This document shows positions 1 through 64,000 of a DNA stretch of 64,000 bases, one piece after another. The stretch lies in assembly GCA_963737155.1 (NCBI GenBank), contig CAVTRN010000001.1, forward strand, positions 960,001 through 1,024,000. The letters run 5' to 3'. Position 1 is the first letter of the stretch. Every line of letters starts with the position of its first letter. This stretch comes from Nitrospirota bacterium (GTDB taxonomy: Bacteria; Nitrospirota; UBA9217). The position numbers and the translations under genes are program-made. Below the pieces are notes generated by a model. The model was given only the letters and a program-made list of their open reading frames with translations, was not told the origin of the DNA and ran no database searches.

Positions 1-4
1 GCAC

Positions 5-33
5 TTGACTCTCTTAAGTCAAAGAAGTACAAT
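5..33 (+). promoter_or_regulatory. sigma70-type promoter of HD-domain gene
   Basis: TTGACT(5-10)-17 nt-TACAAT(28-33), then GGGGAG RBS and ATG at 59. Confidence 0.6.
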
Positions 34-58
34 CACCGGGCTTGGGGAGCAGGCAATT

Positions 59-847
59 ATGAAACAGGAAGAACTCACGTCACTCAAAAACTGGTTTGCC
101 AGCTATTGCGCCTCTTTCTCCACCTCTGTTCGGGAAGATCAGCGGAATATAAGGGTTAAAGAGCGCCACACGCTGGAGGTCTGTTCGAATGCCTTGCGGA
201 TCGGACGCGCCTTGCAGTTGAATAGAGAGGACATGCTGCTCGCCGAGGCGATTGCGCTGCTTCACGACGTCGGCAGGTTCCCGCAATATCAGCGGTATAA
301 GACCTTCGACGATGGCATATCGGTAAACCACGCAACCCTGGGAGCACAGGTGCTTCTCGAGAAGAACGTACTCAGGACATTGCCCAAAGATCAGCGCGAA
401 CTTATTGTGCATGCCGTGACGCTGCATAATGTGTACTCCCTGCCGGGAAAACTTGATGATAGGACCATGATGTTCGTCAAACAGATCCGCGATGCGGACA
501 AGCTCGATATCTGGCGCGTGTTTGTAGACTATTTCAATCAGGAGCCCGACGGCAGGGCAACTGCTGTCGGGCTTGGACTACCTGATATCCCAGACTACTC
601 GCCTGGGATTCTTTCTTGTCTAACCAATGGTGAATTGGCCAACAAGCGGGACCTGCGGACTTTGAATGATCTCAAGATTCTCCAGTTGACGTGGCTATAT
701 GATCTAAATTTTGAAGCTTCGCTCCGCATGGTGCTCAAACGGGGATATATCGATAAATTAGCTGTGGTGCTTCCCGACGTTCAGGAGATTAACGATGCAG
801 TGAATTTTGTCCGGGCCTATGTGGACAGGAAGCTGGCGGGCGTCTGA
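59..847 (+). CDS. HD-domain metal-dependent phosphohydrolase
   Basis: H...LLHDVGRF...H...H...DADKLD motifs; start moved to ATG 59 behind RBS. Confidence 0.85.
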   Translation: MKQEELTSLKNWFASYCASFSTSVREDQRNIRVKERHTLEVCSNALRIGRALQLNREDMLLAEAIALLHDVGRFPQYQRYKTFDDGISVNHATLGAQVLLEKNVLRTLPKDQRELIVHAVTLHNVYSLPGKLDDRTMMFVKQIRDADKLDIWRVFVDYFNQEPDGRATAVGLGLPDIPDYSPGILSCLTNGELANKRDLRTLNDLKILQLTWLYDLNFEASLRMVLKRGYIDKLAVVLPDVQEINDAVNFVRAYVDRKLAGV

Positions 848-883
848 TAGGCCTTTCTGCGCTGGAAAAGTCAAAATTAGTCT

Positions 884-912
884 TTGCTTCGGGATGCTTA
901 ATTTGGTAAGAT
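884..912 (+). promoter_or_regulatory. sigma70 promoter with extended -10
   Basis: TTGCTT(884-889)-17 nt-TAAGAT(907-912), TG at 904-905. Confidence 0.55.
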
Positions 913-918
913 GAGTTC

Positions 919-1041
919 AGTCGCCCTATGAGCAAGAATGGCATGCAACCTGTTTAAACCACGGTGTTTAAGGAGTTTTGGCGTGGTTTGATCAGGCAAC
1001 GCCGACGTCCTTTGCATCTTTTTGTTTTGCTCAAGGCGATT
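919..1041 (+). ncRNA. candidate structured RNA (long rod), family not recognised
   Basis: Nested pairings 919-925/1035-1041, 929-937/1025-1033, 949-963/982-996; begins ~7 nt after a -10 box. Confidence 0.45.
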
Positions 1042-1253
1042 AAGTGTAGATAAGTCATTAAGTAGGCAACGCGATTTTTTTATAAGCCGTCTTTACTAGA
1101 AGTATAGCGACACAGCTTAATTTTTCAATGTTTATAAACATCGATCTTGCTTCGTTTCGCTCGAAATGATTGCATACATAAGTTATAGAACGTATCAATC
1201 CATAGTTCCGTACAAAGAGCCATATTCTTTTGGTTTGACATTGAGGGAGTTTA

Positions 1254-2558
1254 ATGCGAAATAACATTGTTTCACTCGGCGCCGATGAACTCAAGTACGA
1301 GATCCGGGAAATCGTCGCTGTAGCCAAGGAATTCGGCAAGCTGGGTCTCGAGATCAACTGGGAGAACATCGGTGATCCGGTGCAGAAAGGCGAGAAGCTT
1401 CCGGACTGGATCAAGGACCTAATCATCGGCACTATGAAAGATGATCTGACGTACGCATATTCGCCCACGAAGGGGCTTGATGCGACACGAGAGTATCTTG
1501 CCCAAAAGGCGAACAGGAACGGCGGCGTCAAGATCACGAAGGAAGATATCATTTTCTTCAATGGGTTGGGTGATGCCATCAGCAAGGTTTACGGACAGCT
1601 CCGGAAGGAATACCGAGTTGTCGGCCCGAGCCCGGCCTACAGCACCCATTCATCGGCGGAGGCATCGCACGCGGGTTCGGAGTATGTTTCCTACCGGCTC
1701 GACCCGAACAATCTCTGGTACCCTGATCTGAACGACCTCAGAATGAAGGTGAAGTACAACCCTTCCATCTCCGGCATTTTGGTCATCAATCCGGACAACC
1801 CAACGGGTGCAGTCTACCCGCGGGAGGTACTACTCGAGATCGTAGCCATCGCGAAGGAATTCGACCTGTTTGTCGTGTGCGATGAGATCTATATCAATCT
1901 GGCCTATAACGGTAAGAAGGCGGTGCCCCTTGCCGACGTGATAAATGGCGTGTGCGGAATCTCGATGAAGGGTATTTCCAAGGAACTCCCTTGGCCCGGC
2001 GCTCGGTGCGGATGGGTTGAGGTGTACAATGCAGATAAGGATCCTGTCTTCGCGAAATACATTAAGAGCATTGTAGACGACAAGATGCTTGAAGTCTGTT
2101 CCACCACACTGCCGCAGAAGGTGATCCCTGCAGTCATGAGCGATCCTCGGTACGAAAAACATATTGCGCACCGGAATGCCGTCTATGAACAGCGTTCACG
2201 CATCGCCTATGATCTTCTAAGGGATATCCCGGGCATCATAGTGAACCAGACAAACGGCGCTTTCTACATGACCGTCATGTTTCGTGATAATGTCCTGAAG
2301 CCGAATCAGAAACTGGCTGTTGCAAACTCCGCAGCCAAGGAAAGGGTAGAGCAACTTGTGAAAGATGTTGTTGCGCTCGACAAGCGGTTCGTCTATTACT
2401 TGCTGGCTTCCACAGGCATCTGCGTTGTGCCACTCACGGGATTCAACTGCGACCTCCAGGGGTTTCGCGTTACGTTCCTCGAATCGGATGACGCGAAGTT
2501 CAGATGGATCTTCAGTGTCCTACGGGACAAGATCTCGGAATATCTGCAGAGCGCCTGA
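1254..2558 (+). CDS. PLP-dependent aminotransferase class I/II (alanine transaminase-like)
   Basis: ENIGDP, INPDNPTGAVY, DEIY and GISKELPWPGARCGW (PLP lysine) motifs. Confidence 0.9.
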   Translation: MRNNIVSLGADELKYEIREIVAVAKEFGKLGLEINWENIGDPVQKGEKLPDWIKDLIIGTMKDDLTYAYSPTKGLDATREYLAQKANRNGGVKITKEDIIFFNGLGDAISKVYGQLRKEYRVVGPSPAYSTHSSAEASHAGSEYVSYRLDPNNLWYPDLNDLRMKVKYNPSISGILVINPDNPTGAVYPREVLLEIVAIAKEFDLFVVCDEIYINLAYNGKKAVPLADVINGVCGISMKGISKELPWPGARCGWVEVYNADKDPVFAKYIKSIVDDKMLEVCSTTLPQKVIPAVMSDPRYEKHIAHRNAVYEQRSRIAYDLLRDIPGIIVNQTNGAFYMTVMFRDNVLKPNQKLAVANSAAKERVEQLVKDVVALDKRFVYYLLASTGICVVPLTGFNCDLQGFRVTFLESDDAKFRWIFSVLRDKISEYLQSA

Positions 2559-2869
2559 GTATTGCCGGGCATCAGGATGAATGCGCCACACGATAGATTC
2601 CGGTATCGGGACATATGTTCACCACTACGTGCCCGCCAAATGCTTCCAGTGGCAATCCCTTTATCGATACGGACTTGCTCACAACGCCACAGTGCGTTTA
2701 GCTGGAAGAGCCCCTTTTGGTTGTTATCGCTTCCCACTTCAGTTCCATCCATTCGCCAGTCGAGGTTACAAAGTCCTATCTAAAGACCATCAATATTGAA
2801 TGTCTCTATGTTTGAAGGATCTGTATTTTTGATATTTGCCATACAAAAGCGCATGGAAGGTGGGAGCTT

Positions 2870-3985
2870 TTGAAAGTGAAAAAACGCGAGTCGGTCTTCG
2901 CGTTGGGTGGTATCGCCCATGATTTTAATAAGCTGCTCGTCGGGATACTCAGCAACATCGAGCTGGTCAATATGCAAGTCGTTTTTCATGGATGGACTTA
3001 TTATATGCTGACCGAGGCGGAGAAAGCCACATACAGGGTGAAAGACCTGACGTCCCAATTCCTGATGTTTGGAAAGGGGGAGCGTCGGCCAGAACGATGA
3101 TCGTCGCTGCGAACACCATACGGGATGCAGCCCGTTTGGCCCTCAGGGGCGCAATTCGAAGCCCATTGTTCCCATTCCTGAAGACTCTTGGCTTGTCGAA
3201 GCGGATGAAGGCCAGCTGAACCAAGTCATCAGCGATCTGGTCATTAATGCGGACCAAGCCATGCCCGGAGGAAAGCGATCATCATTGGCTGCAGGTATGT
3301 CACACTTGGGCCTAACGAGGTGCCCGCGCTCGTGGAAGAAACCTATGTAAAAGTATCTATCGGAGACCAAGGGTTGGGAATATCCGGAGAGCACCTCTCG
3401 CGGATTTTCGATTCCAATTTTAATACAAAGCAGAAGGGGTGCGGTCTTGGACTTGTAATGTCGTGTGCCATCATTAAAAAACATCTCGGAACCATTACAG
3501 TCGAGACCGAGGAGGGGAAGGGCAGCTTGTTCCATGTTTATCTCCCCGCTAAAGTAGATGCAGTTCCGAAGAATGCGGTCAGGAATGGGGATCTTCCCCC
3601 GGGAAAGCGGAGGATTCTCGTAATGGATGATGATGAATTCATCCGAGATGTCTGCGGTCATATTCTGCAGGCTCTCGGCTATGATGTTTTTTCCGCGATC
3701 GATGGAGCGGAGGCGCTTTACCTTTACTGGATTTCGAGAGAATCAGGAACTCCCTGTGACGCAGTCATCATGGACCCGACTATTGTAGGGGTCATGGAAG
3801 GAAGAGAGGCTATACAGAAACAGCTTGAGTTCGATCCCGATGCTAAAGCAATCGTGTCGAGTGGTTATCCGAACGATCCCGTGATTGCACATTATGAACA
3901 ATGCGGTTTTAAAGGAGCTGTCGCGAAACCCTATCGAATGAAAGATCTGGGTGAGGTATTGCAAAAAGTACTTTGTTCCCAGTAG
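2870..3985 (+). pseudogene. fragmented hybrid histidine kinase/response regulator
   Basis: HisKA GGIAHDFN (2870-3100), N-box QLNQVISDLVINADQAMPGG (3069-3350) and G-boxes plus receiver (3320-3985) in separate overlapping ORFs; no sensor domain. Confidence 0.8.
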
Positions 3986-4107
3986 TTGCCCACGGAATCT
4001 AATGGGGGCATGTGAACGACATTTTTCTTGATTTTTTGGGCAGTTCGTACGATAATGGCCGACTTACAGCACTTATTTCACTTTCCAGTCTGAGGAGGAT
4101 CGTAACA

Positions 4108-4761
4108 ATGAGAATCATTCTGTTGGGCGCACCGGGCGCGGGCAAAGGCACGGTTGCGAAACTTTTAACGGCTCTGGACGGTTCAGTCCAGATTTCCACC
4201 GGCGATATTTTGCGCGGCGCGGTGAAGGCCGGAACACCGCTCGGCAAAGAAGCGCAGGGTTTTATGGACCGGGGCGACCTGGTTCCCGATTCTCTTATCA
4301 TGGGCATCATGGGTCAGCGGCTGCAAGAGAAGGATTGCCAGAAGGGGTTCCTGCTCGACGGGTTCCCGCGAACAATACCCCAGGCCGATGCGCTCGGCGA
4401 GCTTCTTCAGAAGCACAACATCAAGCTCGATCTGGTGGCGAACATTGAGGTTCCGCGTGATGTGATCCTCGACCGTCTAACGACGCGCCGGACCTGTTCC
4501 AACTCCTCTTGCCAGGAGATCTACAACGTAAAGAGCAATCCACCGGCGCCTGGGGACAAGTGCAAGAAATGCGGCAGCCCGACTATTCAACGCGCCGACG
4601 AGACTGTGGAAGCCATTAGCAAGCGTCTTGATGTCTACAACGAAAAGACCGCTCCGCTCATCGGCTATTACGAAAAGAAGGGCATGCTTCTCACTATTAA
4701 AGAGGCCAGCAGCGACGGGGTGGTGAATGCCATCAAGAAGGGGATTGCTGCGAAGAAGTAA
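4108..4761 (+). CDS. adk: adenylate kinase with Zn-binding LID
   Basis: GAPGAGKGT P-loop, ISTGDILR, FLLDGFPRT, four LID cysteines; GAGGAGG RBS. Confidence 0.97.
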   Translation: MRIILLGAPGAGKGTVAKLLTALDGSVQISTGDILRGAVKAGTPLGKEAQGFMDRGDLVPDSLIMGIMGQRLQEKDCQKGFLLDGFPRTIPQADALGELLQKHNIKLDLVANIEVPRDVILDRLTTRRTCSNSSCQEIYNVKSNPPAPGDKCKKCGSPTIQRADETVEAISKRLDVYNEKTAPLIGYYEKKGMLLTIKEASSDGVVNAIKKGIAAKK

Positions 4762-4782
4762 TTCCTGTTGTTGTCGAATAAG

Positions 4783-4813
4783 AAAAGGCGGGATGCAGGT
4801 CATCCCGCCTTTT
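4783..4813 (+). terminator. intrinsic terminator after adk, potentially bidirectional
   Basis: AAAAGGCGGGATG-CAGGT-CATCCCGCCTTTT. Confidence 0.85.
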
Positions 4814-5140
4814 ATAGTCAGCTCCTTGTATTAGGATTGATTAATCCGGGGTCGGCAATGATCACGATATTGTGGATAATATAACCCATTTTAAATTGCC
4901 ATCATAAATATCTATGAGTAAATTGTAGCGATTCAGGTGGTGTTAAATACTAATTATAGTGCCATCAGTTTTAAGACGGTAGGTAAATTGAAGAAGCACT
5001 TTGATAATTTTCTAAACAGTCTCAACCCACCAAGCTGAATCACACATTTATTTACACGAACAAAACACCATTTCTTGCCAGAGAGCAAAGACAAGAGCAG
5101 TTCTTAGCTAATTCATAGCCATTGTGAATATATTCAAAAT

Positions 5141-6515
5141 CATTGCTGTCCAAGATAATCTAATTTCTGAGACTGACCCTAGCTAATCAATGCTTTTAGA
5201 CAGGTAAATCCATTTTCTCCGATCCAGGTTCTCCATCCTGCTGTCCAATTACCAGTACCTCAACACGAGTTGTTCCACAGACGGTACTATCGGCGGTGTT
5301 TCAAACGGATTATCCAACCATGTCCATAAATCTCGATACGTAAAGAGATTATAACGGAGCATAGCAACCAGATTCGACAGTGACCAGCCAAGCGTGGATC
5401 GGAACTTTAGGTACTTCAACACCAGGATGGCGATTAATGCTGTCCAAATTTGGGTCAACAGAGCATTTCGGCTTGTTCCCACAAACGTCTTGATCTTCAG
5501 ATTCTGCTTGATCGTCTTGAAAAATACCTCGATCTGCCAACGGTCCTTGTAAATGCTCGCGATGGTCGTCGCACCAAAGGTGAGGTGATTTGTCTACAGA
5601 ACGATGATCCGTTCATTTTCCTCGTCCCAAACCTCTACTCGTCGCAACGTATGTGGGCACTTCTTAATTGATTCGTAGGCCGTCAGTTCAATAAGTTCGT
5701 CTTTGATAATATTCCGGTTGCTGGGAACCTCCCATTTTTCGACAACCCGATAGGCTGCATTGTCCTTCTCTCTCGTTACAAAGAAAATCCCGGCCTGTGT
5801 CCATCGTGCAAACTGTTCATAGTCTACATATCCGCGGTCGATTGCCAAAATAGAACCCTTGGGAAACGTGAGCGTATGAGCGATGTTCACTTCATGCACA
5901 TTCCCTTCGGTTATACTGGCGAAGACCGGAAGGTATCCCTCATGATCCTACAACATGTGAAGTTTGACCGCACCTTTCGTCTGCCGAAACTTTGCCCAGT
6001 CAAATAATGTCACACAAAGCTCAATGGTCGTGGCATCGAGGCGGAACAGTTTGTTCTTAAACCGAAAAGGTTTCTTCCCGTGTGCCAGTACCCGGCATTT
6101 GGCCAAGAGCTGATAAAACACCTTCTGGTACAATTGCCACGGCCGATGCTCGTTGGCATAGGCCAGAGTGGAGCGTTTGGGCGCCACATCGATACCGAGG
6201 TGCTTAAGTTTTCCCAGGCATGTTGCCAGTCCTCTGCATATCTCACGCAGAGAATGCGCTTGACCCAACTGACAGAACAACATTGCGACAAACTGGCCCC
6301 AGCAACTGAATCCTTTTACACCCTTCTCGGCTCTCGTTTCCCGTACGGCCCTGACAAAATCCTGATGAGGAAAAATCTGTAGAATCTGTCCGAAGATACT
6401 GTTAAACTTGTTCATGGGGATGTCCTCCTCCAGCAAATAATGGTCTTCGACAAACCAAATTTACCTTAAAGAGGTTTCCCCTGCAATTACTCAATTATTA
6501 TCTTGGACGGGTGTG
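5141..6515 (-). mobile_element. complete IS4-family insertion sequence (ISPepr1-like), 1375 bp
   Basis: Imperfect IRs CATTGCTGTCCAAGATAAT (5141-5159) and ATTATCTTGGACGGGTGTG (6497-6515); 9-bp target duplication ATTCAAAAT at 5132-5140 and 6516-6524. Confidence 0.9.
5249..6415 (-). pseudogene. IS4-family DDE transposase with two in-frame TAG codons
   Basis: One reading frame of 389 codons; DATTI, DRGY and YKDRWQIEVFFK motifs; TAG at 5948-5950 and 5594-5596. Confidence 0.9.
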
Positions 6516-6660
6516 ATTCAAAATATATAAATAAAAGCATAAGGGTAGATATTCCCGCCATTTGTTTGTGCCATTATCACCGGCGATATCTAGTAGCGAA
6601 CGGGGCTACTCTTTATTCGAATTTTTTTTGTGTAAATATCCGCGGATTTACGTTCGAAGG

Positions 6661-6870
6661 TTATGTTGGTTCTATTAAATTATTATACTTTATTACCCTG
6701 TTCTTCCCTTTAGCTTTTGCCGTATACATTGCTATATCAGCTTGCTTTAATAGTTCTTGTACGGTTGCTCCCTCTTTATAAAACGTTGCACCGATGCTTA
6801 GTGTCCGTGACCTGTTCTTTGCATCAAGATTTTCTAGGGCTGAAGACAATTCATTTTTCAATTGTTGAAT
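6661..6870 (-). pseudogene. C-terminal GGDEF-domain fragment
   Basis: TLSIGATFY...ELLKQADIAMYTAKAKGKNRV; the GGDEF motif and N-terminal half are absent. Confidence 0.75.
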
Positions 6871-6974
6871 TTTTTCCATTGGTTTTGTGTTATGTTGATT
6901 ATCCTTGCGTATTAAAAACAATAAATTGTTAAGACCTTCTCCTAATCGACGATTGTAGGACAAGCTGTTTTACA

Positions 6975-7092
6975 CTGTAGCTTGCTACAGAGGATTGCAT
7001 ATAGGGAAGTATTTGAGAAATCGCAGGGTTCTCGTAAGATAATCGTCTTCCTTCTTATTGATACCCCACAGCTTGCTGTGGGGGAGGTTCAT
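6975..7092 (+). mobile_element. IS200/IS605-type non-autonomous palindromic element
   Basis: Two hairpins with AGCTTGCT core (6975-6990, 7064-7083), ending in TTCAT; similar to 31893-32030 and 61263-61291. Confidence 0.55.
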
Positions 7093-7684
7093 TAAGAGTT
7101 GTTGATACATTCCCGAAAGCCTTTGCACGAGCAGAGAAATCAATAAACCACCCTGTCGTAGAGTACTTGATGCTGCTCTTATTCCAGTTCATATCATAGT
7201 CAAGCTGAGAAGAGGCAAGATCTTAATGCGAGGCTAGTCATTAATTACGATTACAATTCTTATAAACATAAGCCGACTACTGCAACTTAATTCGAGTCCA
7301 GTACGGTAGCCAATAATAATCACGATGCAAATTAGTCTTCTTTTGCTATTTTATTGGTTCAAGTCCTAAGTTAGTAGGCAACTTTACGCCCTTTTTGATC
7401 ATGTGTCGGAAGCATTCAAGAGAGTGCGACCGCGCGCATGGGAATCGCCTAAGATGCCATGAATCGCTCTCTTTAGCAAGCAGCCGGTAAAGCGATACAA
7501 ATCGGAGAGAGGTCGTCTTGTACGTAAAATTTGTATCTTTTTTTCGATTTATTAAAAAAAGCTTCTAGAGCGGGGTTTATGACCGAATCGCCATAATTTC
7601 ACACACTCGATAGGAACTTGATCCAAAATAACAAAGAGGTTTATCATAAGTTCCGGAATAAAGTTCAAGAATACCATGCCTGTC

Positions 7685-7698
7685 ATGATATAAATCAT
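7685..7698. promoter_or_regulatory. possible Crp/Fnr-family (Fnr/Dnr/HcpR-like) site
   Basis: ATGAT-ATAA-ATCAT palindrome, 8/10 match to TTGAT-N4-ATCAA, upstream of the hemerythrin/PAS gene. Confidence 0.35.
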
Positions 7699-7743
7699 AT
7701 GAACTTATTATGAAGAATTATATTATGCAATCGTAAAAGGAGG

Positions 7744-9171
7744 ATGCCTATGGACCTGTCAGCTAAAACCAGAGTCAATGATCTTTTAATACGTTACCCC
7801 TTTTTAAAAGACTTTCTCATCAGTCTTAATCCCGAATTCAAAATGCTCGATAATCCCTTCATGCGCAAGACCGTGGGCCGGATTGCATCCGTGGGAAAAG
7901 TAGCCATGATCGGCGGGATGGATGCGAAAAAACTTCTCGACGACATAGCCGCGGAGATCAAGAAGGAAACCAGCGAGGAGGTCAGTGTTTCGTACGGTGA
8001 AGGCGGCCCTGATGAACAGGAGCTTAAGATTGACAAAATGAAGGAAATCATCAAGGAACTTCATGCTGGAAAAGATGCCGAGTCGCAGAAGAAAAAGTTT
8101 GAAGAACTGATTAAGGATGTGGCACCCTGGGAAATAGCGCAGATGGAGCAGAAGCTTATTGCCGAAGGCATGCCTGAGACTGAGATAAAAAGTCTCTGCG
8201 AGGTACATGTGCAGGTATTCAAAGAAGCGCTGGAGCATAAGACGGTGCCCGGCCTTCCTGCCGGACACCCGGTGCATACGCTGATGCTAGAGAACCGAGT
8301 TGCGGAGGATATCCTGAAAGAGCTGGAAGCGATTGCCGATTTTGTCGCGGAAAAAGAAAAGCTCCTTGGCATTCTCGGCCGCCTCGCCCAAATCGACAAG
8401 CACTTCCTCCGCAAGGAGAACCAACTTTTCCCGATTATTGAAACGAAGGGCATCACCGGACCCTCGAAAGTCATGTGGGCGCTTCATGACGACATCCGCG
8501 CGTTTATCAAGGACGTGCGGAAGCGTATTGTTGATGGGAAGATGGAGAAGGTGGCCTCCGAATCGCTGGTGAAAATGGTTAATGACATGATCTACAAGGA
8601 AGAGCACATCCTCTTTCCTATGGCGCTTGAAACGCTTTCCGAAGATGAATGGGCCAAAGTACGAAAAGGAGAAGAGGAGATCGGATTTGCATGGGTTAAG
8701 CCCGAAACGGAATGGAAACCTGCGGTGGAATCGTTCCAGCAAGAGCTTCTGGCCGAGAAAGTCGGCAGCCTGAATCTCGATACAGGCCAGCTCACAGCAG
8801 AGCAGGTCAACCTGATCCTGGTCCATCTTCCCGTTGATCTTTCTTTCGTGAACGAGAACGATGAGGTTGTTTATTATTCAGCCACGCCTGAGCGTATTTT
8901 CCCGCGCAGTCCGGGTGTGATCGGGCGAAAAGTACAGAATTGCCACCCGCACAAGAGCGTGGACATGGTGGAGAAGATTCTTGCATCGTTTAAGGCAGGA
9001 ACAAAGGATGTAGCGGAATTTTGGATCCAGATGCGCGACAGAGTGATTCTCATTCGGTACTTTGCCGTCCGCGATTCAGCAGGAAAGTACCGTGGTTGTC
9101 TCGAAGTTTCCCAGGACATTACAGAGATACAGAAGCTCACAGGACAGAAGAGGCTGCTAGATTGGGAGTAA
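7744..9171 (+). CDS. DUF438 family protein (DUF1858-like, DUF438, hemerythrin-like and PAS domains)
   Basis: LCEVH, GHPVHTLMLEN, HFLRKENQLFP, VMWALHDDIR, KEEHILFP; C-terminal PAS with IGRKVQNCHP. Confidence 0.9.
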   Translation: MPMDLSAKTRVNDLLIRYPFLKDFLISLNPEFKMLDNPFMRKTVGRIASVGKVAMIGGMDAKKLLDDIAAEIKKETSEEVSVSYGEGGPDEQELKIDKMKEIIKELHAGKDAESQKKKFEELIKDVAPWEIAQMEQKLIAEGMPETEIKSLCEVHVQVFKEALEHKTVPGLPAGHPVHTLMLENRVAEDILKELEAIADFVAEKEKLLGILGRLAQIDKHFLRKENQLFPIIETKGITGPSKVMWALHDDIRAFIKDVRKRIVDGKMEKVASESLVKMVNDMIYKEEHILFPMALETLSEDEWAKVRKGEEEIGFAWVKPETEWKPAVESFQQELLAEKVGSLNLDTGQLTAEQVNLILVHLPVDLSFVNENDEVVYYSATPERIFPRSPGVIGRKVQNCHPHKSVDMVEKILASFKAGTKDVAEFWIQMRDRVILIRYFAVRDSAGKYRGCLEVSQDITEIQKLTGQKRLLDWE

Positions 9172-9717
9172 AACCGATTCTATCCATACATGGGGCGGGA
9201 TTCTAAACCTGTCTTTTTTCCCAACTCAACATGGTAACTTTTAAAGTGTAGTTAAGCAGAGACTAGCACGGATGACTACAGAAACATCATGGGCTAAAAC
9301 ATATTTCAAATCGCCTAAAAGGAGATATTCAAGACTCTAAACTGTCATGCTGTCCATGTCTATCTGTATATCCGCATATCAAACCTGCGGTTTCCTTGTC
9401 ATTATTAGGATTCATCGCTTGACTTCAAAAATAATAGTGTGTAATAATTTTCTCACCTATCCGGACTCAGAGCAAATTCTCCGGATGTACTCAATCATAA
9501 CCTGGTACATCACAAGTGTCTTTAGTGCCATGGTGAAAAGCTCGTCTCATGACATCGAGAGCTAGATGCGATGCCCGGCGCGCTTGACTAGATCCTGGGC
9601 AGCAGAATGAGAGAGCAATGTGTTCGGAAGCCACCTGAGCGCGAACAGCTGCTTGAAAGAACGATGGAGATTCGCTATGGGTTCATCCATCTCATCTTAT
9701 TTTGAAGGAGAATTCGC

Positions 9718-9973
9718 GTGAAGCGTGTTCTAATTCTAGCAGTTGTGGCAGTGATAGTTATGGCAACAATGGCATTTGCCCGGGAAAACCTATCAGTTTA
9801 CCTGCAGGTTTTTGGAGGTCATGGACAATGTTACTGTTGTCGACAAGAACAGCGATAAATTCGAGATGAACAAAGATGCTAACACTGAGGTGAAAGGCGA
9901 CCTCAAGGTCGGAACAAAGGTGACTGTGAAGTACGAGTCCCACGCAGCAAAGATCGAATTAAAAAGAAAGTAA
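9718..9973 (+). pseudogene. small exported beta-rich protein, frameshifted near 9781
   Basis: AAGGAG RBS, GTG and a signal peptide (MKRVLILAVVAVIVMATMAFA) in one frame; mature part GKTYQF...GDLKVGTKVTVKY in another. Confidence 0.6.
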
Positions 9974-10095
9974 AAGAATAGGACACAGCAAATAGGGATC
10001 GGCTCCAGAAGATATCCGGGCGCCACTTTTTTGTGCAGTTCGACGGAAAAACGACAAGCCTGGCTTTTTACAGACGGGGAGAACTCCTTAGTTGC

Positions 10096-10953
10096 CTACA
10101 ATCTCACTGGCACACCGCGCTCCTTCAAATACTCCTTCGCCTCCCTGATCGTGTATTCCTTGAAGTGAAAGATCGAGGCAGCCAGGGCAGCATCGGCCTT
10201 GCCTTTAGTGAATCCTTCATAGATGTGTTCCAGGTTCCCCACTCCGCCCGAAGCGATGACGGGGATCGTGACTGCTTCCGACACGGCCCGCGTCAACTCC
10301 AGGTCGTATCCTGTTTTCTGCCCATCCTGGTTCATGCTCGTGAGCAGTATCTCTCCTGCGCCATACCCTTCCATCTTCCTCGCCCATGCTACTGCGTCGA
10401 TGCCCATCGGTTTTCTACCGCCATGGGTGTAGACTTCCCATCTTAGTTCAGACATCTGGGTTTTGAGTTTACCACTAGATAGGAAAAGAGATTTGTATTG
10501 CGTGTCGCCAGCCCATTTTAAGGGCGGCTTGAAGTCAGGGTCATGAGCGACAACACGCTTCGCGTCGATTGCTACCACAATGCACTGGCTACCGAAGCGG
10601 AGCGATGCGGATTTGATGAACTCCGGGTCGTGGACTGCAGTGGTGTTGATTGATACCTTGTCCGCGCCCGCGAGCAGCAGGTTCCTGATGTCGTCGAGTA
10701 TTTTGATGCCGCCGCCTACCGTGAGGGGCATGAAAATCTTTTCAGCAGTCCTGCGCACCACGTCGAGGATGATGCCGCGCTCTTCGTGCGAGGCGGTTAT
10801 ATCGAGAAAGGTCAATTCGTCTGCGCCTTGCTCGTCGTATGCAGTGGCGATTTCCACGGGATCGCCGGCGTCGCGTAGGTTCACGAAGCTCACGCCTTTT
10901 ACAACCCGGCCGGCTTTTACGTCAAGGCAGGGGATAATTCGCTTGGTTAACAT
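10096..10953 (-). CDS. hisF: imidazole glycerol phosphate synthase cyclase subunit, with ~30-aa insertion
   Basis: [35 protein letters not shown]. Confidence 0.97.
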
Positions 10954-11020
10954 TAGCTCCTCAGTTGGATAGCCAAATTACAGTTAAGAAGGATAACGAT
11001 ACGGGTCTCCGGTTTCTGTC

Positions 11021-11095
11021 GTCATTCCGCCTCGTCCGGAATCGTCTCTAGCCGTGAGCGAAATTTAACTACGATTCCGGACAACCTAGAATGCC
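11021..11095. repeat. REP-like inverted repeat pair
   Basis: GTCATTCCGCCTCGTCCGGAATCG...CGATTCCGGACAACCTAGAATG. Confidence 0.55.
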
Positions 11096-11174
11096 TTCAA
11101 GTAAATTATATTTAACTTTTGGAAGATGGTCGGATTAAAATTGCATATATGGCTATTAGTTGTAAATTAATTTT

Positions 11175-11921
11175 TTACCGCACACAGCGGTTGTCATTCA
11201 TTTTTACGAACTGTATGGCTTCCTTCAAGTCCAGCGACCCGCTGTAGATCGCCCTCCCCGTGATCACGCCGCTCACGCCGGAGTAGCGCACTGTGAGCAG
11301 GTTCTCGATGTCCTTTATGGTATGGACGCCGCCTGACGCAATGACCGGGATGTGAAGCGCCTTGGCAAGAGCTTGAGTGGCTTCAATGTTTGGGCCCGAG
11401 AGCATTCCGTCACGCTTAATGTCGGTGTAGATTATCGCGATAACGCCGCAGTCCTGCATTTGAACTGCGAGGTCGATTGCCTTTACCTTCGTGACCTCTG
11501 CCCATCCTTTGATTGCAACAAGACCTTCTTTGGCATCGATACCGACGATAATCCTACCCGGAAACATCTCACAGGCCTCGCGCACAAAGGTGGGGTTTTC
11601 GATCGCTGCGGTTCCGAGGATGATACGGTCGATGCCGATGGAGACAAGCGATTCGATGGTTGCAATATCCCGAATGCCACCGCCGACTTCAATGGGAATC
11701 TTGATTGCTGCACGAATGGCCTTGATAGCTGTGAGATTTTTCGGTACCCCAGCAAAGGCACCGTTCAAGTCCACAACATGCAGAAATTCGGCGCCCTGGG
11801 ACTCCCAATGCCTGGCCGTTGTCGCTGGGTCTTCGGAGTAAATGGTGGCTTTTTCCATGAGCCCCTGCTCGAGGCGCACGCATTTGCCTTCTTTCAGATC
11901 AATTGCAGGAATGATAAGCAT
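11175..11921 (-). CDS. hisA: ProFAR isomerase
   Basis: [40 protein letters not shown]. Confidence 0.97.
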
Positions 11922-12059
11922 GAGAACCTCAAAATATGGAGTAGCAAGGGACACGCTGCGAGCACCAAGTAATTAATGGACAAGTAGCAGGGGAAAGAAA
12001 GCACAGGATTATGACTTCTTTGCCACGTGACCGTTGGCCTTAATTAAATCCGCTTGTCC

Positions 12060-12698
12060 CTATCCCTTTTGCTCTCCGAATCTTTTCAGAATCGACAACC
12101 CTAGTGTCTGGCTTTTCTCAGGGTGGAATTGGGATGCGAAGATGTTGTCTTTCCAGATGCTCGATACAAACTCGATTCCGTACGATGTCATGGTTGCGAT
12201 CACGCTTGTGTCATCGGGCACGACATGGAAGGAGTGCACGAAGTACGCGTAGCTGTTGTCCGGAAAATCCTGCAGCACGAGAGGGCGATGCTTAATCGAG
12301 ATGGAATTCCAACCCATGTGTGGGACCTTCAAAGTTTCGAGTTTTGAGTTTTGGGTCTCGAATTGCGGTCCTTTAAACCGTACGACACGACCTTTGATAA
12401 TATCGAGTCCTTTCGAGATCCCGAACTCCTCACTCTCTGTGAAGAGAAGCTGGAGGCCGAGGCAAATGCCGAGAAAGGGTTTGCCGCTCTCGATGCTTTT
12501 GTACACCACTTCGATCAGTCCGTACTCCTCGAGATTTCGCATGCAGTCCGGAAAGGCCCCTACGCCGGGCAGTACCACACGCGATGCGCTCAGGATGGTC
12601 TTCGGGTCTCTCGTGACCACGGCGTCACGGCCAACGTGTTCAAAACCCTTCTGAACGCTCCTGAGGTTTCCCATCCCGTAATCGATAATAGCTATCAT
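12060..12698 (-). CDS. hisH: IGP synthase glutamine amidotransferase subunit
   Basis: IIDYGMGNLRSV, GICLGLQ, VPHMGWN, QFHPEKS. Confidence 0.97.
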   Translation of the reverse strand: MIAIIDYGMGNLRSVQKGFEHVGRDAVVTRDPKTILSASRVVLPGVGAFPDCMRNLEEYGLIEVVYKSIESGKPFLGICLGLQLLFTESEEFGISKGLDIIKGRVVRFKGPQFETQNSKLETLKVPHMGWNSISIKHRPLVLQDFPDNSYAYFVHSFHVVPDDTSVIATMTSYGIEFVSSIWKDNIFASQFHPEKSQTLGLSILKRFGEQKG

Positions 12699-12789
12699 GA
12701 CGATACTCCACAACAGTGGGCACAGAGAACATACGGGGAATCGCGAACCCGTCTACCCGATCTTCCGCTGTAATCTCCGTGGTTAATTA

Positions 12790-13380
12790 TCAGATCTTGC
12801 CTTTCGTCGAAAGAACGCCTTTGATCCTCGGATCGAGGCTCGTAGCCTGGTCCAGGGCGCGACCGAAAGCCTTAAATATCCCCTCGAGCATATGGTGGAC
12901 GTCACGGCCATAGAGGACGCGGATGTGGAGGTTCATGCCTGCGTGGTTCACAACAGACTGGAAGAAGTCCTGCGCCAGTCCGGGATCAAAGTCCTTGAGC
13001 TTGTACTTTATTGGCAGCTTAACCTGGTATACGAAATACGGTCTGCCGGACAGATCCATGACAACCTGCGCCAGGGTCTCATCCATGGGTACCGTAGCCT
13101 CGCCATAGCGGCGGATGCCCTTGCTATCACCGAGCGCTTTTTTCAGCGCCTGTCCGAAGGCGATGCCCAAGTCCTCGACGGTGTGATGGTCATCAATCTC
13201 CGTGTCTCCTTTAGCGTTGAGAGTGAGATCGAAAAAGCCGTGCTTAGCTATGTGCGAGAACATGTGATCCATGAATGGTACTGCGGTCTCGATTTTGTAC
13301 ACTCCATTCCCGTCCAGATTCAAGGAGATTTTGATGTCTGTTTCTTTAGTCTTGCGGTCGATTGTTGCTTTACGGTTCAT
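12790..13380 (-). CDS. hisB: imidazoleglycerol-phosphate dehydratase
   Basis: [31 protein letters not shown]. Confidence 0.97.
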
Positions 13381-13469
13381 AGAAATCCTTTTATATCAAG
13401 GGAGTTATCCCCGTAGTTCTGCTATGGGAAACCTTATGCTTGGGGTTCCAAGGGGGCACTAAGTATCCT

Positions 13470-13506
13470 TCTGTTCACCTGCGGGGCTCAATGCCCCGCA
13501 CGTGAA
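13470..13506. repeat. strong intergenic hairpin between hisC and hisB
   Basis: GTTCACCTGCGGGGC-TCAAT-GCCCCGCACGTGAAC. Confidence 0.5.
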
Positions 13507-13635
13507 CACGAGCGAAGCAAGTTTTAACCGGATTCTGTCACTGCTGGCTTGACTTAGAAATCCAAAGACGTTTAAGTGAAGACACCGGATTCCCTCCTTC
13601 GGAGGATAATGAACCGGGTTATTTCAATTCTGTGT

Positions 13636-14727
13636 TCAACCGCAGTCCTCTACAGCCAAAATATTCCTCAGACGTTTCAGCAGCTCACGATTCTCTTCCG
13701 GCGTCCCGATGGTTATTCGCAGGCAATTTCGGAGCGGCCCGGGATTGTTCAGATTCTTAATGAGAATGCCTGCCTGCTTGAGTTTCCGATGAATGTTTGA
13801 GGCATCCGCGACAGTCCTGATCAGTATGAAGTTGGTTTCTGTTGGATAGACTGTGACGCCTTGGAGCCCTAAAAAAGCATTATAGAGCTTTTCCCGCTCT
13901 GAAATCAACTGCGAAATCTGGCTATTCAAGACATTCCGGTGTTTTAACGCTGTTACTGCGGCTATCTGGGAGAGGCTATTGATGTTGTAGGGTAGACGAA
14001 TTTTATTGAGCTCGTCGACGATTTCCGGCGAAGCAGCCAGTATGCCGACACGAAGACCGGCGAAACCTATCTTCGAAAGCGTTCTTAGGATGATCATGTT
14101 CGGATACTTTTTCAGGAATGGTAGCCAGGTCTTGCCGGAAAAGCTGTAATAGGCCTCGTCGATTACAACGGCAGCACTGGTTATGTTCAATACCTTTTGT
14201 ACTGCCGCATCGGAAAAACGGTTACCTGTGGGATTGTTTGGACAGGCGAGGAAGATTACACGTGCCTTACTCGCTTTTGCCTTTCTGACCATGAGGTCCG
14301 CGTCCAGATCGAAACTCTTGTCGAGCGGCACCGTGACAACGTTCTGCGCAAGCGTGCGTGTGGTGATTTCATACATTGTGAAGGTAGGCACGGGAACGAG
14401 CGCTGGTCCGCCGAAAGCGAGGATGATTGACTGGATTAACTCGTCCGATCCGTTCCCGAGTACCATCTGCTCAGGCCTTATTTTCCAGAGTGATGCAATC
14501 GCTTTTTTCAGTTTCTTGGCGGAAGGATCAGGATAGAGATTGATCGAAATGTTTTGGACAGCAGAGGCAATTTCCCGTTGCACCGACTCTGGCATTGAGA
14601 AGGGATTCTCCATGGCATCGAGCTTGATGCGAACGGGCGTTTCATCGACATGATACGCAGTGAGCTTGCGTACCTCGGGCCTGACAAGCCGGAGAAGAGA
14701 TTTGTTTTTCGAGGTTTTTGTAGACAT
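13636..14727 (-). CDS. hisC: histidinol-phosphate aminotransferase
   Basis: KLDAMENP, GNGSDELI, PNNPTG, DEAY, RTLSKIGFAGLRVG. Confidence 0.95.
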   Translation of the reverse strand: MSTKTSKNKSLLRLVRPEVRKLTAYHVDETPVRIKLDAMENPFSMPESVQREIASAVQNISINLYPDPSAKKLKKAIASLWKIRPEQMVLGNGSDELIQSIILAFGGPALVPVPTFTMYEITTRTLAQNVVTVPLDKSFDLDADLMVRKAKASKARVIFLACPNNPTGNRFSDAAVQKVLNITSAAVVIDEAYYSFSGKTWLPFLKKYPNMIILRTLSKIGFAGLRVGILAASPEIVDELNKIRLPYNINSLSQIAAVTALKHRNVLNSQISQLISEREKLYNAFLGLQGVTVYPTETNFILIRTVADASNIHRKLKQAGILIKNLNNPGPLRNCLRITIGTPEENRELLKRLRNILAVEDCG

Positions 14728-14734
14728 AGAGGGC

Positions 14735-14763
14735 ACTATACAAGAATCAACGACCCTGTTCAA
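14735..14763 (-). promoter_or_regulatory. sigma70 promoter of hisC, likely leaderless transcript
   Basis: Minus strand TTGAAC-17 nt-TATAGT-7 nt-ATG, no SD. Confidence 0.55.
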
Positions 14764-15264
14764 GCGGAAATTATGCCGCTCGGTGAAATATCGGATGACA
14801 ATTAAGGCCTTGCAAACGAAGACAATTAAGTTCTTATTATTTGTTTGGCCCCGTTCGGGTATCTGCAAGCAATAGAGTCATGGCAAATATATACTCCTAA
14901 CCCTGCCACTCTTTCCGATTGGTCGTTTGCAGATGTTCCGATTCATTCCTAACAATAATTCTGACGGGAATTCTACTCAGAGAGTTTCTCGATAAAAGGA
15001 TATCTTAGCGTCGCATACTTCGTTCCGTAAAGCAGTATCGTGCCGCACATATAGATATCGTGACCTACACCTACTATTCTGCAATGTCGACTATGCGAAA
15101 TAATCATCACCAACCGTTTGTAACTTACACGTGGACGCGGAATTAACTCACTTGGCGGGTTGAATGACTGGTTAGAAAAATTCATAGACCGTCAGCTGTG
15201 TAGGCCTGCCCCGCCTCAAGGCGAGTCATGAGCAGATTTGACCCCTTCCATAATTTTGTCCTTA

Positions 15265-16137
15265 TCAAAAACTAAACAAAAAACCACCTCGAAATTCAGT
15301 TTCTTTAATGTTGTAAGAAACAATATCAACTCCATAACCATGCGAGTATTGAAAAAATATTTTTGGCTGCAAATTAGTACTAAAAACCTTGCTGGTACTT
15401 TCTATCATATAATAACCTTTTCCGAACGGATTCCCTGAACATCTAAAGTTAAAACCTTGCTCCTTTAGCATTTGCCAAAGGCTATAAAAATGCTTCTCAT
15501 TATCTTTCCAGTCGTATTGATGAATATAATATAGATTTGATTCGTAATTATGTCGGTAATCATTTATGCCTTCATTTTGCGTGCTTTTGCTCCAATATCC
15601 AAATAGTCTTGGGTTAATCCCAATTTCGTTCTGTTTCTTTTCATCTGTATATGAAATATCAAACTCGCCGTAGAATTCGTTTATGCTCCTATGATCAGAG
15701 CCTTCAACACCAGTAGAACAGTGATAAATCGGGGCTATTTTAAAATATTTAAACGGACCTAAATTCAAATCGCGAAAACTATTCTTTGAATCGAACTTAA
15801 AGAATGCTTCAGGCTGGTAGTTGCTAGAAAATGTATCCCGACCGGAATAAGCCGTCCACCAACTTGTCTGGGTATATGCAAAAAAAGCCGAATTACCGAC
15901 TATTTTAAAGAAGGTATTAATTTTATCGTCTGCTGGATTTTTATCTGGAATATATAACTGATATTTAGCAGATAATTGAAATTTTATTTGATTATCATCG
16001 TCGCCAAAAGTAATGTAATTATCTCTATATAAAGACATTGCAGTTTTGCTCTGAGCTACTGAAACCTCCGTTTCCGCCGCATAGCAGACTGAGATTTGAA
16101 AAAGGAAAATAATAATAAATAGTTTATTCATTATCAT
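15265..16137 (-). CDS. outer-membrane phospholipase A (PldA/OMPLA-like)
   Basis: Signal peptide; KFQLSAK, FAYTQTSWW, NYQPEAF, catalytic H-x-S (YHCSTG); terminal Phe; AT-rich. Confidence 0.75.
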   Translation of the reverse strand: MIMNKLFIIIFLFQISVCYAAETEVSVAQSKTAMSLYRDNYITFGDDDNQIKFQLSAKYQLYIPDKNPADDKINTFFKIVGNSAFFAYTQTSWWTAYSGRDTFSSNYQPEAFFKFDSKNSFRDLNLGPFKYFKIAPIYHCSTGVEGSDHRSINEFYGEFDISYTDEKKQNEIGINPRLFGYWSKSTQNEGINDYRHNYESNLYYIHQYDWKDNEKHFYSLWQMLKEQGFNFRCSGNPFGKGYYMIESTSKVFSTNLQPKIFFQYSHGYGVDIVSYNIKETEFRGGFLFSF

Positions 16138-16536
16138 TCGTATTTTGTTGTGGGGCAGCTGGTAACTGAAAGGCAGATTGTAAATTGCAGCAAGCTCTCC
16201 AGTCTGACTCGTCACAGCATCAGCAAGATCTTCCTGCCTGAAAGTACTTATAATAATATGCATAATACAAACAGAACTATTCGCCTACCTAACAATTCTG
16301 GCCATCTGGCCTTCACTTACAAGGTTGAAATGTCAAAGTTGTGACAAGGTTAAAGAAAACAGGGTATAACTTACATGTATGGGTAGATAAGCTATTGAAT
16401 CCATCTTGAGACTATAAGCATGTTGCAAGGAACAGAACCTGCAATGAGCAAGGGAAGAAATTAGAAGCTCAGTTTCATAGTGTACGCTGCAAAATTGTTC
16501 GGCTATTATTATATATTCCAGACGCACAGATATGCG

Positions 16537-16959
16537 TTACCTCTTAATATCCTTAACTTCGAGCTTGAAACACTGCTTTCCTGCCCCATGAGCCCAAAAA
16601 TCCTTATACAATGCACCGTGCTGATCGGTCCAATCGCGAACAAATTCTGCGCACAATTCATAAGTATGATCGTTGAGCACTCTGTACTCATAAATTCGTC
16701 TAGTATCAGGATCCATCAGCCTTGTAAAACCTCCTGGTTCCTTCGAAAGCTCCTCAAGCGAAAGCGGCAGAGTTTGATGCCGAGTCCAGTAAAGGTCAAC
16801 CGCACGAGATATAGCTCGAAGGTCAGCAACTCGCTGTGAGTCCATTCGCCGTATTCGTTCCTGGGTCGGAGAACCAACAAGGAGGAGTCCTCCAACCACT
16901 GCGGCCACAACTACAGCGATGGATGATGCGACTAATATGTCGACTCCGGACATTCTCAC
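16537..16959 (-). CDS. membrane-anchored partner of DUF5671 protein
   Basis: One N-terminal TM; D..RVADL, DPDT, YELCAEF...GKQCF; start overlaps upstream stop (GTGA). Confidence 0.7.
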   Translation of the reverse strand: MRMSGVDILVASSIAVVVAAVVGGLLLVGSPTQERIRRMDSQRVADLRAISRAVDLYWTRHQTLPLSLEELSKEPGGFTRLMDPDTRRIYEYRVLNDHTYELCAEFVRDWTDQHGALYKDFWAHGAGKQCFKLEVKDIKR

Positions 16960-17603
16960 GATTTAGCATCCGCCTCTTCCTGGCGCAAATCCCACAAGTA
17001 GTAACCAAAAACCGTACCTGAGATGACACCAACGGTCATCACTTTCAACAAAAAGCGTAGAGTTAGCTCCCCACTTAGAAAATTGTAAACAAGGGTAGTC
17101 AAATCACCTAGTATCACACAAGCTGCGATAAACAGTGTTATGTATGTTAGCCACTTGCGGATTTTTGATGCGCGTTTGCTAGGATCACGTCTGACGGCAT
17201 GGCCGATCAATTTGGATACGTATAAGAAGACCGGAAAAGCAATGACAAGTGACGCAACAGACCAACGGATCGCCTGCTGTATTTGCTCGCCGAAGCCTAC
17301 AGACGCGGCGGGATCTGGAAAGGCGCGGTCTATAAACTGGAACACGAGGCTCCCTACGTTATACGCGCTGATATACAAAGTAGTAAAAAGAACGAGGTAA
17401 ATGAATGCTTCGCGTGCAGAGAGGTATGGTTTTGGTCTAGGTACCGGAATCGGAAAATCGATTTCGGCGAAGGAGGTAAGCGCACCCTTTACTTGGTCGG
17501 ATCCCCATCCTGCTCTGACCAAAGCATCTTTAATCTGATCACGCGAAAGGCCACGTGACAAAGCATCCCTAACAAAGCTTAACAAGTCTTCACTGATGGC
17601 CAT
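16956..17603 (-). CDS. DUF5671-type membrane protein
   Basis: FPIPVPRP, AREAFIYL, RKWLTYITLF, FLSGELTLRF; several TM helices; GGAGG RBS. Confidence 0.75.
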   Translation of the reverse strand: MAISEDLLSFVRDALSRGLSRDQIKDALVRAGWGSDQVKGALTSFAEIDFPIPVPRPKPYLSAREAFIYLVLFTTLYISAYNVGSLVFQFIDRAFPDPAASVGFGEQIQQAIRWSVASLVIAFPVFLYVSKLIGHAVRRDPSKRASKIRKWLTYITLFIAACVILGDLTTLVYNFLSGELTLRFLLKVMTVGVISGTVFGYYLWDLRQEEADAKS

Positions 17604-17831
17604 TGTTTTCCTCCAGATGGCGTACCAGATTTATGCACCCGTTGTCATCAATTCAGATTCTAATATACAAATCTAGATGGTTTCAAGCCACAAGTAACGG
17701 GAAAGAGTTTTCATCGCATATTTCACTTATGATTTAACATGTCCTTAATAATTCAGTCTATCTTATCACCACTACAAGGTTACAATTTCGATCAAGCAAA
17801 GCAGCCATCAATTACGGGTTGAAACTTACAC

Positions 17832-17901
17832 CCTGAATGTTCGGGTTCAGCCGGGTTGGCGAGTGCAGCGGAGCAACGTCGACTGCAACCCGTTGTTAGG
17901 C
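17832..17901 (-). mobile_element. integron attC site with degenerate R' box
   Basis: Minus strand GCCTAAC-AACGG-GTTGCAGTCGAC...CGGCTGAAC-CCGAAC-ATTCAGG, 32 nt after the DHFR-like stop; imperfect palindrome with one unpaired base. Confidence 0.7.
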
Positions 17902-17933
17902 GGTGATGCGATTCGTTGCATAGATACAATAAT

Positions 17934-18536
17934 TTAAGCCCCAAGCAATTCTGTCTTCACTTCACCGGCACGCTTGTAATTGGCAATAATAACGCCGAGT
18001 GGTGAAACTTTGCTGTCAGTTAATTTGAAAGCTGCCGGACTCGTCCCATCGGCAAACAAGCGCTTTCCCGACCCAAGTGTTATTGGAAAAATTTTGAGCC
18101 AAAATTCATCAACCAAGTCATGCTTCAAGAGAGTTTGAACGAAATTGCCACTGCCATAAACTTGTAAATCAGGTCCGTCTTGTTTTTTGAGTTTTATTAC
18201 TTTTGAAACTACGTCGTCCTTGAGAAGAACCGAATTTCCCCATTCAAGTTTCATTTCCTTGTGCGAAACGACATATTTTCTCGCTTCATTGACACCAGGC
18301 CACACGGCACTGTGGTGCGGCCAGTATGACGCAAAGATTTCAAAGGTAGCTCTGCCCAACAATAACTCAAAGGGCTTGCTCATCTGCTCTCCCATCACCT
18401 TGCCCGCAAAGTCGTCAAAGTACGGAGCAGTCCAGCCGCCGTACTTAAAACCGCCGGAAATATCCTCCTTGGGCGCGCCCGGTGCCTGCATAACGCCGTC
18501 GAGGCTAATAAATGTAAGGACGATGATTTTTCGCAC
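17934..18536 (-). CDS. dihydrofolate reductase/RibD C-terminal family protein (probable gene cassette)
   Basis: FISLDGVMQAPG, LLGRATFE, YGSGNFVQ, GSGKRLF; GTTAGGT core upstream and attC downstream. Confidence 0.85.
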   Translation of the reverse strand: MRKIIVLTFISLDGVMQAPGAPKEDISGGFKYGGWTAPYFDDFAGKVMGEQMSKPFELLLGRATFEIFASYWPHHSAVWPGVNEARKYVVSHKEMKLEWGNSVLLKDDVVSKVIKLKKQDGPDLQVYGSGNFVQTLLKHDLVDEFWLKIFPITLGSGKRLFADGTSPAAFKLTDSKVSPLGVIIANYKRAGEVKTELLGA

Positions 18537-18872
18537 GGCTATTCTCCTTTATGTTTGTTTTTTACAACCTTTATACAAACATAAATCCTTTTGTATTATG
18601 TAACAACCTAACAAGTAATTATCTATCCGTAACCCGAATAGGAAAGAACGGATTTTCGGTCTTTAGAGTTCAGCAAGGATGATGCCAATAAAAATTTCTA
18701 AATGTAATCTACAGCCCTATTCCGCCTTCGTTAACTCCAGGTTCCCGGACGTTGCTATTGAGAGAAAACCTTATCACAAAATTCAACGATACAATGTGAA
18801 TTACGCAACCTGCCAATATTACGTCGGACTCGATGTGGGTGTCAGGCAACCAGCTGGTGCCGCGGCGCAAGC

Positions 18873-19040
18873 TTACGGGTTCTTTAGGAATCTCAAATAG
18901 AAGGCTGAAAACACCAAGACAATGCCGATGTTCACCATCAGCCGTTCCCAGAATCGATTCTTAAAGAACAGTATATCTACACTAACGACAACGGCAATCA
19001 ACGCCACGATGTAAAGCACGACAGACATGTTCCTTGTCAT
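18873..19040 (-). CDS. 55-aa two-TM hypothetical protein (below ORF-track cutoff)
   Basis: GGGAG RBS; MTRNMSVVLYIVALIAVVVSVDILFFKNRFWERLMVNIGIVLVFSAFYLRFLKNP*. Confidence 0.6.
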   Translation of the reverse strand: MTRNMSVVLYIVALIAVVVSVDILFFKNRFWERLMVNIGIVLVFSAFYLRFLKNP

Positions 19041-19789
19041 TTCGATCTCCCGTTCAAATATATCAACAGCCGCTTACCCATGAGGTTGCTGGATTTGCCT
19101 CTAGTTCCTCTTGCGGTTATTCCTGTTCTCGGCGGCCAAGTAGGATCACCACGAAGATAGCTGCGATCGAGAGCTGGCTTAATGGCATGAGCTAAGAGGT
19201 GAGCGTGTGACATCCTTCAGAATTTCGTCGTGTGATTTCATATACATTTTTCTATTAGTTAATAAACCACTCACTGTAACCGGGTATCAGGGGCACCAGT
19301 AATTATCGACTTGCAACGCGTCTAGTAAAGAACATTTTACGGTCTTTACGAGCCAGCAATTTGCATGCCGCATTTTTCATAATATGCATAATTCTCGAGG
19401 ATGTCAACAACCGATGATTGGCATTTTTAGGGTGGTATTCGATGAGGAATTCTGGATTAAATATAGAATGTTAAGTGAATTAGCAACGATAAGAACTTCA
19501 GGAAGGTTGCTGACAGAAATCTTTATCACAAATGCTATGATACAAAATGAATTCTGCACCTTCTTTAATAGTATATGCTGGTGTCAAGTGCATATCTATT
19601 TTCTTTAATATACGGCGCTAAACCATAATGGTTTACTTTTTTTGTTGCGAAAAGTTCGCTCGGCAGATCAAGAATCGAATCTGCAACAACATATCCATAC
19701 GCCATTTTTTATCCGATACATTTATTTAATGCTGGCCCATAACTATTACTATGAGATATCGTAAAGCCATTGAAGCCGCTCCTTATATG

Positions 19790-20815
19790 CTAAATCATAA
19801 CCTTTCCCAAAATATTTTCATCATCAAGAACCTTGCCGGCTCCGAGAACAACGCAGGTGAGCGGGTCCTCGGCAATGATGATGGGGAGAGATGTTTCTTC
19901 CCGAAGAAACACATCCAAACCTTTGAGCATCGCTCCGCCTCCCGACAGAACAATTCCCTTATCCACGATGTCAGCCGAAATCTCTGGCGGCGTATTTTCA
20001 AGGGCCAATTTGATGCTGTCCAGTATCTGTCTGACCGGATCAGCGAGTGACTCGAGAATTTCTTCGTCATCTATTATAATCATCTTCGGGATGCCAGATA
20101 TCAAGTCACGCCCCCTTATTTGCATGGTATGCCGTTCGCTGTCCATTTTATATGCAGAGCCAATCTCAATCTTGATTGTTTCTGCCATTATTTCTCCGAT
20201 AAGCAGATTGTATTTTCGCTTGATGTAGTTTATGATGGCTTCATCCATCTTGTCGCCGCCCATGCGGATGGCTTTGCTGTAAACAATGCCGACCATAGAT
20301 ATGACAGCGATGTCAGTGGTGCCTCCACCGATATCGACGATCATATTCCCTGACGGATCCGATATGGGCATACCAGCCCCAATGGCCGCAGCCACGGATT
20401 CTTCGATAAGGTAGACATCACGTGCGCCCGAGGAAAAAGCGGCGTCCTTAACTGCACGCTGCTCTACCTGGGTAATGCCTGATGGAACCCCGATGATGAT
20501 CCGCGGCCGTATAAAGGACTTCCGATTGTGTATTCGCTGAATAAAGTATTTAAGCATTTCCCTCGTATAGTCAAAGTCTGAAATGACGCCATCCTTGATG
20601 GGCCGGATGGTGCTTACGTTGCCGGGGGTGCGGCCGAGCATTCGTTTTGCATCAGCGCCGATGGAAAGTACCTTCCCTGTTTTGGATGATATGGCAACTA
20701 CGGAGGGCTCATTTAATACAATTCCTTTGCTCTTGACATACACCAACGTGTTTGCAGTGCCGAGATCTATGGCCATGTCGTTCGAGATCCATCCCATGAC
20801 GGAGTTAATAAACAT
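19790..20815 (-). CDS. mreB: MreB actin-like protein, orphan (no mreC/mreD adjacent)
   Basis: AIDLGTANTLVY, NEPSVVA, DIGGGTTD, LSGGGA; GGAGGAG RBS. Confidence 0.93.
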   Translation of the reverse strand: MFINSVMGWISNDMAIDLGTANTLVYVKSKGIVLNEPSVVAISSKTGKVLSIGADAKRMLGRTPGNVSTIRPIKDGVISDFDYTREMLKYFIQRIHNRKSFIRPRIIIGVPSGITQVEQRAVKDAAFSSGARDVYLIEESVAAAIGAGMPISDPSGNMIVDIGGGTTDIAVISMVGIVYSKAIRMGGDKMDEAIINYIKRKYNLLIGEIMAETIKIEIGSAYKMDSERHTMQIRGRDLISGIPKMIIIDDEEILESLADPVRQILDSIKLALENTPPEISADIVDKGIVLSGGGAMLKGLDVFLREETSLPIIIAEDPLTCVVLGAGKVLDDENILGKVMI

Positions 20816-21109
20816 TGTATATTAGATTCTCCTCCTGCAACAACCTTTAATACTAAGATGAGTTGTACTTTCCGTTATACTTTTAAACCCTGCCACCAAT
20901 ACACCTGCCTGCTTCACAGGATGAGCTGATATCCGGCGTTTATTTGCACCTTCCGCTGCCTGTTTATGGAGAATGCGTTCAAGTATAAGTTCAGCACGCG
21001 TGATTTGGTCCGAACCCTGCCGCTGGTCTTCATCGCCCTGATATATTCCCTGTACTTATCGTACTTATCGGTTTTTCCAGCGGAAATCTTAAGAAATAAA
21101 ACATCTTAA

Positions 21110-21209
21110 GAGCCTGTTGCTCAAACCATTTTTTGTGAAATACGACCATTGATTTTATTGAACATATTTTTTACAAAATGATCCAAAAGGCTATTTGTGC
21201 AACAGGCTC
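21110..21209. mobile_element. 100-bp MITE
   Basis: IRs GAGCCTGTTGCTCAAA and TTTGTGCAACAGGCTC (15/16), TTAA on both flanks. Confidence 0.75.
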
Positions 21210-21519
21210 TTAAGCATTATATTTTTTGAGTACAATCTTTTATGGCATGAATATACTCGAAATTGCAGCTGTCTGAAATTATGGAGGAACATCGATGGGA
21301 TGCAATGCTGTCTATTACAGATCAAGGCATTAGGCGTTGCAAATTGACAAATTCAATATGCACAGGAAGGAGTGTTGACTAAAAACTTCAATCGGGATTA
21401 TTTATTTTTGTAGTCCTGGTTCACCGGGCTATTATTTTATATCACTTGATAATGGTGTGATAAAAACTTCAAACAAAATTATTCACCTTTCTAACAATGC
21501 TGGCCCTCCGAACTCCACC

Positions 21520-22400
21520 TCCCATGAAGAAGGTTTGGTCAAGCGCCAACCTGGATTATTTTTATTTAAGTGCTAGTGCATCTCGATTTCAATCATTCAG
21601 CTTCGCCAAATAGCCCGGGTTTTATCAGAAAATCAGCCATCCTCCCATTCGAGATCACCCTATGGTGTCCCACCTTACGGATGCTGATGGCACGCCCGTT
21701 CTACAAGCAGGTTTTTTCAACCATGGTGAATCCGCGGGCTGTCCCAAACCGTTGACTTCCTGAATCCCGGTTCATCGTTGAGAGAGCTTGCCACCGTAGA
21801 CTTTATTCAATAACATTCTGTTAGTTTACATGCAGCAATTGCGCATTATAAGGTCTTCGGTCATGAAGCACGTAAAAGATATTCTCAACCAGCTTTCTTG
21901 CTAAAGCGACCACTGCGGCTTTGGAGCCTCTTCGTTTGGCTATACGCTCATACCATTTCCGTAACGGTTTGTTATCACTATTTGCGCTCCGTAATATGGC
22001 ACGAACACCCTTGACTGCTACGTGTCTCACTTCACTTCGACCTTCGCGGGTTATATGGCCATAATCAGCACGCTCTCCACGACTAAATACACTTGGCACG
22101 AGACCACAATAACTCGATAGCTGTTTTGCTCTCTTGAATCGAGTTACTGTTGAGATCGCTGCATAGGTGGTGGTTTGCTATCACAAGTTCGAGATGAAAT
22201 GTTCATTTTACAAGATGTGCAACTGCTGCAGATTACAGGAAGTTTTGTACCGCCGGTTTCGAAGAATTGATCAATTGAGATGTTTCCGAAGTGGTTCCTC
22301 CAGTATTTTCTCGATGCCTCAAATACGTTCCAAGATTTTACTCCGGGCGCCACTCTGGACATAAACATTTCGGATAATCAGCACAAGCGAGGGCATTTGT
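21520..22400 (-). mobile_element. degraded IS110/IS1111-family element (C-terminal transposase plus 3' non-coding end)
   Basis: RFKRAKQLSSYCGLVPS...GHITREG...AAVVALARKL; ~300-nt downstream non-coding end; boundaries approximate. Confidence 0.7.
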
Positions 22401-22420
22401 TTCAGATTGCGCACTGATTC

Positions 22421-22730
22421 TCAACTCATGGTGTCGTCTTTGTGGAATGAGATCCGATTCCACCCAGTAACATTGTCGTTCTCTACAACTGCTTCACGCA
22501 GGTATATCCAAGAGCTCCGAAGGATGAAAAGATCGTTTAATAGTTGCCGATCGGTTCTGTTCGAAATGGCACACTCTTTTCGCTCAATTCGATCAGTGTT
22601 CGATTTCGTCAGTTCAGCGATTATGGTCCGCTCAAAAGGAAGTGCGGCCCCTTGGCAGTACAAATAGATTCTACGAAAGCACACGACTCATTTTCAGCGT
22701 CCCATCTTTTTTAAGACGGCGACGCCTGTA
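22421..22730 (-). other. possible remnant of the C-terminal HTH of a transposase-like protein
   Basis: Weak resemblance only (RQLLNDLF...LREAVVEN); sits at island edge. Confidence 0.25.
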
Positions 22731-22735
22731 TATCT

Positions 22736-23653
22736 TTAGGGGATGACTTTGTTCAGCGGGTACTCCACAATGCCGGAAGCACCTCTGCGCTTGAGCCGGG
22801 GGATCAGGTCTCGCGCTTCTTTTTCATCTAATATGACTTCGAGACTCACCCATGCCGGATCTGTCTGATGCGAAATCGTGGGCGCGTGCATGGACGGCAG
22901 CAGGCCGCAGATTTCCTTCAGGCCCGCCTTCGGTGCATTCATCTTGAGTCCCACCTTCTCCTCGGCGGAAAGCGCGCCCTGAAGCAGCATGGCCATATTC
23001 TCGATCTTTTTTCGCTTCCAGGGGTCACTCCATGCCTTTTTGTTTGCAATAAGACGCGTTGTGGACTCAAGCATAACTTCTACGATTCTGAGTTTGTTAG
23101 CCCTGAGCGAGCTGCCGGTCTCCGTGAGTTCGACGATCGCATCGGCAAGCCGTGGCGGCTTCACTTCTGTAGCGCCCCACGAGAACTCGATGTCCGCGGT
23201 GATACCCCGGGACTTGAGATAACGCTTGGTATATCCTACCAGTTCGGTGGCTATGCGTTTCCCTTTCAGGTCCTTGATGGATTTGATGGGTGAATCCTCG
23301 GGCACAGCCACAACCCAGCGAACGGGGGTAAGGCCGCCTTTTGCATAGCGGAGTTCGGCCACCTCGACAACGTCTGCGTTCTGCTCGAGGATCCAATCCT
23401 TGCCTGTAAGGCCGACATCGAAGATGCCGTGATCGACATAGCGCGCCATTTCTTGGGCACGGACAAGAGTGCAATCGATGTTTTGGTCGTCGATAGTAGG
23501 GTAGTAGCTCCGTGAGCTGACCTGGACGCGGTACCCCGCCTTATTGAAGAGCTTGAAAGTGGATTCCTGCAAGCTCCCTTTGGGGAGGCCGAGTTTGAGC
23601 TTCGGCTTCGCGGGCTCTTTTTGTGTAACAGGCTTTTTTGATTTAACAGGCAT
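22736..23653 (-). CDS. hisG: ATP phosphoribosyltransferase, long form
   Basis: [41 protein letters not shown]; C-terminal regulatory domain. Confidence 0.96.
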
Positions 23654-23730
23654 CTGATCTCCCTCCTGTGTAGTGAGCCGGGAGGACATCTGTCTACTCC
23701 TATCCGGCTTCCGAGTCCTGACTCCTGATT

Positions 23731-25026
23731 TTACTTCTTTGTCATTCTTACTCTAATGGTGTTTCCGTGCGCTTCGAGGCCTTCGATGTCCGCGATCTGC
23801 AGGACCGCTTCTCCAACTTTGTCAAGCCCTTCCTTTGTATAAAAAATCAGGCTGGATTTCTTCATAAAGCTTTCTGTGGAAAGCGGCGAAAAAAACCGCG
23901 CCGTTCCGCCCGTTGGCAGCACGTGGTTCGGTCCAGCGATATAGTCACCTACGGATTCCGGCGTATAGTGACCGAGAAAAATGGCGCCCGCATTCTTGAT
24001 AAGCGCAAGAAGTTCAAAGGGTTTCTCAAGGGCAAGCTCGAGATGCTCGGGTGCGATAGAGTTCGAGGCCGCTGCCGCATCCGGAAGGGTTGATGTCAGG
24101 ATAATGGCGCCGAAGCGGTCAATGGCCCTGCGAGCGATCTCTTTCCGCGTGAGGTTCGCGAGCTGCCGCTCAACTTCGGCGTCGACGCGTTCTGCGAGTG
24201 CCTGCGACGTCGTGATGAGGATGGAGGAGGCCAGCTCATCATGCTCTGCCTGCGAGAGAAGGTCGGCTGCCACGAACGTTGGATTCGCAGAATCATCTGC
24301 GATGATCAGGATCTCGCTTGGCCCGGCGATCATATCGATGTCGACTTGGCCGAACACGGAGCGCTTGGCGACGGCGACGTAGATGTTGCCAGGACCAACG
24401 ATCTTGTCAACCTTGGGGATCGTCGCGGTGCCGTAAGCCATGGCAGCCACTGCCTGTGCCCCGCCGACCCTATATATTTCATTGACACCAGCGATGTCCG
24501 CGGCAACGAGAATGTAGGGATTCAGTATTCCGCCGGGCGCTGGCGAGCACATCACGAGCTGTTCCACACCGGCGACTCTGGCGGGAATTGCATTCATGAG
24601 TACCGACGATGGATAACATGCCTTGCCGCCGGGGACGTATATGCCCGCGCTCCTTATCGGCCGCGCGAGCTGGCCGAGAATCACGCCATCTGCTTCTTGG
24701 CTGACCCAGGAACTGATTTTTTGCTTTTCGTGGAAGAGCTGGATATTCCGGGCGGCGAGCTTGAGGGCATCCACTTTCCTCGGTTCGATGCGGCTGTATG
24801 CATCCTTGGTCTCCTCGGCGGAGACCCTCATTTCCTTGAGCGTTAGTTGTACCTTGTCAAATTTTCTCGTATACTCAAGTATTGCCGGGTCTCCTTCCTT
24901 ACGGACGCGGTCCACGATCTCCTTCACAGCCGCCGCCACTTCCTCTGTTGCTGTCTCGCCGCGATTGATGATTCGTTTGAGTTCAGATACGACATCTTTC
25001 TGCCGTGAATCGATGATTTTCATCAA
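23731..25026 (-). CDS. hisD: histidinol dehydrogenase
   Basis: [44 protein letters not shown]. Confidence 0.97.
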
Positions 25027-25115
25027 TTACCTCATTTTTATCGACCGCGGAATGAGCACAGTGAAATACGGATTTTTCCATTTATTTCTGTTTTTACTGG
25101 CAGCTATAAAACAAC

Positions 25116-26363
25116 TTACACTCGCTTGATGTCTGCTCCCAGCGCCGAAAGCTTCTGCTCGATGTTTTCATATCCCCGATCAAGGTGGTAGATGCGCGAT
25201 ATCACGGTCTGGCCTTCCGCCGCCAGGCCTGCGAGGATAAGCGATGCACTCGCGCGCAAGTCCGTGGCCATGACAGGCGCCGCGGAAAGCCTGACTATTC
25301 CCTTGACGATGGCTGTCCTGCCGTCTGTTTCGATGTTCGCGCCCATGCGCCTGAGCTCGGCAATGTGGGTGAAGCGGTTTTCGAAAATGGTTTCATTGAT
25401 GACGCTGGTACCGTTGGCTAGGGTCATGAGGCTCATGATCTGTGCCTGCATATCCGTGGGAAAACCGGGATATTCTAGAGTCTTGATATTTACAGGGCTG
25501 ATTATTTCTGACCCGGTCACCTGTATTGTTCCCTCGCCGGTCCTGATCTTGGCTCCGGTTTCTCCGACTTTCGAGAGCACCGCATCGAGGTGGGCCGAAA
25601 AGCAATTCTTGATGGTGATGGAGCCTCCGGTAATTGCCGCGGCGATCACAAAGGTCCCGGTCTCTATGCGATCAGGCATGACGGTGTAATCCATCGGTTT
25701 CAGGCTTTCGACGCCCTTGATCCTAATGACGTCGGTGCCCGCGCCCTCTATTTTTGCGCCCATCTTGGTTAGGGCGTTAGCCAAGTCGGTGATCTCGGGC
25801 TCCCGCGCGGCATTTTCGAGAACACTTTCACCGTGGGCGAGCGCGGCTGCCATCATGATGTTCTCAGTTCCTGTGACGGTTACTGTATCGAAATAGACAT
25901 GGGCACCGCGGAGCCGCTTTGCGCTCGCGACGACATAACCGTGTTCGATTGAGACCGTTGCCCCGAGCTTTTCAAGACCCATGAGGTGCAGATTGATGGG
26001 CCGTGCGCCGATGGCGCATCCACCAGGCAGCGATACGCGAGCCTTTCCGAAACGTGCGACTAGAGGGCCCAGCACGAGCACCGATGCTCGCATAGTGCGC
26101 ACCAGATCGTACGGCGCCTCTGGGTTCGAGATGGAGGTGGAATCGACATATATGTCGTGATCCCTGCGCTCGAAGGATACCCCCATGTTCTGCAGAATCC
26201 TTCCGAAGGTCGTCACATCGGCAAGACGCGGGACGTTTGAGATGGTATGACGACCCTCGCACAGAAGGCACGCCGCGAGAATCGGCAGCGCAGCATTTTT
26301 TGCCCCGCTGATCACGACTTCGCCGCTCAGTTTTTTCCCCCCATTAATTACGATGGTTTTCAT
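25116..26363 (-). CDS. murA: UDP-GlcNAc 1-carboxyvinyltransferase
   Basis: [23 protein letters not shown] (active-site Cys), GFPTDMQ, HLDRGYE. Confidence 0.97.
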
Positions 26364-26444
26364 AATAGAGACGCAATCCGGACGACAGGAGCCAGAGGGC
26401 TGATTGGAGCAGCATTGCAACCTGATGACTGACTATCGGTGATC

Positions 26445-27308
26445 TCATTTTTTCCTTGCTTCTACTACTCTTTCTATCCCTGCCAGGTCCCTCAGTATTT
26501 CAAAAGACCGGTATCGTCCATCTTCTTTAAGCTCGTTCGCTAGCGTTCCCGCCTGTCCGATTCCCATCTCCATGATGAGCAAGCCATTGCTCTTCAGATA
26601 ACGGATTGCCGCTTTTATGATCCGCTGATGGACTTCCGTGCCTTCCGGTCCTGCGAAGAGAGCCAGGGCTGGCTCATAATCCCGGACCTCCGGCTGGAGC
26701 GTGGGGTAGTCGCCTGATCGTACATAAGGCGGATTTGAAACAATGATATCAACACGACAGTCAATGTCGAGCGATTCCAGCGGCGCGGCCAGATCGCCTT
26801 CAAAAAAGAAGATACGGTCCAGAACATTGTGGCTGCGGGCATTCTCCCGTGCGACTGCAAGCGCTCCGGGGGATTTATCGGTTCCGATGACCCGGGCCGC
26901 TGGCAGTTCGCTCGCCAGAACTACGGCAAGACAGCCTGAGCCGGTGCAGAGGTCGACAAGGGTGCAGGCTTTGCTTCTGTCCCGGATGCTGTTCAAAACG
27001 GTCTCAATGATAAGCTCAGTCTCCGGTCGCGGGATGAGCACCTCGGGAGAAACAGCAAACTCAAGCCCCCAGAATTCCTGCTTCCCAGTTATGTATTGCA
27101 ACGGTTCACGCTTTGTTCTGCGTTCGACTGCCTGACCGAAAATTCCGCCAAGTTCATCGTCAAGCCTATCATGAAAATGAGCCAGAAGCCAAGCCCGGTC
27201 CCTCTTCAGTGCATAGCGGAGCAGCACCTCAGCATCAAGTCGCGGTGTCCCGATGCCCGCTGCTGTGAACCTGGTTGCTGCATCGTTTATTGCTTCAGCT
27301 AGAGTCAT
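26445..27308 (-). CDS. prmC: release factor glutamine methyltransferase
   Basis: EPLQYITG, LIPRPETE, DLCTGSG, SNPPY; follows prfA. Confidence 0.95.
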   Translation of the reverse strand: MTLAEAINDAATRFTAAGIGTPRLDAEVLLRYALKRDRAWLLAHFHDRLDDELGGIFGQAVERRTKREPLQYITGKQEFWGLEFAVSPEVLIPRPETELIIETVLNSIRDRSKACTLVDLCTGSGCLAVVLASELPAARVIGTDKSPGALAVARENARSHNVLDRIFFFEGDLAAPLESLDIDCRVDIIVSNPPYVRSGDYPTLQPEVRDYEPALALFAGPEGTEVHQRIIKAAIRYLKSNGLLIMEMGIGQAGTLANELKEDGRYRSFEILRDLAGIERVVEARKK

Positions 27309-27568
27309 CAAGCACACTACTGATGGTTTTACAAAAAGCCGGGGACTTCGTTCTTGATGTCTTCGCGGTTTGTATGGAATCATTTCTTGTCAGCTTTTTT
27401 TGGCAAGATGATTCCCGGCACACGGACAAGACGACTTTTTACCATTATATCAACAGAGGGACGTGGATTTTCTCAGACTAACGCAGATATCGTGTCAGGG
27501 GAGGTTTTCGAATTTTCCCATGCTTCTGTCCGAATTTTCCGCAAATGTCCGCTTCTCATGATAACAGT

Positions 27569-28636
27569 TTACAAGTTTTTCAGCCGGTCGGCATTGTCCG
27601 CCGCAGTGAGGCCATCAATAAATTCGTCGATGTCGCCGTCCATGACCGAGTCGATCTTGTAGAGTGAAACCCCGACCCGGTGGTCCGTTACTCTGCTCTG
27701 AGGAAAATTGTACGTTCTGATTTTTTCACTGCGGTCGCCAGTGCCGACTTGCGACTTGCGCGCTGCAGCCTCCTCGGCATCCTTCTTTTCCCGTTCTTTT
27801 TCCAACAGGCGGGATTTGAGTATCTTCATGGCCTTCTCACGGTTCTTGAGCTGCGATCGCTCATCCTGGCAGGCCACTACTTCACCGGTGGGGATATGAG
27901 TGATGCGGACTGCCGAGTAGGTAGTGTTCACGCTCTGGCCGCCGGGACCGGAAGAGCAGTAAGTATCTATGCGCAGGTCCTTCTGTTCTATCTGGACGTC
28001 CACATCTTCGGCTTCGGGGATCACTGCTACGGTGACCGTCGATGTATGGATCCGGCCGCTCGCTTCCGTGGCAGGGACTCGCTGGACGCGGTGCACTCCG
28101 CTTTCATACTTCAGCCTGCTGAAAACGCCCTTGCCCTGGATCTGGGCTATCACTTCCTTTGCCCCGCCGACGCCTGTGGTGCTCATGTCGAGCAGCGTGA
28201 CCTTCCATCGTTTCTTTTCAGCATAGCGGGAGTACATGCGGAATAGCTCGGCAGCAAACAGTCCCGCCTCATCGCCGCCAGCTCCGGCGCGGATTTCAAG
28301 AAAGATGTTTTTTTCATCCCGCGGGTCCCGGGGAACGAGCATGATCCTGATTTCCTGGTCCATCTCTTCGGTCCGCGGCCGAAGGTCCTTCAGCTCAGCT
28401 TCCGCCATCGTTCGCAGCTCCGGATCAGCCTGTTTGTCCTGGGTGATTTCCTCCGCCTCCCTGATCTGTTTTTGCAGGTTCTGATAGGCGCGGTACTTGT
28501 TCACCACGTCCTCGATCTCGGACCGCTCCTTTGAATACTTTTGGTACTGCTGGTGATCGGCCGCGACAACAGGATCGGATAGGAGCCTCGTTAGTTCGTC
28601 ATATTTTTCCGCGACTGCGTCCAATTTTTTCAGCAT
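27569..28636 (-). CDS. prfA: peptide chain release factor 1
   Basis: PAT tripeptide (RVPATE), GGQ motif, RTYNFPQSR. Confidence 0.98.
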
Positions 28637-28678
28637 AAGTCAGATCATTCTGCCGTGAAGGCATGTTTTTTTAGCAAT

Positions 28679-28702
28679 AAAAAACCCCGCTTTAGCGGGG
28701 TT
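28679..28702 (-). terminator. intrinsic terminator overlapping DUF1385 stop
   Basis: Minus strand AACCCCGC-TAAA-GCGGGGTTTTTT. Confidence 0.65.
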
Positions 28703-29585
28703 CCATCGCAAGAGCTTCCTTGAGGGACCTGATGGCCACCTCAATTTGATCGTCAGATGGATCCCTCGTAGTAAGTCGCTGGAGCCAGAGACCAGGTTGC
28801 ATAAGGCCACTGATGAGAGGATTATCGCATTTGTTCGCGCTGTACTTGATAAACTCATATCCCAGCCCGGCGATCACAGGAAGCAGCACGATACGGGAAA
28901 GCCCCTTTGCCCAGAGGGGCCAGGTACCCGGGATAAGTGAAAAAACGAGAATGGATAGCGCAATGACTGCAATGAGAAAGCTTGTTCCGCAGCGGGGATG
29001 GATACGGGAGTAGCGTCTCGCATTCTCAACCGTGAGCTCCACGCCGGCTTCATGGGCGGCTATGGATTTGTGTTCCGCGCCGTGGTACTCGAAGACTCTC
29101 CGGATGTCCTTCATGAGAGAGATGCCCGACACATACCCGAGAAACAGCGCCATGCGGAGCATGCCGTCCGTAAGATTGAATAGAACGCTACTTCGGGTGA
29201 CGGCATCATATTTCATGCCGAGGAGATTAGTGATGAGGAGGGGCAGAGCCAGGAACAGACCGAGGGAAAACGCGACGGCCACGATCAAGGTTCCCGCCAT
29301 GGCGATGGTGCTGATCTCCTCTTTCTTCCCGTCCTCGTTTTCGAGCACCTCGCTTGCGGAGAAGTTGAGGGCCCTGATGCCGAGCCACAGCGCTTCGAAG
29401 AGGGCGACCGATCCCCGGATGATCCTTTTTTTGAACAGAGGGTAGCGCTCCCCGAGGGGAAGAATTGTCTCTTTCAGGATGGCGATTTCGGAACCGGCCT
29501 TTCCCCCTTTGCGCACTGCCACGGTAAAGGCATGGGGTGAGCGCATCATGACACCCTCAAGCACAGCCTGACCGCCTATATTCAT
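28692..29585 (-). CDS. DUF1385 family membrane protein
   Basis: IGGQAVLEGVMM, FEYHGAEHK, HPRCGTSF, LQRLTTRDP; usual position between rpmE and prfA. Confidence 0.92.
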   Translation of the reverse strand: MNIGGQAVLEGVMMRSPHAFTVAVRKGGKAGSEIAILKETILPLGERYPLFKKRIIRGSVALFEALWLGIRALNFSASEVLENEDGKKEEISTIAMAGTLIVAVAFSLGLFLALPLLITNLLGMKYDAVTRSSVLFNLTDGMLRMALFLGYVSGISLMKDIRRVFEYHGAEHKSIAAHEAGVELTVENARRYSRIHPRCGTSFLIAVIALSILVFSLIPGTWPLWAKGLSRIVLLPVIAGLGYEFIKYSANKCDNPLISGLMQPGLWLQRLTTRDPSDDQIEVAIRSLKEALAMEPR

Positions 29586-29653
29586 GCTTTCTGGCAAATC
29601 GGAGCCCTCGCGATCAGCAGAACAACTGGACCTTGCTGCCTGATCCTACCTTG

Positions 29654-29854
29654 TTACGCCTTTTTGTATTTTTTCCGGAACTTGTCTACGCGGCCTTCGG
29701 TATCGATGAGCTTCTGCTTGCCGGTGAAGAAGGGATGGCAATTAGAGCAGATATCGAGCTTCACGTTTTCCTTGGTGGATCGGATCTGGAACGCTTCACC
29801 GCAGGCGCAGTGAATAGTCGTTACCTTGTATTCGGGATGAATGGCCTCTTTCAT
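29654..29854 (-). CDS. rpmE: 50S ribosomal protein L31, Zn-binding form
   Basis: [26 protein letters not shown]. Confidence 0.97.
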
Positions 29855-30194
29855 TGTTCTGATCTCCTTCTGATGGAAAAGCCAAGCCACAGCGGCTGGC
29901 TGTGGCTTGTGCGATTAAAGTTAACATAATATACCAAACTGCGCAAATATTCAAGCGAAAAATTACTTGTGTACCAAATAGAAATGTTCTGTTTTTTAAC
30001 ATTAAAAGCGCCTCAAGGCGCGATCAAACTTAACTTTTTGAAGATCCCATGGCAATCAAGTTCTCTTACACTGCATTTATGTCGTTTATGATACGTAGAA
30101 CAATTGCGAGTACATATGCAGGCTCCTATGACAATTGAACAAGGTATTAGTATCTTGATATAGGACATTTCTATTTTGGTATTACAGCGAAAAA

Positions 30195-31442
30195 TTATTT
30201 GTTCATCGCATCCAGGAAGTCCCTATTCGTTTTCGCCTGTTTGAGCTTTTCAAGCAGGAATTCCATACTTTCAACGGTGGATAGGGGGTTCAGAACCTTG
30301 CGGAGGATCCACATGCGGTTCAGATCGTCCTTGTCCACGAGCAGTTCTTCCTTGCGCGTACCCGATGCGTTGATGTCAATGGCCGGGAACACTCGCTTGT
30401 CCACCAGTTTCCGGTCGAGGTGGAGCTCCATGTTTCCCGTTCCCTTGAATTCTTCGAAGATCACATCATCCATGCGGCTGCCGGTATCCACGAGCGCGGT
30501 AGCGAGAATTGTCAGACTACCGCCGTCTTCAATGCTGCGGGCGGCGCCGAAGAACCGTTTTGGACGCTGTAGCGCATTAGCGTCCAAGCCTCCGGAGAGG
30601 ACCTTGCCGGAAGCGGGGATGATTGCGTTGTGCGCCCGCGCTAGGCGTGTGATGCTGTCCAGAAGGATAACGACGTCTTTTTTATGCTCTACTAGGCGTT
30701 TTGCCCGCTCGCTCACCATGTCGGCCACCTGGACATGCCTTTGCGGCGGTTCGTCGAAGGTGGAGCTGATGATCTCGGCCTTGACCTGACGCTGCCAGTC
30801 CGTGACTTCCTCGGGCCGTTCGTCGATCAGAAGCACAATGAGCTTTAGGTCAGGATGATTCTTCAAGATGGCCTTGGCAATGGCTTGGAGCAGCATGGTT
30901 TTGCCGGTCCGAGGCGGCGCCACAATCATGCCACGCTGTCCCATGCCGATAGGGGTAACGAGGTCCATTGCGCGGGTTGTATAATCGGTTGGCGAATGTT
31001 CAAGCTTGATCTTCTTAATCGGGTAGTAGGGGGTGAGGTTGTCGAAGAGTATCTTGGACCGCGATATTTCGGGGTCCTCATAATTGATAGCATCGACTTT
31101 GAGCAAGGCGAAATAGCGTTCGCCCTCCTTCGGGGGCCGAATCTGGCCGGAAACCGTGTCTCCGGTACGGATGTTGAACCGCCGGATCTGTGAGGGAGAG
31201 ACATAGATGTCGTCCGGGCCTGGGAGGTAATTGTAGTCCGGAGCCCTGAGAAAACCGAAGCCGTCGGGAAGAATTTCGAGCACGCCCTCGCCAAAGATCA
31301 TGCCGTTCTTTTCGGTCTGTGCTTGGAGAATGGCGAAGATCAGCTCCTGCTTGCGCAGGCCACTGACACCTTCGACCTTCAATTCGTCCGCCATGGCGGT
31401 GAGTTCGGCGATATTCTTTCCTTTAAGTTCTACCAGGTTCAT
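30195..31442 (-). CDS. rho: transcription termination factor Rho
   Basis: [34 protein letters not shown]. Confidence 0.98.
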
Positions 31443-31808
31443 GAGTTTGCTCCTTGGCCCGAGGCCTTTTTGGGACGGATGGGATTCATAGCTTTAGTGG
31501 GGAAGGGTTTGTGGTGTAAACAGCTCCTGCAGTCGTGTGATTAGAGAAATCATGCTAAATCGCAATATTGATAATGGCTTAAAATAGGCGAGTTTTTTCT
31601 CGGGTCGTCGGTTTGCGCGGTTATAATGGTTAAGTGAAGTTACGTAAACGGCAATGGCGGCGGCCGGTAGCGAGTTGTATCCGGGTAATATCGTTTTCCT
31701 ATTTGGTTGAGAAATCCGTGTTTGTTTACCTGACTCTTATTGCTTTACAGTGCTGGGTTTGAAGCTTTAGGGGTTTTTGGTTAGGCCTGCACGTTAATGA
31801 TATTATGA

Positions 31809-31837
31809 TATATACCGCAGAAAGTAAGATTTGTCAA
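31809..31837 (-). promoter_or_regulatory. rho promoter
   Basis: Minus strand TTGACA-17 nt-TATATA, ~360 nt before the rho ATG. Confidence 0.6.
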
Positions 31838-31892
31838 TATATTATTTTTACATAGTGTTGCACTCAGCAAGGCTTTGTGTATTTATAAAACA

Positions 31893-32030
31893 GTCCTGAA
31901 ATACCCAGCAGCTTGCTGCTGGGATGAAAAGGACATCCTGGCGAAGCCAGGATAAGTCTTCAGCTTCTTTGTTGTGCTTTTTTAAGGTTTCAAGTTCCGA
32001 TGCCCCGCAGCTTGCTGCGGGGTAATTCAC
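31893..32030 (+). mobile_element. IS200/IS605-type non-autonomous palindromic element
   Basis: Hairpins CCCAGCAGCTTGCTGCTGGG (31904-31923) and CCCCGCAGCTTGCTGCGGGG (32003-32022), ending in TTCAC. Confidence 0.6.
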
Positions 32031-32783
32031 TGTCACCAGCAAAGGTTGCAGAGAACGCCCCTTCGCTAAGAGCTCTACTGTATCGGGGTGGCAAGGATAC
32101 TGAGTGCCTCTCCTCCATATATATATCCCGGGAGAGGGAGGGTTCTTCACAGGATCTTGACATAAAAACGCCGCAGATGCCAAGTAAGGCAATAATTGTC
32201 GAAGTATCGACCAATAATGCGAAAGGCCGGGGTTTTCAGCAGGGTGGCCGCCACGTCGGATCGACAGCGATGGAACCACGATCATATACGGTGGGGCCCA
32301 CGAGCATAACGAGCAGTGGAATGATGGGCAGTTCTATGTCGCCGATCACGGCTAACCGCACTAAAAATTTCCTTCACCTGCTCGATGGAAGGGGAATAAC
32401 GGCATGCAACTGCCGGCTGCGATCAGGAGCGGGGCGCGTGGAGTGTTCGGAAAATCGTTCGAGAAGCTTAGCGGAATGTAAATGACGGAGAGACAGTGGT
32501 GTTCGGGAGGATAATCACCGAGAGCGAGGAGGAGTCCGAAGCGGTGGTGCCGGTTATTTAAAGTTACCGGTCCCCTGTATGGTTTTTCAAGAAAACAGCA
32601 TTGCCCACTGCGAGGATGAACTCAAAATATTTATCATCCCCGAAGATCATTCAGGAATAACGGAAAGGTTCCCCGTCGGTCTTCCGCAAGGCAAACACAT
32701 CTTGTCTTTTCGTTCTGCTATCTTGAAAATCCGACTTCGCGTCCGCATGCCGAATCACGAACTGCCCCTTCCCTGTTTCGGTG

Positions 32784-32812
32784 TTGACAGGCTCACGCTA
32801 TCGTAGTATAAA
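32784..32812 (+). promoter_or_regulatory. sigma70 promoter of Rieske gene, likely leaderless
   Basis: TTGACA-17 nt-TATAAA-5 nt-ATG, no SD. Confidence 0.6.
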
Positions 32813-32817
32813 ACCTC

Positions 32818-33270
32818 ATGGAAACAAGCCGTAGGAAATTCATCAAAAAGTCTTTCTACGGCTTGCTTGCGCTCATGGGTCTTGGCTATTTGATACCTGG
32901 CGTCAAGGTACTCACTCCGGCAGAGGACTACAAGAAGGAGCTGGTTTACTTCCCGCTTATCTCTGAAGACGACATTCCGCTTGCCGGTGTGAAAAAAGTG
33001 GAGTTGCTCTTCACGGTCTTGGGTAAGGAAAGAAAATCCCGGGTGTTCATCGTATCAAATGCCGGCGGTATCGCGGTGTTCTCTGCCATCTGTTCTCACC
33101 TCGGATGTCTCGTCAATTACTACAAGGACAAGCATGAGTTCATCTGCCCCTGCCACGGAGGAAGATATGATCTGGCGGGCAAAAATATTGCTGGACCGCC
33201 ACCGGCGCCCCTGACTAAGCTCCCGACCCGCAGTCAGGACGGCATGATACTAGTTGGAGTGAAAGTTTAA
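32818..33270 (+). CDS. Rieske 2Fe-2S subunit of a Rieske/cytochrome b complex
   Basis: Tat motif SRRKFIK plus TM; CSHLGC and CPCHGG boxes; GPPPAPL. Confidence 0.93.
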   Translation: METSRRKFIKKSFYGLLALMGLGYLIPGVKVLTPAEDYKKELVYFPLISEDDIPLAGVKKVELLFTVLGKERKSRVFIVSNAGGIAVFSAICSHLGCLVNYYKDKHEFICPCHGGRYDLAGKNIAGPPPAPLTKLPTRSQDGMILVGVKV

Positions 33271-33297
33271 TCATGACCGATATCCTCACGGGTGAGG

Positions 33298-33663
33298 ATG
33301 CGAAATCGCCGGGATAAACCGGTATAGAGTTGGGAGTGAAAGTCCCCTGCATGAGAGGATTATCTAATCCGTGATGGCCCCGAGTCATGCGCGGGCAGTC
33401 GTGAGATTGTACGTGAAGCGTTGACAGAGAAGCGTAGTCCAGCCATTTAGCTCCGAAATCACCTAGACCGGGGGTGCCACTGCGTCATCCATCGGGAACC
33501 ATCATACTACAACATTTAGCGTTTTTTGAAGGATACGCAAAGCAGAAGGCATGAAGGAACTCAAACCATAGGCTTTACGTGGATGACCTAAGGTAAGAGC
33601 CGTGAAAGTAATTCTTCTCGCACGGATCCGTGTGGGGGGCATCTGGGATGTCCCTACCTCGAT
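33298..33663 (+). mobile_element. ORF-less, internally deleted group II intron remnant
   Basis: 5' (A)TGCG start, GTGAAAGTCCC and GGCCCCGAGTCATGCG...GAAGCGTTGACAG domain I-like motifs; domain V/VI-like GAGCCGTG...CGCACGGATCCGTGTGGGGGGC...CCCTACCTCGAT. Confidence 0.8.
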
Positions 33664-33763
33664 CTATATGGTAGGTTCGGGGATTTAATGGTAACCATAG
33701 GTATCACCTGCCAAGTTCGGGAGTGCGACTATTCCCGCTGTTTGCAATCATTGTCATCAACCT

Positions 33764-34408
33764 ATGCGAGTTTTTGATTATCTCAATACACGTCTGGGTT
33801 TCACCACCAGACACCGAAGAGTGATGGATAAACCGGTGCCGGGATGGATTAACTATTTTTACTGCTTCGGCGGAATAACCTTCACGCTGTTTCTTGTGCA
33901 GCTACTAACAGGACTGCTTCTCTCCGTGAATTACACGCCATCTGAAGCGGAGGCATACCATAGCATTCAGCGCCTGCAGCAGACCGTGCCGCTGGGACAG
34001 CTGCTTCGTGCGACCCATTACTGGGCCGCGAACTTCATGGTAATGATGATCCTGCTCCATATGCTCAGGGTTTTCCTTACCGGATCTTACAAAAACCCGC
34101 GGGAACTGAACTGGGTCGCCGGCACTCTGCTGTTTGTCTTGACCCTCGCTTTCGGGTTTACCGGCTACCTTCTACCTTGGGACCAGAAGGCATATTGGGC
34201 CACCGTCATCGGAACGAATATGCTTGCCTCAGTGCCGTTCATCGGGCCTCCTCTCGCCGCATTCGTCCGGGGAGGCACTGACGTTTCGGGTCAGACACTT
34301 CTCCGGTTTTACAGCATGCACATCCTGTGGTTCCCACTTTTTACTGGGCTTTTCCTTTGGGTGCACTTCCATATATTAAGAAGGATCGGGATTTCTGGGC
34401 GGTTGTAG
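33764..34408 (+). CDS. cytochrome b6-like N-terminal cytochrome b subunit
   Basis: YCFGG (heme ci Cys position), RATHYW, LHMLRVF, PRELNW, GYLLPWDQ, H...H in helix D; 214 aa. Confidence 0.93.
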   Translation: MRVFDYLNTRLGFTTRHRRVMDKPVPGWINYFYCFGGITFTLFLVQLLTGLLLSVNYTPSEAEAYHSIQRLQQTVPLGQLLRATHYWAANFMVMMILLHMLRVFLTGSYKNPRELNWVAGTLLFVLTLAFGFTGYLLPWDQKAYWATVIGTNMLASVPFIGPPLAAFVRGGTDVSGQTLLRFYSMHILWFPLFTGLFLWVHFHILRRIGISGRL

Positions 34409-34483
34409 GGATGATAGATAAAAGACACTAAGCATGCGAACGCTTTATTGTTCGTGTGGCGAACGATTATTTGGAACCAAAAT

Positions 34484-34867
34484 ATGCCCACACATCAGGA
34501 AAACAAATTTTTCCCCTACTATTTGTTTGAAATTTTTCTCGTGGCGCTGTTTACCGGCGAGGTCGTCCTGATCTTTGCGGTCTTGTTCCCTCCGAGTGTC
34601 GGTAGGGAGATAGATCTCATGGCGCAGTATAGCCCGCGCCCCGAATGGTATTTTCTCTTCCTGTATCAACTGACGAAATATTTCCCCGGCAGATGGACTT
34701 TTGTTGGCGCGGTACTGCTTCCTGGATTTGCCTTCAGTGTTCTGCTTCTTGCTCCGTTTCTGGATAGCGGGTCGGAAACAACGCTCAAAAGGCGAAAAGC
34801 TACATTAGCTGTTGGCTTCACCATCCTGGGTGCGGTTATTCTTCTTACGATTCTGGCACTGCTATAA
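34484..34867 (+). CDS. cytochrome b C-terminal subunit (subunit IV-like)
   Basis: FFPYY, PEWY Qo-site motif, PFLD; three TM helices; no CxxCH. Confidence 0.9.
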   Translation: MPTHQENKFFPYYLFEIFLVALFTGEVVLIFAVLFPPSVGREIDLMAQYSPRPEWYFLFLYQLTKYFPGRWTFVGAVLLPGFAFSVLLLAPFLDSGSETTLKRRKATLAVGFTILGAVILLTILALL

Positions 34868-34944
34868 GGAAATTCATGTTGGCTATAATATAAGCAAATA
34901 CATTATTGCGTTGTTTCTAATGTGTGAAATGACGAAAACGAGTA

Positions 34945-34973
34945 TTGACAGGATACGGCGTTTTTGATAAGTT
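34945..34973 (+). promoter_or_regulatory. sigma70 promoter of tusA-yeeE
   Basis: TTGACA-17 nt-TAAGTT with TG extension; ~190-nt leader. Confidence 0.5.
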
Positions 34974-35172
34974 ATCATTCTGTCTTATGGAAAGCACTCG
35001 GACCCATGATTGCATTCGTTTCATCAAGAGTGAAACGGTAGCAGAGGGGGTGATGTTCCGGATCAAAACACATAAAAAATGATTTAAGAAATCTTTTGTC
35101 TCCAGCATGTTTGTTAACGAGCTGCTTACCATGAGCGGCCCGAAATCATGAACTACCTTAAGGAGGAATACC

Positions 35173-35421
35173 ATGTCAGTCAAAACCGCCTCACCAGATC
35201 AAACTTTGGATACTCTTGGGAGGGTGTGTCCCTATCCGCTGCTCCTCACCAAGAAGGCGCTCGAGAAACTCGGAAGCGGTCAGACGCTTAAGGTTTTGTG
35301 CGACGCACCTGCATCGGCCGAGGACAGCATTCCGCGTTATGCGGAAAAGCAGGGATATGGCTTCGAGGCAGTAAAGCTCGATGATAAGGGATACTGGGAG
35401 CTCTTCATCAAGAAGTCGTAA
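35173..35421 (+). CDS. TusA/YeeD-family sulfur carrier
   Basis: LDTLGRVCPYP motif, 82 aa; AGGAGG RBS. Confidence 0.93.
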   Translation: MSVKTASPDQTLDTLGRVCPYPLLLTKKALEKLGSGQTLKVLCDAPASAEDSIPRYAEKQGYGFEAVKLDDKGYWELFIKKS

Positions 35422-35503
35422 AGAAGTGGGAATTCCGGGGCGGAGACTGCGAGCCTCGATGTCGAGGGAACAGAAGGAGTAAAAATCCAAGGAGGGGGGA
35501 ATA

Positions 35504-36610
35504 ATGGTTTCTACATTGGCATTTGTCGTGAGCGGTCTGTTCGTTGGCGCAGCATTCGGTTTCGTTTTGCAGCGTGGCCGCTTCTGTGTCAATTCTGCGT
35601 TCCGGGAAGTTCTCTTCGAGGACTACACCATGTTCCGGGCCTACCTTCTCGCCGTCGTGGTTACCATGATTGGCGCGAACTTGCTTGAGGACATGCACTG
35701 GCTTGGCCATTTTCAAGACGGAGCCTTCGTCACCGGTACTCTCTACCGGCAGGCCTTTGCACCCTGGGCCAATATAATCGGAGGCTATATCTTTGGTATG
35801 GGCATTGTTCTCGCCGGCGGGTGCGGAAGCGGTATTCTGTACCGCGTGGGTGAAGGAAACCTGGCGTACGTCTTCGCCGTATTCGGGTTTTTCTTCGGCA
35901 TTGCGATGACCAAATTCGGCTTCCTGAAATCGATTTACAATTGGACGATCGCACCTGAACGTATTGTTTGGACGGGTGGGGATACGGTCCCGACCCTGTA
36001 TAATATTACTGGCATCAATAAGTGGATCGTCATTGCCGTGATTTCCGCAGTGTTCCTGGTGGCAACATTCAAGGGCAGCAAACCCTTCGTCAAGGCGAAG
36101 AAGGGATATTCATGGTCTCTAGCCGGACTCCTAGCCGGTCTGATAGCCGTATTAGCGTGGTGGGCGTCGGAGTATTACGGTGGTAAGGCCCGCGGCCTCT
36201 CATTCACCGGGCCGCTCAGGGAGTTCTTCCTGGCTGTGTTTTTCGGGGACTATCAGAACAATCCGACTGCCGTTAACCCGATAGAATCCCGGAATATCCT
36301 CGGCATGATTTTTTCGTGGAGCTCGCTTTACGTGCTGGCCGTGCCCCTCGGGGCGTTCATCAGCGGTAAACTCCTGAAAGAGGTGAAGTTGAAGGTACCA
36401 CCGGCGGACGAGCTCTTCAAGGTGCTTCTGGGCGGGTTTATCATGGGGGTTGGCGCGCAGATGGGCGGAGGCTGCAATATTGGTCACAGCCTGACAGGCG
36501 TGTCCACCCTTGCCGTATCGAGCTGGGTTGCCACCATCTTCATCATCTTAGGAAACTGGACCATGGTCTATTTCATTCTCATCAGGCCGATGAGAGATCT
36601 GGACGTATAA
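35504..36610 (+). CDS. YeeE/YedE-family thiosulfate/sulfur-compound transporter
   Basis: QRGRFC, LAGGCGSG and GGGCNIGH (three conserved Cys loops); multiple TM helices. Confidence 0.93.
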   Translation: MVSTLAFVVSGLFVGAAFGFVLQRGRFCVNSAFREVLFEDYTMFRAYLLAVVVTMIGANLLEDMHWLGHFQDGAFVTGTLYRQAFAPWANIIGGYIFGMGIVLAGGCGSGILYRVGEGNLAYVFAVFGFFFGIAMTKFGFLKSIYNWTIAPERIVWTGGDTVPTLYNITGINKWIVIAVISAVFLVATFKGSKPFVKAKKGYSWSLAGLLAGLIAVLAWWASEYYGGKARGLSFTGPLREFFLAVFFGDYQNNPTAVNPIESRNILGMIFSWSSLYVLAVPLGAFISGKLLKEVKLKVPPADELFKVLLGGFIMGVGAQMGGGCNIGHSLTGVSTLAVSSWVATIFIILGNWTMVYFILIRPMRDLDV

Positions 36611-36625
36611 ACGCTACTTCATCAG

Positions 36626-36655
36626 ACCGGGTGGGATTTCCTGCCCGGTTTTTTT
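36626..36655 (+). terminator. intrinsic terminator after yeeE
   Basis: ACCGGGTGGGA-TT-TCCTGCCCGGT followed by a T run. Confidence 0.75.
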
Positions 36656-36768
36656 GCCCCCAGAATAAAAATAAAACACTTGTTATAATATTGAGAACGA
36701 TGTATATTGATCTGTCTGTTTCCGGCGGGACAGCGCTATATGCTTATTATGACGAAGGGAGCTAAAAT

Positions 36769-37074
36769 ATGGCAATTGAAATGCTGGGCATCATGATAAC
36801 GAGGCACGAGAATCTTGGCCATATCACCGGTATCGTGAAGGCAGCGCGCGCGGCGGGCAAGTCCGTCATGATCTTCATGACTGATGAAGGCGTGCGCTTC
36901 ACGAAAGACGCCAAATTTCTCGATCTGCTGAAGATGGACGGTGTCGAAATATCCTGTTGCGAACACAGCTGTGAGCAAATCGGGTTGCATGAAAAAACCG
37001 ACAGCATGTCGTACGGCAGCCAGTACAATAACGCGGGCATGCTGCATGACAGCAGCCGCATTCTGGTGTTTTAA
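36769..37074 (+). CDS. DsrE-family sulfurtransferase
   Basis: VMIFMTDEGV, CCEHSC (conserved Cys), C-terminal SSRILVF. Confidence 0.85.
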   Translation: MAIEMLGIMITRHENLGHITGIVKAARAAGKSVMIFMTDEGVRFTKDAKFLDLLKMDGVEISCCEHSCEQIGLHEKTDSMSYGSQYNNAGMLHDSSRILVF

Positions 37075-37101
37075 CAATCAGAACACAAGGAGAAACATTC
37101 C

Positions 37102-37380
37102 ATGGGAGATACAAAAAAAATTGCAGTCATTGTGAGGGAGCGGCAAGGCGAAGCGTTACGTGTTGCGGGCGGCCTTACGCTGGCCGATGACACGATAGAT
37201 GTCTTTATCCTTGACCGCAAACTTGAAACGCAAACCCCCGAAGTTGCACAGCCGCTTGAACTGGTCAACGAGTTGGATCTGAAAGTTTATTCCAATAATT
37301 CGGAAAATGGCTGTACGACAATCACGCTTGAGGGAATGGCAAATAAACTCCTGGAGTATGATTTCGTAGTGCCCTACTAA
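37102..37380 (+). CDS. DsrF-like small protein
   Basis: EALRVAGGLTL and YDFVVPY end; size and position after dsrE. Confidence 0.65.
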   Translation: MGDTKKIAVIVRERQGEALRVAGGLTLADDTIDVFILDRKLETQTPEVAQPLELVNELDLKVYSNNSENGCTTITLEGMANKLLEYDFVVPY

Positions 37381-37399
37381 GAGACGGAAGGAGAGCGCC

Positions 37400-37570
37400 G
37401 TGAAAATTTTGCACATCCTAAAAAAAATGCCGGATGCCAGCACAAAGAAGATCATTGAGCTTCAAGCATCGGGCAACCAGGTAACAACGATAGAGCTCTA
37501 TAAGGGTGGCATATCCTACGACAAACTTGTAGCCGATGTGTTCGCACATGATAAGGTTTTCTGCTGGTAA
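37400..37570 (+). CDS. DsrH-like 56-aa protein (below ORF-track cutoff)
   Basis: AAGGAG RBS and GTG; MKILHILKK...ISYDKLVADVFAHDKVFCW*, resembling the DsrH/TusB C-terminus. Confidence 0.7.
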   Translation: MKILHILKKMPDASTKKIIELQASGNQVTTIELYKGGISYDKLVADVFAHDKVFCW

Positions 37571-38297
37571 GGGATATCTATTTTGCAGTCCTGGGAGGGG
37601 ATTGCGATAGGGATTGATGTGCGGGGGAAAAAGAACGCCGTCCTACTGCTTTACGCGGCTAAAATATGACGATGCTTTCCTTTTGAAAAAGCGCAATTCA
37701 AGGGAACTGCATGTCTTCCGTTGAGCTTAATGCGAACGTATTATAGAGATATGACGCTGCAAAATGGCGCGTCTTGTATCTCATGTCGAGACAACGAGGA
37801 TCTGGTCCGGATTTATTTCACCGAGTGCAGCATCGCCCGCCAACCGTCATATATAAGGACATTTCACAACATTCTTGACTATGGCAATTTCGAAAAAGCA
37901 ATCTACGTCGATGTAATCAGAGCACGTGCAAAATCTCAAAATATTTCGGGCGTAGATGCAAGTATGGGTGCTATCAGAAAAAGCGTCAGGCATATGCAGA
38001 TCTTTTAACAGGAATACTGGCTTCAGGAGTTATCGGCAAATACTTAAGTACGTATTGCTCTTTAAGAGGAATTTTCAGGGTGGAGTGCAGAACAGGAAAA
38101 GGACCTATGGTCATTCTCTAAAATAGGGCACCCTTCAGCAGGTGTTGGCAAATGAGCCGGGCTCATCAAAGGAACAAGGGGCACAGCAGTCAGGCGGAGA
38201 GCAAGAATTAACTTGCGGTCTGTACCTACAACCGTGGAGAATCTTCTATACCAACCTGCAATGATTCGCGCAGAAAACTTGCCTTGAAAACTTAGAT

Positions 38298-38936
38298 TTA
38301 AAATTCAAACAGTAATCCCCCCAAATATGTCGTGCCGCCGAGATTGGTGGATGCCACCACTGCATGGATGTACTCTGCCTCGACAAAGAGATAGGTGTGG
38401 AATATGCCGGAATCCATGTACATGTCGTTTGCCGACTGGGGATCAAGGGCGTCCAGGAGAAACTGAAGACCTCCCCGAGCATGATATCCGTTGGCAGCAC
38501 CCTTGACCGAGCCCTGGTCCTCGACTTTTTCCCGGTAGAACATTTTTGTGTAACCGCCTCCCACATAGGGGACGATCCATTGCTGCTCGTTCACGACGCC
38601 GCGGAACAGGATGAAGACATTGGCGGGATAGAGGTCATATGTCACAGATCCTGCCGCTATATTATGCATCGGCGCCAATGCCTGGCCATGACTTGAGAGA
38701 TAACCGCCTTCCACGCCTATCTCGACCTGCCTGATGATCTTGTATGCCAAAGACATCGAGTATTCATCTATATCCCGTTTGCTGTAGTACTGTGAAAAGT
38801 TCGGCAGGGCCGGCGTAAAAACTCCGCCCTTCATCTCGAATGACCAGTAGGGACGAGCCTGATCCGAATCCGAGTCTTCGGCATGTGCAAGGGCCGGCAT
38901 GACGACAAGGAGCAGCAACAGAATAAGCTTTTTCAA
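38298..38936 (-). CDS. outer-membrane beta-barrel protein (MXAN_2562-like)
   Basis: TTG start overlapping upstream stop; signal peptide; VPYVGGG, LDALDP...D.GI.HTYLFVE; terminal GLLFEF. Confidence 0.75.
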   Translation of the reverse strand: MKKLILLLLLVVMPALAHAEDSDSDQARPYWSFEMKGGVFTPALPNFSQYYSKRDIDEYSMSLAYKIIRQVEIGVEGGYLSSHGQALAPMHNIAAGSVTYDLYPANVFILFRGVVNEQQWIVPYVGGGYTKMFYREKVEDQGSVKGAANGYHARGGLQFLLDALDPQSANDMYMDSGIFHTYLFVEAEYIHAVVASTNLGGTTYLGGLLFEF

Positions 38937-40780
38937 CGGAGGCCTCCCGATCGCGATAGTCGTCGCCGATGGAATGCGTAGAGGATGAAGCACAGCATGA
39001 GCATCATCAATGCGATCTTAAGCGCCTGCGAGGTCTGCGTCATGAAGAGCGCCATGCCGATTACCGGCAGAAGCGCGGCTCGTACCAGCGGCTTGTACTG
39101 CGGGTTTTCATTAAGCCAGGCAGCAGCGGCAGGACTGTGAGTGTAATACCAGTCGACGAATACATTTCCAAGCGTGTTGGTTTGCAAGAACCGGTCTCGG
39201 AAATTTCGCAAAACCTGCACCTGGGGGGCGGAATAAAACCCGTAGGCGGCCGTGGCTATGAAACATCCCTGGCTTGAGTTCGGAAGGTCCGGATAGGGAA
39301 CCAGAGCCTCGGGAAAATTCGATAACATGTTCGACGGAGCGCTCTCCATAGTAGCTCCGCTTCCGGCGGTAACTTCCGATGAGTAGTCGCTTTCGTAGGA
39401 AACGCCGGGAGAATCAGAAGACGTGCTCGTATTGTCGATTGCCGTGACGGCAATATAGTTAAGTGCCTGGGATACGGCGGTTACGTAAATATGATATGTC
39501 TGGTCATTCACGAGCCCTGTGAGCGTGTAGCTGGTGACATTACCGACCGAGATGGAGGCAGTTGGCGTTGATGTCAGTCCATAGTATACGTTGTATCCTG
39601 TGGCTCCGGAAGCGGCGGTCCAGTTAAGGATGAGAGCTCCATTCACGGGAGCTGTGGAAAGCAGCGTCGGTGTCGACGGGGTGACGGCTGTAGCCAGACC
39701 GTCCAAGGTGAATGTTGTTGCGGCAGTGCCTGTCGTCAATGTTATGGGAGAAGGGCCTTCGGTTGCTTCTGTTCCGTCGTATACCCCCGGAGAGCTTCCA
39801 TAATAAACCCGGTAGCCTACGACCGTATAAGCATTATTCGCGTTCCAGCTCAGGTTGATCGTCGTTCCTGAGGTCACCGCGCTAACACCCTGTACTGAGA
39901 ATGGAATTGTATCCGCGTTTGGGCCGCCGTAGACCCCCATGTCCGCAGGTGTGTTGTTGACAGAATTCAACCCTACCGACGTATTTCCTGTGCCAATGCA
40001 AGGGGACCCTGCTTCCAAATGAAAGTCTCTTTGCATCACGTTGGCTGGTGAGATATTGACAAAGGTGGGGTCCTCGTCCTCAAGATTTCCCTCATAAACC
40101 GTAGTATCGGCGGGATCGAATGAGATTGTCGTAGGGCCGATACTGTTGCAGTCAAAAAAAAGGTCATTTAAAATGTACGTTATGTCTGTACCCGCGCTGA
40201 TGGCAGTATTAAGCTGTGATGAAAATATATTATTTTTGATATTCTCCAGCGGTTGATCAGTGACGATGCCATACTTGGTTTGGTAGAAAGTATTATTACT
40301 TATGATTGCATTTGGTGATGAACTTAACTGGAGTGCCGTATTGCTGGGCCCTACATCAAATATGTCGTTGGTTATTGTAACCGACGGAGAGTTTTGCACT
40401 AGCATACCTGTTGCAGCATTCACAAAAGAAAGTCTTTGAATGGAAATGCTGCCCGCAACGTTGATGGTTAGGGCTGCACCCGACCCGCCGCCGGAGATAA
40501 ACGTTGTTGCCGTTTCATTGCCGTAAATTGACGTTATGTTTTGAGTTATCGAGAAATTTCCAGTATACGTGCCAGGATAGAGCTGGATGGCATCGCCTGA
40601 CAAAGCGGCGTTTATGGCATTGGTTAAATTTGTATAGCAGGGATAATTGACCGTGTCTGATGGGCACTGAGCGGTATTTGTCACAGCAACACGTGTGACG
40701 GCGGCAACAGGTTTTGGCGCGATTGCAACAAAAAATACGAGGACTAAAGTGAGGAAGAACGCAGCATGTTTTCCCGGCAT
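38933..40780 (-). CDS. exported beta-helix plus fibronectin type III protein with C-terminal CFI-box sorting domain
   Basis: Signal peptide, parallel beta-helix repeats, DFHL..GSPCI, LSW...GYRVYYG and LNW...GYNVYYG, GCFIATAAYG...LRNFRDRFL, TM and RRR tail. Confidence 0.8.
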   Translation of the reverse strand: MPGKHAAFFLTLVLVFFVAIAPKPVAAVTRVAVTNTAQCPSDTVNYPCYTNLTNAINAALSGDAIQLYPGTYTGNFSITQNITSIYGNETATTFISGGGSGAALTINVAGSISIQRLSFVNAATGMLVQNSPSVTITNDIFDVGPSNTALQLSSSPNAIISNNTFYQTKYGIVTDQPLENIKNNIFSSQLNTAISAGTDITYILNDLFFDCNSIGPTTISFDPADTTVYEGNLEDEDPTFVNISPANVMQRDFHLEAGSPCIGTGNTSVGLNSVNNTPADMGVYGGPNADTIPFSVQGVSAVTSGTTINLSWNANNAYTVVGYRVYYGSSPGVYDGTEATEGPSPITLTTGTAATTFTLDGLATAVTPSTPTLLSTAPVNGALILNWTAASGATGYNVYYGLTSTPTASISVGNVTSYTLTGLVNDQTYHIYVTAVSQALNYIAVTAIDNTSTSSDSPGVSYESDYSSEVTAGSGATMESAPSNMLSNFPEALVPYPDLPNSSQGCFIATAAYGFYSAPQVQVLRNFRDRFLQTNTLGNVFVDWYYTHSPAAAAWLNENPQYKPLVRAALLPVIGMALFMTQTSQALKIALMMLMLCFILYAFHRRRLSRSGGLR

Positions 40781-40954
40781 ATTGAAGCCTCCGTGGGCAA
40801 TGTTGAAAATACCTCAATATGACGTCAATGTCAAATGAAAAGGTTGAAAACGCTCTACCCTTTGCATACCGGATCGACATCGTATTCTCGTTATCTTGAC
40901 AACGAGCCCGACGGGACATACACTCTAATTAGGCAAGAGGTGAAGGAGGATTGC

Positions 40955-43420
40955 ATGGACATCAAAGAACGAGAAGTGAAGATTTCCGATCTCCGGCATG
41001 TGTGCGACCCCATGGATTTCCCCTTTCAGACCACGGCGGAACTGACGCCGAAGGGAGAGGTTATCGGCCAGGCGCGGGCTGTTAAGGCGATAGAATTCGG
41101 CCTTTCCATCCGAAACCATGGATACAATATATTCGTTAGCGGGATCCCGGGCACCGGCAGGAACAGCATCGCCAAGGCCCTGGTCAAACGGATCTCGCTT
41201 GATCGTCCGGTGCCGGACGACTGGTGCTTGGTCAACAACTTCAAGGACACTGACCGGCCTCTAGCCGTCAAGCTTCCACCCGGTAAGGGCCGTGAGTTCC
41301 GGCAGGACATGGGGAAATTCATCGAGTTCATGCAGGGTGAAATCTCCAAGGTTTTTGAGTCCAAGGAGTACGAGGAGCAGAAATCGCGTATCGTGGAGGA
41401 GGCGGAAAAGGCCAAAGAAGTCCTTTTTGCCGATGTGGGGCGACGTTCGCTCGAGCTTGGTTTCCAGCTGTCGATTACACGCACCGGGATCGTCAAGGTC
41501 CCTCTGTGGAAAGGCAAACCACTCCAGCCACAGGAGCTGGAAAACCTTTCAGCGGAGCAGAAGCACGAGCTGGAGGATCATGAGAAGCAGGTCGACGCCG
41601 AAATCCGTGACTTCCTGGCCAAGACCCGACAGCTCGACAAGGAGGCCCACGAAAAGATCCACGAACTGAACCGGAACATCGCCCACTTCGCTATGGGCCA
41701 CCAACTTGACGACCTGAGAGAAAAGTACAGCATCGATCCCCGCATCCCTGATCACCTTTCCGACGTCGAAGAAGATATCCTTGGCAACCTCCGAGAATTC
41801 CTCGGCCAGACCCAGGAAATGCCCTTCCCGATCGAGGGCATGGACCGGGCGAGCTTCATGGACCGCTATAAAGTGAACCTGCTCGTGGACAACGCCGAGA
41901 CCAAGGGCGCGCCGGTGATTGAGGAGGTGAACCCTACCTACAACAACCTTGTGGGCCGCATCGAGCGGAAAGCGCGTTTCGGTGCCTTTTATACCAACTT
42001 CACCATGATTCGAGCCGGCTCGGTGCTCAGGGCAAATGGTGGGTACTTGATATTGAACGCTCTTGATGTTCTCCGGAACCCCTTTTCCTGGGATGCTCTC
42101 AAGAGGATCATCAAGAAGAGTGAAGTCAAGATCGAAGACGTGACTGAGCTTTACGGATTTACTAGCGGTGGCATTAAGCCCGAGTCAATCCCTCTTTCGC
42201 TCAAGGTTATCATGCTCGGGAGCCCGTGGCTGTATTATCTGTTGAATTATTATGACGAGGATTTCCGCGATATTTTTAAGGTAAAATCCGATTTCGACAC
42301 GGAAACCACAGGTTCCTGGGACGAAAAAACGCGCTATGCGAATTTCATCGGCGCCATGGTGAAGAACGACGGTCTTCTGCCCTTCGACAGGACCGCAGTG
42401 GCGGGGATAGTGGATCACGCGGTGCGGCTTACCGAGAAACAGAACAAGCTTTCGCTTCGTTTCAGCGACTTGACGGACCTGGTGCGCGAGGCTTCATACT
42501 GGTCGTCGCAATCGGGAAGCGCGACGGTGACTGCCGAACATGTAGACAAAGCGTTGAACGAAAAAATATTCCGATCAAATCTGATCGATGAGCGCATCCA
42601 GGAGATGTACACGGAAGGGACGCTCATGGTCGATGTAACCGGGTCGGTCGTAGCCCAGGTGAATGGGCTGTCGGTATACGGCATCGGGGATTTCTTTTTC
42701 GGCAAGCCCTCGCGGATTACAAGCCGGATCTATCTCGGCAAGTCCGGCATCGTCAATATCGAACGCGAGGCAAAACTTTCGGGTCGCATCTACAACAAGG
42801 CCGCGCTTATTCTGTCGAGTTATCTCGGCGGAACATACGCACAGGAAAGGACTCTTTCGGTCTCGGCGACCCTTGCATTCGAGCAGAGCTATGGCGAGAT
42901 CGAGGGGGACAGCGCTTCGGCAGCCGAACTCATTGCGCTGATTTCCGGAATCGCAGAAGTGCCGGTAAAGCAGAATCTGGCCATTACCGGGTCGATGAGC
43001 CAGAAGGGAGAGATCCAGCCCATCGGCGGGGTGAATGAAAAGATTGAAGGATTTTTCGGCGTGTGCAAAAATCGGGGCCTTACGGGCGACCAGGGGGTGA
43101 TCATCCCGCAGTTGAACATCAAGAACCTGATGTTGAAAAAAGAAGTCATCGAGGCTGTCCGGGAAGGCAAGTTTCATGTGTACGCTGTCACGAACGTCAA
43201 TGAGGCGCTGGAAATTCTCATGGACCTTCAGGCCGGTGAGCGCAATGAGGCTGGCGTCTGGCCCGAGGGTACGATCAATTTTCTGGTGGACAAGCGGCTC
43301 AAGGAGATGTCAAGAAAGATGAAGGCCGACGACAAGGGAGAGGGGAAGGAAAAAGAGAAGAAAGAGGAAAACAATGATGAGGCTGCTCCGAAGAAAAGTC
43401 CTCCGCAGGAGCCTTCGTAG
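40955..43420 (+). CDS. Lon-like protease, LonC type with degenerate AAA module
   Basis: GDSAS and EKIEG Ser-Lys dyad; Walker A GIPGTGRN and Walker B LILNALD both degenerate. Confidence 0.88.
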   Translation: MDIKEREVKISDLRHVCDPMDFPFQTTAELTPKGEVIGQARAVKAIEFGLSIRNHGYNIFVSGIPGTGRNSIAKALVKRISLDRPVPDDWCLVNNFKDTDRPLAVKLPPGKGREFRQDMGKFIEFMQGEISKVFESKEYEEQKSRIVEEAEKAKEVLFADVGRRSLELGFQLSITRTGIVKVPLWKGKPLQPQELENLSAEQKHELEDHEKQVDAEIRDFLAKTRQLDKEAHEKIHELNRNIAHFAMGHQLDDLREKYSIDPRIPDHLSDVEEDILGNLREFLGQTQEMPFPIEGMDRASFMDRYKVNLLVDNAETKGAPVIEEVNPTYNNLVGRIERKARFGAFYTNFTMIRAGSVLRANGGYLILNALDVLRNPFSWDALKRIIKKSEVKIEDVTELYGFTSGGIKPESIPLSLKVIMLGSPWLYYLLNYYDEDFRDIFKVKSDFDTETTGSWDEKTRYANFIGAMVKNDGLLPFDRTAVAGIVDHAVRLTEKQNKLSLRFSDLTDLVREASYWSSQSGSATVTAEHVDKALNEKIFRSNLIDERIQEMYTEGTLMVDVTGSVVAQVNGLSVYGIGDFFFGKPSRITSRIYLGKSGIVNIEREAKLSGRIYNKAALILSSYLGGTYAQERTLSVSATLAFEQSYGEIEGDSASAAELIALISGIAEVPVKQNLAITGSMSQKGEIQPIGGVNEKIEGFFGVCKNRGLTGDQGVIIPQLNIKNLMLKKEVIEAVREGKFHVYAVTNVNEALEILMDLQAGERNEAGVWPEGTINFLVDKRLKEMSRKMKADDKGEGKEKEKKEENNDEAAPKKSPPQEPS

Positions 43421-43516
43421 CGGCTGGACCGGCGTGGTCAGAAAAGACCGAGGGGCAATAATATCGAAAAAAGCTTTGCTGGACATTCTTCGAAACTCGC
43501 AACATTTTACCCAGAT

Positions 43517-44935
43517 ATGAAATCTGCGATGCAAACATACTTGTCCGAGCTTTTCCCGCTTACCGCTCAATCTCTTTATCTCGTGGGAGGATCTGTTCGC
43601 GACCTGATTATGGGCAGGAATGACATCAAGGATATTGACATCCTCATGCCTTCCCATGCGGAAAAAGCAGCGAGAACATTCGCAGGCATGATCGGTGGAA
43701 GCTTTTTCTTTCTCGATGAAAAAAGAAAGATCTCACGCGTCGTCAAACAAAGCGATCATGAGGTCATACAGTTCGATTTTGCGAACTTCGAAGGGTTCGA
43801 TTTGAAAGCCGATCTAGGCAGACGGGATTTCACCATCAATGCCATGGCGCTTGATTTGCGGGAGTTCATCGCGAAAAAAACGATAAAGGGATTGATCGAC
43901 CCCTTTTCCGGGAGAGATGACATTCACAACAGGCTGGTTCGCATGGTAAAGCCTGAAGTCCTAGACGAGGATCCGCTTAGACTGCTGCGCGCAGCGCGAT
44001 TTGGTGCCACGCTTGGCTTCAACATTGAAAGATCGACGGCAGACCATATCAGGAGGCGTTCCGCGTTCATGAACAGGCCCGCGCCGGAGCGAATCCGGGA
44101 CGAGTTCTTTCTGATTCTGGCAGAAAAGCATGCCGATAAAAATCTCATGCTGCTTGATTCCCTCGGTATCCTGACGGTGATCCTGCCCGAGCTCGAACCG
44201 CTTCGCGGTTTTGCACCCGGCTTTTACCATAGCCACGATGTACTGACCCATTCTATCAAGACCGCAGGATATATCGATGCCGTCCTCGATGAGTTGCGCG
44301 ATTTCCCCCCTCTCTATGCCGGTTCGATGCGAAGCCATATTGAGGAGCATCTCGAACACCTGATACCGCGGATAGCAGCGCTTCGATTCGCCTGTCTCCT
44401 GCACGACATGGCAAAGCCCCAAACATTTACCGACGCGAGCGGCCACATCCGTTTTCACGGTCACGACAATCTCGGCGCCGAGAAGTGCAAGTTCGTGTGC
44501 CGGCGTCTCAGGCTGTCGCGAAATACCGAAGCATTGGTCTGCCGGGTTATAAAATTCCATATGCGTCTCTTTAGCCTTTCAACGCCGGGAAGCCCGAGCA
44601 GAAATGCGATGTACCGCTACTGCCGCGATATGGGGGACTCGCTTCCAGAGAGCCTCCTTCTCGCGCAGGCTGACGCCAGTGCAACTTCTGAAATAATGCC
44701 GAAGGAAAAATTCAGGGACACGCGAAAAACCATGGCAACGGTGCTAGAATACTATTATGCGAAATTCCTGAAAGTCGAATCTGAACCGCTCGTGACCGGC
44801 AATGATTTGATCAGACTGGGGCTTGCACCCGGCCCTCGGTTCCGGGAGATCCTGGAGGAGATGAAAGAGCGCCAGACAGAGGGCGTGGTCAGGAATCGGC
44901 AGGAGGCCCTTGACTATCTGAAGGAGTTGAAGTAA
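43517..44935 (+). CDS. class II tRNA nucleotidyltransferase with HD domain (probably CC-adding)
   Basis: VGGSVRD, DIDI, RRDFTINAMA, EDPLRLLRAARF, ERIRDE, LLHDMAKP. Confidence 0.88.
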   Translation: MKSAMQTYLSELFPLTAQSLYLVGGSVRDLIMGRNDIKDIDILMPSHAEKAARTFAGMIGGSFFFLDEKRKISRVVKQSDHEVIQFDFANFEGFDLKADLGRRDFTINAMALDLREFIAKKTIKGLIDPFSGRDDIHNRLVRMVKPEVLDEDPLRLLRAARFGATLGFNIERSTADHIRRRSAFMNRPAPERIRDEFFLILAEKHADKNLMLLDSLGILTVILPELEPLRGFAPGFYHSHDVLTHSIKTAGYIDAVLDELRDFPPLYAGSMRSHIEEHLEHLIPRIAALRFACLLHDMAKPQTFTDASGHIRFHGHDNLGAEKCKFVCRRLRLSRNTEALVCRVIKFHMRLFSLSTPGSPSRNAMYRYCRDMGDSLPESLLLAQADASATSEIMPKEKFRDTRKTMATVLEYYYAKFLKVESEPLVTGNDLIRLGLAPGPRFREILEEMKERQTEGVVRNRQEALDYLKELK

Positions 44936-45093
44936 ATTTTTTTTCAGCCTAGAAGACGTACATGAAACTATTGTCGTCAGCTGATCAGCTTTTGCAACAG
45001 TCTTTCAATTTTACATCAGCAATTCTCCCGGCTTTCCTTAGCAGTTTACCGCTCTCAACTCTGCCGTAAAAATTCAATGTATTGAGGAATTGT

Positions 45094-45330
45094 ATGACAA
45101 AAAAATACGAAGACATGGCCGTCGACGAGCTCAAGGTCGAACTCAAACGCCTCAAAGACAACCTCTGCGACACCGAAGATATGCATAATTTCACCTTTGG
45201 CAAGACCACCGTGCATATCGGTGCCGAGAAGGCCCAGAACATGACGCTTGAATACGAACAGGAATGTAGGGCGTATAATGATGAGATCGCGGTGGTCGAG
45301 GAGGCATTGAAGGCGAAGGGAGCACTGTAG
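45094..45330 (+). CDS. small coiled-coil hypothetical protein
   Basis: GAGG RBS, host-like codon use, 78 aa charged helical sequence. Confidence 0.7.
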   Translation: MTKKYEDMAVDELKVELKRLKDNLCDTEDMHNFTFGKTTVHIGAEKAQNMTLEYEQECRAYNDEIAVVEEALKAKGAL

Positions 45331-45335
45331 CGCGT

Positions 45336-47291
45336 CTAAAAATGGCTCACGAGTCTATACAGTTCCGGATACTCGTTCTTTACCATCGCGGTCTCTTCGC
45401 GTAACAGCCGCAGCGATTCCGGAAGATGCTTCAGAAAATACTTCTTCCCTTTCACAACTGACAGAAAGCCGTATGCGCCGAGTGCCTGCATATGACGCTG
45501 GAGGCGGCAGGGGATGAGGCTGTCCGAGAAGGTCTTCTTGTTGAATTCTGCCGGGTATTTTCCCCTTTCACTGATGTAATATTCGAGAAGCCGGTCGCGC
45601 ATGGCCTCATCGAGGCGATAATAGGGGTCCCACAAAATGGAGGCGATGTCATAAGCGGCAGGCGCCATCCGCGCGCCCTGAAAATCGATGACCCGGGGCA
45701 TGCCGCCGGAGGTGATTATGATATTCTGACTCTGGAAGTCCCGGTGGATCACGCTTTTGGGGAAGGAATCCACATGCAGCGCGAGACGGCTGAACTCTTT
45801 ATCCAGAGCCACTCCATTCTCCGGCGCTGCCCCCCTTAGGGCGGACACGAACCATTCAAGGAAGTAGCCCGTTTCCCACCGAAGATCGTCATAACCGAAA
45901 ACCCGTGCTTGGAGGATGGGGCATTCATGGACGTGACGGGTGACCCGTCCGTGGAGTTTGATCAGGATATCAAGTATGTTACGGTAGACATCCTCGATAT
46001 GATCGTCATCGTGAGGGAACTTCAGATAGGAGTAGAGGCTGGTATCGCCCAGGTCTTCGAACAGGGCGCGCCGGGCGGGCTCATCCGTTCCGATGAGGCC
46101 GGGCACCGGTACGGTATGGAACTCGAAGAACCGAGTATACACGAGGTGACGATTGTAGTCTGGGTCGTCGGGCCTGCACTCCATGAGCACGGCGGTCTTC
46201 CCGCCATTGCGCACACGGAAGTAGCGCCTGTCCGAGCCTCCGAGCCCAATCAAGATCGCGACTACATCCTCGATGCCATCGAACTGTCCATCCACGCCGA
46301 AGTAGACGGCAAACAGAGAGTCAGACAGCGAGATTTTTTTTTGCTCCCGCGTATTCAGGGAAGGCTGCATTTCCTCTTCCTCGAGGTCAACGACGTAGTC
46401 CGGGCCGAGAATCCTGTTTTCGTGCTTGCCGGAAACCCGCGCGCCGGGCATCACAATGCAGTTCCGGAGGTGTGCCCTATCTTCAATACTGCTTCTCGAT
46501 TCGAGCACCACATATCCGTCAATCCCGATTTTGCCGCAGGCCGCTTCCGGCGATCTATGAACAGTCTCGCCGCTTCCGCGAAGGATATCGAGAACAGCTC
46601 CTACATAGGATTCAGGCGTGCCAATGTCGTTCCAGTACGCACCAGTGCAATCGAAGGCCTGAACCCGGTGTCCCGCCTTGCCCGCATCAAGCCAAGCGAC
46701 GGTGGCATGAGAGACGCCCCGGGGCAGAAAATTCAGAATTTCCGGTGAATAGATGGCAATGCCGGTATAGGCGACCTTACGCGCGATCCGGTCCGGGTCG
46801 GGCCTGGAATGGCCGGGATTTTCAACGTCGAGCACGAGATCGTTATTATCCACAACGACATTGCCCAGCGCGGGATGATGGTGCGTGGCAAGGGTTGCGA
46901 TATTCCTGGATTGTAGGTGTGTCGTGATGAGTTTTTCAAAATCGATATCAAGTAGAATATCTGCGTTATGGACGATGAAAGGACTGCGCGCAAGGAAAGC
47001 TTCCGCGTTTTTCAACGCGCCGCCGGTACCAAGGATAGGATCCTCTGGAAAAAAGCGTATACGGCTGGCGTACTCCGAGTGTTCCGCCCAGTCATGGATC
47101 ATGCCTGATTTGTAATGAAGATTGACGCCGATTTCTCCATCACAAAGGGTATTGAGCTTCTCCAGAATAATCTCGATCAGTGGTTTCCCGAGGACCGGGA
47201 GTAGCGGTTTAGGTATATGGTTCGTGACCGGCCGCAGCCGCTCGCCGAGCCCAGCAGCGGGGAGAAAAATGTTAAGGCGGAATTTGGGCAT
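45336..47291 (-). CDS. fused sugar-phosphate nucleotidyltransferase (MurU-like) and APH-type kinase (AmgK-like)
   Basis: AAGLGERLRP...PKPL, WNDIGTP; C-terminal GGSDRRYFR, EDLGD, HRDFQSQN, IDFQGAR, LQRHMQALGAYGFL. Confidence 0.85.
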   Translation of the reverse strand: MPKFRLNIFLPAAGLGERLRPVTNHIPKPLLPVLGKPLIEIILEKLNTLCDGEIGVNLHYKSGMIHDWAEHSEYASRIRFFPEDPILGTGGALKNAEAFLARSPFIVHNADILLDIDFEKLITTHLQSRNIATLATHHHPALGNVVVDNNDLVLDVENPGHSRPDPDRIARKVAYTGIAIYSPEILNFLPRGVSHATVAWLDAGKAGHRVQAFDCTGAYWNDIGTPESYVGAVLDILRGSGETVHRSPEAACGKIGIDGYVVLESRSSIEDRAHLRNCIVMPGARVSGKHENRILGPDYVVDLEEEEMQPSLNTREQKKISLSDSLFAVYFGVDGQFDGIEDVVAILIGLGGSDRRYFRVRNGGKTAVLMECRPDDPDYNRHLVYTRFFEFHTVPVPGLIGTDEPARRALFEDLGDTSLYSYLKFPHDDDHIEDVYRNILDILIKLHGRVTRHVHECPILQARVFGYDDLRWETGYFLEWFVSALRGAAPENGVALDKEFSRLALHVDSFPKSVIHRDFQSQNIIITSGGMPRVIDFQGARMAPAAYDIASILWDPYYRLDEAMRDRLLEYYISERGKYPAEFNKKTFSDSLIPCRLQRHMQALGAYGFLSVVKGKKYFLKHLPESLRLLREETAMVKNEYPELYRLVSHF

Positions 47292-47424
47292 AAAAATGCT
47301 TTGCGATGAACGCCACTAACGACATGACAGAAAATGTTCGGCTTTAAAACCTAGGCTTCAAATTAAACCTGCCCCATTAGCATCAAAAACAGATTGTGGT
47401 ACTTATTCGATACCCTATGAGAAC

Positions 47425-48612
47425 CTACTTGTAGAGCAGGAATTCCCTTCTTGTTTTTTCAAATTCCTTCGCGTCCTCCCTCCACCACGTCGCCAACGTA
47501 TCAAGATCTTTCCATAACTCGATGCCCTTCCTCAGCTTGTCGGAGCCTGCGAGAATATCGATGGGCAGTTTTTTTTCTTCGTACTCATACGGCGGCTCCT
47601 TCCATTTGAAATCCCGGGGATAGGTATCGTGGATCGCCTTCAGGATGGCCACGCCGGTCTTAAAGGGCTGGAACTTTTCGCGGTTCGTCACATGGATCTG
47701 AGCCCCGCCGCAGAGTGTGTGGGCGTGCTTCTGGAACGTGGGTTGGAAATGGACCGGCCGGAACACGACACCGGGAAGCTTGAACTCTTTGAGAACATTA
47801 ATGATAGCATCGGAATGTATGAAGGGCGCCCCAAAAATTTCAAAGGGCCTCGTTGTGCCCCGGCCTTCCGATATGTTCGTTCCTTCCAAAAGGCACATGC
47901 CGGGATAAACTAGCGCTGTATCGAGCGTGGGCATATTAGGAGAGGGGATAATCCATGGAAGCATCGTATTATTGAACCACATCGATCGTATCCAGCCCCG
48001 CATGGGCAAGACGCGAAAATCAAGATCGGGATAGTACTTTCGATGTAGGTAGTTGCCGATTTCGGCGATTGTCATACCGTGGCGGACAGGAAGCGGTTTG
48101 AGTCCGACAAAGGAGGTGTAAGCGGGGTCCAGTACCGGCCCTTCGACGATACGTCCGTTGATGGGATTTGGTCGGTCAAGTACGACTAGCGTTTTCTTGG
48201 TTTCGCGGCATGCCTGCATGCAGAGGTCCATGGTCCAAATGAACGTATAATACCTGCTCCCCACATCCTGCAAATCAATGGCAAGAACATCGCAATGTTC
48301 GAGCATGGAATGGGCGGGCTTCCGCACTTTGCCGTAAAGGCTGAACACGGGCAGTCCCGAGGCCGGATCGCGGAATCCCTCCCATTCAATCATGTTGTCC
48401 TGGGTCTGGCCATGAATGCCGTGCTGCGGGCCAAAGAGTGCGGTGAGGCGGAATTTTTTTGTCCATCGGAACACATCGACTGCGTGTTCGAACCGGCGAT
48501 TAACCGATGCCGGGTGCGCCGCAAGCCCGACGCGAACCCCCTGTAAATTCTTCGGCCACTGCTTTTCAACGAGATCGAGTCCCGTGAGCACCTTGTTTTG
48601 TCTGGTCGACAT
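47425..48612 (-). CDS. namZ: exo-beta-N-acetylmuramidase NamZ family (DUF1343)
   Basis: LFGPQHG, DLQDVGSRYYTF, LDRPNP, RHGMT, PSPNMP, SEGRGTTRPFE. Confidence 0.9.
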   Translation of the reverse strand: MSTRQNKVLTGLDLVEKQWPKNLQGVRVGLAAHPASVNRRFEHAVDVFRWTKKFRLTALFGPQHGIHGQTQDNMIEWEGFRDPASGLPVFSLYGKVRKPAHSMLEHCDVLAIDLQDVGSRYYTFIWTMDLCMQACRETKKTLVVLDRPNPINGRIVEGPVLDPAYTSFVGLKPLPVRHGMTIAEIGNYLHRKYYPDLDFRVLPMRGWIRSMWFNNTMLPWIIPSPNMPTLDTALVYPGMCLLEGTNISEGRGTTRPFEIFGAPFIHSDAIINVLKEFKLPGVVFRPVHFQPTFQKHAHTLCGGAQIHVTNREKFQPFKTGVAILKAIHDTYPRDFKWKEPPYEYEEKKLPIDILAGSDKLRKGIELWKDLDTLATWWREDAKEFEKTRREFLLYK

Positions 48613-48715
48613 GGCCGGATTATAGGGTCTGTAATCATGAATAGCAATAGGAAAGTTGACCTCATCCGGGAACAGAAATTGAAAGGAGTTCGTCTCCTCT
48701 ATAATATAATAAATA

Positions 48716-49082
48716 TTTTTAAGGGCGTCGAAATTGTTCTCAGCGTTGGCCTGGTTCTGGTAGTGTTGGGCGATAGTAAGGACTTCATCCTTAAGAATGG
48801 TGGCCAGCACGGTGCACTCATATTATTTGCAGTTCTGTCGATTTTGACGAAACCGAACTCCGTCAGATTCCTACGTTTCGATTCGATGACAATATCAACT
48901 TTGGGCGCTTGCCGAAGCAGATGATGCGCCACCTTTTCTTCCGCACCCTCCTAGCCAGCTTGCTGCCAACCATTCTGACTAAATTCTTCTCGATGAGCTT
49001 CCGTACGTTTTTAGTGAGCCGTTGCTTGACCAGATAAGGCAGTTCTTCTACTTCCGTCTGGGGCCTGAATACGTTTTTTCAT
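48716..49082 (-). pseudogene. IS1380-like transposase remnant
   Basis: LPYLVKQRLTKNVRKLIE and VLATILKDEVLTIAQHYQNQANAENNFDALKN (Y..R...EN...ELK DDE-type motif), frameshifted. Confidence 0.6.
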
Positions 49083-49153
49083 CAAGCTATCAATTCTCTG
49101 TTTATCGGCTTCCAAGATGTTAATGCGGAACCGCTGCTTGAACCTGATAATAA

Positions 49154-49182
49154 TTGACAATGGAGCCATCAAAGAGTATAAT
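49154..49182 (+). promoter_or_regulatory. consensus sigma70 promoter of gsp operon
   Basis: TTGACA-17 nt-TATAAT. Confidence 0.8.
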
Positions 49183-49240
49183 TAAATGATGAAAAAATTT
49201 GAGCGTAAGGCAACTGATACGGCAATACAACGTTAGAATT

Positions 49241-50086
49241 ATGAAAAAAGAAAGATCACTCTATACCCTAGCTTTTGTTGCGCTCCTCACTATTTCCGCG
49301 TATTTTATGGCTGATACAGTGGATGCGATGATTGGACGTAGCTTGAACGCCAATGTCGCGCAGGGGGCTGAGCTGCCGCAGAATCACGATCGTCCAGCCC
49401 TGCAAATGCGCCGTGATATGAGCGCCTATACTTCCATACTGCAGCGCGGGCTCTTTGGTGACGGGACAGTTCCGTCGGCAGGTTCAGGTCCAGGCTCCAG
49501 AGCCGCCGAGGCCCCTACCGTGGACTATAAACTAATCGGGACGGTGGAAGGAGAAGTCTTTGCAGGAGCCGTACTCGAAGACAAGTCAGGCCAGGCCTTT
49601 TACAAAATCAATCAGAAACTTCCCGATGGATCCGCCATGGTGCAGATCATACACGATAAAGTCGTTATCCGTAGATCCGACGGCGCAACTGTCAATCTTG
49701 AGGTCGCCGATGACACCAAGATCGTTGCCGTCCAGCAGCCGGGCGCGGGACTGAAGAGACTTCCGAACGGCAAGTACGTGCTGGACCAGAAAGAAGTGCT
49801 CGCGAGCACGGAGAACATGGGCCAGATTCTGACGCAGGCCCGCGCCCTGCCCTATACCGAGCAGGGAAAAACGGTCGGTTTCAAGATCAGCGAGATAATC
49901 CCGGGCAGCATCTATGAGAAGATCGGTCTTCAGAATGGTGATGTCATTCAGCGGGTCAATTCTCAAGACGTGGATGATCCATCCAAGTTTTTTCAGCTCT
50001 ATCAGGGATTAAAGAATGAATCGAACATCACCATCGATCTGCTCAGGAACGGCCAGCACCAGACATTGAATTATGATATACAGTAA
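49241..50086 (+). CDS. gspC: T2SS protein C with PDZ domain
   Basis: N-terminal TM, KLIGTV, PDZ region KIGLQNGDVI; first gene of gsp operon. Confidence 0.88.
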   Translation: MKKERSLYTLAFVALLTISAYFMADTVDAMIGRSLNANVAQGAELPQNHDRPALQMRRDMSAYTSILQRGLFGDGTVPSAGSGPGSRAAEAPTVDYKLIGTVEGEVFAGAVLEDKSGQAFYKINQKLPDGSAMVQIIHDKVVIRRSDGATVNLEVADDTKIVAVQQPGAGLKRLPNGKYVLDQKEVLASTENMGQILTQARALPYTEQGKTVGFKISEIIPGSIYEKIGLQNGDVIQRVNSQDVDDPSKFFQLYQGLKNESNITIDLLRNGQHQTLNYDIQ

Positions 50087-50218
50087 TGCTGCGGTTTAGA
50101 TAACCACATCCAGCTTCGGCCAAAATCCAAACAACAGACCGAGCTTTCCATTATCGGCATCCGAGCCGATTTGCTTCGGACTTCGGCATTCAATCTATTC
50201 CTTTTTTCGGAGGACAAG

Positions 50219-52192
50219 GTGAAAAAAATAACACCGCTTCTGCTCCTGATGGGGCTTGTGTGTGTGCCGGCGTCCTATGCCGGAAACAGAATGGTGTTTG
50301 CACAGGCAACCTCTGGTACAGAAACGGCCGCTCCGGTAATAACAGGGCCGACGGAAACGGCCGCTCCGATAATAACAGGGCCGACGGAAACGGCCGCTCC
50401 GGTAACAACAAGACCGACACTGACGGCCGCTCCGGCTGCAGCCTCGTCCCCTTCTGAGCAGGCCGCTTCCAAGAAGGTCAGGGCCAGCGACGATTATGTA
50501 ACCCTCAATTTTACGAATATTGATATCAGCGCCCTCGTGAAGGTTATGAGCGAACTGTTGCGCCGTAACTTTCTCCTCGACGACCGCGTGACCGGCAAGG
50601 TCACCATCATGACACCCATGAAGATCTCGCCGGATGAAGCATACCAGGTATTTCTCTCGGCGCTTGAGATCAGGGGATTTGCCGCTGTTGATGAGGACGG
50701 CATGGTCACTCGCATCATACCCTTGGCCACTGCTCGCCAGAGCGGGCTTAAAGTCCTTGAGAACGGGAACACCTACGGTGAAGGTTTTGTTACGGAACTG
50801 ATCCGATTAAACTTCATCAACCCCCAGGAAATCGTCCGCACGATTACTCCCCTTATCTCAAAAGACGGGTCCGTCATCGCATATACCCCGACCAGTTCGA
50901 TCATTCTCACCGATTCTATGTCCAATATCAGAAAGATCGACAGCCTGGTTCATGCGATGGATGTGGCCGCGCCGGAAGGCAAGGGGAAAATCAATGTTTA
51001 TTACCTTAAAAACGCAAATGCCGAGGACACCGCCAAACTGATGCAGGCCCTTGTCGCGCATTTGCCTGTGCCTCCTCCTCCCGGATCGCCGCAGGCTGCC
51101 GCCAGCCCCGCCACGATGCTCGAGGGGGCCGTCACCATCGCCGCTGACAAATCCACCAATTCCCTTATCATCGTCGGCACGCCGACCGATTTTAATACCA
51201 TGAAGGACGTGATCCAGAAACTCGACATCAGACGCCGCCAGGTCTTTGTCGAGGTCGCGATCATCGAAATGAGCCTGACGAAGGTGCGCAGTCTTGGGTT
51301 CGAGTTTCAGGATGCGAACCGTAACAATCTTTCAAGCAGCAACAGTCTAGGTGTGATAGGCGGGACGAACTTCGGCAATATCGGGCCCGCCATCGTGAGC
51401 GGACCGTCCGCCCTGGCGGCGTTGAGTGGCCTTGCCGTCGGAGCCGTCAAGGGCACGTTTACCTATAACGGCGTGACGTACCTGGATGTCGGCGCACTCA
51501 TCACTGCGCTCCAGACCGACAGTGACGTGAACGTGCTTTCGACACCGAACATCCTCACTATGGACAACCAGAAAGCCGAGATCATGGTGGGCGAGAACGT
51601 TCCTTTTATTACGGGTTCGACGCAGAATGCGACGACCGGCAGCACGGCCGTGTTCAACACGATCACACGGCAGGACGTAGGAATCAAGCTGACGTTGACG
51701 CCGCAGATTTCCTCCGAAGACAGCGTCCGGCTCGAAGTCAATCAGGAAATCTCAGATGTGATCGCGACCACCACGGCGAACCCCGCGGGTCCGACAACCG
51801 ACAAACGTTCGGCGAGTACCACGGTTGTCGTCAAGGATCGCCAGACTATGGTCATCGGCGGACTGATCACCGACAACGTTACTACATCCACGTCGAAAGT
51901 GCCGCTCCTCGGCGATATCCCCCTCTTGGGCTGGCTTTTCAAGTCGTCACAAACCAATGTAGAAAAAGATGACCTTATGATCTTCATCACGCCATACATC
52001 ATCACGAATGAGGGTGAGGCACGTGAACTTACGAAACAGAGGAGCGGATCTCTGGAGCATTTCCGCACGAAATACCGCATCGAAAAAAAGGAGGAGCCGC
52101 AGGCCAATCCAGCGCAAGAGCTGAAAACCGAGTCTACATCCACAACCCAGCCCCCGTCAGGCGCCGTGACTCCGAAGGAAGATGCGCGATGA
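50219..52192 (+). CDS. gspD: T2SS secretin
   Basis: VTLNF, GKVTI, ADKSTNSL, LDIRRRQVFVE, KVPLLGDIPLLGWLF, LMIFITP. Confidence 0.95.
   Translation: MKKITPLLLLMGLVCVPASYAGNRMVFAQATSGTETAAPVITGPTETAAPIITGPTETAAPVTTRPTLTAAPAAASSPSEQAASKKVRASDDYVTLNFTNIDISALVKVMSELLRRNFLLDDRVTGKVTIMTPMKISPDEAYQVFLSALEIRGFAAVDEDGMVTRIIPLATARQSGLKVLENGNTYGEGFVTELIRLNFINPQEIVRTITPLISKDGSVIAYTPTSSIILTDSMSNIRKIDSLVHAMDVAAPEGKGKINVYYLKNANAEDTAKLMQALVAHLPVPPPPGSPQAAASPATMLEGAVTIAADKSTNSLIIVGTPTDFNTMKDVIQKLDIRRRQVFVEVAIIEMSLTKVRSLGFEFQDANRNNLSSSNSLGVIGGTNFGNIGPAIVSGPSALAALSGLAVGAVKGTFTYNGVTYLDVGALITALQTDSDVNVLSTPNILTMDNQKAEIMVGENVPFITGSTQNATTGSTAVFNTITRQDVGIKLTLTPQISSEDSVRLEVNQEISDVIATTTANPAGPTTDKRSASTTVVVKDRQTMVIGGLITDNVTTSTSKVPLLGDIPLLGWLFKSSQTNVEKDDLMIFITPYIITNEGEARELTKQRSGSLEHFRTKYRIEKKEEPQANPAQELKTESTSTTQPPSGAVTPKEDAR
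50321..50434 (+). repeat. 33-bp coding tandem repeat (~3.5 copies) in gspD
   Basis: GAAACGGCCGCTCCGGTAATAACAGGGCCGACG encoding ETAAPVITGPT. Confidence 0.95.
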
Positions 52193-53874
52193 AACCTCTG
52201 CTCGGCGAGATCCTTGTTGAGGCCGGGCTTTCACCGGAGAGGCTGAAGAAGGCGCTTGACCTCCAGAAGAAAAGGGGTGGCCGGATCGGCACCCTCCTGA
52301 TTCGCCTCAGCTTCTCGACTGAGGAGGACGTCCTGAAGGCCCTCGGCGTTCAACTGAACCTGCCGTTCCAGGCCGAGCTCGGAGACATCGACCGGGAACT
52401 GGCGCTCAAGCTGCCGATTACCTATGCTAAGAAGGCCGTGGTCATTCCGCTCCGGCGTGACAACGGAGCCGTCTTTGCGGCCACTTCGGAACCCCTCAAC
52501 CTTTCGACGATCGATGACCTCTCGGCTCTCCTGGGAGCAGACATCTCACTCTGCCTTGCGCCTTCCGATAGTATCCTGGATGCCATCAACCGTATCTACA
52601 GCGAGGACATGAACCGCGCCGAGGACACGGCCCAGGAGATGGAAGAGGAAGACCTGTCGTTCCTTGCTGCGGAACTCGACGAGCCCACGGACCTGCTTGA
52701 GGCCACCGATGACGCGCCGATCATCCGCCTGGTGAACTCCCTCCTGTCTCAGGCCATCCGCGAGCGGGCAAGCGATATTCACATCGAGCCCTTTGAAAAG
52801 GAAATGATCGCACGGTTCCGGATAGACGGGATCCTGTACAATATTCTCACGATCCAGAAGCGTTTCCAGGCCAGCGTCGCGTCGCGCGTCAAGATCATGT
52901 CGGGCTTGAACATCGCTGAGAAGCGTCTTCCGCAGGATGGCGGAATGCGCATCAAGATAGGCGGAAAGGACGTCGATATCCGCGTATCCATAGTGCCCAC
53001 CGCTTTCGGCGAGCGAATCGTGCTGCGGCTCCTGTACCGCGAAAGCGCCCTCCTACCGCTTGACCAGATCGGGTTTACGGGAGACACGCTGACCCGATTT
53101 AACGAATTCATCGAGCGTCCCCATGGAATCATCCTGGTGACGGGCCCGACAGGCAGCGGGAAAACCACAACACTTTACGCGGCGCTCTCGAAGATCAATT
53201 CGCCGGATAAGAACATTATCACGATCGAAGACCCAATCGAATATCAGCTGAAGGGCATCGGCCAGATTCAGGTGAACGCCAAGATACAACTGACTTTTGC
53301 AGCCGGGCTTCGCTCCGTTCTCCGACAGGATCCGGATGTGATTCTTGTGGGAGAAATCCGCGATGGAGAGACTGCCGAGATCGCGATCCAGGCGGCGCTT
53401 ACGGGCCACCTCGTATTCTCAACGCTACATACCAACGACGCTGCCGGCGCCGTGACGCGATTGCTCGACATGAAGATCGAACCGTTCCTCATCTCGTCAT
53501 CGGTCATTGGGATCCTCGCCCAACGGCTTGTGCGCGTGCTCTGCAAAGTGTGCCGGGAGCCGTATCGGATTACGCCCGCCGAGATAGCGGAGCTTGAGCT
53601 GAAAGCTGGCGCAGAGGGAGCAACCGTGTACCGGGCAAAGGGCTGCGGGGCCTGCTTTAACACAGGCTACCTCGGCAGGAGCGCGATTTACGAACTAATG
53701 AACGTTGACGACGAAATCCGACAGCTCATCATGAAAGATACCGATGCCGCCACGATGAAAGTCATGGCCATGGAAAGAGGCATGCGCACCCTCCGTCAGG
53801 ACGGCGCCGCGCGCGTGCTGGACGGCATTACGTCCATCGATGAAGTGGTGAGGGTGACGCAGAAAGAAGCATAG
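52189..53874 (+). CDS. gspE: T2SS ATPase with N-terminal MshEN-like domain
   Basis: LLGEIL...RIGTLL, ASDIHIEP, GPTGSGKTT, RQDPD, tetra-Cys motif. Confidence 0.96.
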   Translation: MKPLLGEILVEAGLSPERLKKALDLQKKRGGRIGTLLIRLSFSTEEDVLKALGVQLNLPFQAELGDIDRELALKLPITYAKKAVVIPLRRDNGAVFAATSEPLNLSTIDDLSALLGADISLCLAPSDSILDAINRIYSEDMNRAEDTAQEMEEEDLSFLAAELDEPTDLLEATDDAPIIRLVNSLLSQAIRERASDIHIEPFEKEMIARFRIDGILYNILTIQKRFQASVASRVKIMSGLNIAEKRLPQDGGMRIKIGGKDVDIRVSIVPTAFGERIVLRLLYRESALLPLDQIGFTGDTLTRFNEFIERPHGIILVTGPTGSGKTTTLYAALSKINSPDKNIITIEDPIEYQLKGIGQIQVNAKIQLTFAAGLRSVLRQDPDVILVGEIRDGETAEIAIQAALTGHLVFSTLHTNDAAGAVTRLLDMKIEPFLISSSVIGILAQRLVRVLCKVCREPYRITPAEIAELELKAGAEGATVYRAKGCGACFNTGYLGRSAIYELMNVDDEIRQLIMKDTDAATMKVMAMERGMRTLRQDGAARVLDGITSIDEVVRVTQKEA

Positions 53875-53942
53875 TTTTGAGTTCAGGGTAGGAAGGGTCA
53901 TTCTATAGTTTGCACCATGAACTCTGAACTGGTATTGTACTC

Positions 53943-55163
53943 ATGCCTGTATTCGAATATAAAGGTGTTACCGCGAAGGGGAAAAAGGTATCCGGTGTCC
54001 AGGACGGCGAGAGCCTGAAGATTGTCAGGGGCAGGCTGAAAAAGGAAGGCGTCGTCGTTCTCGACATACGCGAAGGCGCATCGCTCCGGTCCGCTCGACG
54101 AGGGACGACGTCCCTCACCTTTGCAAGGCGGGTGAAGCTGACCGACCTCGCGAATGCCACGCGCCAACTGGCCACGCTCCTTTCGGCCGGTTTGCCTCTC
54201 ATGGAATCGCTGGCAGTACTCGTGGACCAGGAGGAAAACGATGGCCTCAAGGGGGCCCTGTCGACGGTGCGCGACGCGGTGCGCGAGGGCGCCTCGCTGG
54301 CTGACGCGCTCAAGGAAAACCCCAAGGTCTTTTCACAGCTCTACATGAACATGGTCTCTGCCGGCGAAGCGAGCGGGACACTGGAAATCACCTTGGAACG
54401 GCTCGCGGACTTTCTGGACGAACAAGTCAGGTTTCGCGGCAGACTTTCGGCAGCCCTTGCCTACCCCGCGTTCATGACCGTCATTGGTATCAGCATGCTT
54501 TTCTTCATCTTCAGCTTCGTCATGCCCCGCGTGGTGGGAATGTTCGAGGACATGAAGCAGCAGCTCCCGCTCATGACAGTGATTCTTCTGGCAACGGTGC
54601 GGTTTCTCTCCTCATACTGGTGGGCGATCCTCCTCGCCATCGGGGGGGCAGCCTATTATATCAGGCGGTATCTGAGTACATCGGTGGGAAAGGAAACATT
54701 CGATGCCCGGATCCTCAAACTGCCGGTTTTCGGCACCCTGATCCGGATGATCGCCGTGTCGCGATTCACGCGCACGCTTGGAACGCTGCTCCAGAGCGGA
54801 GTGCCTACACTTGCGGCGCTGGACATCGTGAAGAGCGTCGTGGGAAATACGGTGCTGGCTAACGCGATCCAGCAGGCGCGGGAGAATGTGCGGGAAGGCG
54901 AACCCATTGCCGATCCTCTCCGCAGGAGCGGCCTCTTCCCGCCGGTGGTCGTGCAGATGGTCGCCGTGGGTGAGAAGAGCGGAGAGCTGGAGAAGATGCT
55001 GCTCAAAATCTCCGATTCCTTTGACCAGACTATCGATACACGCATCACGGGGCTGATGGCGCTTTTAGAGCCGGTCATCATCTTGGCCATGGGGCTGACC
55101 ATTGGGTTTATCGTCATTGCCATCATGCTGCCTATGCTTCAGATGAGCTCGGGTGTGCAGTGA
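53943..55163 (+). CDS. gspF: T2SS inner-membrane platform protein
   Basis: RQLATLL.AG, AGEASG, ALAYP, VGEKSG, LLEP. Confidence 0.96.
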   Translation: MPVFEYKGVTAKGKKVSGVQDGESLKIVRGRLKKEGVVVLDIREGASLRSARRGTTSLTFARRVKLTDLANATRQLATLLSAGLPLMESLAVLVDQEENDGLKGALSTVRDAVREGASLADALKENPKVFSQLYMNMVSAGEASGTLEITLERLADFLDEQVRFRGRLSAALAYPAFMTVIGISMLFFIFSFVMPRVVGMFEDMKQQLPLMTVILLATVRFLSSYWWAILLAIGGAAYYIRRYLSTSVGKETFDARILKLPVFGTLIRMIAVSRFTRTLGTLLQSGVPTLAALDIVKSVVGNTVLANAIQQARENVREGEPIADPLRRSGLFPPVVVQMVAVGEKSGELEKMLLKISDSFDQTIDTRITGLMALLEPVIILAMGLTIGFIVIAIMLPMLQMSSGVQ

Positions 55164-55236
55164 GAAAAACAGGTCGAGGTTCAAGTAGCAAGCAGTAAAT
55201 GAAAAGATTAACTCTTGGATATAAAGGAGTGTTCCA

Positions 55237-55677
55237 ATGAATAGGAAGAAGCAAAGGGGTTTTACTCTTATCGAAATCATGGTGGTGGTCATCATCCTAG
55301 GCCTGCTCGCGGCGCTGGTACTCCCAAAGTTCCTAGGACAGGAAGAAAAGGCGAAAATCCAGGTTGCCAAGACGCAGATTCGCGCACTTGAGGGTGGGCT
55401 GGATGCTTTTAAGCTCGACAATGGTTTCTATCCTACCACGGACCAGGGATTGGATGCGCTGATCACAAAGCCCATAGTAGGACAGATTCCCAACAACTGG
55501 AGAGACGGTGGCTATCTCCAGCCCGCCCGCATCCCGAAGGACCCCTGGGGACATGATTATGTCTATGTTTCTCCGGGAAGTGAAGGAAGGGAATACGAGA
55601 TTACCTCCTACGGCGCTGACGGCGAGCCTGGTGGTGAGGGCAACAACGCCGATATCAACAGCTGGAATTTGCAGTAA
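55237..55677 (+). CDS. gspG: T2SS major pseudopilin
   Basis: GFTLIEIMVV, YPTTDQGL, DPWG, GADG...DI. Confidence 0.96.
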   Translation: MNRKKQRGFTLIEIMVVVIILGLLAALVLPKFLGQEEKAKIQVAKTQIRALEGGLDAFKLDNGFYPTTDQGLDALITKPIVGQIPNNWRDGGYLQPARIPKDPWGHDYVYVSPGSEGREYEITSYGADGEPGGEGNNADINSWNLQ

Positions 55678-55706
55678 CCATTATGCCTCAAGGGGCAAGT
55701 GAAATT

Positions 55707-56279
55707 ATGCGGAAACATAATTCCGCGAAGGGCTTTACGCTTATCGAGCTAATGATCATTATTGCACTCCTCGGCGTCATGCTTACGCTGATTATCCCCC
55801 GGCTCGGCGAGATCGGCGAAGCGAACCTGAAGCGGAGTGCTAGACATTTGACTGGTACGATCCGCTACCTGCGCGATGAATCGCAGGCGCGGAAGGAAGT
55901 TTATCGACTTTGCTTTGATGTGCAGGGCGGGCGTTTCTGGACCGAGGTGATGAAGCTATCGACAGATCAGACGGAGTCCGTGGAGTTCACGCGTTTCCAA
56001 TCAGAAGTTGGAACAGAGGGGAGTTTGGCTGGCCAGACAACTTTCCGCGATGTTCAGGTTGCCGGACATCCCGACGATCCGTACATCCAATTCACGCCGG
56101 ACGGGTGGGTGGAGAATGCGGCCATTCATCTGCGGGATGGAGATGAAAGGGATTTTACCCTTTTTGTAAACCCGCTCATGGGCAGCACAGAACTCCGCGA
56201 CGGGTATTTGGAGAATCAGGAAGAGAACAAGGAAATTAGTCTTTTGAGTCTTACGAGTCGATGGAGTCTGAGGATTTGA
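55707..56279 (+). CDS. gspH: T2SS minor pseudopilin H
   Basis: KGFTLIEL prepilin site, F.PDG motif, position; start uncertain (55683 or 55707). Confidence 0.8.
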   Translation: MRKHNSAKGFTLIELMIIIALLGVMLTLIIPRLGEIGEANLKRSARHLTGTIRYLRDESQARKEVYRLCFDVQGGRFWTEVMKLSTDQTESVEFTRFQSEVGTEGSLAGQTTFRDVQVAGHPDDPYIQFTPDGWVENAAIHLRDGDERDFTLFVNPLMGSTELRDGYLENQEENKEISLLSLTSRWSLRI

Positions 56280-56659
56280 GAATTGATGAAGCAAGACAAC
56301 CCCTGAACCCAAAGGGGTTTACTCTCCTTGAAGTCATGGTCGCCGTGGCGATCATGGCAATGGTTCTCGTCACGCTTCTGGGACTCAAGAACAGCAGTAT
56401 GAAGGATGTCTTGCTGGCGAAGCATATCACGATAGCGACCATGCTTGCGAAGCGTATGATGGTGGAGAATACCGCGGCGGAGCCGGGTCTGTCTCCGGAG
56501 GACGAAGGCACGTTTCCCGAGGAGGAGTATAAAGACTATACCTGGAAAAAGACGTTAGTTCCCACACCCCTGCCCCAAATCATGGAAATGCATGTCGCTG
56601 TACTCTGGAAAGAGGGCACGCTCGATGAGACGGTGGAGATCGTGAGCTACGTTCTATGA
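56261..56659 (+). CDS. gspI: T2SS minor pseudopilin I
   Basis: KGFTLLEVMVAVAI; size and position. Confidence 0.82.
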   Translation: MESEDLRIDEARQPLNPKGFTLLEVMVAVAIMAMVLVTLLGLKNSSMKDVLLAKHITIATMLAKRMMVENTAAEPGLSPEDEGTFPEEEYKDYTWKKTLVPTPLPQIMEMHVAVLWKEGTLDETVEIVSYVL

Positions 56660-57393
56660 GTAACGCCGGGTCGGGAGAGGGCAAGGTTCAGGGGCCAGGA
56701 GGTGCGGAGGCTCCAAAATCGCCGGGATTCACCCTGCTTGAAGTGCTCATCGCCGTGACGATCATGGCACTGCTCGTTACGGTGATTTATACGAGCTTTT
56801 TTACGTCCGGCCGCAACGTGGAACAGGCCGAGGCGATTCGGAACGAGACGGATCTTGCCCGCACGCTGTTGGCGAAAATCTCCAGCGACATATCTGATGC
56901 CTATTTTAATTCGAGTATGAACGTGCCCGTAGTCACTACCATTTTTTACGGCGAGCAGGTGATATCTGATACGGCGATATCTAATACGGGACTAGATCAC
57001 AACCAGGCGATATCTGATACGGGACTAGATCATAACAGGTATGATGGCCTCTACCTGACGTCGCTGACGAATTGGCGAAAGCCGGATTCGCAAGAGACGG
57101 ACCTCTGGGAAGTGGGCTATTATTTCAAACAGAAACCGGACGGTTCCGGGTGGATCTTGATGCGGCGGGAAAAGCGGTTATTAAGCAACGATTCACCGGC
57201 GCTTGAAGGCGGGGTTGATTACGAGATGACCGACCGCGTCGCGAGCCTTCGGTTCCGCTATTTCGACGGGGCCTCATGGACTGATGGCGGATGGGACAGC
57301 AGGATTTCACAGAAACTGCCGAACACCGTTGAGATTACGCTGCTGTTCAATGACGGTTCGGTTTACATCACGCAGGTGGACGTTGGACGGTAA
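56656..57393 (+). CDS. gspJ: T2SS minor pseudopilin J
   Basis: GFTLLEVLIA, LMRRE, LRFRYFDG..W...WDS...LP. Confidence 0.85.
   Translation: MSNAGSGEGKVQGPGGAEAPKSPGFTLLEVLIAVTIMALLVTVIYTSFFTSGRNVEQAEAIRNETDLARTLLAKISSDISDAYFNSSMNVPVVTTIFYGEQVISDTAISNTGLDHNQAISDTGLDHNRYDGLYLTSLTNWRKPDSQETDLWEVGYYFKQKPDGSGWILMRREKRLLSNDSPALEGGVDYEMTDRVASLRFRYFDGASWTDGGWDSRISQKLPNTVEITLLFNDGSVYITQVDVGR
56959..57039 (+). repeat. in-frame 33-bp duplication in gspJ
   Basis: GCGATATCTAATACGGGACTAGATCACAACCAG then GCGATATCTGATACGGGACTAGATCATAACAGG, plus a partial 15-bp copy. Confidence 0.9.
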
Positions 57394-57397
57394 TAAA

Positions 57398-58291
57398 GTG
57401 CGGAGTGCGGAGCCAGAAGTCCAGCATATATATCGGAAGGTGCCTAACGAGCGCGGCGTCGCTTTGATCATCGTACTCTTGGTGACTGCCCTTCTGATCG
57501 CTCTTATTTTTGAATTTGCCTACGGTACGAGAATAAGCCTTCGTGCGGCCATCAATTATCGCGACAGCCAGCGCGCCTATTACTTGGCGCGATCAGGCGT
57601 GAACTTCGCGGGGGAATATCTTGCCTACAACCTTCTGAAGGATCCAGAGACCGGAGTAACTCATGAATATGACAACCTTGAAGAACGGGACTGGCAGACG
57701 GTCCCGTATATTCCGGGAAACGATACGCAACTTCGAATGCGGTGGGAGGATGAGTCCGGTAAGATCAATATTAGCAATGCGACAAAGGGAAGCGATGCTT
57801 ACAATCGGCTGGTAATTCTCTTCTCCAATCTCGGGATCGGTCAAGATATCCTCGACCAGATAAGCGAATGGATGATTGCAGAAAAGAGAAGCTTTTATCT
57901 TCTCTCGGAGCTTCACCAGTTCTTGAACGACAATGAATTCCGAAAGTTGCAGGATTATGTGACTGTTCTCCCTCCTTCAGCGACGCCGGGGAACAAGATC
58001 GATGTCAACACCGCGCCAGCCGCCGTACTCCAGAGCCTCGGTATGAGTACAAATGCGGCTGAATCGATTGTGGCGCAGAGAAGTGAGCAGCCTTTCAAAC
58101 CGACCGACGATCTCTCTCCCTTCATCGGTCAAAATAGCGCGGCAATAGCGGGCCAACTGTGCTTTACGAGCAACGTGTTCAGCGTAAATGCATACGCCAC
58201 CGTAGGTGGATACACAAAACAGGTCGATGCCATCATAACACGAGCAAGCGACGGTTCGGGATTTACGATACTTTACTGGAGAGCTTTGTGA
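57398..58291 (+). CDS. gspK: T2SS minor pseudopilin K
   Basis: RGVALIIVL, DESGKINI, IDVNTAP; start uncertain. Confidence 0.88.
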   Translation: MRSAEPEVQHIYRKVPNERGVALIIVLLVTALLIALIFEFAYGTRISLRAAINYRDSQRAYYLARSGVNFAGEYLAYNLLKDPETGVTHEYDNLEERDWQTVPYIPGNDTQLRMRWEDESGKINISNATKGSDAYNRLVILFSNLGIGQDILDQISEWMIAEKRSFYLLSELHQFLNDNEFRKLQDYVTVLPPSATPGNKIDVNTAPAAVLQSLGMSTNAAESIVAQRSEQPFKPTDDLSPFIGQNSAAIAGQLCFTSNVFSVNAYATVGGYTKQVDAIITRASDGSGFTILYWRAL

Positions 58292-59619
58292 AAATTGTGG
58301 GCTTGAAAATCGAAAAGGGAAGGATGGGCGTGTCGGTCATTGACCGGGGCATGCGTCAGACGGAGCTAAAAGACTCCTTCAGCCTTGCTTTTACTTCGGA
58401 CGCCGAACTCGCGGATATCCTGCGAGGGAAATCACCGGACTGGAGCGGTGCGCATATCGTGTCTTCCATCCCCGGCAGCCAGTTCAGCCAGCGGATGGTG
58501 TCACTCCCCTTCGGCGACAGAAAGCGTGTTGAAAAGGCTCTACCGTTCGAGTTGGAGGACAATATCCCCTATGCCCTTGACGACGTTGAAGTCGACCATC
58601 TGGCGCTGGAGCAGGAACAGACAGGAGGCGAGAAGAAGAAAGAGACATCAATCCTCGGCCTTATAATCCCCAAGACCGCGCTGCGGCAGCATCTTGACCT
58701 CCTTGCCTCTGTCGGCGTGGACCCGCAGGTTGTGGTCCCTTCCTACCTTGGACTCTTCAACGTCGCAAAAATGATACCGGTTGAAGGGGTCGCGGTCCTC
58801 GCCGAAGGGAGCGACCTTTGCTTAAAAGTCGGGAATGCGGTTATAGCGTGCAGGAGTTTCTCCCGTTCCCTGGCAACGGGCGGCATCAGGCATACTCTTA
58901 AAGCATTGGAGATTGAGCACCATGTGCAGATTGAAAGAGCATACCTTCTGTCTCCTGACGACGGTCTGTGGGCAAGTTTTGCAGATATAGGACTTGCGGT
59001 GGATGTGGTTGCCCCTGATTTTCGAGGCAAGAAAGCGGAAGATGCGGTCAGCCTGGGTCTGGCACTGAGCGAACAGGTCAATTTCCGCAAAGGCGAGTTC
59101 GGTTACAAACTGGAGGATGTGGGCAAGCGCAAGCGCAAGATCGTGCTCATTGCGGCCGGCATAATCGCAGCTGTTCTTGCCATTGCGAACACGAGCGTAA
59201 AATATTATATGGTGCAGTCCAGTTACGGGAAGCTGGACCGTGAAATAAGGGAGACTTATCGCCAGGCCCTGCCGAATGCGAAAACAGCCGCCGATCCTGT
59301 GCGTCAGCTTCGCATGAGCCTCGACGATGCACGGAAGAAATTCGGTGTCATCGGATCGGGCTCATCGGCTCTCGACGTGATGCTGGCAGTGACCGAAGGT
59401 ATTCCGAAGGAAGTGACGATCAGCTTTCAGGATTTCCTGCTCGAGGGAGACCAGTTGAAACTCGCGGGCGATGCGCCCTCCTTTGAGTCCCTTGATAAGA
59501 TGAAAGCGGAACTTCAGAAAGTCCCGTCCTTTGCCAATGTGCAGGTCCTGGACGCCCGGATGGGTGCGGACAATAAAGTTAAGTTCCGGCTTGAGATCAA
59601 ACTGAAACAGGCAATGTGA
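58288..59619 (+). CDS. gspL: T2SS protein L
   Basis: GTG start overlapping gspK stop; LPF...ALPFELE, NFRKGEF, single TM. Confidence 0.85.
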   Translation: MKIVGLKIEKGRMGVSVIDRGMRQTELKDSFSLAFTSDAELADILRGKSPDWSGAHIVSSIPGSQFSQRMVSLPFGDRKRVEKALPFELEDNIPYALDDVEVDHLALEQEQTGGEKKKETSILGLIIPKTALRQHLDLLASVGVDPQVVVPSYLGLFNVAKMIPVEGVAVLAEGSDLCLKVGNAVIACRSFSRSLATGGIRHTLKALEIEHHVQIERAYLLSPDDGLWASFADIGLAVDVVAPDFRGKKAEDAVSLGLALSEQVNFRKGEFGYKLEDVGKRKRKIVLIAAGIIAAVLAIANTSVKYYMVQSSYGKLDREIRETYRQALPNAKTAADPVRQLRMSLDDARKKFGVIGSGSSALDVMLAVTEGIPKEVTISFQDFLLEGDQLKLAGDAPSFESLDKMKAELQKVPSFANVQVLDARMGADNKVKFRLEIKLKQAM

Positions 59620-59713
59620 GAGGGAGGGGCAAGGGGCAAATAGAAAGGAGTGATCTCCTTGGCCCTGGTTCTCCGCAACTAGCTACTCACCATGGTTCTA
59701 TATGGGGTGACTC

Positions 59714-60214
59714 TTGAAACTTGAAAAACGAGATAAAAAAGTGCTTTTTTTCGGCGGGCTTGTAGCGGTGGCGATCGTGCTCTACGCTCTCGTCCTGTCC
59801 CCGCTTATGTCGGACCTATCACGCAAGCAAGAGCTGATCCCAAAGAAGGAAAAGGACCTCGTGGAAATAAAGGCTCTCAAGGCCCAATATCTTGAAATCC
59901 AACAGCAACTTCAGGCAGCCCAGGCCGCGGCAGCGAAGCGAGGTCCTCTGCTCACGGATATCGAGAACATCACAAAACGGACAAACATGAGCGGCAAAAT
60001 GGTGTCACTAAAGCCACAGCCGGACGTTCAAATAGAGAATTTTAAGGAAAGCATCGTTGAAATCAAGCTCGAGAACACAACTCTTTATGACCTCGTGAAT
60101 TACGTGTATCAGCTCGAAAAGGACACTTTGCGGATCAAGAAGCTTCAGTTCAAACCCCGCTACGACAACCCGAAGCTCCTAAACGCGACAATCCTCGCCG
60201 AAAGCGTTGAATAG
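59714..60214 (+). CDS. gspM: T2SS protein M
   Basis: LEKRDK plus TM and coiled coil; position after gspL. Confidence 0.8.
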   Translation: MKLEKRDKKVLFFGGLVAVAIVLYALVLSPLMSDLSRKQELIPKKEKDLVEIKALKAQYLEIQQQLQAAQAAAAKRGPLLTDIENITKRTNMSGKMVSLKPQPDVQIENFKESIVEIKLENTTLYDLVNYVYQLEKDTLRIKKLQFKPRYDNPKLLNATILAESVE

Positions 60215-60223
60215 GTTAAAGTC

Positions 60224-61054
60224 ATGACGGACAAAAAAAATCTCATTCGGAGACTTTCCCTGGCCGCATACTTTGTGGCGGCGTTTCTGGTTTTCCTGCT
60301 TCTGCTCTTTCCCTTTGACCGCGTAACGGAAAACCTGGTGGGCCAGGTCCGTCAGCGAACCGCTCTCGAACTGACCGTGTCCCGCATCTCACCGCTGTTC
60401 TTTAACAGCGTCATGCTGACCGATGTGGTTCTCGCTGATCAGAAAGGCAAAGTTCTGTTCGGGAGTCCCTCCATCAGGACCTCGGTATCGCTCTTCAGCC
60501 TGCTTCGCGGAGTTCTCTCCCTGGACATAAAAGCTAAAGCCTATGGTGGGGTTCTCCTAGTCAAAGCGCAGCAGGGGGCCGGCCAACAGAAAGTTCTGAT
60601 CGACGCGGACGGTCTGGATATCGCAACTTACCACCCGTTGAAGGATTTCGGCTTGAACCTTTCCGGAAAGCTAGGTGGTAACGTGGAGATGAGCGACGAT
60701 GCGGGAAAAGGGCGGTTGTGGCTCAAGGGACTGACGTCCCGTGCGCTTACGATAAAGGGTTTTCCCATTCCCGATCTTGATTTCGACCAGTGCTGGTTCG
60801 AAGCAGACATCAAAGGGGACAGGCTGACGATCAAAAAGCTGGAACTCGACGGCAAGGAACTCAAAGTCCAGTGTCTCGGCGATGTTGTGCTCCGCGAGCG
60901 CGGCACGCTTAACCTGACCATAAAGCTGAAGCCGTCAGAGCGCCTGGCCCAGCAGCAGCCAGCGATATTTTCCCTGCTCAAGCACAAGGATGCCAACGGA
61001 TATTACCAGTTCAGCCTCGGCGGCACGCTGGCTGACCCACTGCCGAGACTGTAA
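60224..61054 (+). CDS. gspN: T2SS protein N
   Basis: N-terminal TM ending FPFD, beta-rich body, C-terminal GTLADP; last gene of operon. Confidence 0.8.
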   Translation: MTDKKNLIRRLSLAAYFVAAFLVFLLLLFPFDRVTENLVGQVRQRTALELTVSRISPLFFNSVMLTDVVLADQKGKVLFGSPSIRTSVSLFSLLRGVLSLDIKAKAYGGVLLVKAQQGAGQQKVLIDADGLDIATYHPLKDFGLNLSGKLGGNVEMSDDAGKGRLWLKGLTSRALTIKGFPIPDLDFDQCWFEADIKGDRLTIKKLELDGKELKVQCLGDVVLRERGTLNLTIKLKPSERLAQQQPAIFSLLKHKDANGYYQFSLGGTLADPLPRL

Positions 61055-61219
61055 GATAGGATAAAGCGCAAGGATTCCAATAAGCGCTACACCCTAAACG
61101 CTGAGTCAAACGAAATGGTTTTAAAAGTAAATGCCATCTTTCTACGATACCAGTTTAGCTTGTAATTCCTTGTAACATACTACAGGTGCCTTTTATATGA
61201 ATATCACCTTATAGAGGTA

Positions 61220-61291
61220 GGGGCATGAGAAACCTGCAGTTTCTCATGCCCTTACCCTTGCTTCCTCGCAGCTTGCTGCGTGGGGATTCAT
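61220..61291 (+). repeat. perfect hairpin followed by an IS200/IS605-type right-end palindrome
   Basis: GGGCATGAGAAAC-CTGCA-GTTTCTCATGCCC; CGCAGCTTGCTGCG (61267-61280) then TTCAT. Confidence 0.55.
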
Positions 61292-61425
61292 TTAAACACC
61301 TCTTCCGGCTACTGGACGTTATCTGCCTCTGATCGGTTTTTCACTCTTACCTGTATTCGTATCATCATTCAACTCGCTATTCACTTTTATGCACCCTTCA
61401 GCAATCTGCGCCATACCGCGCAAAA

Positions 61426-61442
61426 TGCTCATTTTATGTGCG
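61426..61442. promoter_or_regulatory. possible NtrC-type enhancer site
   Basis: TGCTCATTTTATGTGCG resembles TGCACC-N5-GGTGCA, ~120 nt upstream of a sigma54 promoter. Confidence 0.35.
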
Positions 61443-61558
61443 TCTGATTAAAAGAAAGTCTCGCATTATGGCGGTTAAGGTCCCCGGATCATGCCAATCC
61501 CGTGTTAACATCAGCGTAAAATCAATATTTTACGGTAAAATAACTGGCAATACGCTGT

Positions 61559-61574
61559 TGGCATGAGCATTGCT
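61559..61574 (+). promoter_or_regulatory. sigma54 (-24/-12) promoter
   Basis: TGGCAT-GAGCA-TTGCT, matching TGGCAC-N5-TTGCW. Confidence 0.8.
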
Positions 61575-61700
61575 AATTAGTTAACCATGTCAATTATATA
61601 AATGCAGCTGTACGAAAGCTCCGCAGGCTTTCTAAAACTAGTGCTCATCACAGTCGCGGACATCAGGAATACATATCACATTATTTTAAAGGAGGAGAAG

Positions 61701-62900
61701 ATGAAAAAAGTTATGAGCTTTATGTGCTCCGCACTGATTGCGGGCACAGCGGTATTTGTAGCACCGGTTTTCGCGGATGACGCAAAGCCGGCAGGTTTGA
61801 ACCCGGTAGATGTGAAGAACGCGCTGGGCATGAGCATCTATCTGCAAGGTGGTTATACCATCAACGAGAATGCAAGCGGTCCGGCAGGAGGAGCGGGTTT
61901 TAATGACCTGCGGGGATTTGATCAGCAAGCGAACAGCTTCAATCTTGATATGGCGGAAGTCGTGTTTTCCAAGGATCCTGCGGCAGGCCTAATCGGGTAC
62001 CATGTGAAGATTATGACCGGAGAAACAGCGAAGCTGATGAATGCGGCGGGAGTGGGAGATGCAGGCCCTGGTGCAACGGGTGCTATAGACTTAACCGAAG
62101 CATACATGAGCTACACTGCACCGGTTGGCAAGGGGCTGCGGTTCGATATCGGGAAGATGGTCACTTTCGTAGGCGCCGAAGTAATTGAGGCGATCGACAA
62201 TCCTAATTATTCCCGGTCATTGCTGTTTACCTGGGCGGAACCCCTTACCCATACCGGCGTGAAGGCGAGCTATGTGTTCAACGATAACGTAAATGCAGCG
62301 GTGTTCCTGGTGAACGGCTGGGACAATGCCTCGGACAACAACATCGGTAAGACGGTCGGCTTGAGCGTCAATCTTGCGGACGGCGATCCACTCTCGGCGT
62401 CTATCAATTATCTCCAGGGCCCGGAAACGACGAACGATAATCATGACAATCGCACCCTGCTCGACCTTGTAGCTACGATCAAACCGATAAAGCCTTTGTC
62501 AATCATTCTGAATTACGACAATGTCACACAAGACAATACCGGCGCTGTAGCGTTGGCACAGACCGGTTTCCCGGGCTCGGTGAGATTGTCCGGTTTTTCT
62601 GGCATCATAAAGTACGATATCAATGACACCTACAGCATCTCGGTTCGTGGTGAGTCCGTTAACGATGGTGATGGTTACATTGGTTACATTGATGAAGCTC
62701 CCGGTACGCCCGGTATGCTGGGTACGCCGGGTACGCCGCAGGAATTGACCGAATTCACGTTGACTCCGGAGATCCGTCTGGGCGGCGGTTTAATTGTGAG
62801 GCCTGAGTATCGTCATGATGCGTCGAACAAAGAAACGTTTGACAACAGCACAAAGAAATCACAGGATACTTACACGCTCGCTGCAATGTATCGGTGGTAG
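61701..62900 (+). CDS. outer-membrane beta-barrel porin (DUF1597/BBP2-like)
   Basis: Signal peptide; GKMVTFVGAE, NYSRS, HTGV, NGWD, RPEYRHD; terminal aromatic residue. Confidence 0.85.
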   Translation: MKKVMSFMCSALIAGTAVFVAPVFADDAKPAGLNPVDVKNALGMSIYLQGGYTINENASGPAGGAGFNDLRGFDQQANSFNLDMAEVVFSKDPAAGLIGYHVKIMTGETAKLMNAAGVGDAGPGATGAIDLTEAYMSYTAPVGKGLRFDIGKMVTFVGAEVIEAIDNPNYSRSLLFTWAEPLTHTGVKASYVFNDNVNAAVFLVNGWDNASDNNIGKTVGLSVNLADGDPLSASINYLQGPETTNDNHDNRTLLDLVATIKPIKPLSIILNYDNVTQDNTGAVALAQTGFPGSVRLSGFSGIIKYDINDTYSISVRGESVNDGDGYIGYIDEAPGTPGMLGTPGTPQELTEFTLTPEIRLGGGLIVRPEYRHDASNKETFDNSTKKSQDTYTLAAMYRW

Positions 62901-62969
62901 GGATTTGTTCAGAATCTGACATTATAAATGCTCAATAAAAGGTACCTGACCTTAAACAAGGAGAATATT

Positions 62970-64000
62970 ATGGCTAACGAACAGCAACCTATAACGAGAG
63001 GAACGCTCGGGTTGACGGGCCTTACGATGAACGCAATGGCGCTGATCGCTCCCGGCGCGTTCCTGTGGCTGACCTTCCAAATGCAATCGCTTTACGGCGC
63101 GCCGATGGCGGGCATATCCATGTGGGCAGGCATTTTCTTCGCCCTGCTCCTGTGCTTCGCCACAGCCATCAGCTATGCTGAACTGGCAAAACTCTATCCG
63201 GGCCCCGGTTCGTCCTATCTGTACGCTGAGCAGGCGTACCTTTCAAAGACGCACGCATACAAGTTCGCCCGGGTCGCCAAGTTTATTACGGGCTGGGCAA
63301 GCCACCTTTACTATTGGGTGTATCCTGGGGTGATGGTTGGCGTGACGGCAATCCTGGGCGGCTATCTGGTGAGCATTTTTTTCCCGGACACTTTCAGCGG
63401 CACGTATAACAGCCCGCTGTTCATGATCCTTTTCTCCGTCGTGTTTGCTCTCGGCGTGGCCTATATTGCCTACCGGGGTGTGACCGGAACCACGGCCGTT
63501 AACATTGTGATCAATATCATCCAGATCTCAGCTCTCCTCATCTTCTCCGTGATCGCGATCGGCTATCGGGTCCAGCATCCGCAGGGCTCGACCGGGCTCC
63601 ATTTGTCCAATGGCGTGGCGGTGAACTATCAGGTTGCGCAGGTTATGCAGAAAGACGACAAAGGCAATCCTGTGCCGGTGATGGACGCCAACGGTAAACC
63701 GTCCATGGACAAGGACAATAAACCGGTCTATCAGATGGTGGATGCGCAGGACAAAGATGGCAATCCCGTGCCGGCTGACAAGGACGGTAAGGCCGTGACC
63801 GATCTGAAGCTTGCTGCTCCATTTACGGTAGACTATACCGAAGGAGCGATCACGAAGGATGACAAGGGGAACCTGACGTTTAACTATCACAAGGACGCAA
63901 AATCCGTCATCGGTCTGCACGGATTCAACTTCGTCTTCATTCAGGCTGCGATCGCGATTCTGATCCTGGTCGGTTTCGAATCCATTACCTCTATGGCGCA
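62970..64000 (+). CDS. APC-family amino acid/amine permease, truncated by window end
   Basis: AAGGAG RBS; LGLTGLTMNAMALIAPGAF, SYAELAKLYPGPGSSY, LILVGFES; absent from ORF track because no stop lies in the window. Confidence 0.88.
   Translation, partial: MANEQQPITRGTLGLTGLTMNAMALIAPGAFLWLTFQMQSLYGAPMAGISMWAGIFFALLLCFATAISYAELAKLYPGPGSSYLYAEQAYLSKTHAYKFARVAKFITGWASHLYYWVYPGVMVGVTAILGGYLVSIFFPDTFSGTYNSPLFMILFSVVFALGVAYIAYRGVTGTTAVNIVINIIQISALLIFSVIAIGYRVQHPQGSTGLHLSNGVAVNYQVAQVMQKDDKGNPVPVMDANGKPSMDKDNKPVYQMVDAQDKDGNPVPADKDGKAVTDLKLAAPFTVDYTEGAITKDDKGNLTFNYHKDAKSVIGLHGFNFVFIQAAIAILILVGFESITSMA

Follow-up and report, generated by a model that had tools for sequence, protein, structure and literature searches.

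Green sulfur bacteria possess a Rieske and cytochrome b operon (petCB) without cytochrome c1, and the complex is described as donating electrons to separately encoded cytochromes (PMC10172866). A "partial complex III" (PetAB), which also lacks c1 and donates to separately encoded cytochromes, is described for cable bacteria, and the published model with PetAB includes a YTD cluster too (PMC13047784). In vitro, a cable-bacterium homologue of the trio of DsrE-like proteins in this cluster is reported to relay sulfur from TusA to DsrE, and type II subtype 1 of the trio is reported mostly from Nitrospirota (PMC13293266). The same account argues that the trio indicates sulfur oxidation and challenges its use as a marker of disproportionation, which weakens the proposal, cited in an earlier note on the DNA studied here, that the YTD cluster marks disproportionation. 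Finally, MccSep from Geobacter sulfurreducens, a pentahaem selenocysteine cytochrome, is described as a proven polysulfide reductase (PMC13510729).

Here, we analyse a locus from an uncultured Nitrospirota bacterium in which a Rieske/cytochrome b6 module adjoins sulfur import and relay genes. The window, by which we mean the whole 64-kb stretch of DNA analysed, contains eight ORFs at 32818-37570, all on the plus strand and at the positions that the earlier note gave (Table 1). Pfam and structure matches agree with the gene identities proposed there. We favour, with a probability of roughly 60%, the reading that these genes make up three units of known families that are neighbours mainly by inherited synteny, that the cytochrome partner of the Rieske complex is encoded elsewhere, and that the locus is not one operon. 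The modules themselves are known; what is new in this analysis is the candidate partner cytochrome and its Cys/Sec site. In the eight-gene block, no NCBIfam model scored at its curated cut-off, chp1 and chp2 had no Pfam match, and the Pfam DsrE match of the DsrE-like protein (19.8 bits) falls under the cut-off of 22.7.

Table 1. Features of the locus (window coordinates) and the candidate partner gene on another contig
Feature	Position	Strand	Details
Rieske operon promoter	32784..32812	+	TTGACA, 17 nt, TATAAA; read by eye, not returned by automated scan
Rieske 2Fe-2S protein with Tat signal	32818..33270	+	150 aa; Pfam PF00355, 1.1e-10
Group II intron fragment	33301..33663	+	363-nt insertion, no ORF; just 3' of hairpin ATCCTCACGGGTGAGGAT
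Cytochrome b6 (split N-terminal half of cytochrome b)	33764..34408	+	214 aa; Cytochrome_B PF00033, 1.5e-52
Subunit IV (C-terminal part of cytochrome b)	34448..34867	+	139 aa; Cytochrom_B_C PF00032, 9.5e-07
tusA promoter	34935..34973	+	AAAACGAGTATTGACA; TTGACA-17-TAAGTT core at 34945-34973, TG upstream
TusA/YeeD-type sulfur carrier	35173..35421	+	82 aa; CPYP cysteine; PF01206, 8.6e-22
YeeE/TsuA-type sulfur (thiosulfate) transporter	35504..36610	+	368 aa; Sulf_transp PF04143, 7.7e-69
Intrinsic terminator after yeeE	36626..36656	+	ACCGGG...CCCGGT and T-run; by eye, not returned by automated scan
DsrE-like protein (DsrE type II)	36769..37074	+	101 aa; invariant Cys64; PF02635, 9.3e-4
chp1 (DsrF type II)	37102..37380	+	92 aa; DsrE/DsrF-like fold from AlphaFold and Foldseek
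chp2 (position of DsrH type II)	37400..37570	+	56 aa; beta-alpha-beta-alpha-beta protein
Multihaem cytochrome	G000:C2:2829354-2831237		~645 aa; 8 CxxCH; other contig of this genome

The Rieske translation shows SRRKFIK, a Tat motif, as well as the cluster-binding boxes CSHLGC and CPCHGG. Over its full length, cytochrome b6 aligns with the b6 chains of solved b6f complexes (6rqf_I at 9e-61). Four histidines and one cysteine of b6 match the same residues in the solved chains 6rqf_I and 1q90_B; we take the histidines to ligate both b haems and the cysteine to be the one that binds haem ci/cn. Subunit IV has a PEWY motif (PRPEWYFLF). The three proteins are a b6-type menaquinol-oxidising Rieske/cytochrome b complex and an ordinary member of a known family. 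As judged from the conserved residues, such a complex would oxidise quinol at the PEWY site and run a Q cycle, in which the Rieske cluster in the periplasm takes one electron and the b haems recycle the other.

Neither the operon nor the rest of the window encodes a cytochrome c for the complex, be it f, c1, or a dihaem c: CxxCH motifs occur in 0 of 69 non-overlapping ORFs of at least 70 aa in the window. The statement of the earlier note that the block has no CxxCH protein extends to the entire window at this ORF size. The same three-gene module, with no adjoining CxxCH ORF and amid unrelated neighbours, was found at 7 unlinked loci and 20 further loci. The two other Rieske/cytochrome b loci of this genome have adjoining multihaem c genes, with 11 and 3 CxxCH motifs at one and 5 and 5 at the other. 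The "cytochrome c-less" appearance of the module is probably a matter of gene dispersal, with a partner encoded elsewhere for which the best candidate is a Cys/Sec multihaem cytochrome, discussed below.

Together, the five sulfur genes correspond to the YTD cluster of the literature, in which the trio is named "DsrEFH type II". YeeE aligns with 6leo_A at 1.8e-45, and its three Cys motifs are aligned and conserved. Cys64 of the DsrE-like protein is invariant in an alignment of 11 sequences, and its equivalence to Cys67/Cys78 of published proteins is our inference; a profile search returned no solved relative of this protein by sequence. chp1 is conserved in 49 sequences, and its AlphaFold model (pLDDT 90.3) was matched by Foldseek to 1jx7_A (8.8e-5), 3mc3, 2hy5_B, and 2hy5_A. 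The top matches are the DsrE/DsrF-like protein YchN and, from 2HY5, both DsrF and DsrE. The "DsrF-like" reading in the earlier note is therefore borne out. chp2 is conserved in 61 sequences and has a model with a pLDDT of 97.7. Foldseek returned nothing for chp2 at E ≤0.001, and in VIA-align, DsrE/F-family chains reached Z 4.7 to 5.3, level with many Rossmann-like chains; its putative DsrH-like role comes from the literature. YeeE would import thiosulfate or a related sulfur anion, which TusA would take up on its cysteine, and dsrE2-chp1-chp2 may accept sulfane sulfur from TusA on Cys64 and pass it to DsrC/DsrAB.

The earlier note had called for a check for dissimilatory sulfur genes. The genome carries dsrABDNC-MKJOP as well as sat-aprA-qmoC, and dsrD, a marker typical of reductive-type dsr, adjoins dsrAB. 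Both the Rieske module and the relay genes probably work in a shared energy metabolism based on sulfur; a link of these known modules to sulfur redox is testable but unproven.

As predicted from its signals, the block consists of three separately transcribed units, Rieske-b6-subunit IV, tusA-yeeE, and dsrE2-chp1-chp2, as evidenced by conserved tusA and Rieske promoters, by a terminator after yeeE, and by a search that found no sigma-54 site or operator common to the units. The caveat in the earlier note that this is not one operon holds, and the idea of co-regulated modules loses ground. The tusA promoter block is invariant in 12/12 aligned family sequences and occurs exactly once in the window. 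In the Rieske promoter, TTGAC and the -10 block are kept in sequences of the window's family but not in a sequence from another family (L021). This promoter, which we regard as strong, ends 5 nt ahead of the ATG, and no Shine-Dalgarno sequence is visible, so the Rieske mRNA is probably leaderless. A scan also placed a promoter-like site at 36680-36708, ahead of the DsrE-like gene.

The adjacency of the two modules is not unique to this genome. Among 32 loci whose DsrE-like protein shows at least 67% identity, the Rieske/b6/subunit IV module lies directly upstream of tusA in 20 and at 7 kb in 1, is missing within at least 8 kb in 6, and cannot be placed in 5 with too little flank, so that 20 of the 27 informative loci in the window's family have the direct arrangement. 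Nevertheless, the linkage is no better kept than that of an unrelated downstream outer-membrane-like gene, which is retained in 23 of the same 32 loci, and this weakens its standing as a special association. The linkage is mostly a feature of one Nitrospirota family. Beyond that family, TusA/YeeE or YTD genes lie about 8 kb or less from Rieske/b6 at only 2 of 29 loci, and 1 of 45 loci with distant DsrE-like genes has the module. In our preferred reading, the two modules sit side by side chiefly through synteny inherited in one family. Two rearranged loci from other lineages argue for more than frozen synteny. One (L061) has the order DsrE2-chp1-chp2-YeeE-like-TusA-Usp-subunit IV-Rieske-b6-cytochrome, and the other (G095) has Rieske-b6-subunit IV, YeeE and TusA on the opposite strand, and then the cytochrome. 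Also, in three genomes of the window's family (G015, G016, and G019), the module is still near some sulfur-trafficking genes though the orthologous cluster has moved.

The candidate partner is a multihaem cytochrome with an N-terminal hydrophobic anchor and, in 26 of 27 homologues of ~645 aa, 8 CxxCH motifs. It has an invariant non-haem Cys/Sec site within the motif GP[HNQ]N[C/U]GPSFAD; the Sec form is encoded by TGA with a hairpin, and a tRNA-Sec is present. The partner of the complex studied here is probably such a selenium-containing protein. The earlier note had left the electron acceptor unknown, and this complex is no longer without a candidate. Two kinds of evidence underlie the partner assignment, namely gene neighbourhood, seen in two lineages, and co-occurrence, seen in genomes that are related and so not independent. 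The cytochrome gene is directly 3' of b6 in L061, and in another family (f16), 9 genomes hold both, of which 5 have the cytochrome gene no more than 4.5 kb from the module and one (G128) has it abutting subunit IV. Outside the window's family, the cytochrome occurs in 58/58 genomes that carry the b6 orthologue, while 9 genomes hold the cytochrome alone and 170 hold neither (counted by hand), and in a genus of the window's own family (g27), both are missing from 5 of 6 genomes. Among loci of the cytochrome in other families, 0/20 have Rieske/b6 within about 9 kb. Its N-terminus is weakly NrfH-like (E 0.031), so the cytochrome might oxidise quinol by itself. In a search of solved structures, which may or may not include MccSep, no chain matched the cytochrome at E ≤1 save at chance level.

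A rival explanation, which we consider somewhat unlikely, is that these genes are one co-selected system in which Rieske/b6, the cytochrome, and YeeE/TusA/DsrEFH type II form the electron loop of disproportionation. Menaquinol from cytoplasmic sulfur oxidation (DsrMKJOP and Qmo) would be oxidised by Rieske/b6, the Cys/Sec cytochrome would reduce a periplasmic sulfur compound of rather high potential, such as tetrathionate or another S-S compound, and YeeE/TusA/DsrEFH type II would import and relay the product. Rieske/b6 and TusA/YeeE are brought together in three different gene orders, one in the window's family, one in L061, and one in G095, and this speaks for such a loop. So do the invariance of the non-haem Cys/Sec, which is expected of a catalytic residue, and the full dsr/apr/sat/qmo set. 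At 3 of 20 further loci of the cytochrome (L107, L113, and L123), moreover, TusA, YeeE, or YTD genes are no more than 5 kb away. However, the conserved promoters are separate and share no operator, beyond the family, 27 of the 29 Rieske/b6 loci lack sulfur-trafficking genes nearby, and the cytochrome of this genome sits amid unrelated genes. Moreover, the redox potential of a Rieske centre is much too high for electron transfer to sulfur or polysulfide, which leaves only acceptors such as tetrathionate. The precedent of MccSep, a different Sec multihaem cytochrome with reported polysulfide reductase activity (PMC13510729), also counts in favour of the loop.

We also put forward, as an unlikely proposal, that many Nitrospirota of the sulfate-reducing and disproportionating kind share an undescribed respiratory branch in which a b6-type Rieske complex would feed menaquinol electrons to a new family of membrane-anchored multihaem cytochromes. 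These would act on a periplasmic sulfur compound through a catalytic Cys/Sec, and cytoplasmic handling of the sulfur product would fall to YeeE/TusA/DsrEFH type II. Two changes would mark the window's family: relay genes brought up to the Rieske operon, and a cytochrome turned into a selenoprotein.

Also unlikely, in our estimate, is that Rieske/b6 is general respiratory equipment that feeds cytochromes c, soluble or membrane-bound, and haem-copper oxidases or nitrogen-oxide reductases, with nothing specific to sulfur or to the Cys/Sec cytochrome. The genome does offer such outlets, with two haem-copper oxidase family genes (C2:2509876 at 490.6 bits and C1:1694297 at 203 bits) and CxxCH motifs in 123 ORFs of at least 80 aa, of which 31 have three or more, and the neighbouring rho and rpmE (for ribosomal protein L31) place the module in a housekeeping context. 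The c1-less operons of green sulfur bacteria (PMC10172866) and cable bacteria (PMC13047784), as described, donate to separate cytochromes as well. Against this, the module and the multihaem cytochrome co-occur nearly perfectly, adjoin in two lineages, and are jointly absent in g27, and the two further Rieske/cytochrome b complexes, with multihaem partners of their own, could serve respiration.

The earlier note overlooked the likely partner cytochrome on the other contig and also the group II intron fragment in the Rieske-b6 spacer. The latter matches Rfam RF02005 (group-II-D1D4-6) at 33339-33552 with 70.2 bits, against a gathering score of 49, over model positions 1 to 225, which covers ribozyme domains D1-D4. 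Because no other Rfam match at E ≤1, and so no D5-D6, occurs in 33200-33800, and no ORF in the insertion has the size of an intron-encoded reverse transcriptase, it is a fragment and not a working intron; partial copies occur elsewhere in the genome. It is highly improbable that this fragment cripples the module by uncoupling or terminating transcription, leaving b6 and subunit IV poorly expressed: although the insertion is absent from the two closest relatives aligned (three sequences in all) and lengthens the spacer from about 130 to 494 nt, it is intergenic and leaves all three reading frames intact, its predicted fold is no stabler than shuffled sequence (z -1.18), and a scan found no plus-strand terminator-like site inside it.

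Compared with the b6f/b6c-type complexes of cyanobacteria, chloroplasts, Firmicutes, and heliobacteria, the complex shares the split of cytochrome b into a 214-aa b6 and subunit IV, the four histidines, the haem-ci cysteine, PEWY, the b6 match to solved chains, and a Tat-signal Rieske protein with both cluster-binding boxes, each with an extra cysteine. It differs in that neither its operon nor the window encodes cytochrome f, c1, or a dihaem c, that it matches no NCBIfam b6 or PetC model at cut-off, and that its host is a dsr/apr-carrying Nitrospirota. With petCB of green sulfur bacteria and PetAB of cable bacteria, it has in common an operon without a cytochrome c gene, whose electrons would go to a separately encoded cytochrome c; going by the descriptions, it is set apart by a cytochrome b split b6-fashion, and the available portions of those accounts report neither YTD adjacency nor a Cys/Sec multihaem partner (PMC10172866, PMC13047784).

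MccSep and the candidate partner are both multihaem cytochromes c with a Sec/Cys site, Cys-type and Sec-type forms, a hairpin after the UGA, and an occurrence in Nitrospirota (PMC13510729). We considered membership in the MccSep family, from whose description the candidate departs: MccSep is periplasmic and soluble, with a mass of 49 kDa and five haem motifs, versus an anchored protein of ~645 aa with a hydrophobic N-terminus and 8 CxxCH here, and the residues around Sec, compared by description, differ from the published MccSep peptide (PMC13510729).

With the YTD cluster, the sulfur genes share all five members, the invariant cysteine of the DsrE-like protein, the DsrE/F fold of chp1, and synteny with tusA and yeeE. 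Particular to this locus are the order tusA-yeeE-dsrE2-chp1-chp2 in two transcription units and its place directly downstream of a Rieske/b6 operon, and the genome also holds a second, more canonical dsrH/E/F-like trio within its dsr operon.

An earlier note had described an eight-gene block devoid of CxxCH proteins, and ORF calling, Pfam searches, and a CxxCH scan of the whole window (0 of 69 non-overlapping ORFs of at least 70 amino acids carrying the motif) bear this description out. Pfam named six of the eight ORFs, as listed in the table; the 92- and 56-amino-acid proteins, chp1 and chp2, had no Pfam match, and none of the block's proteins reached the curated cutoff of an NCBIfam model. 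In translation, the Rieske protein carries SRRKFIK at its start and the boxes CSHLGC and CPCHGG. The 214-amino-acid cytochrome aligns end to end with b6 of solved b6f complexes (6rqf_I; 9e-61), and the alignment takes in four histidines and one cysteine, the latter at the position that binds heme ci. Subunit IV has PEWY, and YeeE aligns with the Spirochaeta thermophila transporter of known structure (6leo_A; 1.8e-45), all three of its Cys motifs being kept. Taken singly, the window's genes are not new.

Location and search evidence for features of the block and of related loci
Feature	Location	Strand	Details
Palindromic element, two copies	window 31901-31923 and 32000-32022		23 nt
Rieske promoter	window 32784-32820		TTGACA, 17 nt, TATAAA; ends 5 bases 5' of ATG
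Eight-ORF block	window 32818-37570	+
Rieske protein		+	Pfam 1.1e-10
Spacer insertion	window 33301-33663		363 nt; RF02005 match (group II intron D1-D4), 70.2 bits
Cytochrome b N-terminal half (b6)		+	Pfam 1.5e-52
Cytochrome b C-terminal part (subunit IV)		+	Pfam 9.5e-07
tusA leader hairpin	window 35105-35150		GGnCCG ... CGGnCC, ~25 nt 5' of ribosome-binding site
TusA		+	Pfam 8.6e-22
YeeE-type Sulf_transp protein		+	Pfam 7.7e-69
DsrE-like protein (DsrE2)		+	Pfam 9.3e-4; 19.8 bits, under 22.7 cutoff
Second dsrH/dsrE/dsrF-like trio	L100 (G000:C2:1106001-1121000), 7118-8329		dsr operon of the window's genome
Paralogous sulfur-trafficking clusters	L028, L030, L035, L036, L038, ~3000-9000 each		loci of relatives
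Cys/Sec multiheme cytochrome	C2:2829354-2831237 (L103:8300-10237)	-	outside the window
tRNA-Sec gene	C1:1517263-1517361

The caution that the block is not one operon was also sound. Separate promoters precede the Rieske gene and tusA, yeeE ends in a hairpin and T-run, and no shared operator was found, the conserved block 5' of tusA being without a second good copy in the window; the block therefore comprises three units. A promoter-like site lies upstream of the DsrE-like gene too. The closeness of the Rieske promoter to the start codon, together with the lack of a visible ribosome-binding site or Shine-Dalgarno sequence before the ATG, suggests an mRNA that is probably leaderless, and this promoter block is kept in the aligned family sequences, not in one genome of another family. 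The promoter of tusA lies 200 nt upstream of its start, and all 12 of the aligned relatives share its block, AAAACGAGTATTGACA...TGATAAGTT, without change. Matches to the sigma-54 consensus with at most two mismatches numbered 42 in the window against 57.8 expected, none of them before the three units, and a repeat search of the window returned short two-copy families only, of the chance kind. The hairpin in the tusA leader recurs, with both arms changed, in most of the relatives aligned. In the 1.4-kb gene-poor spacer from rho to the Rieske gene sits a pair of palindromic elements, 87% alike and 99 nt apart, which may be an extragenic repeat.

The spacer between the Rieske and b6 genes is 494 nt long here versus ~30 to 330 nt in mapped relatives and ~130 nt in the closest. 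It holds an insertion that begins just 3' of a conserved hairpin and is missing from the two closest aligned relatives. A working intron was set aside, as the insertion has neither a D5/D6 match nor an ORF. Its fold is no more stable than shuffles. Partial copies occur at three other sites in the genome, none of them beside a reverse transcriptase-like ORF: no ORF of at least 150 amino acids bearing a YADD-type motif lies within 3.5 kb. What sits in the spacer is a dead fragment, and the genes on either side of it are intact.

The five sulfur genes match the YTD cluster of TusA, YeeE, DsrE-like, chp1, and chp2 proteins and form an ordinary cluster of this kind. Two 2026 papers (PMC13293266 and PMC13047784) assign the DsrE-like protein and both hypothetical proteins to a DsrEFH-like complex, the second having reached the structural conclusion independently. 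PMC13293266 names the trio DsrEFH type II, reports copurification of the three proteins and in vitro sulfur transfer from TusA to a DsrE cysteine, and places the cluster in 985 genomes from 20 phyla, subtype 1 being found mostly among Nitrospirota. It also makes a case for the cluster as a sign of sulfur oxidation, not of disproportionation, and so contests the marker role that the earlier note had cited for it. In our data, Cys64 of the DsrE-like protein is invariant in 11 sequences, and the predicted fold of chp1 (pLDDT 90.3) best matches YchN, a DsrE/DsrF-like protein, followed by DsrF and DsrE of 2HY5. The fold predicted for chp2 (pLDDT 97.7) is a small beta-alpha-beta-alpha-beta unit for which DsrH was singled out by neither structure search: Foldseek gave no match at an E value of ≤0.001, and VIA-align placed DsrE/F-family chains (Z 4.7 to 5.3) amid many unrelated Rossmann-like chains. 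Profiles of DsrE2 and chp1 had 0 matches at an E value of ≤1 among the sequences of solved structures, in agreement with the papers' remark that type II proteins are strongly divergent.

Five relatives' loci (L028, L030, L035, L036, and L038) carry a second, paralogous cluster, in divergent orientation to the orthologous TusA-DsrE2-chp1-chp2 set and in the order chp1, chp2, DsrE-like (35 to 39% identity); a long YeeE-like gene and a further TusA belong to it as well. In these genomes, yeeE is missing from the orthologous set. Nearly all relatives retrieved with the DsrE-like protein are MAGs titled Nitrospirota, Nitrospirae, or Thermodesulfovibrionales. Two contigs (loci L030 and L098) come from one MAG titled "Betaproteobacteria bacterium," and their gene sets are 77 to 83% identical to those of the window's Nitrospirota family; the title probably reflects a wrong label or a mixed bin.

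A lack of dissimilatory sulfur genes, which the earlier note had listed among the grounds for giving up its reading, is not what the genome (two contigs; 4.84 Mb) displays. Both dsrA and dsrB score above cutoffs, the dsr locus further holds dsrD, a dsrN-like gene (matching cobyrinic acid a,c-diamide synthase), dsrC, and dsrMKJOP, and aprA, sat, and qmoC lie together in one region of contig 1. Between dsrC and dsrMKJOP there is a second, more canonical dsrH/dsrE/dsrF-like trio with weak matches (TIGR03011, 47.1 bits versus a 49.2 cutoff; TusD row, 1.6e-5; TusC row, 1.7e-8). This trio gives the genome two DsrEFH-like sets and, together with dsrD in the same operon, makes its dsr cluster one of mixed type. 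Rieske/cytochrome b loci number three, and the window's is the only one with a split cytochrome b and without a cytochrome c neighbor; at each of the others, cytochrome b is fused and c7/c3-type multiheme genes lie alongside (11 and 3 CxxCH motifs at one locus, 5 and 5 at the other).

The linkage of the Rieske/b6 module to the YTD genes, whose conservation the earlier note had suggested checking, holds among close relatives and largely dissolves outside the family. An adjacency survey placed the two on different contigs in three genomes and found no orthologue in one genome that is 74% complete. A wider scan covered 77 loci, some from the same genomes, of which 32 had a DsrE-like protein of at least 67% identity. 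At 20 of these 32, the Rieske, b6, and subunit IV genes lie directly upstream of tusA; at one the module is 7 kb off, at six it is missing within at least 8 kb, and at five the flank is too short to judge. An unrelated outer-membrane-like gene downstream, serving as a control, is kept at 23 of the same 32 loci, so at this depth adjacency alone says little about function. Among the 45 loci with distant DsrE-like genes (35 to 45% identity), the module occurs at one, L061, and only 2 of the 29 Rieske/b6 loci from other families (L061 and one in genome G095) have TusA, YeeE, or YTD genes within ~8 kb. At loci with a broken link, what comes after subunit IV is variously a glycosyltransferase, radical-SAM, sigma-54 activator, Usp, ABC-transporter, or other gene. 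The Rieske, b6, and subunit IV genes thus form a module that stands on its own across the phylum.

Neither exception copies the gene order of the window. On one strand, L061 carries DsrE2, chp1, chp2, YeeE-like, TusA, Usp, subunit IV, Rieske, and b6 genes and a 659-amino-acid cytochrome with eight CxxCH motifs; in G095, Rieske, b6, and subunit IV are followed by YeeE and TusA on the opposite strand and then by an L061-type cytochrome. These arrangements suggest that the link between Rieske/b6 and sulfur genes may be meaningful. In three genomes of the window's family (G015, G016, and G019), the module is still near other sulfur-trafficking genes after relocation of the orthologous cluster.

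The L061 cytochrome has an orthologue in the window's own genome at 46 to 48% identity (46% by tblastn), located among unrelated genes on the other of the two contigs. The protein has ~645 amino acids, a hydrophobic N terminus, and eight CxxCH motifs, and its gene has one in-frame TGA at a cysteine that is invariant in 26 homologues, within the motif GP[HNQ]N[C/U]GPSFAD. TGA occupies the same codon in nine of nine genes checked from two families, each with a hairpin 3' of it whose stem changes are compensatory. Together with the tRNA-Sec gene, these features are good evidence for selenocysteine, and the cytochrome is likely a new selenoprotein. No Pfam, NCBIfam, or PDB family was found for it beyond weak c7/c3, HmcA, and NrfH-like rows, and the ESM Atlas offered only unnamed c3/c7-family clusters.

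Searches of 301 genomes sampled from the phylum turned up the cytochrome (E ≤1e-60) in 119 genomes and the b6 orthologue (E ≤1e-68) in 106, with nearly equal family tallies. Genome lists counted by hand gave, for 237 genomes outside the window's family, 58 with both genes, 0 with b6 only, 9 with the cytochrome only (4 of them at just 35 to 43% identity), and 170 with neither; the corresponding counts for 63 genomes of the family were 44, 3, 7, and 9. Because related genomes are not independent, such counts overstate the case. Both genes are missing from five of the six genomes of one genus of the family (g27). In another Nitrospirota family (f16), the two genes lie within 4.5 kb of each other in five of the nine genomes that have both, abutting in one (G128). 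At 20 of 20 other-family cytochrome loci, no Rieske/b6 lies within ~9 kb, and 3 of these 20 have TusA, YeeE, or YTD genes within 5 kb. Gene order in three lineages ties the cytochrome to Rieske/b6, to TusA/YeeE, or to both.

Beyond the gene identities, catalytic and ligand residues, separate promoters, and distribution established here, gene order in a few lineages, together with co-occurrence, makes a circuit joining Rieske/b6, the selenocytochrome, and YTD possible. In the most likely mode of action, the Rieske/b6 complex would oxidize menaquinol via a Q cycle and pass electrons through the Rieske center to an acceptor in the periplasm, for which the Cys/Sec cytochrome is the leading candidate. 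Thiosulfate or a related species would enter through YeeE and be bound by TusA, and DsrE2, chp1, and chp2 would relay sulfane sulfur to DsrC and DsrAB. Because the genome has two heme-copper oxidase family genes, the complex may instead be purely respiratory. Judged by midpoint potentials, tetrathionate, nitrite, oxygen (via oxidases), and metal oxides would be feasible acceptors for a Rieske-fed enzyme; polysulfide and elemental sulfur were dropped as acceptors, their reduction being strongly uphill. The sulfur reading of the circuit therefore favors tetrathionate or a comparable S-S compound; alternatively, the chain could operate backward in lithotrophic growth.

In accounts of how bacteria disproportionate sulfur compounds, and of how the pathway of "sulfate reducers" runs backward, one missing piece is the set of electron routes that link the quinone pool to sulfur chemistry in the periplasm. 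The search for the missing cytochrome has led to a concrete candidate whose distribution mirrors that of Rieske/b6 over the 301 genomes. Should the link prove real, sulfur cycling in soils, sediments, and groundwater would gain both an electron path and a new selenoenzyme; otherwise, the window is a well-annotated case of two known modules side by side.

Our literature search found no paper combining Rieske, Thermodesulfovibrionia, and sulfur, and, in the article texts searched, no printed report of the Rieske/b6-YTD adjacency or of the Cys/Sec cytochrome. The word "Rieske" is absent from PMC13293266, PMC13490349, and PMC13510729 and appears a single time in PMC13047784. By its published description (PMC13510729), the pentaheme selenoenzyme MccSep differs from the candidate cytochrome in heme number, size, membrane anchor, and the residues around Sec. 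The window's complex would function like a b6-type Rieske/cytochrome b complex and passes most membership tests for one, but the defining cytochrome c subunit of such operons is absent from its own. Green sulfur bacteria are likewise reported to have no cytochrome c subunit in the Rieske/cytochrome b operon, and the same holds for the "partial complex III" of cable bacteria, for which the published model includes YTD (PMC13047784).
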